From the NCBI GenBank assembly GCA_951406725.2, contig OX597831.1, forward strand, positions 27,218,001-27,282,000: 64,000 nt of DNA, given 5' to 3'. This document shows, one piece after another, positions 1 through 64,000 of the stretch (the stretch's first letter is position 1; the number at the start of each line of letters is the position of its first letter). Below the pieces are notes generated by a model. That model was not told the origin of the DNA and searched no databases. It saw nothing but the letters and a program-made list of their open reading frames with translations. Origin of the DNA: Octopus vulgaris (Eukaryota). The position numbers and the translations under genes were made by a program.

Positions 1-172
1 CGTTACGTTCTGAGTTCAAATTCCGCCGAGGTCGACTTTGCCTTTCATCCTTTCGGGGTCGATTAAATAAGTACCAGTTACGCACTGAAGTCGATATAAT
101 CGACTTAATCCGTTTGTCTGTCCTTGTTTGTCCCCTCTGTGTGTAGCCCATAGTGGGCAGTAAAGAAATAGG
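1..172 (+). mobile_element. SINE family A, cut by window edge
   Basis: B-box-like GAGTTCAAATTCC, core GCCTTTCATCCTTTCGGGGTCGAT and tail ...GTAAAGAAATAG; matches >20 other copies in the window. Confidence 0.85.
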
Positions 173-379
173 TATATCCTCCTTCATATTTTAAGAGGGC
201 TTGCGCCATCACGTTATTGGTATCTGACGATACGCCATAGAGCTAAACTTTTTATGCACAGAAAACCTATGGTAATCCCATAAACCGGCCTTCCCCATTA
301 ACATATTCTGCTCTACATCTTAAAGTGAGCTTCTTCTTTCGGATTTATGTTTTTTTACAAACTATATATATATATATAT

Positions 380-527
380 ATACCGGAGTAAACACATAAA
401 TGTGAAACAAGGTGGAAAAAAGAGTACACATATGCTTTATTTAAAAACAGCAGAAATGTAACAAAAGCTGTTCTTCGGAGTTTCAGTAACAGCTTTTGTT
501 CAATTTCTGCTGCTTTTAAATAAAGTA
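380..527. mobile_element. TA-embedded Penelope-like remnant with foldback (family P3)
   Basis: Homologous to 19450-19635 and 48805-48975; internal inverted repeat at ~436-525; flanked by (TA)n. Confidence 0.5.
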
Positions 528-544
528 TATATATATATATTCGC

Positions 545-737
545 GATGATAGATCGCTAGCCACTACACATTCTTTATTTTCTCTCCTTGTTTCTTTCTG
601 TGTTCCTTTCTGTGGAAGAGCGTAGGATCGAAACGTTAAAGACTTTTTCACTTTCCGAGCATTATACTAATACATATGTTTGTTGTCTACACCACCTGTC
701 TTCGTCTTTCGTAGTTTTTTTTTTGTGAATTCTCCCT
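545..737 (+). mobile_element. TA-embedded small element with hammerhead-like motif (family P1)
   Basis: Near-identical to 2277-2472 (-) and 54912-55095 (+); CTGTGGA-stem-GAAACGTT motif; (TA)n on both sides. Confidence 0.6.
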
Positions 738-769
738 ATATATATATATATGCATATATATATACACAC

Positions 770-1012
770 GTAGGATTGCGGTTTCGATTCCCAGACCGGG
801 CGTTGTGTGTTTATTGAGCGAAAACACCTAAAAGCTCCACGAGTCTCCGGTGGTGATCCCTGCTGTACTCTTTCACCACTCTTTCTTCTGTTGGCCTGCT
901 CGCTTAGCCAGCGGGGTGGCGTTATTCGAAGGCTAAAACAATGCGAACGCATTGTGACCAGCGATGTGTAACAACATCTGATAGCCTGGTCAGTCACGGT
1001 GATCACGGTGAT
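770..1012 (+). mobile_element. tRNA-derived SINE family C, 5'-truncated
   Basis: GGTTTCGATTCCCAGACCGGGCG...GAGCGAAAACACCTAAAAGCTCCACG homologous to 30471-30770 and 54035-54346; (CACGGTGAT)2 tail. Confidence 0.7.
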
Positions 1013-1256
1013 ATACACATACATATATACACGTGCGCCCTCATAAACGTGTCTGTGGTGCTGTATCTGTGCTTATTTTTACGTGTCAAAACAAACCTGG
1101 TGTTGTTGCCTGTGGCTCGTAATTTAACGGTTCGTTGAATATTTATCGATTAAAAAAGTAGCACGCCGATGGAAATACTGGCCTCGAAGAAAAGTAAATA
1201 AGTAAATTAACATTGGCGCGATCAAACGTCTGAAACCAATAAACAACAACAACAAC

Positions 1257-1287
<31 letters not shown>

Positions 1288-1390
1288 GTAAATATATGTG
1301 TGCGTGTGTGTATGGGTGTATGCACACATACATTTACACATACATACGTACATACATACATGCATACACACACACACACACACACATATA

Positions 1391-1710
1391 TAGGCACAGG
1401 CACGTCTGGTAAGATACTTACTTCCCATTCACATGGTTCCGGGTTCAAGCCCACTGCGTGGCACCTTGGGCAAGTTATCTTCTGCTATAGCTTCGGGCCG
1501 AGCAAAGCCTTGTGAGTGGATTTGGTAAACGGAAATTGAAAGAAGACCGTCATACATACATGTGTGTGTGTGGGTGTTGTGTATTTGTGTGTTTGCGTCT
1601 GAGTTTATTCTGCACCACCACCATCGCTTAACAACCGATGGTGGTGTGTTTACGTCCCCGTAACTTAACGGTTCGGCCGCAGTCAAATGGCTGAATCAAA
1701 TGAAAGAATA
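1391..1710 (+). mobile_element. SINE family B (tRNA head, CORE-like block, internal microsatellite)
   Basis: GGTTCCGGGTTCAAG B-box, CCTTGGGCAAGT CORE-like motif; matches other family B copies. Confidence 0.8.
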
Positions 1711-1729
1711 AAATAATATACTATATCTT

Positions 1730-2112
1730 TTTTTTTTGTTTCAGTCACTGAACTGCGGCCTTGCTGGAGCATCATTTTGAAGGGTTTAGTCAGACGAATA
1801 GACGCCCCCACCATACATATTTTTTCAAAGCCCAGTACTTATGCTGTCGGTGTCATATGCTGAACCGTTAGGTTAAAGGGACGCAAACAAACTGATACCG
1901 ATTGTGAATTGGTTTGCGGAACAAACACAAACAGAAAGACTCACACATAGATATCTGCCTACATATATACGATGCGCTTCTTTCAATTGCGGTCCATTGA
2001 ATCTACTCACAAGACTTTGGTGTAATAGAAAGCACTTGCTTTAAGACGCAGCGCGTGGAATTGAACCCAGAACCACATGGTTGGGAAACAAACATTTTAC
2101 CAGACATGCACC
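1730..2112 (-). mobile_element. SINE family B, diverged
   Basis: Reverse-complement match to family B head and tail. Confidence 0.7.
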
Positions 2113-2242
2113 TATGTATGTATGTATGTATGTATGTATGTATGTATGTATGTATGTATGCATGCATGCATGCATGCATGTATGTATGTATGTATGTATG
2201 TATGTATGTATGTATGTATGTATGTATGTATGTATGTATGTA

Positions 2243-2276
<34 letters not shown>

Positions 2277-2471
2277 GGGAGAATTCACAAAAAAAAAAAC
2301 AAAAGACGAAGACAAGTGGTGTAGACAACAAACAGATGTATTAGTATAACGCTCGGGAAGTGAAAAAGTCTTTAACGTTTCGAGCCTATGCTCTTCAACA
2401 GAAAGGAACACAGAAAGAAACAAGGAGAGAAAATAAAGAATGTGTAGTGGCTAGCGATCTATCATGGCGAA

Positions 2472-2472
<1 letters not shown>
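2277..2472 (-). mobile_element. TA-embedded small element with hammerhead-like motif (family P1)
   Basis: Reverse complement of 545-737; core reads CTGTTGA...GAAACGTT. Confidence 0.6.
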
Positions 2473-2541
<69 letters not shown>

Positions 2542-2990
2542 TTTATTTCTCTCAGTCATTTGACTGCAGCCGTACTGGAGCACTGCCTTTAGACGAACAA
2601 ATTACACACACACACACACACATCGTTTTTGTATTTGGTTTGCAAGATTTTTTATGTGAAATCGTGTGTTGTGTCTGGGGAGAGTTCAATTTCCACTCAT
2701 TTATTTATTCATTTAAGAATCAACGAAAATTTTAGAAAATCAGATAAGGAAATGTGTGGAAACAGAATGACTCTCCCCAGATACAATATATATATATATA
2801 TATATATATCAGATAAACTAATGAAGGCTATTGAACCGAAGCTTTGAAGTCACTGCCGACCATTTCCTTGTGTAAATAGAATAAATATGTTATTCTACTG
2901 AAAGGTATTGAGTGGTTCATAGGTTTAATATTTGATTGTTTTCAATACGTAAACAGAATTTCTAAAAACGCATTAATATAAACATACATA

Positions 2991-3452
2991 AGGCGGTGAG
3001 CTGGTTAGATCGTTTGCACACCGGGGAAATGCTTAGCGGCATTTCGTCCGTCATTGTGCTCAGAGCTCAAATTCCGTCGAAGTCGACTTTATCATTCATC
3101 TTTTCGGGGTCAATGAAATAAGTACCAGTCGAAACCTGGAATTGATGTAATCGACTTGGCCCTTCCCCTGAAATTACTGGCCTTGTGCCAAAATTTAAAA
3201 GCAATATAAGTATGTATATACATTTCTTTACTATCCACAAGAGGCCAAACACAGAGGGGACAAACAAGGACAGACAAATGGATTAAGTCGATTACATCGA
3301 CCCCAGTGCGTAACTGATACTTTATTTATCGACCTCGAAAGGATGAAAGGCAAAGTCGATCTCGGCAGAATTTGAACTCAGAACGTAACGGCAGATGAAA
3401 TACGGCTACGCATTTCGCCCGGTATGCTAACGTTTCTGCCAGCCCGCCGCCT
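2991..3452. mobile_element. Two SINE A copies tail-to-tail (2991-3205 +, 3222-3452 -)
   Basis: GGCGG(C/T)GAGCTGG heads and family A core on opposite strands. Confidence 0.8.
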
Positions 3453-3769
3453 TGTATGTATATATACATATTTATATGTGTGTGTGTGTGTGCGTGTGTG
3501 CAAGTTTTACATGCACACATACATGTATGTGTATGTGTGTCCTGAGTATGACATTACACTGCATCCGGTAGTGATGGTACAGATGCGAGAGTTCCAAGGT
3601 TTTGAGGAGTGCTGAACCTCCTCTTAGCCTCTATTGTTCCCAGCTCTCTTTATACCTTGAGTAGCAAAGCATGTCAAGGACACAGCTATGGGTTAATTAT
3701 CATTCTACAGCTTGCTTTCCCATGCAAGTGAAGACTGGATTGGAAGGACTCTGCAAAAGAAACATTCAT

Positions 3770-4694
3770 ATTTCTTTACTGCCCACAAGGGGCTACACAC
3801 AGAGGGGACAAACAAGAACAGAGAAACAGATTAGGTCGATTATATCGACCCCAGTGCGTAACTGGTACTTATTTAATCGACCCCGAAAGGATGAAAGGCA
3901 AAGTCGACCTTGGCGGAATTTGAACTCTGAACGTAGCAGCAGACGAAATACCTATTTCTTTACTACCCACAAGGGGCCAAATACAGAGAGGACAAACAAG
4001 GACAGACAAACGGATTAAGTCGATTATATCGACCCCGAAAGGATGAAAGGCAAAGTCGACCTTGGCGGAATTTGAACTCTGAACGTAGCAGCAGACGAAA
4101 TACCTATTTCTTTATTAACCACAAGGGGCTAAACACAGAGAGGACAAACAAAGACAGACAAAGGGATTAGGTCGATTATATCAACCCCAGTGCGTCACTG
4201 GTACTTATTTAATCGACCCCGAAAGGATGAAAGGCAAAGTCGACCTTGGCGGAATTTGAACTCTGAACGTAGCAGCAGACGAAATACCTATTTCTTTATT
4301 AACCACAAGGGGCTAAACACAGAGAGGACAAACAAAGACAGACAAAGGGATTAGGTCGATTATATCAACCCCAGTGCGTCACTGGTACTTATTTAATCGA
4401 CTCCGAAAGGATGAAAGGCAAAGTCGACCTTGGCGGAATTTTAACTCTGAACGTGGCAGCAGACGAAATACTTATTTCTTTACTACCTTACAAGGGGCCA
4501 AACACAGAGAGGACAAACAAGGACAGACAAACGGATTAAGTCGATTATATCGACCCCAGTGCGTAGCTGGTACTTAATTTATCGACTCCGAAAGGATGAA
4601 AGGCAAAGTCGACCTCGGCGGAATTTGAACTCAGAACGTAACGGCAGACGAAATACGGCTACGCATTTCGCCTCGTCGCCTTTTCTGCCAGCTC
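3770..4694 (-). mobile_element. SINE A five-unit head-to-tail multimer
   Basis: Five ~150-185 bp units (tails at ~3770, 3954, 4105, 4289, 4473); 17-bp TSD GCAAAAGAAACATTCAT at 3753-3769 and 4695-4711. Confidence 0.9.
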
Positions 4695-4984
4695 GCAAAA
4701 GAAACATTCATGACTCAACAGAGGCGAAGGCGTTGCAACAGTGCAACGTGGTGTGCCGAAAGCAAGATGAGGCAAGCAAGACATTATGGTCATTCAATGC
4801 GTCTGCCTGCGTCCCCATCTCTTGCCACAATACTGAAGAGGGTTACGGACGAGAGAGTGAGTCTGACGGTACGCAACTCTTCTTCACTTAAAAACAAAGT
4901 CACCGCCCAAGTCATTAGTCATATCACCTTCTTGCAACCTGCTGCTGCTAAGCCATTCCACTGCTGACAGCCGGCTGTACAACA

Positions 4985-5345
4985 CATGTGTCCTCTACCG
5001 AAAAGGTAACCGCTTCCCACGCTTGCTGATCAATTGTTTTGTCTCATTTTGTCTCAAAGTCGTAAGACGCCCCCGTATCATTCCTGTTTTTATTCGTTAC
5101 TGTTTCCAATTTTATCTTCGTCTCTTGTTTTCCTATTCGTCTCGGTTATCACATTCTTTCCTTCTACCAAGCAAATCTAATGCTCATAGCTTAGCTTTTC
5201 CTTGGGGCTGGCCTTTTCGGAGCAAATCTCAGAATTAAACAGCCGAAATTTGCCATGATGAATCGGTTTCTGACTGAAGAATGAAGGCTCTGAATTACTG
5301 TCCGTTTTTCCGTGTTTGTCAATTCGTGAATTTCACGTTCTTTAT
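4985..5345 (+). mobile_element. Dispersed repeat homologous to 41080-41513
   Basis: Shared AGTCGTAAGAC, AAATCTAATGCTC.TAGCTTAG.TTTTCCTTGGG and GACTGAAGA.TGAAGGCT blocks; ends in (TA)n. Confidence 0.6.
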
Positions 5346-5355
5346 ATATAAGTTT

Positions 5356-5413
<58 letters not shown>

Positions 5414-5710
5414 TATAATTTAGGGTATCTAATAGATACCACCACGCTGGAAATAGCAGCCAAAACTTGACTCTAAATCCACATTAATTTTAATAATAAT
5501 TATTAACTTTGAAGGTTTTTATACCCATGCTGGCCACCTGATAAGATCGGTATTTAAATATTTATATAACTTCATGTGTGTGTGTGTGAGTGTGTGTGTG
5601 CGTGTGCGTGTGCGTGTATGTATGTATGTATGTATGTATGTATGTATGTATGTATGTATGTATTTATGTATGTATATATATATAAATATATATGTGTGTG
5701 TATGTATGTA

Positions 5711-5746
<36 letters not shown>

Positions 5747-6346
5747 CTGTAATCCACCGCCTATCGCGGGTGTTACGTTCCAAAACCGCGATAGGTGAAA
5801 ATCCGCGAGGTAGAAACAGTACTGTACTGTATAATTTGTATATATTTGTTTTATCATAAGTGCAAAACACCACGGATGAATCGACGTAAGCTTAAATAAT
5901 AAACTACGATATGGCGAGGGATTACTATATATGTATATATATATATATATTAATGCCAGTCACTTATTCATTTAAGCTCTTCACTCCTTCTGGAGCAGAG
6001 GCCATCGACGACTTCTCTCTACTGTTCTGGGCACTGAGTTGTCTTTTTTACTATCCAGGTTTTTGTTGATTTTGAATTGCCATTCATGCTTCTACATTGC
6101 TTTTTTTTCCTAGGCAGGGGTGTTTAAAGAAACACATTTTTTTCTGACCTCTATCTTTTGACCTGTTCTGCAGGGGAGGCCTTATCAGAACATTATGATC
6201 TGATTGTATAGCTGTCAGGGTCATTAAAACAAACAAGCCACCGCACTAAAACAATGACTGAACCTTGTGGTGGAAAACAAAATATTGCAGGTGGTATGAA
6301 AGTAAAGTCTCCATCACAAGAATTAGCAATGTGTTGGTGCTATTAG

Positions 6347-6762
6347 GGCGGCGAGCTGACAGAATCGTTAGCACGCCGGGCGAAATGCTTAGCGGTATTT
6401 CATCTGCCGCTACGTTCTGAGTTCAAATTTCGCCGAGGTCGAATTTGCCTTTCATCCTTTCGGGGTCGAATAATTAAGTACCAGTTACGTACTGGGGTCG
6501 ATATAATCGACTTAATCCGTTTGTCTCTCCTTGTTTGTCTCCTCTGTGTTTAGTGCCTTGTGGGTAGTAAAGAAATTGGTATTTCGTCTGCCGCTACGTT
6601 CTGAGTTCAAATTCCGCCGATGTCGACTTTGCCTTTCATCCTTTCGGGGTCGATAAATTAAGTATCAGTTACGCAGTAGGGTCGATGTAATCGACTTAAT
6701 CCCTTTGTCTGTCCTTGTTTGTCTCTTCTATATTTAGACCCCTGAGGGCAATAAAGAAATAA
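6347..6762 (+). mobile_element. SINE A dimer
   Basis: Full head then second unit joined at GAAATTG|GTATTTCGTCTG. Confidence 0.85.
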
Positions 6763-6905
6763 TTATAAGACAGAAATGCGTGACAAAGAGAGGATATAGA
6801 AGTTCCAGTCGCTCTGTTTCATTTGCCAAAGGAGTTAGTAGCTACAAAGGAAGGTTTGCAAGTCTTTGCTCATAGCGATCCTAACAGTTAACATAAGGTA
6901 AGAAT

Positions 6906-7027
6906 CCTTTCGGGGTCGATAAATTAAGTATCAGTTACGCAGTAGGGTCGATGTAATCGACTTAATCCCTTTGTCTGTCCTTGTTTGTCTCCTCTATGTT
7001 TAGCCCCTTGTGGGCAATAAAGAAATA
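6906..7027 (+). mobile_element. 5'-truncated SINE A with TSD
   Basis: 13-bp TSD ATAAGGTAAGAAT at 6893-6905 and 7028-7040. Confidence 0.85.
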
Positions 7028-7234
7028 ATAAGGTAAGAATAACAAGCGATGTTCATAAAGACTTCAGTTCATATACTGCGGTGTGCAAGAAGCTGGTGTT
7101 GAGGTAACATGGCTCGACAATCAACGGGCCATGGTTCAATACTGGGCCGTGGATCATATGATAACGAGATGTACAGAAAGAATCTTAAAATATATATATG
7201 TATACAGTTTTTCTTCCATAGATTTTAATGCTAT

Positions 7235-7637
7235 TACTCTTTACTCTTTTACTTGTTTCAGTCATTTGACTGTGGCCATCCTGGAGCACCACCTTTAGTC
7301 GAGCAAATCGACCCCGGGACTTATTCTTTGTAAGCCCAGTACTTATTCTATCGGTCTCTTTTGCCGAACCGCTAAGTGACGGGGACGTAAACACACCAGC
7401 ATCGGTTGTCAAGCAATGCTAGGGGGACAAACACACACACACACATACATATACATATACATACATATATACGACAGGCTTCTTTCAGTTTCCGTCTACC
7501 AAATCCACTCACAAGGCATTGGTCAGCCCGGGGTATAGCAGAAGACACTTGCCCAAGATGCCACACAGTGGGACTGAACCCGGAACCATGTGGTTGGTTA
7601 GCAAGCTACTTACCACACAACCAGCCACTCCTGCGCC
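7235..7637 (-). mobile_element. SINE family B, full length
   Basis: Complete head to (AAAGAGTA)n tail on minus strand. Confidence 0.9.
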
Positions 7638-8050
7638 TGGTCGTATTAAAAAAAAAATTTTTTTTCGTTTCGCCATTGTCCGTTTTCATACCACAGACCA
7701 ACTCATTTTCTTGCTTATGCCTGTTACCTGAAACCATAAATGTTTCATCACATCTGTATCTGCATCTCATATTTGCTGGAACCAAGTCGGAACAACCGCT
7801 GTGCTAATGAGGCCTGAACACCTGTTCCTATCGGTTCTCTCGTTGCCAAACAATCAAGCTGTCATTTGTTAAACGGTATTGTTAGATTTCGGAAAATTTT
7901 TGATGTTTGAGATTTCTTCCATTTTTCATTCGGGATTTTGTCCAAATTACCACAAGGTATATATTTATTTTTCTCTCGAAGGAAAGACAATTTGAATGAA
8001 TTAAAAAATTATTTTGTGCCCCCATTTAATATAACTTTATTCGTTTTTGT

Positions 8051-8094
<44 letters not shown>

Positions 8095-8168
8095 GAATTA
8101 TATATACTACATACATATATGTACCTATATCCATCCATTCATCCATCCGTCCATCCATCATAATACAT

Positions 8169-8243
<75 letters not shown>

Positions 8244-8536
8244 AAGGAGAAGAACAAGAACAAGAAAAAAAAAGGATAAGAAGAGGAAGAAGTAGGAGTA
8301 TTAGCAGTCTTAGGCACACACATACATATTTGTTCATGCGTACACATACACACACACAAACAAACACACTCAACACAAACATATTCACACACGCACATAC
8401 TCACACACACTCACACACATTCACAGTCACACACGCACATGCACACAGTCACACACACTCAATACATATATTCACACACGCACATACTCACACACACTCA
8501 CACACATTCACAGTCACACACGCACACACACACACA

Positions 8537-8570
<34 letters not shown>

Positions 8571-8659
8571 GCAATAACCATGTGTTTGTAAGAAACCCTG
8601 TTATAGCATAGAAATATGAACATAAACAGACATACTGACAGACAGGATGCCGATGCTGT

Positions 8660-9660
8660 TGTCGCTGATGATGATGATGATGATGATGGGCGGGGGTGGT
8701 AATGACGATGGCGATGGCGACGATGAGGAAGGTGATGATGATGATGATGATGGTGATGACGGTGACAGCGGTAATAGTGATGGTGATGGTCGAGGAGGGT
8801 GGGGGTGATGGTAAGGGTTAATGATGGTGACGATAGTGATGATGATGATGACGACGACGACGGCAGTAGTGGTGATTGTGTTGGTGGCGGAGGTGATGAC
8901 GATGGTGGTGGTGGTGGTGGTGGTGGTGATGGTTTTGGTTCTAATGATGCTGATGGCGAAGGTGATGATGGTGGTGGTCGTGGTGGTGGTTCTGTTGTTG
9001 GTACTGATGATGCTGATGACGACGGCGATGGTGGTGATGAGGGTGGTGGTGATGGTATGGTGGTGGTGGTGGTGTTGGTACTGATGATGCTGATGACGAC
9101 GGTGATGGTGGTGATGAGGGTGGTGGTGATGGTGGTGGTGGTGGTACTGATGAAGCTGATGACGATGGCGATGGTGGTGGTAGTGGTGGTGGTGGTGGTG
9201 GTGATGGTGGTGGTGTGGTGGTGGTACTGATGATGCTGATGACGATGGCGATGGTGGTGGTGGTGGTGGTGGTGGTGATGGTGGTGGTGGTGGTGGTGGT
9301 GGTGGTGGTACTGCTGATGACGATGGCGATGGTGGTGATGAGGTGGTGGTGGTGATGGTGGTGGTGGTGGTGGTACTGATGATGCTGATGACGATGGCGA
9401 TGGTGGTGATGAGGGTGGTGGTGGTGGTGGTGGTACTGATGATGCTGATGACGATGGCGATGGTGGTGATGAGGGTGGTGGTGATGATGGTGGTGGTGAT
9501 GATGGTGGTGGTGGTGGTACTGCTGATGCTGATGACGATGGCGATGGTGGTGGTGGTGGTGGTGGTGGTGGTACTGATGATGCTGATGACGATGGCGATG
9601 GTGGTGATGATGGTGTTGGTGTTGGTGGTGGTGGTGGTGGCGGCGGCGGCGGTGGTGGAA
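8660..9660. repeat. GGT/GAT-derived low-complexity minisatellite
   Basis: Recurrent unit (GGT)n-GGTACTGATGATGCTGATGACGATGGCGAT. Confidence 0.9.
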
Positions 9661-9862
9661 GGCGAAATAGTATATGAAAAAGCAGATGCTGCTATTTTTT
9701 GCTGCTGCTGTTGTTGTTGTTGTTGTTGTTGTTGTTATGTTTCCGCAAATAAACACAATGAGTTGTTGTTGCGCACGCGTCAAGTGCTCACGTGTCCTCC
9801 AGCCGATGATGAATGAAGAGTAGGCGGTGTTATTTAATGAACACCAACAACACCAACAACAC

Positions 9863-9951
<89 letters not shown>

Positions 9952-9979
9952 GCTACTACTACTGCTGCTGCTGCTGCTG

Positions 9980-10028
<49 letters not shown>

Positions 10029-10075
10029 CGCCACCACCACTATCACCACCACCATCATCAACAAACCACCATCAT
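9863..10075. repeat. (CTA)n/(CTG)n/(CAC)n trinucleotide microsatellite
   Basis: Direct inspection. Confidence 0.95.
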
Positions 10076-10269
10076 CAACAAATAAAACAACATTTACCTT
10101 AAACGTTGTTTATATCAGATGTGTGTGTGTGTGTCTGTATTAGTGTGTACATGGGTACATATGTGTATACATCTATGTATGTGTATATGTGTATGTGTGA
10201 GTACATCTGTGTGTACTCGTATATGTATATATTCCTGTATGTGTTGTACACGTGAGTGTATGTGCGTGA

Positions 10270-10304
<35 letters not shown>

Positions 10305-10772
10305 GATATATATGTAGAGTATATGTGTGTGAACACGTGCAACTTGCAATGTTCTTGTGTGTAGTTTGTATTTGTGGGCGGCGCATGTGAACGTGTGCGT
10401 ACATGTATATACGTGTGTGTGTATGTGTGGGTGTGGGTGTTTGTGTGTGATTGTCTTTGTGTGGATGTGAGTGTGTGTGTATGTGTGGGTGGGTGTGTTT
10501 GTGTGTGTATGTGTGTGATTGTCTTTGTGTGTATATGAGTGTGTGTGTGTATGTGTGTGTGAGCATGTGAGCGTCTCCGTGTGGCTGTGAGATTACTTCC
10601 CAGTCACATGGTTCCGGGTTCAGTCCCTCTTTGTGACACCTTGGGGTAAGTGCCTTCTGAATAATATTGATTACAAATTTTTGCACAAGGCCAGCAATTT
10701 CGGCTGAGAGGTAAAGTCGGTTACATCGATTCCAGTGCTCAACTGGTACTTAATTTATCGACCCCGAAAGGA

Positions 10773-11280
10773 TAATAATAATAATAATAATAATGAAATT
10801 ATTGTATACAGTGCTCAGGTGCACCACAACTTGTCAAAAGTGCGTATAAAGCATATACAGTAATGTACAAATGTCTGGAAAGTGAACAGTGTATGAGTCA
10901 GATACATGCTTGCGTGTGTATGGGGTGGGGGAGAAAATCAGGTGTAGTGTTGGCGAATCTCAGAAAGCATGGAAGTTTTGAAGGATGCAGGGCTCCGACA
11001 ACTAACAACAGATGCCGGCAGTTTGTTCCATGCTTCAGCAAATTTTAGCGTGAAAAAATGTTTCTGAAAGTCATGGGAGCTGTGCTGTTTTCTGACTTTG
11101 TAAACATGTCTACGGGTGTTAGACAGGTGGAGTTTGAAAAGGTGTTCAGAGTTATTGTTAGTAAGATGGTTAATAATTTTATGGGTGTCTGCCAAGTCAG
11201 CTGCCAGACGTCGGAGTTTCAATGTATCCATGCCCAGGGAAGTAAGGCGTTCAGAATATGGCAAATGCCTGATGGAGAGT
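10773..11280 (-). mobile_element. CR1/L2-group LINE 3' fragment (ORF2 C-terminus, 3'UTR, (TTA)n tail) inserted in a SINE A
   Basis: ORF 10938-11264 YSERLTSLGMDTLKLRRLAADL...FFTLKFAEAWNKLP is the typical CR1-group ORF2 C-terminus; SINE A halves at 10682-10772 and 11288-11335. Confidence 0.85.
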
Positions 11281-11369
11281 ATTCTTTTGAAGGCAAAGTT
11301 GACTTTGGCGGCATTTGAACTCAGAACGTAAAGTTTTCCAGCGTGGTAACGATTCTATATTCTGTTAAC

Positions 11370-12308
11370 GCGGGAAACTGGCAGAATCGTTAGCACGCCG
11401 GGCAAAATGCTTAATGGCACTTCATCTGGTTGCCCAGTTCCGAGGTCAAATTCCGCTGATGTTGACTTTATCTTTTATCCTTTCAGGGTCAATAATTAAG
11501 TACCAGCTAAGAACTAGGGTCTATGTAACCGATGGGTAGCCCCTTCCCCGAAACTGTTAGCTTTGTGCGAAAATTTGAAGCAAATGCTTCACAGCATTTT
11601 CTCTATCCTTACGTTCTGAGTTCAAATTCCGCCGATGTCGACTTTGCATTTCATCCTTTTCGAGTCGAAGAAATAAGTACCATTTACGCACTGGGGTCGA
11701 TGTAATCGACTCACCCCTCCCCCAAAGTTTTGGGCCTTGTGCCATCAGTAGAAAAGATTATAAGTTGACTTTAAAACAAACAATATATGTATGCGTGTAG
11801 GGCGGCGAGCTGGCAGAACTGTTAACACGCCGGGCGAAATGCTTAGCGGTATTTCCTCTGCCGTTACGTACTGAGTTCAAATTCCGCCGAGGTCGACTTT
11901 GCCTTTCAACCTTTCGGGTTCGATTAAATAGGTGCCAGTTACGCACTGAGGTCGATGTAATCGATTTAATCCCTTTGTTTGTCCTTGTTTGTCCCCTCTA
12001 TGTTTAGCCCCTTGTGAGCAATAAAGAAATAGATGTACGTATGCGTGTGTATTATTCATTTATTTACAGTTTGATTCGGCTCCATGCAGCTTAAAGTTTC
12101 GAGCCCACGAAATACCTATTTCTTTACTACCCAGAGAAGGGACAAACAGGGACAGACAAACGGATTAAGTCGATTATATCGACCTCAGTGCGTAACTGGT
12201 ACTTATTTGATCGACCCCGAAAGGATGAAAGGGAAAGTCGACCTCGGCGGAATTTGAACTCAGAACATAGCAGCAGACGAAATACCGCTAAGCATTTCGT
12301 CCGGCGTG
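11370..12308. mobile_element. Cluster of four SINE A copies (three +, one -)
   Basis: Family A cores at ~11460, 11640, 11895 (+) and 12220 (-). Confidence 0.8.
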
Positions 12309-12439
12309 AAAGTATTAAAAAAAAAAAAACTTGAGCAAGTTGAGGGATTCCAGTGGGGGACAAGCCCTGGGAAGACAGGCTTGGAAAAAAAGTGCTTTGA
12401 ACGTTGGACGGTGACAAACAGTTGAGAGGAGAGATGTAT

Positions 12440-12830
12440 CACGATCTGTAGAAATGTACTACAACATCTCCTCCCTTGAAGAGAAACAAGTCTCACCCCG
12501 CTGACCACAGTCCTATTGCATCCATTTCCAATATTTCAGCGGCGATGGAGATAAAGAGACAGTCATCAACAGCAGCCATCTTAAACTTTTTTTGTATATC
12601 TTTCTTTCTCACTCCTTAATAATCAGCAGGTGCAGCTTTTATACAGTTCTCTTCAGTGGAGACTTCCTCTTCTTTTTCAGGCCCCACTCGACGAGAGATT
12701 TCCTTGTTTTTGACATCAACTAAAACAGTCCACTGTTTTCAGTGAACCAATCCTCGAAATCTGTCTAAATCTGCTAAAACTGTCCATCATTCAGCTTTTG
12801 AATTCGACTTCCTGTCAGAATGTATTCTTA
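12440..12830 (+). pseudogene. Highly decayed LINE reverse-transcriptase fragment (CR1/Jockey-like)
   Basis: Manual translation PLKRNKSHPADHSPIASISNISAAME resembles the P..K.....P..YRPIS..S..SK.ME RT motif; stops and frameshifts. Confidence 0.4.
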
Positions 12831-12847
12831 TAAGTGTTCGCGGACCT

Positions 12848-13567
12848 TTCTCTCTTTCTCTCTCTCTCTTTATTTCTTCCCCTCTCTTCTTCTCAATCTC
12901 TCTCTACCTTTCTTTATCTTTCTTTTACTGCATCTTTCTTTCTCTCACTCTCTCTCTCTCTCACTATCTGTTCTCAACCTCTCTCTCTCTCTTTCACTCT
13001 CTCATTTTTTCTTCTCCCCCCTCTCTCTCTCTCACTTTCTTACTATCTGTTCCCTACCTCTCTCTTTCTTTCTCACATTCTCTTACTATGTTCCCAACTT
13101 CTCTCTTTCTCTCTCACCCTCTCGCTCTCTCATTTCTTTCTTTTTCTCCTCTCTCAGTCTCACATCCAGTCCCTTTCTTTCTCCCTCCCTCTCTCTCCCT
13201 CTCTCTCTCTGTCTTTCATTTCCTTTTTCTTTTTTCCTCCCTCTCTCTCACTCTCACTGTCTCTTATTCTTGCTCATCATCACTCTCTCATTATCTCTCC
13301 CCATCTCTTTTTCTCTCACTGTATTTCTCTCGTTCCTTATTTCTTTGTCTCTCACTGTCTCTTCCCACCTTCTCCCCCCCTCTTATTGTCTCTTTCTCAC
13401 TACCTCTTTCTCTCTCTCTCTCTTTCTCTATCTCTCTCTCTTTCTCTCTCTCTCTCTCTTTCTCTATCTCTCTCTCTTTCTCTTTCATCATCTCTCATTT
13501 AGTCTTTCTCTCTAGTACTCTCACTGTCTCCTCCACCTCTCTTTCTAACTGTATCTCTTTCCCTGCA

Positions 13568-13605
<38 letters not shown>
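12848..13605. repeat. CT-rich polypyrimidine low-complexity tract
   Basis: ~750 bp of degenerate (CT)n. Confidence 0.9.
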
Positions 13606-14142
13606 TCGCCATCAGCATCGCCACCACCATCGCCACCACCACCACCACCACTACCACCACCATCACCGCTGCTAAAGCAGCCACCACCACCCTTCCTTCC
13701 TCTCCAACCTTCCACATCCATGCATCACCCCCACGCAATCTCGACGTGTCAGTCCCAAACCAGCATTTATTCCATGAACAAAAAAAAAACCATTCGCCTC
13801 TGGTTGACTGCCAGTTACAGCAGACGATACGATTTACAAACTAACCACCGACGTAATCAATAAAGTCAATCACCTCTAGATTCAGAAAATAAACTTTTCT
13901 GCTATTTGGTTGCGTTGATGCTGCTATTGTTATGTAAGTTGTGCCAACCAGTTGCTCTCGTAGAAGCGACGTGGTTATTTTTTTAAAAATCTGTCCTGTT
14001 TATTTCTAAAGTAAAAGGCTTATCCTACTGCATCTAATTATTTCCAGAGTCTTTGTAAGACGGTGACATACGAGAGAGAGAGAGAGAGAGAGAGAAGCTG
14101 GGTTTACAACACCTTTCTACCCTCCGCACGCATAATATTGAA

Positions 14143-14600
14143 TCATCATCGTCATCATCATCATCATCATCATCATCATCGTTTAACGTCCGTTCTCCGT
14201 GCTAGCATGGGTTGGACGGTTCGACCGGGGATCTGGGAAGCCAGAAGGCTGCACCAGGCTCCAGTCTTTTCTGGCAATGTTTCTACAGCTGGATGCCCTT
14301 CTTAACGCCAACCACTCCGTGAGTGTAGTGGGTGCTTTTTACGTGCCACCCGCACAGGTGCCAGACGAGGCTGGCAACGGCCACGGTCGGATTGGTGCAT
14401 TTTACGTGCCACCGGCACGGAAGCCAGTCGAGGCAGCACTGGCTTCGGCCACGATTCGGATGGTGCTTTTTACGTGCCACCGGCACGGAAGCCAGTCGAG
14501 GCGGCGCTGGCATCGGCCACGATTCGGATAGTGCTTTTTACGTACCACCAGTCCAGGGGTCCTGGCATCTGCCGGGTGCCAGTCATAGGATTGGTTCAAT
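14143..14600 (-). mobile_element. RTE-type retroposon 3' end with internal ~62-68 bp tandem repeats
   Basis: Minus strand ends GGACGTTAAACGATGATGAT(GAT)n; plus-strand GGATGCCCTTC.TAACGCCAACC motif; 3-4 copies of GGTGCTTTTTACGTGCCACCGGCACGG... Confidence 0.6.
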
Positions 14601-14823
14601 TTCGTATATATACCTATATACACAAACACTCTCCTTCTTTCTCTCACACACACATTTATCTTTTAGACGTAATGCCAGATCGTTGTCTTGAGTCAGGTAA
14701 ATCTGAGAGCGATGGTTCAAATCTCAGTAGGGCCTTCACTGCATACGTCTACATTCATACCTACAAGTGTGTAAAGAAACATACATCAACAGATACTGTT
14801 CTACACTCATATCTACATATATG

Positions 14824-14875
<52 letters not shown>

Positions 14876-14904
14876 AACACAAAAGCACACGCGCGCACGT
14901 GACC

Positions 14905-15315
14905 GTATATCTTTTATCTTTCACTTGTTTCAATCGTTAGACTGCGGCCATACTGGAGTACCGCCGGGAACAAGTTTTAGTTGAACAAATCGACCCCTAC
15001 TTTTTTACGCCTGCGACTTAGTCTATGGGTCTCATTTGCCGAACAATTAAATTAAGGGGACATAAACACACCAACACCGGGTATCAAGCGGTGAGTGGGT
15101 ATAAACACAAAGACTCCTCACCTCCACTCGTACGCACACACAGACACGCACACGTATGACAGGCTTCTCACAGTCTCCCTCTACCAAATCCATTCACAAG
15201 GCTTTGGCCGGCCCGAAGCTAGAGTTGAAGACACTTTCTCGAAGTTCTACACGGTGGGACTGAACCCGAAACCATGTGGTTGGGAAGCAAGCTTCTTACC
15301 ACACAGCTACGCCTA
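14905..15315 (-). mobile_element. SINE family B, diverged
   Basis: Family B head and tail on minus strand. Confidence 0.75.
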
Positions 15316-15461
15316 TACTTGTATGTATGTATGTATGTATGTGTGTATGTATGTATGTATGTATGTATGTATGTATGTATGTATGTATATATGTATGTAG
15401 CCTGTGTGTGTGTGTGTATTATATATATGTATATACATACATACATACATACATACATACA

Positions 15462-15495
<34 letters not shown>

Positions 15496-15505
15496 AGTCC
15501 CCGGG

Positions 15506-15545
<40 letters not shown>

Positions 15546-15686
15546 CATTTTCATTTCATAGCATTTTATTCGATGACCCGATAACTGCAGAGATGCCGGT
15601 GTGGGTTTCCGACCCGACATCCGAAACTCGAATTTTATCATGGCTACCGAATAATTGTCACATATTATATTTACAGATATATATAT

Positions 15687-15754
<68 letters not shown>

Positions 15755-16027
15755 GTACATAGGCTAAATGTAGTTTCTTTGTTGTAGTTTAATTAATAAT
15801 GTTAGTGTTTGTTCCTTCCTAGAATTAAGATTGAATGAATGTGGGGATATCTAAGGTATATTTGTTCCCAAACAACACTTACTTTAGTGCTGTTGACATC
15901 ACCGAATTGAATGGTACTGCGCCCAGGTGTTGAAACCATAGTGATATCCGTGGGGTAGTTGATGATGGAGGTGCATTTGGTTGGTATAGCTGATATTGTA
16001 TGTGCGAAATAGTTTTGTAAGACATCC

Positions 16028-16029
<2 letters not shown>

Positions 16030-16094
<65 letters not shown>

Positions 16095-16121
16095 GTATAT
16101 ATGTATATATATATATGTATG

Positions 16122-16170
<49 letters not shown>

Positions 16171-16187
16171 GTATATATATGTATATA

Positions 16188-16265
<78 letters not shown>

Positions 16266-16660
16266 GTATATATATATATGTATGTATATATGTATGTATA
16301 TATGTATGTATATATGTATGTATATATGTATGTATATATGTATGTATATATGTATATATGTATGTATATATGTATATATATATGTATGTATATATGTATG
16401 TATATATGTATGTATATATGTATGTATATATGTATGTATATATGTATGTATATATGTATGTATATATGTATGTATATATGTATGTATATATGTATGTATA
16501 TGTGTATATATATATGTATGTATATATGTATATATATATGTATGTATATATGTATATATATATGTATGTATATATGTATATATATATGTATGTATATATG
16601 TATATATATATGTATATATATATACACACACATACATACACTAACACACACACACACACA
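16030..16660. repeat. (TA)n/(TATG)n compound microsatellite
   Basis: ~600 bp, includes a TATATGTATG 10-mer higher-order unit. Confidence 0.95.
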
Positions 16661-17207
16661 ACAGCTAGCGGTTTCCTTACGGCGTCTTTCAACACTTATG
16701 GAAGTCATCCGGTACGTCAATTTTCTCAGGCAAAATATTTCAAGGTTTAACAACGTTGGCCTTGCAAGATCTTAGTAACAGAGCAAGAAGGTCTCATCCG
16801 GCCCGAGAGTCATACTTCCGCCAAGACAGCTTGCTGCATCGGTTATTTCCTGTTCTGATAAAAAAAAAACAAAAAAAAAAAAAAACATAGGCGTTAAATT
16901 ATTTTTGTTTTTGTTGTTGTTTAATCTCAGATCAGAGTTGATGCAGCACATTTGCGATAAAAAATAATCCATTTATCTTTTAGACATGATGCCAGGTCAT
17001 TGTCTTGAGTCAGGTAAATTTGACAGCGATGGTTCAAATCTTAGTAGGGCCCACACTACACACGCGTCTACATTCACACCTACAAGCGTGTAAAGAAACG
17101 TACATCAACAGATACAATTCTAAACGCTTATCTACATGTATGTATAAGTATATATAGATCCACAATCACACATCTACAATAATATACACATCGGTATATA
17201 TATATAT

Positions 17208-17618
17208 ACTCTTTACTCTCTTTTACTTGTTTCAGTTATTTGACTGCGGCCATGCTGGAGCACCGCCTTTAGTGGATCAAATCGACCCCGGGACTTATTC
17301 TTTGTAAGCCCAGTACTATCGGTCTCTTTTGCCGAACCGCTAAGTGACGGGGACGTAAACACACCAGCATCGGTTGTCAAGCAATGCTAGGGGGACAAAC
17401 ACAGACACACAAACATACACACAAATACATATACATATATATATATATATACATATATACGACAGGCTTCTTTCAGTTTCCGTTTACCAAATCCACTCAC
17501 AAGGCATTGGTCGGCCCGAGGCTATAGCAGAAGACACTTACCCAAGGTGTCACGCAGTGGGACTGAACCCGGAACCATCTGGTTGGTAAGCAAGCTACTT
17601 ACCACACAGCCTCTCCTA
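17208..17618 (-). mobile_element. SINE family B, full length
   Basis: Near identical to 7235-7637. Confidence 0.9.
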
Positions 17619-17659
17619 TTATATATATATAATGCTACATCTCCATTTTCTGAATTTAA

Positions 17660-17693
<34 letters not shown>

Positions 17694-18462
17694 GGTTTGA
17701 AAAATTGTTAAGACACTAGGATATTTTCCTACTTTTCATTACATGAAACCAATGGTATCCTTAATTCACAAATAAAGAACTTATATCCACCAATGCAGTG
17801 TTGAGCACTCATTATCTTCGTTCGACATTTACGAGTATATATATGCACATATACATAAATATATAGATATATGCATATATTCATACATATATGTACATAC
17901 CTACATATATATGTATATATACATGCATATATGGACATCAAAAAACGTTGAACACAACGAGAAACGAAAACATAAAAACATAGAAACAAACTTTTTTTCG
18001 AACAACGAAAAAACCCCCAGAGAAACGAGACATACAACATAAAGAATATTCCCCTTCTTCAGTTGTCCCTGTTTCATCCCCTCCACGTTCCGAAGGCAAG
18101 GACAAGACGCGACTTTGTTGAAACAATCCTTCCCGCAAAGCAAATGAAATAAAATTCGGAATTTTTTGCGGAGGGTGAAAGTGGTAACAAGAACAGGACA
18201 GTGAGAAAAAAACAGTAAAAACAAACGGTGAGGGCTGTTAAGCCAAGACGATAGAAAAATTATTATGAACGCGAGGAAGACGAGCTTATGAAGGAGACAT
18301 TATAAGCACGTTTTTTCTTTACGAAGGTTGTGGGCAGAAAGACAGATTATCTTTCGTCTACATCTACATTCATACAAGCATATATGTATACAAGTATATA
18401 GACCCACAGATATAAATCTACGTTCATTCTCTTATATATATATATATATATATAGACATATA

Positions 18463-18510
<48 letters not shown>

Positions 18511-19136
18511 ATATACAGACATATATGTACATATAGACATACATCGACATTCGTACCTGCATGCATGTATACAACTATATACACCCACTGATATCCATCT
18601 ACATTCATAGATACACGTATCTATGCAAATATATATATACCTACTGTCATACATTTGCATTCGTACACGTCCAAGTGTCTATGCATGCCTTTGTGTGTGT
18701 GTGTGTGTGTGTGTGTGAGTGTGCGAGTGTGTATGTGTGTGTGTGCGAGTGTGTATGTGTGTGTGTGCGTGTATGTGCATGTGTGTGGAAGAGGTGAGGA
18801 AGGTGGAATGCGCGTGTCTGTGTGTCGATGAGTCACATGATACCTGTGCAGTGGTAAATCAATACGAAACCTGGTGTGAAGTTGTCAATGAACTGACAGA
18901 AACTTGGCGGTGGCGAGATCGATCCTCAATAATTCCGGGGTTAGTAGGGTAAATGAGCTGGGGGGGGGGGGTATTGACCAAAATTTTCTTTCCTTTTCCT
19001 TCTTCGTTTCCCTGCTTTCTTTCTTTCTTTTCTTTCTTCCTTCCTTCACTCATATGTTTTTTTCTTTATTTCTCTCTTTCATTCAGGTGATTGCTCGAGC
19101 AGCACCGTTTCCTGATATGCATTTCCTTCATTCATT

Positions 19137-19168
<32 letters not shown>

Positions 19169-19273
19169 ATATATATATGTGTGTGTGTGTGTAGGTAGGG
19201 ATTATAAAAACACGCATGCACATTTATACATACATACATACATACATACAGACAGACAGACAGACAGACAGAC

Positions 19274-19317
<44 letters not shown>

Positions 19318-19409
19318 TGACACAGAGAGAGAGATTGATAGATAGACAGACAGACAGACGTATATAAATAGATAAATAGATATAGATATATACATATAAA
19401 TATATGTAA

Positions 19410-19449
<40 letters not shown>

Positions 19450-19451
<2 letters not shown>

Positions 19452-19635
19452 TTTATTTAAAGCAGCAGAAAATTCAACAAAACCTGTTACTCTGAGTTTC
19501 CCGTTGCCGTTCATCGGACAGTTTTTGCTAGCATATTAAAGCATATTACTCTACATATTAAAGCATATTACTCTACCACTGGTATTTGAGTACTCTTTTT
19601 TCCACCTTGTTTCACATTTATGTGTTTACTCCGGT
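19450..19635 (-). mobile_element. TA-embedded Penelope-like remnant with hammerhead-like motif (family P3)
   Basis: Minus strand CTGT-CCGATGA-...-GAAACTCAGAGTA-ACAG; homologous to 380-527 and 48805-48975. Confidence 0.6.
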
Positions 19636-19656
19636 ATATATATATATATATATATA

Positions 19657-20555
19657 TAGGGGTTGGACAAAACAATGGAAACACCTTAAAGTTTCAAACA
19701 AATTTATTTTAATATGGAGTAGGATCGGCTTCGGCAGTAATTACAGCTTGAGTTCTACGAGGTATTAACTCGTACAAAGTTTGAATTGTTTCCAAAGGAA
19801 TTTTTGTCCATTCTTCAGTTAAAACAGTACCTAGTTCTTGTAGTTATGATGGTGGATGATATTGACTCATTACTTGTTTTCTAAAATGTACCATAAATGT
19901 TCCATAATATTGAGATCTGGGGTCTGCGGTAGCCAGATAAGATGTTCACCTTCACTAGAATGTTCCTCGTGCCATTCATTAACAACTTTAGCTGTGTGAA
20001 TTGGTGCATTATCATCCTGGTTCCGTAACCATAAAATGAATTTGATCAGATAAAATGCTTAAATAGTCTTAACTATTAATTCTGCCATGAAGGAAAACCA
20101 TTGGGCCGGCGGATTTCCAAGATATAGCCCCCGCCCCATCATGACAGATCCTCCTCCATGTTTAACAGTTGGAAGAAGGCAGTCTGGGTCAAAGGCCGGT
20201 GGTCGGAAATAAGTTAAAGGATGACTCGTATAAGAAAATAACATTCTTCCACTGCTCTAAGAACCAATTCTGTAGGTTTTTACTCCACTCTAAACGCTAT
20301 ATGTGTATGTGTGCGTGTGTATGTGTGTGTGTGTGTGCGACAGGTTTTTTACAGTTTCCGTGTACCAAATGCACTCACAAGGCTTTGGTCGGCCCGATAC
20401 TGTAATAGAAAACACTTGCCCAAGGTGCCACGCAGTGGGACTGAACCCAGAACCATGTGCTTGGGAAATAAGCTCCTTACCACACAGCTACCCCTTTGTT
20501 TAAACTTATTTACCTTAATTTGATGCTAGGTGTTTCTATTTTTGTCCAACCCCAG
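19657..20555 (-). mobile_element. Internally deleted Tc1-like DNA transposon with both TIRs
   Basis: TIRs (T/C)AGGGGTTGGACAAAA..GAAACACC at both ends flanked by TA; residual LLPTVKHGGGSVM motif; homologous to 39515-40083; SINE B fragment inserted at ~20300-20495. Confidence 0.85.
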
Positions 20556-20745
20556 TATATGTGTGTGTATGTGTGTATACATACATACATGTATTGTGTG
20601 TATCTGTGTACATACATATATAAGTACATATGCTTGAGCATACTTAAATTCACACTTTAATACTTAGGTATACATATTTAATTTGGGGCTATTCTTAGCA
20701 ATATGCACGCGCACCCGCGTGTATATATATGTATGTATATATATA

Positions 20746-20846
<101 letters not shown>

Positions 20847-21018
20847 GTATGTGTATATATATATGTATGTGTATGTATACACACACTTAATACACGCGCA
20901 TATTGACAAATATGGCCAGAAATTTAATATATACTTAAGTATACTTGTAAGTATAAATAAATATTAATATACACGCACACACGTGCACAGTAACTAAAAC
21001 AGTCACACACATATGCAT

Positions 21019-21051
<33 letters not shown>

Positions 21052-21787
21052 CATGTACATATACACATCTGTATATATATATATATGTGTGTGTGTGTGT
21101 ATGTATATAAATATTAATATATATACATATATATATATAAGCATATATTTATATATACACACACACACAAAACACAAACACACTTGTGTGTGTGTGTATG
21201 TGTGTGTGTGTGTGTGTGCGTGCGTGCGTGCGTGTCTGTGATGTTATGTGGCTGGATATACACTTGTTAAGTGTATGTGTGCAAGTAAGTGATGTGTAAA
21301 ATATCAAGTAGGTGTCAAGTGACGTGGGTGGGGGAGAGGTGAGGAGGTTGGTGGTTGGTGGTGGGGGGGGTCGGGTGGATGTAAGCACAATGAACTAAGA
21401 CAGGGTGTTGCAGTGTGATGTGAGGGTGGGGACAAGGTGGGCTATGTGGTGTGTGTGTGTTTCGGGCTGGAGAGGCGGCAGGCGCCAGTGCTTGACATGT
21501 TGGTCTTGAATAAGTTATAAAAGACGGCGTCATCCCCTTTAAGTTTAATAATCAGGTCTGATGTGTGTGGGGTGGGTGGGGAGTGTCATGTAAGGAGGGG
21601 GTGGTCGAGTGAGGGTTGTGTGGGGCGGAGCGTGAGAGGGGTGACGTGTGTTGAATGGGATGATGTGGATGTGTGGTGGGGTTTTGGTGTGAGTGGCGAC
21701 TTATGGTTTGTATTGTGTGTTGTGGAAGTACACGGTTGTTGGTACTGGTTGTTATTTAACCCTAAGACGAGCCAGTTCGAACGGGAC

Positions 21788-21987
21788 TAGGCGTGGCTGT
21801 GTGGTAAGAGGTTTGCTTCCCAACCACATGATTCCGGGTTCAGTCCCACTGCGTGGCAAGTCTCTTCTGCTATGGAGCAGGGCCGACCAAAGTAAGAACT
21901 GGAGTCGATTTCTTCGACTGTGAACCCTTCAAAGCAGTGCCCCAGCATGGCCGCAGTCCTATGACAGAAACAAGTAAAAGTTAAAAG
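21788..21987 (+). mobile_element. SINE family B with internal deletions
   Basis: Head TAGGCGTGGCTGTGTGGTAAG and tail CCCAGCATGGCCGCAGTC...AAGTAAAAG. Confidence 0.75.
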
Positions 21988-22483
21988 GGATCTAGTCTTT
22001 CTCATTCTCAAAATGAGTCCCCCCCCCCACTTAATTTTGCTCAGATTGCTTTCAGTTTTGGTGTATCGATGCAACTCTGAATTTTGATTGCGATCAATCA
22101 ATTACATTATCTCGTAAGTTGAAGTATCTGATGTTATTTGGAATCAAAGTGGGAAAATTTGGGTAATTTTAACCAATCAACAGACAGCGTGGCTTTAGCA
22201 GCTTGTTACCATGACAACTGCACGCTGTGTTATGGTTCACCGTTGGGATCTTTTCCTTTTGAACGGCAGTTTTCAACACAATTTCTAGTTAACTAAACAC
22301 TTTTAAACTTCGTATACTGGTAGAATGTGTCAAAATAAAACATTTTTTCTCTTGGCTTTCTTGAGAAAATTGTAATTTGTAAGTTTAACGTAGTTTAATT
22401 TTTCGAATTTTAACCAATCAACTGCCTCTAGTGAGCTAAAATCATTTGCTGCGTCTAAAACTGAGACAACATCCTGTCACAAA

Positions 22484-22525
22484 CCCTAACCCTAACCCTA
22501 ACCCTCACCCTCACCCTAACCCTAA
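22484..22525 (-). repeat. Interstitial telomeric repeat (CCCTAA)3(CCCTCA)2(CCCTAA)2
   Basis: Direct inspection. Confidence 0.95.
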
Positions 22526-22873
22526 ATTTTAGCCTTTGGTTTTTTTTTCTTAATTGTTAAATTAATTTGATTGTTACGCGTGTGTCTAAAATTATTCGTT
22601 TTGTTTTTGTTTTGAGTTTTTGCTTTCGTTTTAGCCTTTCGTTTTTTTTCTTAATTGTTAAATTAAGATTATTTTCCATTGCTTTCGTTTTAGCCTTTCG
22701 TTTCCTTTTCTTAATTGTTATCCTTAAATTAATTTAACAATTAAGAAAAAAAAACGCGAAGGCTAAAACGAAAGCAAAAACTCAAAACAAAAACAAAACG
22801 AATAATTTTAGACACACGCGTAACAATTAAATTAATTTAACAATTAAGAAAAAAAAAAAGCAAAGGCTAAAAT

Positions 22874-22901
22874 TTAGGGTTAGGGTTAGGGTTAGGGTTA
22901 G
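22874..22901 (+). repeat. Interstitial telomeric repeat (TTAGGG)4
   Basis: Direct inspection; four GGG runs. Confidence 0.95.
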
Positions 22902-23632
22902 TGACAGAATGTTGTCTCAGTTTTAGACGCAGCAAATGATTTTAGCTCAATAGAGGCAATTGATTGGTTAAAATTCGAAAAATTAAACTACGTTAAACTT
23001 ACAAATTACAATTTTCTCAAGAAAGCCAAGAGAAAAAAATGTTTTATTTTGACACATTCTACCAGTATACAAAGTTTAAAAGTGTTTAGTTAACTAGAAA
23101 TCGTGTTGAAAACTGCCGTTCAAAAGGAAAAGATCCCACCGTTGTCCATGCTGCTGTTGTGCACGATGGTTTCACCCGCGTGTTTTGTTTTAATTTTTCT
23201 GTGTTAGTATATTACATATTTTCCCGTGCTTTTTCTGTGTGTTAGTAGTTTTACATATTTTTCATTTCATACGTTTTTCGGACTCATTGACTCAAATAGC
23301 TGGATTTATGATTTCACTAGGTTAAATCTATTCATGAAAATTTAAATTTGGAGTATTTCTTAAACCGTTAGCTTCACGTTTCAACAGCTTAACTGAAATT
23401 TTGCCCACGTAGCAGGAACTTAAGGGAATATCGTCGAACAGAGAAACTGTGGGTGATACAGATAATTTAACATTATTTTTGAATTCTGCATGCAAAAACA
23501 TATAAGATACAGGTATTCTTTTCCTTGGGACAAATTCTTTGTTGACCAGTGTTATTCTTATCGTGGTTTACAAATCCAAGCATGAAAACATTACTCAACT
23601 TTGGAGTTTTGGAAACAGACGTTCCCTTTTCA

Positions 23633-23693
<61 letters not shown>

Positions 23694-24288
23694 AGAGACA
23701 AAAGAAACAGTAAGATGATACATGTTGATTTTATTTGGTATTTCTGTTTATTTAGAAACCTACAATGAACAGGTCAGACGCTAAACTATAAATTTCACAG
23801 GTTACAACCTTAAAGTTGACATCGCTCTGATAAACGCAGAAAATTTCTGTCTCGCTATTGACTAAAATTACCTAGTTTTTTTCGATTTTTAAACCTCTGT
23901 AACTTTTTTCCCCAATTTTTTTCCCTCCACATCATCATACTTTCAAAGCAATGAGACTGGAAGACTACATTATTATAGCCGATTTTCAGATTTTTTACTT
24001 CCTTTTTAAAATATGCATATTTCGTGAATGAAAAAAACTAGATCCGTTAAAAGATATATATATATATTTCGTTTTTGGATTTGGTTTGCAAGATTCTTTA
24101 TGTGAGTTCGTGCATATTTTGGTGTATGTGGGAGTCATTCTCTTTTAATGCCTTATTATCTAACACTCAGCGGTTTAGTTGCCACTCATTTACTTATTTA
24201 TTTATTTTTTTAAATTTTCGTTGCGTCTTTCAATCTTTTCAATAGTCATATCAAACAGCAGAGATTTATCATGATGGAGACCGCTTAA

Positions 24289-24690
24289 GGCGGCGAGCTG
24301 GCAGAAACGTTAGCACACCGGGCGAAATGCGTAGCCGTATTTCGTCTGCCGTTACGTTCTGAGATCAAATTCCGCCGAGGTCGACTTTGCCTTTCATCCT
24401 TTCGGGGTCGATTAAATAAGTACCAGTTACGCACTGGGGTCGATATAATCGACTTAATCCGTTTGTCTGTCCTTGTTTGTCCCCTCTGTTTAGCCCCTTG
24501 TGAGTAATAAAGAAATAGGTATTTCGTCTATCTATTACGTTCTGAGTTCAAATTCCGCTGAGGTCGACTTTGCCTTTCATCATTTCGGGGTCGATAAATT
24601 AAGTACCAGTTGCGTACTGGGGTCGATCAAATCGACTGGCTCCCTCCCACAAAATGTCAGGCCTTGTGCCTAGTGTAGAAAAAATAAATA
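24289..24690 (+). mobile_element. SINE A dimer (second unit with alternative tail)
   Basis: Junction GAAATAG|GTATTTCGTC; TSD ATGATGGAGACC at 24271-24282 and 24692-24703. Confidence 0.85.
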
Positions 24691-25080
24691 AATGATGGAG
24701 ACCTCTTAGCAAATACACACATTTCACCAATTGATTGCAATAAAGGATTGAGTGAAGCTGCTGGCTTAGCATTGGTGAATGTGGATTGGTTTATCTTAAG
24801 TATCTTATTTTTTTTTTTTTGTCGAATAAATCGATCCCGGACTTGACTTTTAAAGTATGGTACTTATTCTGTCGACCCCTTTTGCCGAACCGGTAAGTTA
24901 CGGAGGACGCAACGCACCAACATTAGTTGTTAAGCGATGGTGGGGGACAAGCACAGACACGCCCACACACAAACACACACACACACATACATACAGACAC
25001 ACACACACATATATATATATATATAGAGAGAGAGATAGAGAGAGAAAAATTAATATAAACGGCAGGGCGCAATTTAATAC

Positions 25081-25313
25081 CTATTTCTTTACTACTCACA
25101 AGTGGCTAAACACAGAGAGGACAAACAAGGACAGACAAACGGATTAAGTCGATTATATCGACCCCGGTGCGTAACTGGTACTTAGTTAATCGACCCCGAA
25201 AGAATGAAAAGCAAAGTTGACCTCGGCGGAATTTGAACTCAAAACGTAGCGGCAGACGAAATACCGCAAAGCATTTCGCCCGGCGTGCTAACGATTCTGC
25301 CAGCTCGCCGCCT
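25081..25313 (-). mobile_element. SINE A full length
   Basis: Complete unit; flanking AATTTAATACC duplication. Confidence 0.85.
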
Positions 25314-26159
25314 TTAATTTAATACCATAAAGGAAAAATTCAATCGTCATTAAATATGACCAACTGGTGCCGAGACACTTACATTGCTAGAAATAAGAGT
25401 CAAATACTCTTGGTGATATCCTATTCCCTTCTCTCTATTTTTTACCGCTACTACAGTGACCTCTATTCCTAGAAGCTAACTAGTCTCATGTCACCTCCAC
25501 TCAAGCACTTCGGAATCTCTTGACTTTCCTTGTCTTGTCAGCCATATTGTGTCTACCCCCACGCCTCTCACTAACCACTAAATCCAGTCCTTCCTCCCCT
25601 GAATTTCAACCCTCTGAAATTCCTTCCCTGTACAAAGAACGGTTCACCAGATCAACGTTATCAGTAATGAAAGACCTACGATAGTCACGGACACAAGGCC
25701 TTCTTCTAAACCCAACCAATAAAGACAACTCAGATGGTGTTGTGTTGGTTTGTGTTGGATTGTTCCTCTTTTTTAGTTCCCTGTTCTCAGTAAATTTCGG
25801 GACACATCGGATTTTATAGTGTTTACTTTGAGTTTGTTGTTTTGGAACTAGTTTCTAGATAATTTAGAGTTGTCTAGGCAGTAGTCTATGGGCGGAACTG
25901 TGATATCATTTCCACCTGAGGCTGTCGGTGTATTTTGTAAAATTATGGGGAAGCCGAGTCAATTGGTGAAGTTAATGATTTGTTTAACATGTTAAGTGCT
26001 ACAGGTTATAGATTTTCATCTTCACTGCGTCAATTTTTATTGTGTTGTCGCTTTTTATTTGTTTTCGTGCAGCATCTGAGTATCTGTATGCTGAACACGT
26101 GATTTTAAGAATGTCCTCCACTGTACTTTAACTCACCCAGCTTCGAAGTAATGCAAATA

Positions 26160-26392
26160 TATTTCTTTACTACCCACAAGGGGCTAAACACAGAGGGGGA
26201 CAAACAAAGACAGACAAAGGGATTAAGTCGATTACATCGATCCCAGTGCGTAACTGGTACTTAATTTATCGACCCCGAAAGGATGAAAGGCAAAGTCGAC
26301 CTCGGCGGAATTTGAACTCGGAACGCAACGACAGACGAAATACGGCTACGAATTTCGCCCGGCGTGCTAACGTTTCTGCCAGCTCGCCGCCT
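26160..26392 (-). mobile_element. SINE A full length
   Basis: Complete unit; flanking AGTAATGCAAATA duplication. Confidence 0.85.
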
Positions 26393-26686
26393 GCAAGTAA
26401 TACAGTAATGCAAATAGGGATTCTTGGTATATAGCTTTCATGTTGTGGCACATGAATACCTTATATATTGACAAATATTTCTTTAACCCTTCACAATTTG
26501 AAGTTAAATTCTTTTTTTGCCATGCTGACATGGTGTTTCATTGGTTACGTTAGTTGTGTGATGTACTTGGAGTTTTACTTCTTGTTGCTGTCGTTATAGT
26601 AATTTTTGTTGCTTAGCCTCATATTAGGTCTGACTGAACAGGTTTATGTATAACCTAAGGCAGGCTAATCATGAAGATTTCGTTTT

Positions 26687-27100
26687 GGCTGTGTGGTAAG
26701 TAGCTTGCTTACCAACCACATGGTTTTGGGTTCAGTCACACTGCGTGACACCTTAGGCAAGTGTCTTCTACTACAGCCTCGGGCCAACCAAAGCCTTGTG
26801 AGTTGTTTTGGTAGATGGAAACCGAAAGAAGCCCGTCGTATATGTATATATATGTATGTGTATGTATGTATGTATGTATGTATGTATGTATGTATGTATA
26901 TGTGTGTGTGTTTGTCCCCCCAACATCGCTTGACAACCGATGCTGATGAGTTTGCATCCGCGTAACTTAGTAGTTCGGCAAAAGAGACCGATAGAATAAG
27001 TATTAGGCTTACAAAGAATAAATCCTGGGGTCGATTTTCTCGACTAAAGGCGGTGCTCCAGCATGGCCGCAGTCATATGACTGAAACAAATAATAAAAAA
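26687..27100 (+). mobile_element. SINE family B, near full length
   Basis: Head, internal (TATG)n, tail GGCGGTGCTCCAGCATGGCCGCAGTC. Confidence 0.9.
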
Positions 27101-28014
27101 TGGACTGCATTATTTAATGCGTCTTTCCTAATTTAAGACGATAAGGTGTTATTTTGAGGGAGATAAGACTGTTATTTTTAGCAAGAAACACAACCATACA
27201 AATGCTCTTTTGTCAGACTGTGGCGTGGTAAAGTCGTCGTTGGAGCTGAAGCTTATAATGGGAAAACAATGGCGGTACTTCCGGTTTTTAGTATTTTGTT
27301 GTGGTGTGATATTATGTATGGCAGAAGAGTTTTTCATTATTTGTCATCTTTTTGTAAATGTGAGTTTTATACGACGGTACAACTATTTTTTCAATGTTTG
27401 CTTTGTTGAATGTATAGTCATTGTCGAACGGATTCTCTCACGTTCGATGTTCATTCGTGTATATCGATCTTCTTGCGTATTATTTGTGTCGACAGTTCAT
27501 TGTTCAATCGGTGTCGCAGTCGATAACTGTCCCGCCTCTTTATCTGACACAATGTATCTTAGACTACATAACTCAATGTTTCTTTAAGACAGTATGGTGT
27601 GATTTGAGGAATATTTAGCTGTTGTTTCTAGTTGGTCGTTCAACCTTACTGAGACGTCGTCTTGGTGATATTTTAAATCTACGTCACCCTTGGTCCAGTA
27701 AACTTCTGATCAAAGGTGTTCCATTTATGACAATACCGTTTTTTGATTCAGATGGTGGGTCCAGCTTATTCAAGTTTGAGACATTCTGTCGCCTTTACAT
27801 CATTGTTGCAGACGATTCAGTAAGAAATGGCTATGAAATATTCTGTCGCCATTATGAATATCGTTGCAGACGACAGGAAAACGGAGCGAAGTAATGAAAT
27901 GAAAAGAGAAAAAAAAAGAACAGCAGAACAAATTGTGGGGGCGGAAGATGACTTTGAGGATGTAACGGTGTCAATAACACTACAAAAGCAACAAAAATAT
28001 CAACAAAAAACACT

Positions 28015-28500
28015 ACTACCACTATCACCACCACCGCCATCACCACCACTATTACCACCATCACCACCATTACTACCATCACTACCACCAACACCACCAT
28101 CACCACCACCAACACCACTATCACTACCACCAACACCACCATTACTATCATCATTGCCACTATAAACATCATCTCCACAACCACCATTACCGCTACCACC
28201 ACCATCACCACCACCATCATCACTACCATTACCACCACCACCACTATCACCACCACCACCACCATCATCACCACCACCACTATCACCACCACCACCACCA
28301 TTACTATCATCATTACCACTATAAACATCATCTCCACAACCACCATCACCACTATTACCACCATCACCACCATTACTACCATCACTACCACCATCACCAC
28401 CACCACCACTATCATCACTACTACAACTATCACCGTCACCATCGCCATCATCACCACTGCCACAACCATCACCATCACCAACACCAACAACAACAACAAC
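28015..28500. repeat. ACC/ATC/ACT trinucleotide low-complexity tract
   Basis: Direct inspection; internal duplication of TATAAACATCATCTCCACAACC. Confidence 0.9.
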
Positions 28501-29021
28501 TATGGCGATAACGAAAAGCGTCAACAACGACTCCCTCAGTGTTAAGTGTGAGGAAAAGGGCGAGGCCAGCTTTAACTGCAACAACAACATCAATGTCTGC
28601 CTTAAATACTTGTTATTACATATCAATTGTGGCTTTGTTGTAATTGTTGTTAACTTGTTAACGATCTGAGAGTGTCGCCGGCAATGCCCGGCTTCCGGTA
28701 AACGGCGCTTTTCTTCACATCCGGTCTAGCTATTGTGTCTCGAACAGTATCGTTGACTGTAGTCAGGTCTGTGTCTCGGTGTGCGCAGACGCGCGCTTGT
28801 TTGTGTGTATGTGTGTATGTGTGTGTGTTTGTGTGTGTATGTGTGTGTGTGTGTGAGAGAGAGAGAGAGGGAGAGAAAGACAGAGACAGAGAGGGTGAGG
28901 GAGACAGAGAAAGAGAGAGAGAGAGAGAAATATAAGGAGAGACAAAGACACAGAGAAAGAAACAGAGACTGATAGACAGAGATAGAGAGTGAGAGACAGA
29001 GTGTATGTGTGTAAGAGAGTG

Positions 29022-29058
<37 letters not shown>

Positions 29059-29186
29059 CAACATAGGTAGATTTATGTGTAGTGTGTGTGTGGAGGGAAG
29101 AGAGGAAGATAGACTATCTGTTTTGATGTACAGAAACAGAAAACGTAAATATATCCTTGGTTTTGTGTGTGTGTTTGTGTGTGTGT

Positions 29187-29230
<44 letters not shown>

Positions 29231-29478
29231 TGTCTGATAAATGGTTACACACACACACACACATACATATGCGTAAAATATACATATACATGGCGGCGAG
29301 CTGGCAGAATAGTTAGCACGCCGGGCAAGATGCTCAGCGGCATTTCGTCTGTTCTGAGTTCAAATTCTGCCGTGGTCGACTTTATCTCTCATGCATTCGA
29401 AGTCGCTAAATTAAGTGCCAGTGAAACACTGGACTCGATGTAATCGACTAGTCCACTCTCTCCAAATTGCCATATGTA

Positions 29479-29536
<58 letters not shown>

Positions 29537-29553
29537 GTGTGTGTGTGTATATA

Positions 29554-30460
29554 CAGGGTGCGGTGAATATATTGTCATCTAAATTACGCAAAAATAAAAG
29601 CAACACTGACATCTCATTTTAACAGATACATTTACCAAATTACATAAAAGTATCTTGAAATACTAAAGAGTAAATTTATTCAATAAAATCGCCATTGGCT
29701 TAAACCACGGCTTCCAGAAGACTTCGGAATCTCCTGCAACTCCTCTGGACAGTTTCCTAGTTGGTCTCTCACTCAACTGCGCCCCACACATAATAATCAA
29801 GTGGGTTGCAATCTGGGGAGTTAGGTGGCCAGATGTTAGGGGTGATGTGGTTGCAGAATTTATCTGACAGCCATGATTGGGTTTTCCTACTTGTGTGGCA
29901 TAGTGCAGAGTCCTGTTGCCAAACATAGGGTCTTCCAGCAGCCAATCTCTTAACCTAGGGAATCAATACCTCCTCCAGGTACTTGATGTAGGCCCCCAGA
30001 TTGAGTCTGAGGCCGTATGGGAAGATGAACGGAGGCATAACGTCGCTATCACTAGTGATCAATCCAAACGCCATGATGTTGAGTGGATGTTTGATTTTTA
30101 TCACTCTCGGTGCATGCACTGTCCTCAGATTGACACCCAAACACTCTGAAATGTTCGTATTGAATATCAAAACCTCCTTAAGCCAAGAAACCAAGAATCC
30201 ATTAACAAGTGCAACTGCTCGAATATTCAGGACAACTTAGAAAAAACGAGACCACAAGATGTAAAAGATTCATAGACAACAAACATATCAGACATAAACC
30301 TCCATCATCAGCTGCCAAACACGTATCCGTATTGTTTCGACACATGAGCAGAACTATTCAATTCGGCGGTGACAACAACGTTAAAAACAAACGCTGCTTG
30401 CGAATTAATAGAAAAGAAGGAGCATAACATTAACTTAATATGTCAATTACTCCTACCTAT
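29554..30460 (-). mobile_element. Decayed D37D (maT-type) Tc1/mariner transposon
   Basis: Manual translation WQQDSALCHTS...WPPNSPDCNPLDYYVWG gives 37 residues between the D's; KHPLNIMAFGLITSDSDVMPPFIF upstream; TA-CAGGGTG terminus at 29552; stops present; right end approximate. Confidence 0.8.
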
Positions 30461-30470
30461 ATCTGCCTAT

Positions 30471-30770
30471 GGAGGCAAATGGCCTAGTGGTTAGAACAGC
30501 GGACTCGCGGTCGAGAGATCGCGGGTTCGAATCTCAGACCGGGCGATGTATGTGTTTATGAGCGAAACACCTGAGCTCTACGCGGCTCGGGCAGAAGGTA
30601 ATGGCGAAGTTCTGCTGACTCTTTCACCACAACTTTCTCTCACACCTTCTTCCTTCATCTAGCAGCTCACCTGTGACGGAACGGCGTCCTTTCCAGGTGG
30701 GGAACCTGTACGGCAATGAAATTGGGGAAACCGGCACTTAAGAAACTGGCATGGCCCATGAAGGAACAAA
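30471..30770 (+). mobile_element. tRNA-derived SINE family C, full head
   Basis: A box TGGCCTAGTGG, B box GGTTCGAATC; homologous to 770-1012 and 54035-54346. Confidence 0.8.
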
Positions 30771-31183
30771 CGACATCATATCTGCTTATTATTATAAATA
30801 CAAACATCAAATCTCAGAGATAAATAGTTTCATACAAATAGCTACGAAGCACAGAAACTGAAATAGCACTTACAAAACAGAAATATCTTCAAAAAGGATA
30901 TTGATTGATACCTCAAAGATTAAAATACACTAGCGAACTAAATGTATTGAGCAAAAATTATTGAACTTAGTGAATCACACTGGTTACTAATATGTAAAAC
31001 GGAAAATAGTAAACTAAGGAATAACCAAACGAGAACTTCAAATATATGGATTAATTTTTTAAAATCCACAAACCAGTAGACATGACTACTCCACATTTAT
31101 TCCAAATACGAAAACATAATTAAAACGAACTGAATGGAAACTCGTTGAATAAAATATCACTTCAAATGTCCAGCATAGGTCAA

Positions 31184-31600
<417 letters not shown>

Positions 31601-31614
31601 CCTACCTACCTACC

Positions 31615-31697
<83 letters not shown>

Positions 31698-31793
31698 ATA
31701 TATATATATATATCTGTATGTTTATAAACTTACCTGAAGACTGTGCATCCACAGGCGAAACTCAGGGTAGCAAAAGATTGACTCGGCTAAAAT

Positions 31794-31826
<33 letters not shown>

Positions 31827-31833
31827 ATGTGTG

Positions 31834-31872
<39 letters not shown>

Positions 31873-32352
31873 AGAAGAAGAAGAAGAAGAAGAAGAACAA
31901 CAACAAGAAGTGTGCCTATTCTTCCCTTCTCTCGCGTTCACGTTACACCATCCACTTGTCTTCCTATTACACGGTCCACATGTCTTCAGTCCCACGTGAC
32001 ACTGTCCCCTTCAACTTAAATGACATGTTATTGCCAGCTCAATAGAGAGAAACACTTTCGTCTGTTCTGGTGGTGTTGGGGGGGGCGGTGTGGAGGGGAT
32101 AATCGTGATAAATTAATTACTTCTCATCACGCTTAAAGCATATTAAACGGTGGTTTAGACAACGGCAAAACAAGACAAACAATATGAAGCAATGAGGGGG
32201 TCACTTCGTCAATGAATCTAAACCGGGTTCCATATGACACTTGGGTAGTTAGGGGGTTGCCATATAAGATATGTTTATGTTATAGTTTATGAACAATAAA
32301 TTGGTTACGCTTCTACAATGCAAAAAAATATTTGACCAGTTTTTCATCTAGA

Positions 32353-32517
32353 CAGGCACAGGTGTAGCTGTGTGGTAAAAAGTTTGCTTCTTAACCACAT
32401 GGTTCCGGGTTCAGTCCCATTGCGTGACACCTTGTCAAAAGTGTCTTTTTCTATAACCTGGGGCCGACCAAAGCCTTGAGAGCGAATTTAGTAAACGGAA
32501 ATTGAAAGATGCCTATC

Positions 32518-32520
<3 letters not shown>
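32353..32520 (+). mobile_element. SINE B 5' half (3' half at 34325-34560)
   Basis: Head through GAAATTGAAAGATGCC then (TA)n. Confidence 0.75.
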
Positions 32521-32564
<44 letters not shown>

Positions 32565-32749
32565 TTATTATTTGAGGGAATAAAATTCAAACTTCCAAGG
32601 AAAAAAATTCAATTTAGAAATATTAAATCAAATTTCACACAATATAATATATATATAAAAAATTAGAAAAAAACCCACTTTTTTTTTAAAATTTAAATTT
32701 TTTAAAAGGTTTAATAAAAAATAACAACTAATTAATCAATAATGCATTA

Positions 32750-33772
32750 ACCCTTGTTGTTTACAACTTCTTCCCAACGTTCAACAAGATTTTCAATACC
32801 TCGTTGGTAGAAATCACCCGATTTCGACTCGAAAAATTGATCCTACCAAGCTCTCAATTCTGCATCAGTATTGAACGAAATTCCTTGCATAGCATTTGAA
32901 AGAGATCGAAAGAGGTGGAAATCCGTTGATGCCAAATGAGAAGAGAACGGTGGGTGTGGCAGCACTTCCCAGTCATGCGTTTGAATGGCTTCCTTGGTCA
33001 TATTGGCGATATGAGGGCCGGCGTTGTCGTGCAGCAGAAGAACTCCATGCTGCCGACTAGGTCTTTTCTCTTGAATAGCTGTGTTGAGTCGTTCCATCTG
33101 TTGAACATAGAGTTCTGCGTTGACCGTTTGGTTCCGTCCAAGCAATTCGTAATGGATAATCCCTTTCCAGTTCCACCCTAAGCACAACATCGTTTTACGC
33201 GGATCTTGTTTCACGCGCAGTGTCGCTTATTTACCAGGGCTATGCCATTCCTTACGTTGCTTCATATTTATGTACAGGCACCATTTTTCGTCGCCAGTAA
33301 CGATTCGGTAAAGAAATCGTTGCTGGTGTCCATGAGTTGAGCAGTGACGAGCAAGCAAACCAACGGAGATTGTGACTCGTTGATTTTTGTTGTTGTCACT
33401 TAAAGTATGCGGAACCCATGCTCCATACTTCTGAACCTTTCCCATCGAGTGAAGATGCTTCTCTATAGCAGTTTGGGAGCATTCCATTTTCTCTGCCAGT
33501 TCCCTTGTCGTTTGACGACAATCTTCATGCAAAAGTTGGTTTGATCGCTCTTCATTGAACTCAACTGGACGGCTAGAACAAGGTGCGTCTTTGAGGTCAA
33601 AATTTCCATTTTTGATCTTGGCATACCAATCACGATCGGTTCTTTCAGCTATGGCACCCTCTCCATACACAGCACAAATGTCGTGAGCAGCTTTTGCGGT
33701 CTTAGAACCTTGATTAAAAGCAAAAAGAAGGAGGTGTCGAAAATGCTCGTTTTTCTTAATTTGACATTCCAT
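32750..33772 (-). pseudogene. Mariner (DD34D) transposase pseudogene
   Basis: WVPHTLS, IVTGDEKW, LLHDNAGPH, HPPFSSHLASTDFHLF motifs; D-34-D spacing; in-frame stops at 33227 and 32843. Confidence 0.92.
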
Positions 33773-33884
33773 TTAAATGATCAGAAAATAAACAAAAATT
33801 AACTAAAATTAACTAGAAAAAAAAAGATTCCAAAATGATTCAAAAATAGAATTCTCGAAAAAAAAAATTCCAAAATTTTAAAAA

Positions 33885-33913
33885 ACCGCGGGAACTTAGT
33901 TGCCAACCAAATA
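33885..33913 (-). repeat. Mariner 5' terminal inverted repeat plus TA
   Basis: Minus strand TA-TTTGGTTGGCAACTAAGTTCCCGCGG; matching 3' TIR not found. Confidence 0.6.
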
Positions 33914-33930
33914 ATTATAAAATATGACAA

Positions 33931-34018
33931 CATCTCTGACAGCTGTTTCGATTCAATAATCTTTAGATTATTAATTTATAAAATCAAAATCCTTATAAGG
34001 TGAATCTCTTCAGAGTTA
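33931..34018 (-). ncRNA. Type I hammerhead ribozyme motif (Penelope-like)
   Basis: CTGAAGA-GATTCA...TGAATC-GAAACAGCTGTC: intact core, 6-bp stem II, palindromic stem III, GUC site; stem I weak. Confidence 0.55.
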
Positions 34019-34221
34019 GTAAAGATATACCGATTAGAAATACATGTTGAGATAACGACTGCAAACCGTTAACTAAGCAGTATTTTCATTAGATTTTATT
34101 ATCCCTTAGTGCGGTTTATAACCTTTATTTGAATGTGTGTGTGTGTATGTATGTGTATGTATGTGTGTATGTATGTATGTATGTATGTATGTATGTATGT
34201 ATGTATGTATATATGAATATA

Positions 34222-34280
<59 letters not shown>

Positions 34281-34324
34281 GCATGTGTGTGTGTAAGACA
34301 TGTTGACTGTGTAATAGGAATGTG

Positions 34325-34560
34325 TGTGTCTTTGTGACTGTTTGTCCCCCACCACCACCATCGCTTGACAACCGATGTTGGTGTGTTTACGTTCTCGTAA
34401 GCGAGCGGTTCGGCAACAGAAACCAATAGAATAAGTACTGGGCTTACAAAGAATATCCTGGGGGTCGTTTCATTCGACCAAAATAATAAGTTCAGGGGAT
34501 GCTGCAGCATGGCCGCAGTCTAAACGAGTAAAAGACTGAAACGAGTAAAAGAGATAGAAA
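34325..34560 (+). mobile_element. SINE B 3' half
   Basis: ATCGCTTGACAACCGATG...CAGCATGGCCGCAGTC tail. Confidence 0.8.
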
Positions 34561-34944
34561 GGTTCCTAATATTATTTAATTATAATTAAACTATAAGGTT
34601 TTTTTTTAAACATTGGATGGCTATGGGGGTCCACCCGAATAAAATAGGGATCAAAGGGTCCATAGGTTTAAAAAAATGATTATTCACTGCTCTATGTGGT
34701 TACTTGGCCAACTAGAAATAGCAGTTGCCTTTTCCTCAAATTACTCCTTACCGTTTAAGGAAAGCACACATTGGATAATATGGTTCTGCGTTCTTTACAC
34801 ATAGGAAAAAGAAGGGACGGCTATGGTTGGAATGTCTTCTTGATTAGGGTTGACCTGGGGCTAAACAGCAATAACAACGACAAATATCACAACAAACGCA
34901 ACAACCTCAGAATCAATCATAAACACCACCACTACCACCACCAC

Positions 34945-34980
<36 letters not shown>

Positions 34981-35694
34981 GCACTGCCGCCACCGCCGCC
35001 ACCACCACCATCAAACAACAATAACAACCTGGACAACTGTAACCAGTAGAACAGTAAATACAACACCCTACACCACCATAACAACAAAAAGCAACAACAA
35101 CAGGTTCGTCACAACAGTATTAGTAACAACATCAACATGTAGAAAAGAATACACAATAACAACTGTCAGCTCTGCTGTCCGCCATTAACATGCAGACGAC
35201 AAAGTGAAAAACATAATCACGTGTAATATTCATAATATGGCGGCAATGTTTTTTAGTCAGATCACGCAAACTGTACACTGTTTATTTTCCCGTGATACTT
35301 CCTCATTTCTTCCTTCCACCCACCTTTATTTATTCATTTTTACGTCCTTTATTCATTTATTTGTTGGTTCTTTCTTTCTGCCTTTCTTTCCGTTTTTCGT
35401 TCTTCGTTTTATTTTTGCAGTTGCGAATATCAAATTTCGCTATATTTTTTAATCAAATTTTCAAATTAAAAATTGTTTTGAAAAGTATCAATTAATATTC
35501 TTTATTTATTTATTTATTTATTTATGTAATCTTTTTTTTTAATAAGGAGAGGGAGGGAGAGTAAAAGAGAGATGGGGGTCACATCTACTTTAATTTTAAT
35601 ATTTTAGAAATGTGGAGGAGAGTTGATGTTTAAAAAAAAAAAAAAACTGAAATAAGAAAAAAGAAAACAGGAAGAAAAAAAAGCGTAAGAAAAT

Positions 35695-35962
35695 AGAGAC
35701 GGGGAGAAGAAGAGAGAGAGCGGAGAAGAAGAGAGAGAGAGGGGAGAAGAAGAGGGAGTGGGAGAAGAAGAGAGAGAGCGGAGAAGAAAAGAGAGAGATG
35801 GAGAAGAAGAGAGAGAGAGAGGGGAGAAGAAGAGGGAGTGGGAGAAGAAGAGAGAGAGATGGAGAAGAAGAGAGAGAGCGGAGAAGAAAAGAGAGAGATG
35901 GAGAAGAAGAGAGAGAGAGGGGAGAAGAAGAGAGGGAGGGGAGATGAAGAGAGAGAGAGGGG
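35695..35962. repeat. GA-rich minisatellite (GGAGAAGAAGAGAGAGA)n
   Basis: Direct inspection. Confidence 0.9.
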
Positions 35963-36004
35963 GAGTGTGTGTGTGTGTTTATATGTGTGCTATATGTGTT
36001 TGTG

Positions 36005-38690
36005 TGTCTGAGTGTGTGCCTCTCTGTGTATGTAGCTGTGCGTGTGAGCGTCTGTGTGTGTATCTGCGTGCGAGAGAGAAAGCGTGAGAGTATATGTATG
36101 TGTGTATGTGTTTGAGTGTGTGCCTCTGTGTGTATGTGGTTGTGTGTGTGGGTGTGTGGGTGAGCGTCTGTGTGTGTATATCTGCGTGTGAGAGAGAAAG
36201 CGTGAGAGTATATGTATGTGTGTTTGAGTGTGTGCCTCTGTGTGTATGTGGTTGTGTGTGTGGGTGTGTGGGTGAGCGTCTGTGTGTGTGTATATCTGCG
36301 TGTGAGAGAGAAAGCGTGAGAGTATATGTATGTGTGTTTGAGTGTGTGCCTCTGTGTGTATGTGGTTGTGTGTGTGGGTGTGTGGGTGAGCGTCTGTGTG
36401 TGTGTGTATATCTGCGTGTGAGAGAGAAAGCGTGAGAGTATATGTATGTGTGTATGTGTGTTTGAGTGTGTGCCTCTGTGTGTATGTGGTTGTGTGTGTG
36501 AGTGTGTGGGTGAGCGTCTGTGTGTGTGTTTATATCTGCGTGTGAGAGAGAAAGCGTGAGAGTATATGTATGTGTGTTTGAGTGTGTGCCTGTGGGTGAG
36601 CGTCTGTGTGTGTGTGTATATCTGCGTGTGAGAGAGAAAGCGTGAGAGTATATGTATGTGTGTATGTGTGTTTGAGTCTGTGCCTCTGTGTGTATGTGGT
36701 TGTGTGTGTGGGTGAGCGTCTGTGTGTGTGTGTATATCTGCGTGTGAGAGAGAAAGCGTGAGAGTATATGTATGTGTGTTTGAGTGTGTGCCTCTGTGTG
36801 TATGTGGTTGTGTGTGTGAGTGTGTGGGTGAGCGTCTGTGTGTGTGTGTATATATGCGTGTGAGAGAGAAAGCGTGAGAGTATATGTATGTGTGTATGTG
36901 TGTTTGAGTGTGTGCCTCTGTGTGTATGTGGTTGTGTGTGTGAGTGTGTGGGTGAGCGTCTGTGTGTATATCTGCGTGCGAGAGAGAAAGCGTGAGAGTA
37001 TATGTATGTGTGTATGTGTGTGTGCCTCTGTGTGTATGTGGTTGTGTGTGTGGGTGAGCGTCTGTGTGTGTGTGTATATATGCGTGTGAGAGAGAAAGCG
37101 TGAGAGTATATGTATGTGTGTATGTGTGTTTGAGTGTGTGCCTCTGTGTGTATGTGGTTGTGTGTGTGAGTGTGTGCGTGTGAGCGTCTGTGTGTATATC
37201 TGCGTGCGAGAGAGAAAGCGTGAGAGTATATGTATGTGTGTATGTGTGTGTGCCTCTGTGTGTATGTGGTTGTGTGTGTGGGTGTATGGGTGAGCGTGTG
37301 TGTGTGTGTGTATATCTGCGTGTGAGAGAGAAAGCGTGAGAGTATATGTATGTGTGTTTGAGTGTGTGCCTCTGTGTGTATGTGGTTGTGTGTGTGGGTG
37401 TGTGGGTGAGCGTCTGTGTGTGTGTGTATATCTGCGTGTGAGAGAGAAAGCGTGAGAGTATATGTATGTGTGTATGTGTGTTTGAGTGTGTGCCTCTGTG
37501 TGTATGTGGTTGTGTGTGTGGGTGTGTGGGTGAGCGTCTGTGTGTGTGTGTATATCTGCGTGTGAGAGAGAAAGCGTGAGAGTATATGTATGTGTGTATG
37601 TGTGTTTGAGTGTGTGCCTCTGTGTGTATGTGGTTGTGTGTGTGAGTGTGTGGGTGAGCGTCTGTGTGTGTGTGTATATCTGCGTGTGAGAGAGAAAGCG
37701 TGAGAGTATATGTATGTGTGTTTGAGTGTGTGCCTCTGTGTGTATGTGGTTGTGTGTGTGAGTGTGTGGGTGAGCGTCTGTGTGTGTGTGTATATATGCG
37801 TGTGAGAGAGAAAGCGTGAGAGTATATGTATGTGTGTATGTGTGTTTGAGTGTGTGCCTCTGTGTGTATGTGGTTGTGTGTGTGGGTGTGTGGGTGAGCG
37901 TCTGTGTGTGTGTGTATATCTGCGTGCGAGAGAGAAAGCGTGAGAGTATATGTATGTGTGTATGTGTGTGTGCCTCTGTGTGTATGTGGTTGTGTGTGTG
38001 AGTGTGTGGGTGAGCGTCTGTGTGTGTGTGTATATCTGCGTGTGAGAGAGAAAGCGTGAGAGTATATGTATGTGTGTATGTGTGTTTGAGTGTGTGCCTC
38101 TGTGTGTATGTGGTTGTGTGTGTGAGTGTGTGGGTGAGCGTCTGTGTGTATATCTGCGTGCGAGAGAGAAAGCGTGAGAGTATATGTATGTGTGTATGTG
38201 TGTGTGCCTCTGTGTGTATGTGGTTGTGTGTGTGGGTGTATGGGTGAGCGTCTGTGTGTGTGTGTGTATATCTGCGTGTGAGAGAGAAAGCGTGAGAGTA
38301 TATGTATGTGTGTTTGAGTGTGTGCCTCTGTGTGTATGTGGTTGTGTGTGTGGGTGTGTGGGTGAGCGTCTGTGTGTGTGTGTATATCTGCGTGTGAGAG
38401 AGAAAGCGTGAGAGTATATGTATGTGTGTATGTGTGTTTGAGTCTGTGCCTCTGTGTGTATGTGGTTGTGTGTGTGGGTGTGTGGGTGAGCGTCTGTGTG
38501 TGTGTGTATATCTGCGTGTGAGAGAGAAAGCGTGAGAGTATATGTATGTGTGTATGTGTGTTTGAGTGTGTGCCTCTGTGTGTATGTGGTTGTGTGTGTG
38601 AGTGTGTGGGTGAGCGTCTGTGTGTATATCTGCGTGCGAGAGAGAAAGCGTGAGAGTATATGTATGTGTGTACGTGTGTGTGTGTGTGTA
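36005..38690. repeat. Minisatellite, ~23 copies of a ~90-125 bp TG-derived unit
   Basis: Anchor GAGAGAAAGCGTGAGAGTATATG counted 23 times. Confidence 0.95.
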
Positions 38691-38899
38691 TGTGTATCTA
38701 TTTGTGTGTGAGAAAGAGAGAGGAAGAGGCTCTCCATCTGCACCTCTTTACTCTTTTTTCTCTCCAACCTATATTTGTCTTGCAGTTTTTTTTTGTCTCT
38801 TCTTTTAGAGTGATGTTGTTTTCTGTATGGCGTGTGGTGCAGGGGGAATGGGTAGGGAATAATACGAAAGGAAAACATGGGAGAAAGAAGAAGACAACC

Positions 38900-38911
38900 A
38901 TGACAACAACA

Positions 38912-38945
<34 letters not shown>

Positions 38946-39066
38946 CGATGACGATGATGATGACGATGTTGATGATGATGATGATGATGATGATGACGAT
39001 GATGATGATGATGATGACGATGACGATGACGATGATGATGATGATAATGCTAATGGTGATGATGAC

Positions 39067-39101
<35 letters not shown>

Positions 39102-39104
39102 CGA

Positions 39105-39146
<42 letters not shown>

Positions 39147-39207
39147 TGATGATGATGATGAAAATGCTAATGGTGATGATGCTAATGGTGATGATGATGA
39201 TGATGAT
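38900..39207. repeat. (GAT)n/(GAC)n microsatellite
   Basis: Direct inspection. Confidence 0.95.
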
Positions 39208-39514
39208 TTTGTTGTTAAAATTTATGAGCAATAAATTGGTTTATACTTCTATACTACAAAAAAATGTTTTACCAGATTTTTCTACATTGGTGCAGGTGTG
39301 GCTGTGTGGTAAGAAGTTTGATTCCCGGCCACGTGGTTCCGGGTTCAGTTATTTGCTTTCCCAAAAATTTCAGTTAGTTGATATTATTATTATTAGAGTT
39401 CTCTCCCTTTGTTGTTACTTTTAGACTTTAAACATCGACCAGGTGAAGCTTTTACCCACTGACTACATGTGTAATCTTAGCTACCGTATTTTCCGGCATA
39501 GAAGTCGAATTTTT

Positions 39515-40083
39515 CAGACTGCATTTGACCCAGACTGCCTTCTTCCAACTGTTAAACATGGATGAGGATCTGTGATGATCGGGGGGGGGGGGGCTGTATC
39601 TAGGAAATCCGCCGGCCCAATGGTTTCCCTTCATGGCAGAATTAATAGTCAAGACTATTTAAGCATTTTATCTGATCGAATTCATCGAGTGCTTGCGGAA
39701 CTGTTTCCGGTGGGAAACGCAATCTTACAAGATGATAATGCATCAATTCACACTGCTAGAGTTGTTACTGAATGGCACGGAGAACATTTTAGTGAAGTTG
39801 AACATCTTATCTGACCACCACAGTCCCCAGATCTCAATATTATTGAACATTTATGGTGTATTTTAGAAAAACAAGCAAGGAGTCGATATTCTCCGCCATC
39901 ATCACTACAAGAATCGGAGTTTGTTTCAGCTGAAGAATGGACAAAAATTCCTTTGGGAACAATTCAAACTTTATATGAGTCCATACCGCATAGAATTCAA
40001 GCTTCCCAAAGGTGGTCCTGTCCCATATTAAGATAAATTTGTTTGAAATTTTAAAGTGTTTCCATTATTTTCTCCAACCCCTG
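39515..40083 (+). mobile_element. Tc1-like transposon 3' part (D36E spacing)
   Basis: QDDNASIHTA...*PPQSPDLNIIEHLW; 3' TIR GTGTTTCCATTATTTTCTCCAACCCCTG-TA; same family as 19657-20555. Confidence 0.85.
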
Positions 40084-40089
40084 TATATA

Positions 40090-40121
<32 letters not shown>

Positions 40122-40377
40122 TGACTCTCCTGCCGAACACGACGTATGAGCGTTCAGCTTTTGCCGAACGACCTACACAAATGTGATCAATCGCGCCGCA
40201 CATTACCTCATTGTCTCCATCAAACGACGACGTCTGAACAGGTGCACAGTGTGCCGCGCTGTGTCAGGTGTCGAAGTCCTCGCAGCGCAGCGCGAGATAA
40301 AGTGTTTTGTTCAAGAACACAATGCACCATCCGGTCTAGAAATTGAAATCACAATATATATTCGCTGCGCCCTCATT

Positions 40378-40410
<33 letters not shown>

Positions 40411-40585
40411 ATGATTTTGTTTTTATGCTTTCGTTTCTCATTGTGTTCCGCGTATTTTTAATGTCCTGTACCCATATGTGCATGTATATATACATATATA
40501 TGTAGGTATGTACATATATGTATGTATATATGCATATATTTATATATTATTTATATTATTATATGATCAAATGCCATACGTGGCG

Positions 40586-40783
40586 TTTTTGTATCGTCTT
40601 CTAAATGTTTTACGTTCTTGTCCCAGTTTGTATTTTTCTACATATAATATATATAGCGGCTCCCGTACCCTCTTTGGCCTTGTATGTAAGTACATATTCC
40701 TTTAAATTTGGTACGACTCTATAACACTGTCTCTCTCTCCTACATTTCTCTGCCTTTCACACTTTGCACTCTACTTTGATCTG

Positions 40784-40814
<31 letters not shown>

Positions 40815-41510
40815 ACTTCTCCTCCTTTTCTCTTTTCTTGCCTCTGATTCTTTGGTCTCCTCTTCCCCCACTCTCTCACATTTCTCTGTCTTTCTCACTT
40901 TGCACCTCACTGATTCTGTCGCCAAGCCAATCCTTGGCACGCTCTCTTTCTTCTCCCCTCTTTAATTCCTTCTTTCTCTCTCTTCTCCCCCCTTTGGTGC
41001 CTTCGTCCCTTTTTTTCTCTCTCTCTCTTTGATTCCTTTGCCCCCTTTTTTTTCTCTCTCTTCTCCTCTCACGTGACCGCTGGTCAACCAGCCTTTCGGC
41101 TTCTAACCAACGCCACGAGAACATCGTTGTCTTTGTCTGCCGAAAAAGGCATTTTTTTCCAAATACGCCAGCTAAACTAAGTTGTACTGTCTATAGTCGT
41201 AAGACACCCACTGTTTTTGTCCTGTTATTACTGTTATTGTTGTTTGTATTTATATTCGCGTGACATCGTCCGTTATTCTGTCCTTGTTTCGTATACATTC
41301 GATTCTTTTTCCAAGAAATCTAATGCTCGTAGCTTAGTTTTTCCTTGGGACTGGCCGGATCGGAGCGATCTCAAGATTAATCTGCCGAAATTGCGAGGAT
41401 GATCCGGTTCTTGACTGAAGATTGAAGGCTTCGAATGTCCAGTCCGTGTTTTTTGTATCGTCTTCTAAATGTTTTACGTTCTTGTCCCAGTTTGTATTTT
41501 TCTACATATA

Positions 41511-41513
<3 letters not shown>
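40586..41513 (+). mobile_element. Element with ~63-bp direct terminal repeats (Penelope pseudo-LTR-like)
   Basis: TTTTTGTATCGTCTTCTAAATG...CTACATATAATA at 40586-40648 and ~41450-41513; homolog at 4985-5345. Confidence 0.6.
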
Positions 41514-41577
<64 letters not shown>

Positions 41578-42919
41578 TGTATGTATTAATGTGTGTGTCT
41601 TTGTTTCTGATTGTCCCCTTACGACCGCTTGACAACAGGTGTTGGTGTGTTTACGTCCCTATAATCTAGCGGTTCGGCAAAACAGACCGATAGTATAGGG
41701 AGGAGGCTTTAAAAAAATTCAAGTATTGAGGTCGATTTGTCCGACAAAGACCCTTCAAGACGATGCTCCAGTATGACCGCAGTCAAATGTCCGGGAAGCT
41801 TTTGATACCACATCGTACATACAAAGTCTTTTTTGTTTTGTTTTGTTTTGTTTCGTTTTTGCCCAGTCGTTACCACGGTGTAGAAGATCTACAGGTGTTG
41901 ATATACATCTTGTTTAAAGCTTATTCGGGAAGAAAAAAAAGAAAAAACGAATAATAAAAGAAGAAAAAAATTAGAAATTCTATTTGTTTGGGAACGCAAT
42001 ACATTACGTTTCCTTATCTTGGAATCATTGATTTATAAATGTTTATATATATATATATATATATATATTGAGGATGTGTATAAAATATGTGCATATTTTG
42101 CGAGCAATCCCCTTCACAGCTGTCAACATAGAAAAGAACATTGTGACCTGATACGAGACAAGCAGAGTTATGTGTCTTAAGCAGCGAAACAGCACCATTG
42201 CAAGGGCGTAGAAAGTTTTGAGCTTCCGACCACACATACACACATACACAGATATATATACAAATATATATATACTTTTCTAAGTAGGCGAAAAGAAATT
42301 GGAAGAGGGCACTTCCCACGCGTTGGGTAATCCAGGTCGTTTGCGTGAGATTTTACCCGAATTACCCAAAGTAGACTGTTCTGCTTTATGTTTCTCTAAA
42401 TTCTATTTATATCTCCTTTGTTATATCCTTTAATTTTGTAGTATCTACCTTTGATATATATATATATATATATATATATTCTTTTATTTGTTTCAGTCAT
42501 TCGACTGCAGCCATGCTGGAACACCGCTTTTAGTCGAGCAAATCATTTAAGGGTATTTCCAGGGGTGAATTATTCAAACCCCAAAGAATTCCTCGGCACA
42601 TGGTTATGATGCTTCCCGGCTATTTCTGCTCGCGATCAGAGATGAACATTTCGTCAGCCACCAAATGATATGCTCGACTGGTTAAGGTCGAACAAGTGAC
42701 AAGCAAATCTGTGGTATTGAGCAGAATATTTGCTGTAGCTCATCGGGCTGATACAAAAGAGCAGGCGATAGCTGTATTTTTGCCGGAAAAAGAGACAAAA
42801 AGGCCAACAGAACCAATTTTTTCGAGAAAGATCTCTTAGAATATCTTCGGAAAAGCAAAGGCTCCGTTTTTGACAACATTGTTCGAAATCAGAACAGCTA
42901 TTTAGAAAATGTAAACAAC

Positions 42920-43380
42920 GTAAATGCCATAATATATATCTGGAAGATCCTGGAAGGTCTTGTCCCAGACTTTGGCATCGAGAGTCACACAAATGCCAGA
43001 ACCGGACGCCACTGCGTAGTACCAAGGACTCCAAATTTGCCATCAAGATGTAGGACAAGATATTGTGATAGCCTGGGCTTCAGAGGCCCACGGCTCTTCA
43101 ATATCCTCCCGAAGAACCTGAGGAACCTGCATGGTGTGGATGCGGATGTCTTTAAAGTAGGACTGGATCGCTTCCTGTCAGGTGTCCCGGATGAACCAAC
43201 TTCACGGCAGGAGGTGCAGATGAGGGCAGCTGCATCGAACTCTCTCATGCATCAGATGGCGTTTGCTAAAAAGCATCCGTGAGGTAAAACCGTGTAGCAA
43301 ACCAAATGGCGGTGCCCCAGCATGGCCACAGCTCATTAGCTGAAACTGGAAAATCAAAATCAAAATCAATCAAAATCAAA
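42920..43380 (+). mobile_element. CR1/L2-group LINE 3' fragment with (AAATC)n tail
   Basis: IIYIWKILEGLVP...RGPRLFNILPKNLRN...FKVGLDRFLSGVPDEP ORF2 C-terminus; 3' stem-loop GGCGGTGCCCCAGCATGGCCACAGC. Confidence 0.85.
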
Positions 43381-43399
43381 ACGAAAACCCTTTCGTGAG

Positions 43400-43427
43400 C
43401 GAAGCAACGGACGGGTTGAGTACAAGT

Positions 43428-43459
<32 letters not shown>

Positions 43460-44470
43460 CGGCTACATTAAAAGCAACAACAACAATGATAAAAACAATA
43501 AAGGTGGTGAGACACAAACCGGTGCAACGACTTGGATTAGCTCTTCTAAACTTTCTTTCGCTGGAGTAGCTAAGTCATTTCTTCAGAGAATACAATTTTC
43601 TGAAGAGGAACTTAAAAATACGAGAGAGACGGAATAGCTGTAAAGTTAAATAACCTGCCTGAGACAATCTAGAATACAATACGCCGCCCCGTGACGCACC
43701 GTGCAATCTGTTTAAAATCAAAGGTGATGGAAAGAGCCACAGAGGCTCAAATTAAAAAAAGTTTTAGGTTCCGCCTGGAATCTAAAAGAATACATACAAA
43801 GAGGAAAGGTCTATGGAATGGTGGACGTTCGATTCCGAACCGAGGAAGAAGCCAAACATCACTCTCTGAATCCCTTCAAAAGCGAGGAGCTGCTGTTAGT
43901 TCCATTCTACTGCGGTCAGAGAGTGGCCAAAACATTATTCCAAGAGGTGCCGCCAGAAATAGCCATTCCTTGGCTAATTACTGCAGTGACGATAGACATC
44001 GAGGAAAACTCGAAAATCCTCGAAGCCTATCAGACCAAAAAGGAGAACTGGTCCAGGATTACCATAGAACCACTCATACAAACGATACAAAAGAGTGTGG
44101 ATCTCATCCCGGACCAGATCCTTCTTGGAGGCAGCATAATTCCAGTCTGGGTAGATGAAAGGAAAGCAGAGTCACATTTGCTTTTCAACTAACCATTTAA
44201 AAGCCGTCTGCTCTAGACTAAAGGAAAAAGAGAGGCGGTCACCTCTCTTTCCTATACCAACAACGGCCACCAGATCTCCAGCGACAACAGCAACAACATC
44301 ACCATCAGCAGATTCAGCTGTGGTACCACCAACACCAACAACCATACTGATACCGAGTTTCCCCAAACACTTCTCAGCGCCCGAAAATATTCCACTTCCT
44401 GATGTGGAGCGGGGTGGACATCACAGGTGGAGAGTCGGACCGCGACGAGTAATGGAAGTTGAAAACTAAA
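43400..44470 (+). pseudogene. L1/Tx1-type ORF1 remnant
   Basis: Frameshifted ORFs with VDVRF motif and degenerate zinc knuckle HICFSTNHLKAVC, followed by a Thr/Pro-rich region. Confidence 0.55.
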
Positions 44471-45074
44471 AAAAAAATGAAAAGAGACAGAAAGAAAAAC
44501 AAACGTGTGGACAAACAACAGTCTTCATCCACACAAAAAGTAGAAAGAAAAAAAAATCAAAACAACAAAAACAAATACACCGAAAACAAACACTGCATGA
44601 ACACCACCAACACCACCTCTAACACCTGAAACACAAGCCATCCCACATACGCAACCACGACAACAACTACAATCACAACTACAACCACCACTACGACAAC
44701 AACAACTACAACAACAACAAACACAAATTAAAGACACTAACGTTACAAACTACAAGGTAATAAGCAAAAAAACCCCAAAACAATGAATTAATGAAGTACG
44801 TACTAAACACTCACAAACATTACATCAAAAGATTTTGTCACACCCACAATCTCCCTACCTGCACACATACAAATCATTTAAACAACAACAAAACATATAC
44901 ATACATTTACAAACCCAATTCCCACAGAAAATTTTCGATTTTCTGTGGGAATATCACTAAGAGAATTCTTGGTGATTTACTGTTGGAAACACCCCAAGCC
45001 AACAGAAGGGACCGGGAATCCTCCTCTCCAAACAAAACCAAGTTTTCTTTTTCTTTTCTTATTCCGACAACATG

Positions 45075-45136
45075 ATCCTTAAATCCTTAAAAATGTTTTA
45101 GCCCGAAGGCCGCGGCCATGCTGGGGCACCACCGCT
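45075..45136 (-). mobile_element. Severely truncated CR1/L2-type 3' tail
   Basis: Minus strand GGTGGTGCCCCAGCATGGCCGCGGCC...(TTAAGGAT)2. Confidence 0.6.
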
Positions 45137-45140
45137 GATC

Positions 45141-46398
45141 GTGTACAGAATAGGCAGCGTGAATGTACGTGGCCTGAGGTTGCCTTGGAAACGGGGTCAT
45201 CTGCTCAATAGCCTCATGGAACTGAATGTCGACGTGTGGCCATTAGTGAAACCAGAATTTCCGACTCACGGGATTTCCGACCTATTTTCGGTGACTATGA
45301 GGTGTACGCATCACCAAGTCGTTGGGGAGCGGGAGGCGGAGTCGCCGTGATGGTGCGGAAAAACCTGGATCTTGCAAAACGGACGATCTTCCTGGATCCG
45401 GAAGGTAAGTCGGTGGTCATGGACGTGACAGACAGCGAAGGACACGCTTTCAGCCTAGTTGCCTTCTATGCTCCGACAGTGGCAGGACGACCAGATTTCT
45501 TCAGACGTCTGGAAACTTTCCTGGAGAGGTCCCGCTCTTTAGTGTTAGTGGAGGATTGGAATCGAGTTTTAGATGTAAGGTGGGACTGTGTAGGTTTCAC
45601 TTGAAAAGGAAAATAAGGGTAGAGGGGGAAGTGTTGTCTTCTAGCCAGTTTACTGAAAGGTGGATGAAAGTGACGAGAATGGTGCGGGTGAACGGGCCTG
45701 CCCTGACTTGGAAAAATGGAAAGGAAAAAAGGCACCTGCCCCAAAAGTCAGGGTACCCATTGTTTTTTTTTTATTTATTATATGGGGTTTTTCCACGAGC
45801 AGCCCTCGAACGTCTCCTTCCTATTGAGGATTACACATTACTCTTTTTACTCTTTTACTTGTTTCAGTCATTTGACTGCGGCCATGCTGGAGCACCGCCT
45901 TTAGTCGATCAAATCGACCCCGGGACTTATTCTTTGTAAGCCCAGTACTTATTCTATCGGTCTGTTTTGCCGAACCGCTAAGTGACGGGGACGTAAACAC
46001 ACCAGCATCGGTTGTCAGGCAATGCTAGGGGGACAAACACAGACACACAACCCTCCCCCCACATATATATATATATATACATATATACGACAGGCTTCTT
46101 TCAGTTTCCGTCTACCAAATCCACTCACAAGGCATTGGTCAGCCCGGGGCTATAGCAGAAGACACTTGCCCAAGATGCCACGCAGTGGGACTGAACCCGG
46201 AACCATGTGGTTGGTTAGCAAGCTACTTACCACACAGCCACTCCTGCGCCTATCATAGTTAATTTCTTTTTTATTTTATTAGTCTTGTTTGCACGCAAAA
46301 CACTCACCCACATAAACACACACACATTCTTTGTTTTGTCCTCTGCTGTCCATAACGGTATTCTTAAAGTAAACCCTTGTTGGTTAATAAAGAAATCA
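45141..46398 (+). pseudogene. L1/Tx1 ORF2 remnant: APE endonuclease joined to probable C-terminus and 3'UTR (RT missing)
   Basis: IGSVNVRGL, AISET, GGVAVMV, YAPT and DWN endonuclease motifs; 3' end AACCCTTGTTGGTTAATAAAGAAAT; interrupted by SINE B. Confidence 0.75.
45839..46252 (-). mobile_element. SINE family B, full length
   Basis: Near identical to 7235-7637. Confidence 0.9.
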
Positions 46399-46426
46399 CT
46401 ATCATTATTATTATTATTATTGTTGT

Positions 46427-46457
<31 letters not shown>

Positions 46458-46458
46458 A

Positions 46459-46855
46459 AGGCGGCGAGCTGGCAGATGCGTTAGCATGCCGGGCGAAATG
46501 CTTAGTGGCATTTCATCTATCGTTACGTTCTGAGTTCAAATTCCGCCGAGGTCAACTTTACCTTTCATCCTTTCGGGGTCGATAAATTAAGTACCAGTCA
46601 CGCACTGGGGTCGATATAATCGACTTAATCCGTTTGTCTGTCCTTGTTTGTCCTCTCTGTGTTTAGCCCCTTGTGGGTAGTAAAGAAATAGATATTTCGT
46701 CTGCCGCTACGTTCTGGGTTCAAATTTCGCCGGGGTTGACTTTGCCTTTCATCCTTTCAGTGTTGATTAAATAAGTACCAGTTACGCACTGGGGTTGGTG
46801 TAATCGAGTTAATCCCTTCCTCCAAATTTGAGGCCTTGTGCTTCAAGTAGAAAGG

Positions 46856-46856
<1 letters not shown>
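46459..46856 (+). mobile_element. SINE A dimer (alternative tail on second unit)
   Basis: Junction GAAATAG|ATATTTCGTCTG. Confidence 0.85.
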
Positions 46857-46918
<62 letters not shown>

Positions 46919-47366
46919 GTTGCTGTTGTTGTTGTTATTACTTAAAAACAATTTGATTTGGACCTAATATTCTCTCCCAGCACCAACACCACCACCTCCA
47001 TCACTACCAATACCACCATCATCATCCATCACCCTCGGTACTACCTCCACAACACCCTGCAACATACCATCACCATCACCCACCACTACCGCAGTCTCCA
47101 TCACCCATATCCTCCTCCATCTTTGAAGTAAGGAAGTGTGTCTTAACCGGAAGTGATGGAAGTCTTCTAACCAATGCCCACATTGCCGCCACATTTTGCA
47201 CCGAATGACATACTTGACTCTATGCGTGTTGTTTGTTTGTGTGTGTGTGTGTGTGCCTGTGTGTGTGTGTGTGTGTGTGTATGTGTGTTTATGTACACGT
47301 GTATGAGAGTACGTATGTATCACTTTGTGTATGCGAATGTGTATATGTATGACTGTTTGTGCCGTG

Positions 47367-47417
<51 letters not shown>

Positions 47418-47422
47418 TGTAG

Positions 47423-47453
<31 letters not shown>

Positions 47454-47489
47454 ATATATATGTATATATATATATATACATATATGTAG

Positions 47490-47533
<44 letters not shown>

Positions 47534-47562
47534 ATATATATATATATATATAAATATATATG

Positions 47563-47663
<101 letters not shown>

Positions 47664-47823
47664 AGATAGGGTTGAAAATTCAACCCACCATGGGATAATA
47701 TATATCCAATATACTGCTAGATAGGTACCCAACAAAATTAATACATAGATGTTAAAAATTGTCAAACAATCAGTTCATCTATTGTATTATATGGGTAAAG
47801 GTAATAATATTACCGTAAATTAA

Positions 47824-48089
47824 TACTACAAAATTAGAGAATGGAGAAACATACTTAAATCAGTAAAACATCAACTATCCGATGATACTCAATCCATACT
47901 TTTGCATATTATATTTGAAATTTTTTACTTATATCTCTTTATCCTTTTACTATTACTGTATATCTCATTTCATTTTATATATTGACTTTACTCATATGTA
48001 ATGGTGTATTAAAGTATGGATTGAGTATCATCGGATAGTTGATGTTTTACTGATTCAAGTATGTTTCTCCATTCTCTAATTTTGTAGTA
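47824..48089. repeat. 79-bp inverted repeat pair (foldback) abutting (TA)n
   Basis: 47824-47902 is the reverse complement of 48011-48089 with about one mismatch. Confidence 0.9.
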
Positions 48090-48123
48090 TATATATATAT
48101 ATATATATATATAAATATATATG

Positions 48124-48174
<51 letters not shown>

Positions 48175-48800
48175 TTCTTTTATTTGTTTCAGTCATTTGA
48201 CTGCGGCCATCCTGGAGCACTGCCTTCAGTCGAACCAATCGACCCCGGGACTTATTTTTAGTAAGCCCAGTACTTATTCTGTCGGTCTCTTTTTCCGAAT
48301 CGCTAGGTTACGGGTCGTAAACACACTAACACCTGTTAAGTCATACTAGGGGGAGAGACAAACACAGGCACACAAACATATACATATATATATACATACA
48401 AACGTACATATATGCATATATATAGTTAATCCAAACAAGAAAGCACAAAAAAACACAACGCGAGGACGTGGAACAAATATAGTATTATTGGACGCTCAGG
48501 AAAGAAGGAAAGAAGGAAGGTTTAACGTTTCGAGCAGAGCTCTTCGTCGGAAACATAGGAGAGGGAAAGATCCAGAGAAGGGAAGACAGAGGAAAAAAAA
48601 TCGCCAACGGTACACACGCGGTCATATACATATACGACAGGCTTCTTTCAGTTTCCGTCTACCAAATCCACTCACAAGGCTTTGGTCGGCCCGAGGCTAT
48701 AGTAGAAGACACTTGCCCAAGGTATCACGCAGTGGGACTGAACCCGGGACCACGTGGTTGGCAAGCAAGCTACTTACCACACAGCCACTCCTGCGCCTAT
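48175..48800 (-). mobile_element. SINE B with a hammerhead-bearing P2 element (48425-48625) in its internal microsatellite
   Basis: Family B halves flank a sequence homologous to 63083-63280. Confidence 0.8.
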
Positions 48801-49006
48801 ACATTATTAAGAAAGCTGCAAAAACATCACAAAAACTGTTATTCAGAGTTTCACGTTCCTAATCGTCGGACAGTTTTGGTTGAATTTTTGTGAAGTCTTT
48901 GTGATGTTTTCGCAGCTCTATTAATAAAGCATATTACTCTACCTCCGGTATTTTTTTTACCTTCTTTCACATTTATTTGCTTACTGTGGTATAAATAAAT
49001 ATATAA

Positions 49007-49043
<37 letters not shown>

Positions 49044-49100
49044 GACAGTCATCAGACAGACAGACAGACAGACATATATATAGATAGATAGATATGTAGG

Positions 49101-49194
<94 letters not shown>

Positions 49195-49197
49195 TAT

Positions 49198-49522
49198 TGA
49201 GACACCCTTCGGTCGTGACTGACCATGGGATTGCACCTAGAGAGTTACCCTTTCAGGCACAAGTCCGGACAAGGCTGTTTATGGAAGACCAGCAGTCGCC
49301 CATGCATACCGGCCTCCCCTCTCCACGCCACCAGTGTTATCCAAGGGAAAGGCAAAGGGGCTGATACAGCTTGGCACCTTTGACGTCGCAACTTATTTGT
49401 ACTGCTGAGTGAACAGGAGCAACGTGAAATAAAGTGTCTTGCTCAAGAACATAACACGCAGCCCGGTCCGGAATTCGAACTCACAACTTCACGATCGTAA
49501 GCTCGACGCTCTAACCACTGAA
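49198..49522 (-). mobile_element. tRNA-derived SINE family D (CORE-like, RTE-like tail)
   Basis: Minus strand CAGTGGTTAGAGCG...GAGTTCGAATTCC, then TTCTTGAGCAAGACACTTTATTTCAC; related to 57980-58195 and 63690-63960. Confidence 0.7.
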
Positions 49523-49703
49523 ACTGTAAGGATAATCTGGAAACTTGACTGAGGAGAGGAGGCCACGAATGGCCCGTCTTGTTTTGTCCTGTCCGTCTTT
49601 TTATTGTTTTTCCTGTCGGTCTTCGTATCGTCCATCTGTCCGGATATTTTATTGTCGTCTGTTGCGTCTCGTTCCATTTTTTGGATATATAAATATATAC
49701 ACG

Positions 49704-49786
<83 letters not shown>

Positions 49787-50525
49787 ACACAGACATACAC
49801 ACACACACACACGTACATACATATGCGTGTCTATCTATGCATATATGTGTGTATGTGTCTGTGTGTGTATTGTGTGCGTGTGTATGTAAATGTATTTGTG
49901 TGTGTGCGTATGTGTATGTGTGTGTCTGTGTGTGTGTAGAAAGATAGAATGATAGATAGATACATACATACATACATACATGCATGTATACATAAAATGA
50001 TTGATTGATTTTATGCGTAGACATGTATGTGTATATATCCTAACGCATGGTGTATGTATCGTGTGAGGCATGTGTACATATTCAATTGTGTGTGTGTGTG
50101 TGTGTATACGTGTATATGTGCATATGTGTGTGTGCTTGCGTGCCTCTCTGTGAGTGGCAGAATCGTTACATCCCGATTTCAAATTTTGCCTTTAATATTT
50201 TCGGGGTCGATAAAATAAAGTTCGCAAGAGTAACCCGGAATGATTTGGGGATCAAAGGTTTTGGAAAATCGATAATGTATTTGTATTCCATCCTTTCCAA
50301 TAGCAAGATTGAAAACACACGAGACGAAACTTCCTCTAACTTATTGACTTTTTCTTTTTTCTTTTTTTGATGATTGAAATATAGATGTGTACAATTATAT
50401 TTAATACACTCGTGTACACTCGAGCATGGAAAGCCCTCCATTGAGAAAACTATCTTTAGATAGAAATTCTCCTCGTAGACAATGTGTGTAAAAAGCACAC
50501 ACTGGGCCATAAATGACTACACGTG

Positions 50526-50587
<62 letters not shown>

Positions 50588-50670
50588 CTACGTTGTTACA
50601 CTTTATCGGTTATGCACACTGGGTCTGTTATTCATAGCCCACTAGCCAAAGCTTTGCATTTATCAGCAAA

Positions 50671-51063
50671 CTAGCATTATTGCCCGGCGTTGTTCGGGTT
50701 TGTTGCGACCCTTTAGAATTGTAATTTTTGAAAAATAAAAATTTTGCATTATGTAGCTTGTTATTCTCTTTAAGTGAAAATTTTTCTGGTTGAAATACAC
50801 CGAAAAATGGCGACACGTCAGTCAAAACATCGTAAAAAATAGGGATTTTCCTAGAAAAAAAGCACCTTTTTGATGTAAATAATTTTTGGTGTGAACATGG
50901 TCCGATTTGAATTTTATCTTCTACAGAATGAAGAGCAAGTCGTCTTCTATCATACTCTCAATTTTGGTCAACTTGTGCCGCAGGGTCTCGGAGGAGATAG
51001 TGTTAGTTGAAGGCTTACCAAACCTGCCATACACAGACAACTACAGCTTTATATATAGAGAGA
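50671..51063 (-). mobile_element. Non-autonomous Helitron
   Basis: Minus strand 5'-TCTCTCTATAT..., 3' hairpin CCCGAACAACGCCGGG then CTAG; inserted between A and T; termini shared with 62662-63060. Confidence 0.75.
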
Positions 51064-51103
51064 TTTAAATATAGCAACAACAGTTCTTAGTGGGTTGTGA
51101 ACG

Positions 51104-51168
51104 ACGGATTTGATGCCAGTAGCTGACGAAGCGTAACGATGCAGAAACAGTCCTATGACGTCATCCGT
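51104..51168 (+). ncRNA. Type I hammerhead ribozyme motif with extended stem I
   Basis: GTAG-CTGACGA-AGCGTAACGATGCA-GAAACAGTC-CTAT; distal ACGGAT/ATCCGT pairing. Confidence 0.6.
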
Positions 51169-51570
51169 TACTTAGCATATGTTTTCCATGCACGTTGTCT
51201 ATAAGGAGAATTTCCGCGGCCGATTTTCTTCTACCACGTTTGAGTGTACACGAGCGTGTTAAATATAATTGTACTCTATGATATTAATATTATTCCAGGG
51301 CAACAATCGAATGCTTTATTGGTATTTGTTTTTGCTTTTGTGAGCACTTTTGTGAGTTATAACGCTTAGTTGCACTTTCGATAAATTGGTGCTGGAAGAT
51401 GGAGGATCACAGACTTTTATTGCTTGCGGATTTTCATTATAAATCTAGACGAATCCGATTCTCTTCTGCAGGCTACTATTAGACATTCCTCTTTCTAATA
51501 AAGAACATTTTTTTTTTTCGGTAATATTGAAGTTTACCATATCTGGGTCGGAGTAGCGCATTGCTAAAAC

Positions 51571-52127
<557 letters not shown>

Positions 52128-52144
52128 GTATGTATGTATATAAT

Positions 52145-52331
52145 TTAGAGAATAACCACCATGTAGCAATTCAACAATGATATACTTAAATCATACCATA
52201 TAGAAAAAAAATTAAAGATACGATAAAACATTTACCAAGAACTAAATATAGTACAAATAATTTTATTTTTTTATATATGGTATGATTTAAGTATATCATT
52301 GTTGAACTGCTACATGGTGGTTCTTCTCTAA
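52145..52331. repeat. ~60-bp inverted repeat pair abutting (TA)n
   Basis: TTAGAGAATAACCACCATGTAGC...CCATATA versus TATATGG...GCTACATGGTGGTTCTTCTCTAA. Confidence 0.85.
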
Positions 52332-52417
52332 TCTGTTATACATGTATTATATATTGTGAAATTTGATTTAGTATCACTAAATTGAATTTTTCCCTGCAAG
52401 TTTGGCATCATATTCCC

Positions 52418-52518
<101 letters not shown>

Positions 52519-53140
52519 GCATGTGTGTATGTATGTATGTATGTATGTATGTATAATGTGTGTGTGGTAACTTTTTTTGCCACAATAACATGGCTGTTCT
52601 ATAAAGAACTATGTTACTACATTTTAACCTCTTTTCCAGCTGGTTAACGATACGCAAACTGTGTCCGATATACTGTGAGTATATATATATATAAACCCAC
52701 AACCACTACTCTTCCCTTTTGCATATTTGTACCGAATCAATGAGCTTGACGACGTTGATTTGTAAAAATAAATTGTAATGAAACTACATACGCCGTAGCA
52801 ATCTGCAAGTTAACGCACATTGATCTTCGTTTATCTCGGTCTCTCAATATATGCTGCATCAACGATGAAGAAGATGAGAGGCTGAAGGAGGGAGAAGAAA
52901 CCGTAAGTCAGACATCACAGAAAGATAATTTCAAATCTCTCTTTTCCTGATACCACCGCTCATTTATAACTTTCTGTGTATCTATTCTCTGCTAATACGA
53001 GTATTGCATTTTAAAGTTCATTCTTTGTAGACAGGACTATGTGAGTTGAGGAAGATCCCAATAGATGTTAAACTAACTTAACTTAGGAGAATAATAATAA
53101 TAATGTTTAACAAAACCTGAGATAATAATAATAATAATAA

Positions 53141-53308
53141 TAGGCGTAGGAGTGGCTGTGTGGTAAGTATTTGTTTACGAACTACATGGTTCCGGGTTCA
53201 GTTCCACTGTGTGGCACCTTGGGCAAGTGTCTTCTACTATAGCCCCGGGTCAACCAAAGCCTTGTGACTGGATTTGGTAGACAGAAACTGAAAGAAGCCC
53301 GTCGTATG

Positions 53309-53339
<31 letters not shown>

Positions 53340-53580
53340 ATATGTTGTGTGTGTGTGTGTGTTTGTGTGCCTGTGGTTGTTCCCCCATCATCGCTTGAAA
53401 ACCGATGCTGATGTGTTTACGTACACGTAACTTAGTGGTTCGGCAAAAGAGACCGATAGAATAAGTACTAGGCTTACAAAGAATGAGTCCTGTGGTCGAA
53501 TTGCTCGACTAAAGGCGGTGCTCCAGCATTGCCACTATCGACTGACTGAAGCAAGTAAAAGAGTGAAGAGTAAAAAAGTA
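53141..53580 (+). mobile_element. SINE family B, full length
   Basis: Full head and tail. Confidence 0.9.
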
Positions 53581-53595
53581 TAATAATAATAATAA

Positions 53596-53768
53596 TCCTT
53601 TCTACTATAGGCACAAGGCCTGAAATTTAGGGTGAGGGGACTAGTCGATTACATTGACTCCAGTGTATAACTGGTACTTAATTTATCGACCCCGAAAGGA
53701 TGAAAGGCAAAGTCGACCTCGGCGGAATTTGAACTCAGAACGTGCTAATGATTCTGATAGCTCGCGCC
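53596..53768 (-). mobile_element. SINE A (alternative tail)
   Basis: Family A core on minus strand. Confidence 0.8.
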
Positions 53769-54034
53769 AAATTCGGATCTCCTTTCACCAGTATCGGGGA
53801 ATCCGGCAAAGAGTTTGACCAGAACATACACAAACGCACTCACATACTCATATGCATCCTAACACAGCGGACATCCACCCAATAAATCCATTTTTGCACC
53901 CCCACCAGTATAAGCCCTTACACATATAGTACTCCTACACATGCTCCATACATAAACAAACATTTCACAGAATTTAACCAAAACAAACAAAACACACACG
54001 AACGAACACACAGGTACTTATGCGACCTTTCTTC

Positions 54035-54346
54035 TTTCTTCGTTTCGCCCTTTTCAAGCCTAACCAGGCTCATGGGTCCGTTTTCCCAGTTTCTATGGCG
54101 TATGTGTTCCCCCCAGCTGGACGGGACGCCACTCTATCGCAACGTTACTAAAAAACAGGAAGAAAGAGTGAGAGAAAGTTGGAGCGAAAGAGTATAACAG
54201 GGGTCGCCACCATCCCCTGCCGGAGCCTCGTGGAGCTTTAGGTGTTCTCGCTCAATAAACACACACAACGCCCGGTCTGGGAATCGAAACCGTGATCCTC
54301 CGACCGCGAGTCCGCTGCCCTAACCACTGGGCCATTGCGCCTCCAC
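54035..54346 (-). mobile_element. SINE family C, full length
   Basis: Minus strand GGAGGCGCAATGGCCCAGTGGTTAGGGCAGCGGACTCGCGG...GGTTTCGATTCC. Confidence 0.8.
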
Positions 54347-54726
54347 TATGCGGCCTTTGGGCACCTCAAACCGAAAACGCTACACATATAGAACCACTGT
54401 ACGCATTCTAACTCTACAAGAACACCACCCCCAAAACGTACACACATTTCCAGAAAACTCTTCCCGTCTTGCAACACCTCCAGATGCATGGGTTTCCCAC
54501 CCCCTTTTGTTTTTTGGTGCCAAGGGACATGACCAGAAACCGGATGTGTCCCTTCACCTCACCTCCAACAATCGAAAGCAGTTACTATATTTACTTCCAT
54601 AACTGCCATCTCGCAAGAGTTCCGGGTTACGTAAAGGACTGTTTTCTAACAACACGTTGAACCCCCACTCCCCGGTGCAAAACCGACGGGTAAGATCGGC
54701 CGTAATGGATAATGCTTTACACTTTG

Positions 54727-54764
<38 letters not shown>

Positions 54765-54808
54765 TGATGATGATGATGATGATGATAATGATGATGATGA
54801 TGATGGTC

Positions 54809-54855
<47 letters not shown>

Positions 54856-54870
54856 AGTAATAATAATAAT

Positions 54871-54911
<41 letters not shown>

Positions 54912-55091
54912 CATGATAGATCACTAGCCACTACACATTCTTTATTTTCTTTCTGTGTTCTTTTCTGTGGAAGAGCGTAGGCTCGAAACGTTAAAGACAG
55001 TTTTACTTCCCGAGCGTTATACTAATACATGTTTGTTGTCTACACCACCTGTCTTCGTCTTTTGTTTTTTTTTTTTGTTTTTGTGAATTCT

Positions 55092-55095
<4 letters not shown>
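54912..55095 (+). mobile_element. TA-embedded small element with hammerhead-like motif (family P1)
   Basis: Third copy of 545-737. Confidence 0.6.
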
Positions 55096-55166
<71 letters not shown>

Positions 55167-55259
55167 GTATACATGTGTTAATCAATGAAATATAACTTAT
55201 ATATATATATATCATGTTTTATATATATATATATATATATTTACAATATATGAAATATA

Positions 55260-55334
<75 letters not shown>

Positions 55335-55728
55335 TGTATATATATATATAGAGAGAGAGAGGGAGAATTCACCAAACATATATATATATTCGAATTTGAA
55401 TCCTGTGTTAATCAATGAAATTCCAACTTAGGAGCAAAACGAATAAATTGCAACGCAGACTTCAACACGACGGGTTGGAGCCTTCTGTCATGATAACGCA
55501 TGCTGATGCAGGTGAGGCTATTATGCCAGTCCAGAAACCGGTCCACATGGGTTCAGATACTTGAATGTATGCTGAAATATTGTCTTGGCCCGTTTGCCTT
55601 TGGACGGTTGATTTCTGTAGTTACTATCAGTGTATTTTGGTGATTTAAATAAGACTTTTGATTGTTATTTACAGCAGGTAGATATAGTTAGTATGTCCTT
55701 TGATTAATTTTAATTATATGCATATATA

Positions 55729-56088
55729 TAGGCGCAGGAGTGGCTGTGTGGTAAGTAGCTTGTTTACCAACCACATGGTTCCGGGTTCAGTCCCACTGCG
55801 TGGCACTTTGGGTTAGTGTCTTCTACTATAGCCTCGGGCCGACTAAAGCCTTGTGAGTGGATTTAGTAGACGGAAACTGAAAGAGGCCCGTCGTATATAT
55901 GTATATATATATATATATTTGTGAGTGTGTTTGTGTGTCTGTGTTTGTCCCCCCCCCCCCCCCACCAACATCGCTTGACAACCGATGCTGTAACTTACCG
56001 GTTCGGCAAAAGAGACCGATAGAATAAGTACTAGGCTTACAAAGAATAAGTCCTGGGGTCGATTTACTCGATGACTGAAACAAGTAAA

Positions 56089-56090
<2 letters not shown>
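55729..56090 (+). mobile_element. SINE family B
   Basis: Head TAGGCGCAGGAGTGGCTGTGTGG, partly deleted tail. Confidence 0.85.
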
Positions 56091-56128
<38 letters not shown>

Positions 56129-56299
56129 GTATGTGTGTTTGAGTGTGTGTGTGTGAGCGTGTGTATGTATGTGTGCGAGTGTATAACTGTATGCCAGTGT
56201 TAGTGGTAGTAGTAGTAGGGGTGTTTTTTTTTGCGTCAGTCACTCTGGGGCCAGCGACAAAGTAAAAAATTATGCAATTCTTGTCGATGCCGAAGACGC

Positions 56300-56573
56300 T
56301 GCTGCTGCTGCTGATGATGATGATGATGAAGATGAGGATGAGGATGAGGATGATGATGGTGATGATGATGATGATGATGATGATGAAGATGATGATGATG
56401 GTAATGATAATGATGATGATGGTGATGGTGATGATGGAAGATGATGATGGTGATGATGAAGAAGATGATGATGAGGATGATAATGATGATGATGGTGATG
56501 GTAATGATGAAGATGATGAAGATGCTGGTGAAGATGCTGGTGAAGATGCTGGTGAAGATGATGATGATGACGG

Positions 56574-56605
<32 letters not shown>

Positions 56606-56950
56606 TTGATGATGATGATTCTGTTGCCTGCGTTATCATTAATCTTTGTTATTGTTCCTGTTGCTGTTGACGATGTTATTTTGTTGTTGTTGCTTTTGTT
56701 GTTGTTGTTGTTGTTATATTTTTGCTGCTTTTCTTTTATTGTTGCAATTTCGGTTGTTGTTGTTGCTTGCCAATATTCACTGTTGTTTTCTGTTTTTTTT
56801 TCATTGCCTTTTTTTCTTGTTGTTGATAGTTTCATTATTGTTGTTGTTGCTGTTGTGATTGTTGTTATTATCGTTATTGTTGTTATATTTATTCTTTCCA
56901 TTGTCTTTGCTGTTATTATCATAACTTGTTGTTGTTGTTGGTGTTGTTAA
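56300..56950. repeat. (GAT)n then (GTT)n-rich low-complexity tract
   Basis: Direct inspection. Confidence 0.9.
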
Positions 56951-57979
56951 CCAAGATGTTTACGTTCTACCAGAAATTGACCGGAAACTAATTGAGAATA
57001 TCAATTAATAGCAATATAACCCTAATTAGCAAATTTATTCTTCTTTTTGCTTGTTGATTTTTTGCTTTTTTTTTGCTGTTTTTATTATTGTTACTATTGT
57101 TCTTGTTCTTGTTATCATTAGAATTTTCCATAATTTCCATAATAATTACCAAAACTGCTTCTAATATAGTGCTTCGTCGTCGTCGTCGTCATCATCATCA
57201 TCATCATCATCATAACCAACACTGTCATCTTCCTTCATATCATCACCACCACCACCACCACCACCACCACCACCACCGCCACCACAACCACCACCACCAC
57301 CAAATTCCGTCGAGGTCGACTTTGCCTTTTTATCCTTTCGGGCTCGATAAATTTAAGTACCAGTTGCGTACTGCAGCCGATCTACTCGATGGCCCCCACC
57401 CCTCCCCCAAAATTTTGGGCCTTGTGCCTAGAGTAGAAAAGAATATGTATCGAATTATACATAGATGTATACAAGATTCACACAGATATAAAAGTTAGAA
57501 CTTGTGATCCGCCCGTGGATCTTTTTCTTTCGAAATTTTTCCCCGCCGCACTAAAAAGTTTCCTCACCCCTGGTTTACAGCTTAACCCTGAGCAGCCACC
57601 AACAAATTCCCCGTTTTCCTTATTTAAATCTCCATTCTGGTGTCACTCCTACGATCGCTCATATTTTTCACATTCTTGGAGCCTCCGTAGAACTATCCAT
57701 ATAACTACATTTTTCTAGCACTTCCTTTCACAAATTATTCAGCTTTGGTATGTTTTCTACTCTTGTTGTTCCACACAAATAAGTCCTTGTTCTATTGCTT
57801 CATGTTTGACCAGTCTTTGGCTCTTTTCAAGGCAGTGGTTTATTCATCTTTGCTCTCCTTTCACACGAAAGTCTTCTCTCGTTAAGCTACTGTTTCATGT
57901 ATAATTGACTAACATTTGCCTTCAAACGAAGCACTCTATGTATAGTTGGGATTCTTTTCTCGTGTTTCAGTCTATTGCC

Positions 57980-58195
57980 TGTGGAGCTGCGTGGTTTAGT
58001 GGTCGGGGTGTTGGACTCATTGATCGTAAGATTGTGGTTTCGATTCCAAGACCAGGCGACGCGTTGTATTCTTGAGCAAAAATATACTTTATTTGACATT
58101 GTTCCAGTCCACTCAGTTGCCAAAAATGAGTTATCCTGCGACGGACCGGCGTCCCATCCAGGTGGGGGAATATATAACACCATGGAAACCGGGAA
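57980..58195 (+). mobile_element. tRNA-derived SINE (family D head, C-like tail)
   Basis: A box TGGTTTAGTGG, B box GGTTTCGATTCC, TTCTTGAGCAAAA.ACTTTATT. Confidence 0.65.
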
Positions 58196-58411
58196 CTTCA
58201 TTTTCCATCCTGTTCACCTAACATACGACTGCAACCACTCACTACTTGACTGTATTTATCGAATTCATTGAATTAAATTTGAACTTCAATGCAATCTTTA
58301 ATCCTTTCGAACATATTGTTTTCGCTTTTTACTTAATTTCCTGGGAAATGATATCACAGAGTTTCTGCATGCCTAGATACATCTAGCTACTGTCATCACA
58401 TTCTAAATACC

Positions 58412-58834
58412 TATTTCTTTATTACCCAGAAGGGGCCAAACACAGAGGGGACAAAAAAGGACAGACATAGGTATTATTAAGTCGATTACATCGATCCCAG
58501 TGCGTAACTGGTACTTAATTTATCGACCCCGAAAGGATGAAAGGCAAAGTCGACCTCGGCGGAATTTGAACTCACAACGTAACGGCAGACGAAATATCTA
58601 TTTCTTTACTACCCACAAGGGGCTAAACACAGAGGGGACAAACAAGGACAGACATAGGTATTATTAAGTCGATTACATCGACCCCCAGTGCGTAACTGGT
58701 ACTTAATTTATCGACCCCGAAAGGATGAGAGGCAAAGTCGACCTCGGCGGAATTTGAACTCACAACGTAACGGCAGACGAAATACCGCTAAGCATTTCGC
58801 CCGGCGTGCTAACGTTTCTGCCAGCTCGCCGCCT
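58412..58834 (-). mobile_element. SINE A dimer
   Basis: 17-bp TSD ATCACATTCTAAATACC at 58395-58411 and 58840-58856. Confidence 0.9.
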
Positions 58835-59077
58835 TCTAAATCACATTCTAAATACCATTCTACATATGAGAAGCTCACACATTTTCCATGCACCAACTTT
58901 CATTCCAGTTTCCCTGCAACACACTTTTACTACCTTAATGGAATTGTTCTCTTGGTCCCTGACTTTCCATCACACGCCCTCATAACTATACTTACCCCCC
59001 TGTAATACATATCTTTTCATGCACCCAACTACATTATATAGAGTAGTACTTCAATAGAAACTACAGACTACAGATGA

Positions 59078-59562
59078 AGGCGGCGAGCTGGCAGAAACGT
59101 TAGCACGCCGGGCGAAATGCTTAGCGGTATTTCGTCTGTCGCTACGTTCTGAGTTCAAATTCCGCCGAAGTCGACTTTGCCTTTCATCCTTTCGGGGGTC
59201 GATAAATTAAGTACCAGTTACGCACTGGGGTCGATGTAATCGACATAATACCCATGTCTGTCCTTGTTTGTCCCCTCTATGTTTAGCCCCTTGTGGGTAA
59301 TAAAGAAATAAGTATTTCGTCTGTCGCTACGTTCTGAGTTCAAATTCCGCCGAGGTATACTTTGCCTTTCATCCTTTCGGGGGTCGATAAATTAAGTAGC
59401 TGTTACGCACTGGAGTCGATGTAATCGACTTAATACGTTCTTCTGTCCTTGTTTGTCCCTCTGTGTTTAGCCCCTTGTGGGTAGTAAAGAAATAGGTATT
59501 TCGTCTGCCGTTACGTTCAGAGTTCAGATTCCACCGAGGTCGACTTTGCCTTTCAAGAAATA
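59078..59562 (+). mobile_element. SINE A trimer (third unit truncated)
   Basis: 15-bp TSD AGAAACTACAGACTA at 59056-59070 and 59563-59577. Confidence 0.9.
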
Positions 59563-59901
59563 AGAAACTACAGACTAATTGTTATATTCCGCAGTCCTAA
59601 TTACTAACCACCCAGGTATTTCCTCTTCTCATTCCAACTCATCTTTTATAGATAACACATTATTTTAATTCATTCCACATCGATTATTTATTGAGATCTA
59701 CCATCAAAGACATAAACACCTTTAAAACAGCTATTCACATATTTTCATAGCATCAAATATTTATACACACACACTGTGGTTTCTGTGTGGCATGGTGTGA
59801 TCGTATGATGTATGGTCGTAGCGTGTGGCGATAGTCTCTAAGGCAATGTATAGGTGCATGTGTTAGTGTATGTGTACGTGTGGTGATGTGTGCATGTGGT
59901 G

Positions 59902-59935
<34 letters not shown>

Positions 59936-60640
59936 TGTATGATGGTGTACAGGAGTGTAATAGAATGGCAAAAAATAAATGGAATATTCTTCGTATTCTT
60001 TAGAAATTCTTTAGAAATTACCACATGGGATTTCCTCCTTTCTTTCTATGACGTCATGATTATTTGTGATTCCTTGGAGGAGATTTTCCTCTGATACGTG
60101 ACGTCATAGACATGTACACCACCACCACCACCACCACCACCTCCTCCAACAAGAACAACAACAACTCCGTCATCACCACAATTACTCTATACAATTGGCA
60201 GAAGCGTATGAGTGTGTGTATATGGAGAGGGCGTGGGGAGAATGTGCGTATAATATAAAAAATAATAAAAAAACTTTCTCCTTCCACACGTTGTTAATGT
60301 GAATTAGCTTTCAGGGTGGTCACCAGCCTGAAAACTAATCCTACACATAACGATTCTGTAGGATCTCCCATACGTCATAAAGATTCTTTATTTTTTTTAA
60401 GAGAGAGAAAAAAAAAACAAGAAAAACACGAAATTAAAAAAACCTTCCTAGCAATTATTATTCGAAAACTCCCTGTGAGTGTTTTCGAAATCTTAAAACC
60501 AAAGAGTAAAGGAAGTTAAGTCTTATTTATTTGGTCAAAATGTTATTTATAATCTATAATCAACGGAGACTGGCGGGGATTGGAGTGGATGGAGCTGGCT
60601 TTTAAAAACCAGTGGTGGAAGGAGGGGGGAGGAGGAGGAA

Positions 60641-60696
<56 letters not shown>

Positions 60697-60798
60697 TAAT
60701 GAGTATGTTTCAATGTTTGTGTTGTTTTGAAATAGAAAACAATCTCTCCTGAGGTTTCTCAGGTATTTTCCCTCTGACGTTTCATCAACATATACTTG

Positions 60799-60857
<59 letters not shown>

Positions 60858-60887
60858 GTATGTATTATATATATATATATATGTATG

Positions 60888-60980
<93 letters not shown>

Positions 60981-61505
60981 TATATATGTATATATGTATG
61001 TATGTATATATATATACAAGTACGTACATACATTACATTGTGCTTCACTGAAGAGATCTTAACATGAGAGGACAAACAAGATCGTGCCATTTGCAAAGTA
61101 AACAGATGTTTTGTCTCTCTTCAACAGACAACACAACAGAATCGGCACGAACTGGTGATGATGGCATCTCCAAGTACTTAAAGAGATGCCACTGCTTTTC
61201 TCTTTCTCCTCGACCTCCTTATCATGACCATCATCATGACCATCATCATCATCATCATCATCAATATCATCAATATCATCATCATCATCATCATCATCTC
61301 CTCTGTCGTCGTCATCATCATCATTCTCTTTTTCGCCCATCCGCTTCATTCTCCTCCACTTCGCTCCAGCCTCTTCATCTTCTTTCTTTCTGTCTTTCTT
61401 TCTCCTCACCTTTTCTCAACACCATCGCCGCCGCCGTCACCACTACCTCTGTTGCAACAGCTGCCGCCGCCACCACTACCACCACCACCGCTGCTGCTGC
61501 TGCTG

Positions 61506-61551
<46 letters not shown>

Positions 61552-62071
61552 CACCTCCACCACCAACCCACCACTGCAGCTGTCGGTGGAATCGTTAGAA
61601 CACCGGGGGGGGGGGGAATTGCCCTGTAACAATTTCTTCTTTCTAGTTTTTTTTTTATTTGTGTTCTGAGATCAAATCCCGCCGAAGTCAGCTCTGCCTT
61701 TCATTCATTCGCGGGGGCAATAGAATACAGTATTTGTCAAGTATTGGGATCGATGATATCGACTAACCCCTTCTCCTCAATATGTGCCTCTTGGTCTTGT
61801 GCCCCTAAATTAGAAACAAACCAGAAGCGTTAACGAGTCGGAAAATATGCCTTGCCGAATTTCTTCCGGTTCCTCATCTTCTGAGTTCAAATTCCATTGA
61901 ATTTAAGTTTGCCTTTCAGCCTTCCGGGGGTCAATGAAATTAAGTACCAGTCAAATATTGAGATCAATAGTATCGATCCTTAGAGATTCCGGCCTTCTGC
62001 TTAAATCATAAACCATCACTATTGTCGTCATCACCACCACCACCACCACGCCCGTCGTCATCATCATCATT

Positions 62072-62108
<37 letters not shown>

Positions 62109-62122
62109 CCACCACCACCACC

Positions 62123-62156
<34 letters not shown>

Positions 62157-62188
62157 TCATCATCACCATCATCATCACCACCACCACC

Positions 62189-62268
<80 letters not shown>

Positions 62269-62279
62269 TGCTGTAGCAT

Positions 62280-62608
62280 CACGAAGGACCGGGTGGATTG
62301 GACGAAGAGGTCCGGTAGAATACCCTTCACGTTCATCGGACCTCACACCTCTAGGGTGGATACTGAAATGATAAAGTTTACGATACAAAACCAGCTAAAA
62401 CCGACGAATTGAAGGTGAACACTAAACAAGAATGATGACCACAAATGCCGAATGAAGTATCGCTTGTTTGCGATTCCATTGCCTCGCGTTATCCGCAGAG
62501 CGTGTACCAGAATCATCATCAGTGTGACCTCAGGTGTTCATGAAGAAAGCAATTAAATTCTGCCCTCAATTTTTAATCATTCAAGGTTTACTTTTATTTC
62601 GGGCACCC

Positions 62609-62612
<4 letters not shown>
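62280..62612 (+). mobile_element. Decayed Tc1/mariner 3' fragment (WIGR..P-type, DD41D-like)
   Basis: Manual translation GWIGRRGPVEYPSRSSDLTPL...KVYDTKPAKTDELK matches the WIGRGGP..WPPRSPDLTPLD motif; terminus GGGCACCCAG-TA. Confidence 0.65.
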
Positions 62613-62643
<31 letters not shown>

Positions 62644-62661
62644 TTATTTATATATATTACA

Positions 62662-63060
62662 CTAGCAGTATCGCCCGGCGTTGCTCGGGTTTGTAAGGGA
62701 AATAACTATATAAGCATTTTTAGAGATGTAAAGTATAATAGCCATCTCAATATGGCTAACCACAAAGGGGGGGGGGTGTTACTGTAGCTTTTTACGTTCT
62801 GAGATTTAATAATAAATTTTTAGAGAGTTACTTCCCTTATATATGCCAAAAATGCATTAAAAATGTGAAAAATTGATGGTAAATTTTTTTAAAAATCGTA
62901 GACTCATCGTAGACGCACGCTAATACACAGAAGGGCTCGATATGAATCGCGACTATAAGATACCCGGTTTTGGTTAAACTGCACCGCAAAATGTGGGAGA
63001 AGTTAGGAATCTAAATCGTAGGAGACAGACAGCACACAACCTCTTTTTTATATATAAAGA
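62662..63060 (-). mobile_element. Non-autonomous Helitron
   Basis: Minus strand 5'-TCTTTATATAT..., 3' hairpin CCCGAGCAACGCCGGG then CTAG; A/T insertion site; no TSD. Confidence 0.8.
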
Positions 63061-63146
63061 TATCACACACATATATATCACACCGCGTGTGTATCGTTGG
63101 CGATTTTCTTTCTCCGTCTTCCCTTCCTTGGACCTTTCCTTTTTCT

Positions 63147-63185
63147 AGGTTTCTGACGAAGAGCTTCGCTCGAAACGTTAAATCT
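63147..63185 (+). ncRNA. Minimal type I hammerhead ribozyme motif in TA-embedded element P2 (63083-63280)
   Basis: AGGTTT-CTGACGA-A-GAGC(TTC)GCTC-GAAACGTT-AAATCT. Confidence 0.6.
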
Positions 63186-63340
63186 TCCTTCTTTCTTTCC
63201 TTTCCTGACCGTCCAATAACACTATGTTCCATGTCCCCGCGTTGTGTTTTCTCTTTCTGTTTTCACGTTTGGATTAACTACATATACATACATACATACA
63301 TACATACATACATACATACATACATACATACATACATACA

Positions 63341-63371
<31 letters not shown>

Positions 63372-63464
63372 CACACACACACATATATATATATACATAC
63401 ACACATATATACATATATATATCACACACACATACACATATATATATAGATATACATATATATT

Positions 63465-64000
63465 CTTTTGTTTCTCTCATTTGCCAGCGGCTATGCTGGA
63501 GCACCATCTTGAAGGATTTTAGTCGGACAAATCGACCCCAGGAATTATTTTTTAAGCCTAGTACTTATTCTATCGGTTCCTTTTGCCGAACCGCTAGTTC
63601 ACGAGGAGAAGTTAAACACACCAACACCGGTTGTCAAGCAATAATCGGGGGACAAATAAAGAACACGCACATAGATACGTACATATATAGGACCACTCCG
63701 TCAGTTACGACGATGTGGGTCCCAGCTGATACGATCAACGGAACAGCTCGTGAAATTAACGACATGTAGTTCATGGGAGATTCAGCGTGACAAGGCTGGC
63801 CCTTTGAAATATAGGTACTACTCATTTTTGCGAGCTGAGTGGATTGGAGCAATGTGAAATAAAATGTCTAGCTCAAGGATACAACGCGTCGCCGGGAATT
63901 GAACTTGCGACCTTACGATCGTGAGCCGAATGCTCCTAACCACTAAGCCACGCGCCTTCACAGAAAGACAGAAACTGAAAGAAGCCTGTTGTATATATGT
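63465..64000 (-). mobile_element. SINE B 3' half with nested family D SINE (63690-63960)
   Basis: Family B tail at 63465-63660; D head GAAGGCGCGTGGCTTAGTGG on minus strand. Confidence 0.7.

Follow-up and report, generated by a model that had tools for sequence, protein, structure and literature searches.

Structure of the foldback element

The locus raises the question of how a transposable element without a gene of its own comes to carry a telomere-like repeat in both arms, oriented like two chromosome ends, and whether this arrangement is of any use to the element. It lies in a window of 64 kb, the whole stretch of octopus DNA that was analysed, and comprises the following features.

21988..24045, no strand assigned: host element of a second non-autonomous family, which is more diverged and has GGATCTAGT ends; contains the window element
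22238..22245, plus strand: left copy of the target-site duplication, 8 bp, read from the sequence
22246..23136: foldback element as a whole, 891 bp, with GGATCT...AGATCC termini and CACCGTTG on either flank
22246..22666, plus strand: left arm, the 5' end and untranslated leader of a GGATCT-ended Merlin transposon, by homology to coding copies
22484..22525, plus strand: left telomere-like tract of seven units (five CCCTAA, two CCCTCA)
22527..22735, plus strand: repeated leader modules, including the unpaired spacer 22667-22729
22730..23136, minus strand: right arm, a second, inverted copy of the same Merlin 5' end, by alignment of the arms
22874..22901, plus strand: right telomere-like tract, (TTAGGG)4 followed by TTAG, a minimal four-run G-quadruplex motif
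23137..23144, plus strand: right copy of the target-site duplication, 8 bp, read from the sequence

When aligned, the left arm (421 nt) and the right arm (407 nt) match at 394 positions and mismatch at 8; of the 24 gap columns, most fall in the tracts. The left tract has the order CCCTAA (three units), CCCTCA (two) and CCCTAA (two), and the right tract amounts to 4.7 units. The motifs TTTTAGC and TTTTAGG occur three times in each arm and recur in the leaders of coding copies. No reading frame of at least 100 amino acids is present. An earlier note on this DNA had described the element from the letters alone; its coordinates, the length of 891 bp, the near-perfect arms, the 8-bp duplication and the repeat tracts proved exact.

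The RNA of the element is predicted to fold with an energy of -603.6 kcal/mol, which corresponds to z = -60.8 relative to 20 shuffles. Within this predicted hairpin the right G-tract is paired to the left C-tract, a pairing that would compete with quadruplex formation. If transcribed, the hairpin may act as a dsRNA template and as a putative ADAR or siRNA substrate, as the earlier note had proposed.

Insertion into a host element

The nesting of 22246-23136 inside a GGATC-ended host element had been missed before. The host element possesses its own 8-bp duplication (21980-21987 and 24046-24053), measures 1,159 bp without the insert and is free of tandem CCCTAA. Its family comprises 766 candidates, the best paralogues being 88-90% identical, and 8-bp duplications are present in all six paralogues for which both ends were found. 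The end of the host element is 82% identical over 68 nt to the left end of a coding copy (L108, see below).

The insert is absent from the corresponding site of all 19 paralogous host copies, and 12 of these contain the octamer once with at most one mismatch. Thus, a true insertion is confirmed. Compared over 17 nt as empty sites, 8 of the 19 paralogues, which are diverged, show at most six mismatches. Among the listed matches in the contigs of four runs, which are dominated by paralogues, there is no usable empty-site joint. In a different copy of the host family (L059), a GGCAC-ended Merlin element is inserted.

Other features of the window

Two inverted copies of a common short repeat, which we take to resemble an octopus SINE, are found at 24287-25314. 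They are 93% complementary over 203 nt and lie 622 nt apart, so that a hairpin would be possible if the region were transcribed. As a relative of the foldback element this pair was rejected, since the short repeat is common and unrelated. Two consecutive frames on the minus strand (32843-33772) presumably represent the remnant of a Tc1/mariner-like transposase, judged by motifs. Among the long frames of the 64-kb window no long, non-repetitive host-gene frame was recognised; small exons may be present.

Affiliation with Merlin transposons

Merlin elements are defined by 5'-GG termini, a target-site duplication of 8-9 bp and inverted repeats of 24-462 bp (PMC8101967). The window element has terminal 5'-GG and inverted repeats of 421 and 407 nt, duplications of 8 or 9 bp are found in its family, and its ends are homologous to elements that encode a DDE_Tnp_IS1595 transposase.

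The coding relatives were reached through the transposase domain. PF12762 has 476 matches in the genome, of which 150 were scored, and 20 wider stretches around such loci yielded a single lead. This copy, L108, has a GGATCTAG end at its start and encodes an IS1595-type domain (PF12762, E 5.7e-9). A search with its protein gave 1,221 candidates, of which 150 were scored, and revealed a clade with many GGATCT ends beside the frame. Both GGATCT-type ends are present in L145, with a perfect 8-bp duplication (8/8), and in L140, with a duplication of 6/8. L108 itself was rejected as the autonomous partner because its ends are mismatched and a duplication is absent; it served only as the protein probe. 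The 30 best PF12762 loci, mainly of a GGCAC-ended family, were discarded as a source of the partner.

The window arm and the 5' end of L122 are 79% identical over 210 nt. Its positions 1-176 and 330-440 align with the leader of L163 at about 76%, and positions 1-166 and 330-440 with the leader of L164 at about 75%. The stretch 22527-22613 is 93% identical over 87-88 nt to the sequence just 5' of the Merlin start codon in L262 and L270. As the leader homology extends to near the start codon, each arm corresponds to a Merlin front end, and the two front ends stand head to head. When 52 of 237 distinct arms are placed in a tree, those of miniature elements and the coding 5' ends are interleaved. 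The Merlin origin, until now suggested by termini and duplication length, gains homology of the arms to transposase-coding copies in the same genome. Very probably, the window element is a Merlin-derived foldback miniature transposon.

Among the coding ends scored or read, the closest are 76-82% identical to the window arm and belong to broken copies. No intact transposase copy with ends more than ~82% identical to the arm was found among 150 of the 1,221 candidates and ten start-codon matches.

Other loci (L031, L033-L036, L043, L101-L104) belong to a Merlin clade with open frames of ~308 amino acids, several of them near-identical copies. In the Merlin remnants L163 (5230-5420), L162 and L058, part of the element's own coding region is repeated in inverted orientation just downstream of the frame, a layout that reveals the tendency to fold back known from the miniature elements. 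Among the molluscs analysed in one study, Merlin is nearly confined to cephalopods (PMC10294476). An octopus repeat annotation from 2026 lists Merlin among the recently active elements, and its main text does not mention telomeres (PMC13282606).

Size and variation of the family

The genome searched comprises 2.8 Gb in 227 contigs. The terminal 24-mer of the element has 1,326 exact matches (660 + 666), the reversed control none. With the first 225 nt as query, 1,325 candidates were obtained; 40 of them were scored and are 97-100% identical. From the 30 best and 40 position-ordered loci, 51 distinct two-ended copies were recovered, most of them 310-891 bp long. Their target-site duplication is 8 bp in 39 copies, 7 bp in one and 9 bp in one, and ten copies have none. 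A call of 8 bp allows at most one mismatch, a threshold passed by 16 of 20,000 random flank pairs. Accordingly, both the multi-copy non-autonomous family and the 8-bp duplications across copies, as the earlier note had expected them, are real. Miniature inverted-repeat elements are short and non-coding, with inverted ends, a target-site duplication and a high copy number. The present family is likewise non-coding, with inverted ends, a duplication, 1,326 ends and lengths mostly of 310-891 bp.

At least four subfamilies can be distinguished, which share the outer 200 nt at 72-98%. Two or more units are found on both strands in 18 of the 51 copies, on one strand in 25 and on neither in eight. 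The window copy lies towards the long, symmetric end of this range and is otherwise an ordinary element. Since the arms are inverted, any arm sequence would show the outward, chromosome-like orientation. The supposed design, an arrangement like chromosome ends, thus reduces to a consequence of inverted duplication, with tracts on both strands in a minority of copies. The proposed G-quadruplex-capable tracts stand as far as the motif is concerned, which is present in 21 of the 51 copies; the predicted pairing of the G-tract with the C-tract would compete with them.

Gain and growth of the telomere-like tract

In the coding copies examined, (CCCTAA)2 is absent from the elements' own ends. Leader sequence occupies the tract position in some arms of the window's own subfamily, as it does in the coding copies; in the window element, the tract replaces leader sequence that is present in the coding copies and in 54 ancestral-type arms. 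Counted by exact matches, 1,151 junctions bear the tract and 54 are of the ancestral type (~21:1). Because the coding copies lack it, the tract is likely a later gain in this subfamily.

Of 84 position-ordered arms found, 61 matched over at least 170 nt and were read for tract length. At least one unit is present in 47 arms, at least two in tandem in 34, at least three in 13 and four in four. The longest perfect run is 0-2 units in 48 of the 61 arms and four units in four, and a G-quadruplex motif occurs in 21. Truncated arms number 26 of 136; four of them end at the tract and two more within ~20 nt, which gives no clear enrichment of the kind that a fragile site might produce.

Expansion can be followed in two other families. 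In the GGCAAGAC family, four of 20 copies keep one TTAGGG seed and others reach up to 24 units; inside flanks that stay constant, the expanded tracts combine TTAGGG hexamers with the 8-nt unit of the seed. In the GGCGAAG family, which has 317 exact ends, the tracts comprise 0-6 units of 6 or 7 nt. Mixed unit lengths that copy a local seed favour slippage over synthesis by telomerase, and slippage on the local seed thus fits the expansions better. Slowing of replication forks at interstitial tracts has been linked to slippage and expansion (PMC6410037).

Share of the interstitial telomeric repeats

A pattern of three CCCTAA units followed by a base other than C has 4,845 matches in the genome, partly from long arrays, and none in the reversed control; a five-unit pattern has 441, also partly from long arrays. 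The three-unit sample consists of 66 distinct sites in the first 97 Mb of contig 1, leaving out four repeat rows of one array and two sites that had been read separately, both in the clan. Of these sites, 56 belong to the GGATCT clan, four to the GGCAAGAC family and one to the GGCGAAG family; the other five are unassigned, and by eye one of them resembles the GGCGAAG family. The 23 distinct (CCCTAA)5 sites divide into 18 GGATCT, two GGCAAGAC and three neither. Among the short interstitial telomeric repeats sampled, about 85% thus reside in the GGATCT clan, which is their main carrier. Together with the 1,151 tract-bearing junctions, this bears out the dispersal of short TTAGGG tracts that had been proposed.

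A fourth TTAGGG-bearing family was encountered in a single copy, which has a 9-bp duplication. When the tracts are masked, BLAST shows no similarity among representatives of the four families; the three further families have GG ends and duplications of 8-9 bp in common with the GGATCT clan and may be Merlin-derived. At L187 and L175 the end of the GGCAAGAC family lies within a GGATCT leader, where it immediately precedes the array. The loci L341-L370 represent a miniature family with a length of ~85-135 bp, whose members end in GG...CC, are flanked by duplications of 8 or 9 bp and contain TTAGGG units in the loop.

The further claim, that the family disperses telomeric seeds, is not supported. 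The tracts mostly comprise one to three perfect units, and at seven TTAGGG arrays of kilobase or sub-kilobase size no GGATCT-clan sequence is present in the stretches read (eight stretches and L293-L300). One long array contains a single 26-nt match to the GGCAAGAC family. There is no sign of family elements nucleating long arrays. As a terminal TTAGGG array is missing from all of 20 contig ends, the telomere motif of the host is deduced from the internal arrays and from one FISH report on another octopus (as cited in PMC6160780 and PMC13218726).

The interior of scaffolds also contains several degenerate TTAGGG arrays of multiple kilobases (L371-L378), one of them (L375) with a head-to-head strand switch; these arrays may be misplaced telomeres or fusion sites. 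A kilobase array at L293 1150-3030 (G000:C5 near 210 kb) is broken by a repeated unit of ~33 nt. At the start of G000:C6 (L231 1-480), a tandem repeat of ~47 nt has one CCCTAA per unit.

Origin of the element and alternative explanations

The best overall explanation is a gene-less Merlin foldback with a slippage-prone passenger tract, to which a probability of about 0.7 is assigned. The element lacks a gene, consists of two Merlin front ends in inverted orientation and is probably mobilised in trans by a Merlin transposase. The foldback may have formed by template switching during repair of an excision gap. In this subfamily a single event would have put the tract in place of part of the leader, perhaps as a copy from a different miniature element with TTAGGG; a shared stretch of only ~13 nt points to this source. 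Later amplification would have scattered the tract, which in each arm is likely a passenger that changes its length by replication slippage, and the outward orientation would be a by-product of the inversion.

That the tract as a whole goes back to telomerase is unlikely. In such a capture, repeats would have been added to a broken Merlin end during repair, and the healed piece rejoined and amplified. This is the accepted origin of the short tracts of vertebrates, which are often accompanied by flanking deletions (PMC7215372), and the octopus tract likewise replaces leader sequence. Furthermore, the G-strand starts from an in-register TTTAG in several subfamilies, and the genome does contain kilobase TTAGGG arrays. 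In the window subfamily, however, the G-strand junction is out of register with the ancestral leader, and a telomerase template would give hexamers whereas the expanded tracts mix units of 6, 7 and 8 nt. Telomerase could still have supplied the first one or two units.

A passenger tract leaves one observation less well explained. Four TTAGGG-bearing families have dissimilar ends, and none of the 54 ancestral-type arms is paired inversely with another ancestral-type arm; pure neutrality fits both facts less easily than selection. It is conceivable, if rather improbable, that the tract mimics telomeres: telomere-binding proteins would pair, protect or unsilence the ends, and tract-bearing copies would out-replicate the rest. 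The excess of 21:1 in tract-bearing arms agrees with this, as do the four GG-ended families, which all carry TTAGGG and whose representatives show no BLAST similarity outside the tract, and the GGCGAAG family (~100 bp), with at least one unit in 25 of 29 copies and at least two in 16 of 29. Human TRF1 and TRF2 bind a subset of short interstitial tracts, but binding depends on length and conservation (PMC6410037), and perfect runs do not exceed two units in 48 of 61 arms. Modules are also swapped by nesting, so the gains are not fully independent; a founder effect likewise gives a skewed ratio; and the 8-bp duplication is kept in four of the eight copies with fewer than two units on either strand. 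It is thus doubtful that several Merlin-type miniatures converged on the host telomere repeat because telomere-binding proteins aid their movement or shielding. If this were true, thousands of dispersed sites would titrate or relocate telomere proteins and mark fragile sites.

A connection with telomeres might also be absent altogether. TTTAG(G/C) would then be a putative subterminal motif for the transposase or a host factor, whose expansion happens to spell TTAGGG. Tandem repeats are common within Merlin families (PMC8101967), and TTTTAGC and TTTTAGG in the coding leaders and in each window arm are consistent with such a motif. The coding copies, on the other hand, were mobilised without tandem units, and convergence on the exact hexamer (4,845 matches against none for the reversed pattern) is left unexplained, which makes this reading improbable.

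A different superfamily with 8-bp duplications (hAT, P, Zisupton or Mutator), conceivable because a duplication of this length is by itself non-diagnostic, is largely refuted by arms collinear with leaders that run directly into the Merlin frame, and its probability is minimal. Zisupton-type elements have been reported in cephalopods (PMC10294476).

Comparison with known systems

What deserves further attention is the clan's role as carrier. Since ancestors without a tract, seeds of a single unit and expanded copies are found side by side, the origin of the tract and any benefit are directly testable. Copies of the family would confound telomere FISH, telomere length from read counts and telomere calls in assemblies of this group.

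The Drosophila elements FB and Galileo have long inverted arms, internal repeated modules, variable length and asymmetric deletions. The window element resembles them in arms and modules, but belongs to a different transposase superfamily, and both of its arms derive from the same Merlin 5' end. Telomere-like motifs are known from fish elements of similar type. In the titles and abstract openings returned by full-text searches no TTAGGG-bearing Merlin element is evident; the families may be catalogued in Repbase or Dfam, which lay outside the scope of these searches.

With the Merlin elements of a published survey the family shares GG ends, the 8-9 bp duplication, the range of inverted repeats, tandem repeats and the IS1595-type transposase of related coding copies (PMC8101967). 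It differs in that the repeat is the telomeric hexamer, occurs in several families and is absent from the coding copies examined. The main text of that survey does not mention telomeres; its table gives Merlin-1_Aplcal of a sea slug a 6-bp repeat in 39.5 copies, listing periods and not units (PMC8101967).

The TBE elements of Oxytricha are likewise DNA transposons with the host telomeric repeat in both inverted repeats (PMC4724952). These Tc1/mariner elements are autonomous and take part in genome rearrangement, and the repeat is fixed in all of their inverted repeats. The octopus family, in contrast, is gene-less and Merlin-derived; its tract, located ~235 nt from the end, ranges between none and about ten units and occupies both arms in only 18 of 51 copies.

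Short internal TTAGGG tracts are also found in vertebrates (PMC7215372, PMC6410037, PMC9693754), where the sites are interpreted as one-off repair insertions; loci with four or more units number 229 in human and 140 in horse. The spread of transposable elements has been named as a possible origin of interstitial tracts (PMC6410037, PMC9693754). Unlike the vertebrate sites, most of the sampled octopus sites are copies within one transposon clan, although the thresholds differ and the counts are not directly comparable. The octopus thus offers a countable case, in which a single clan of transposons holds the large majority of the sampled short tracts.
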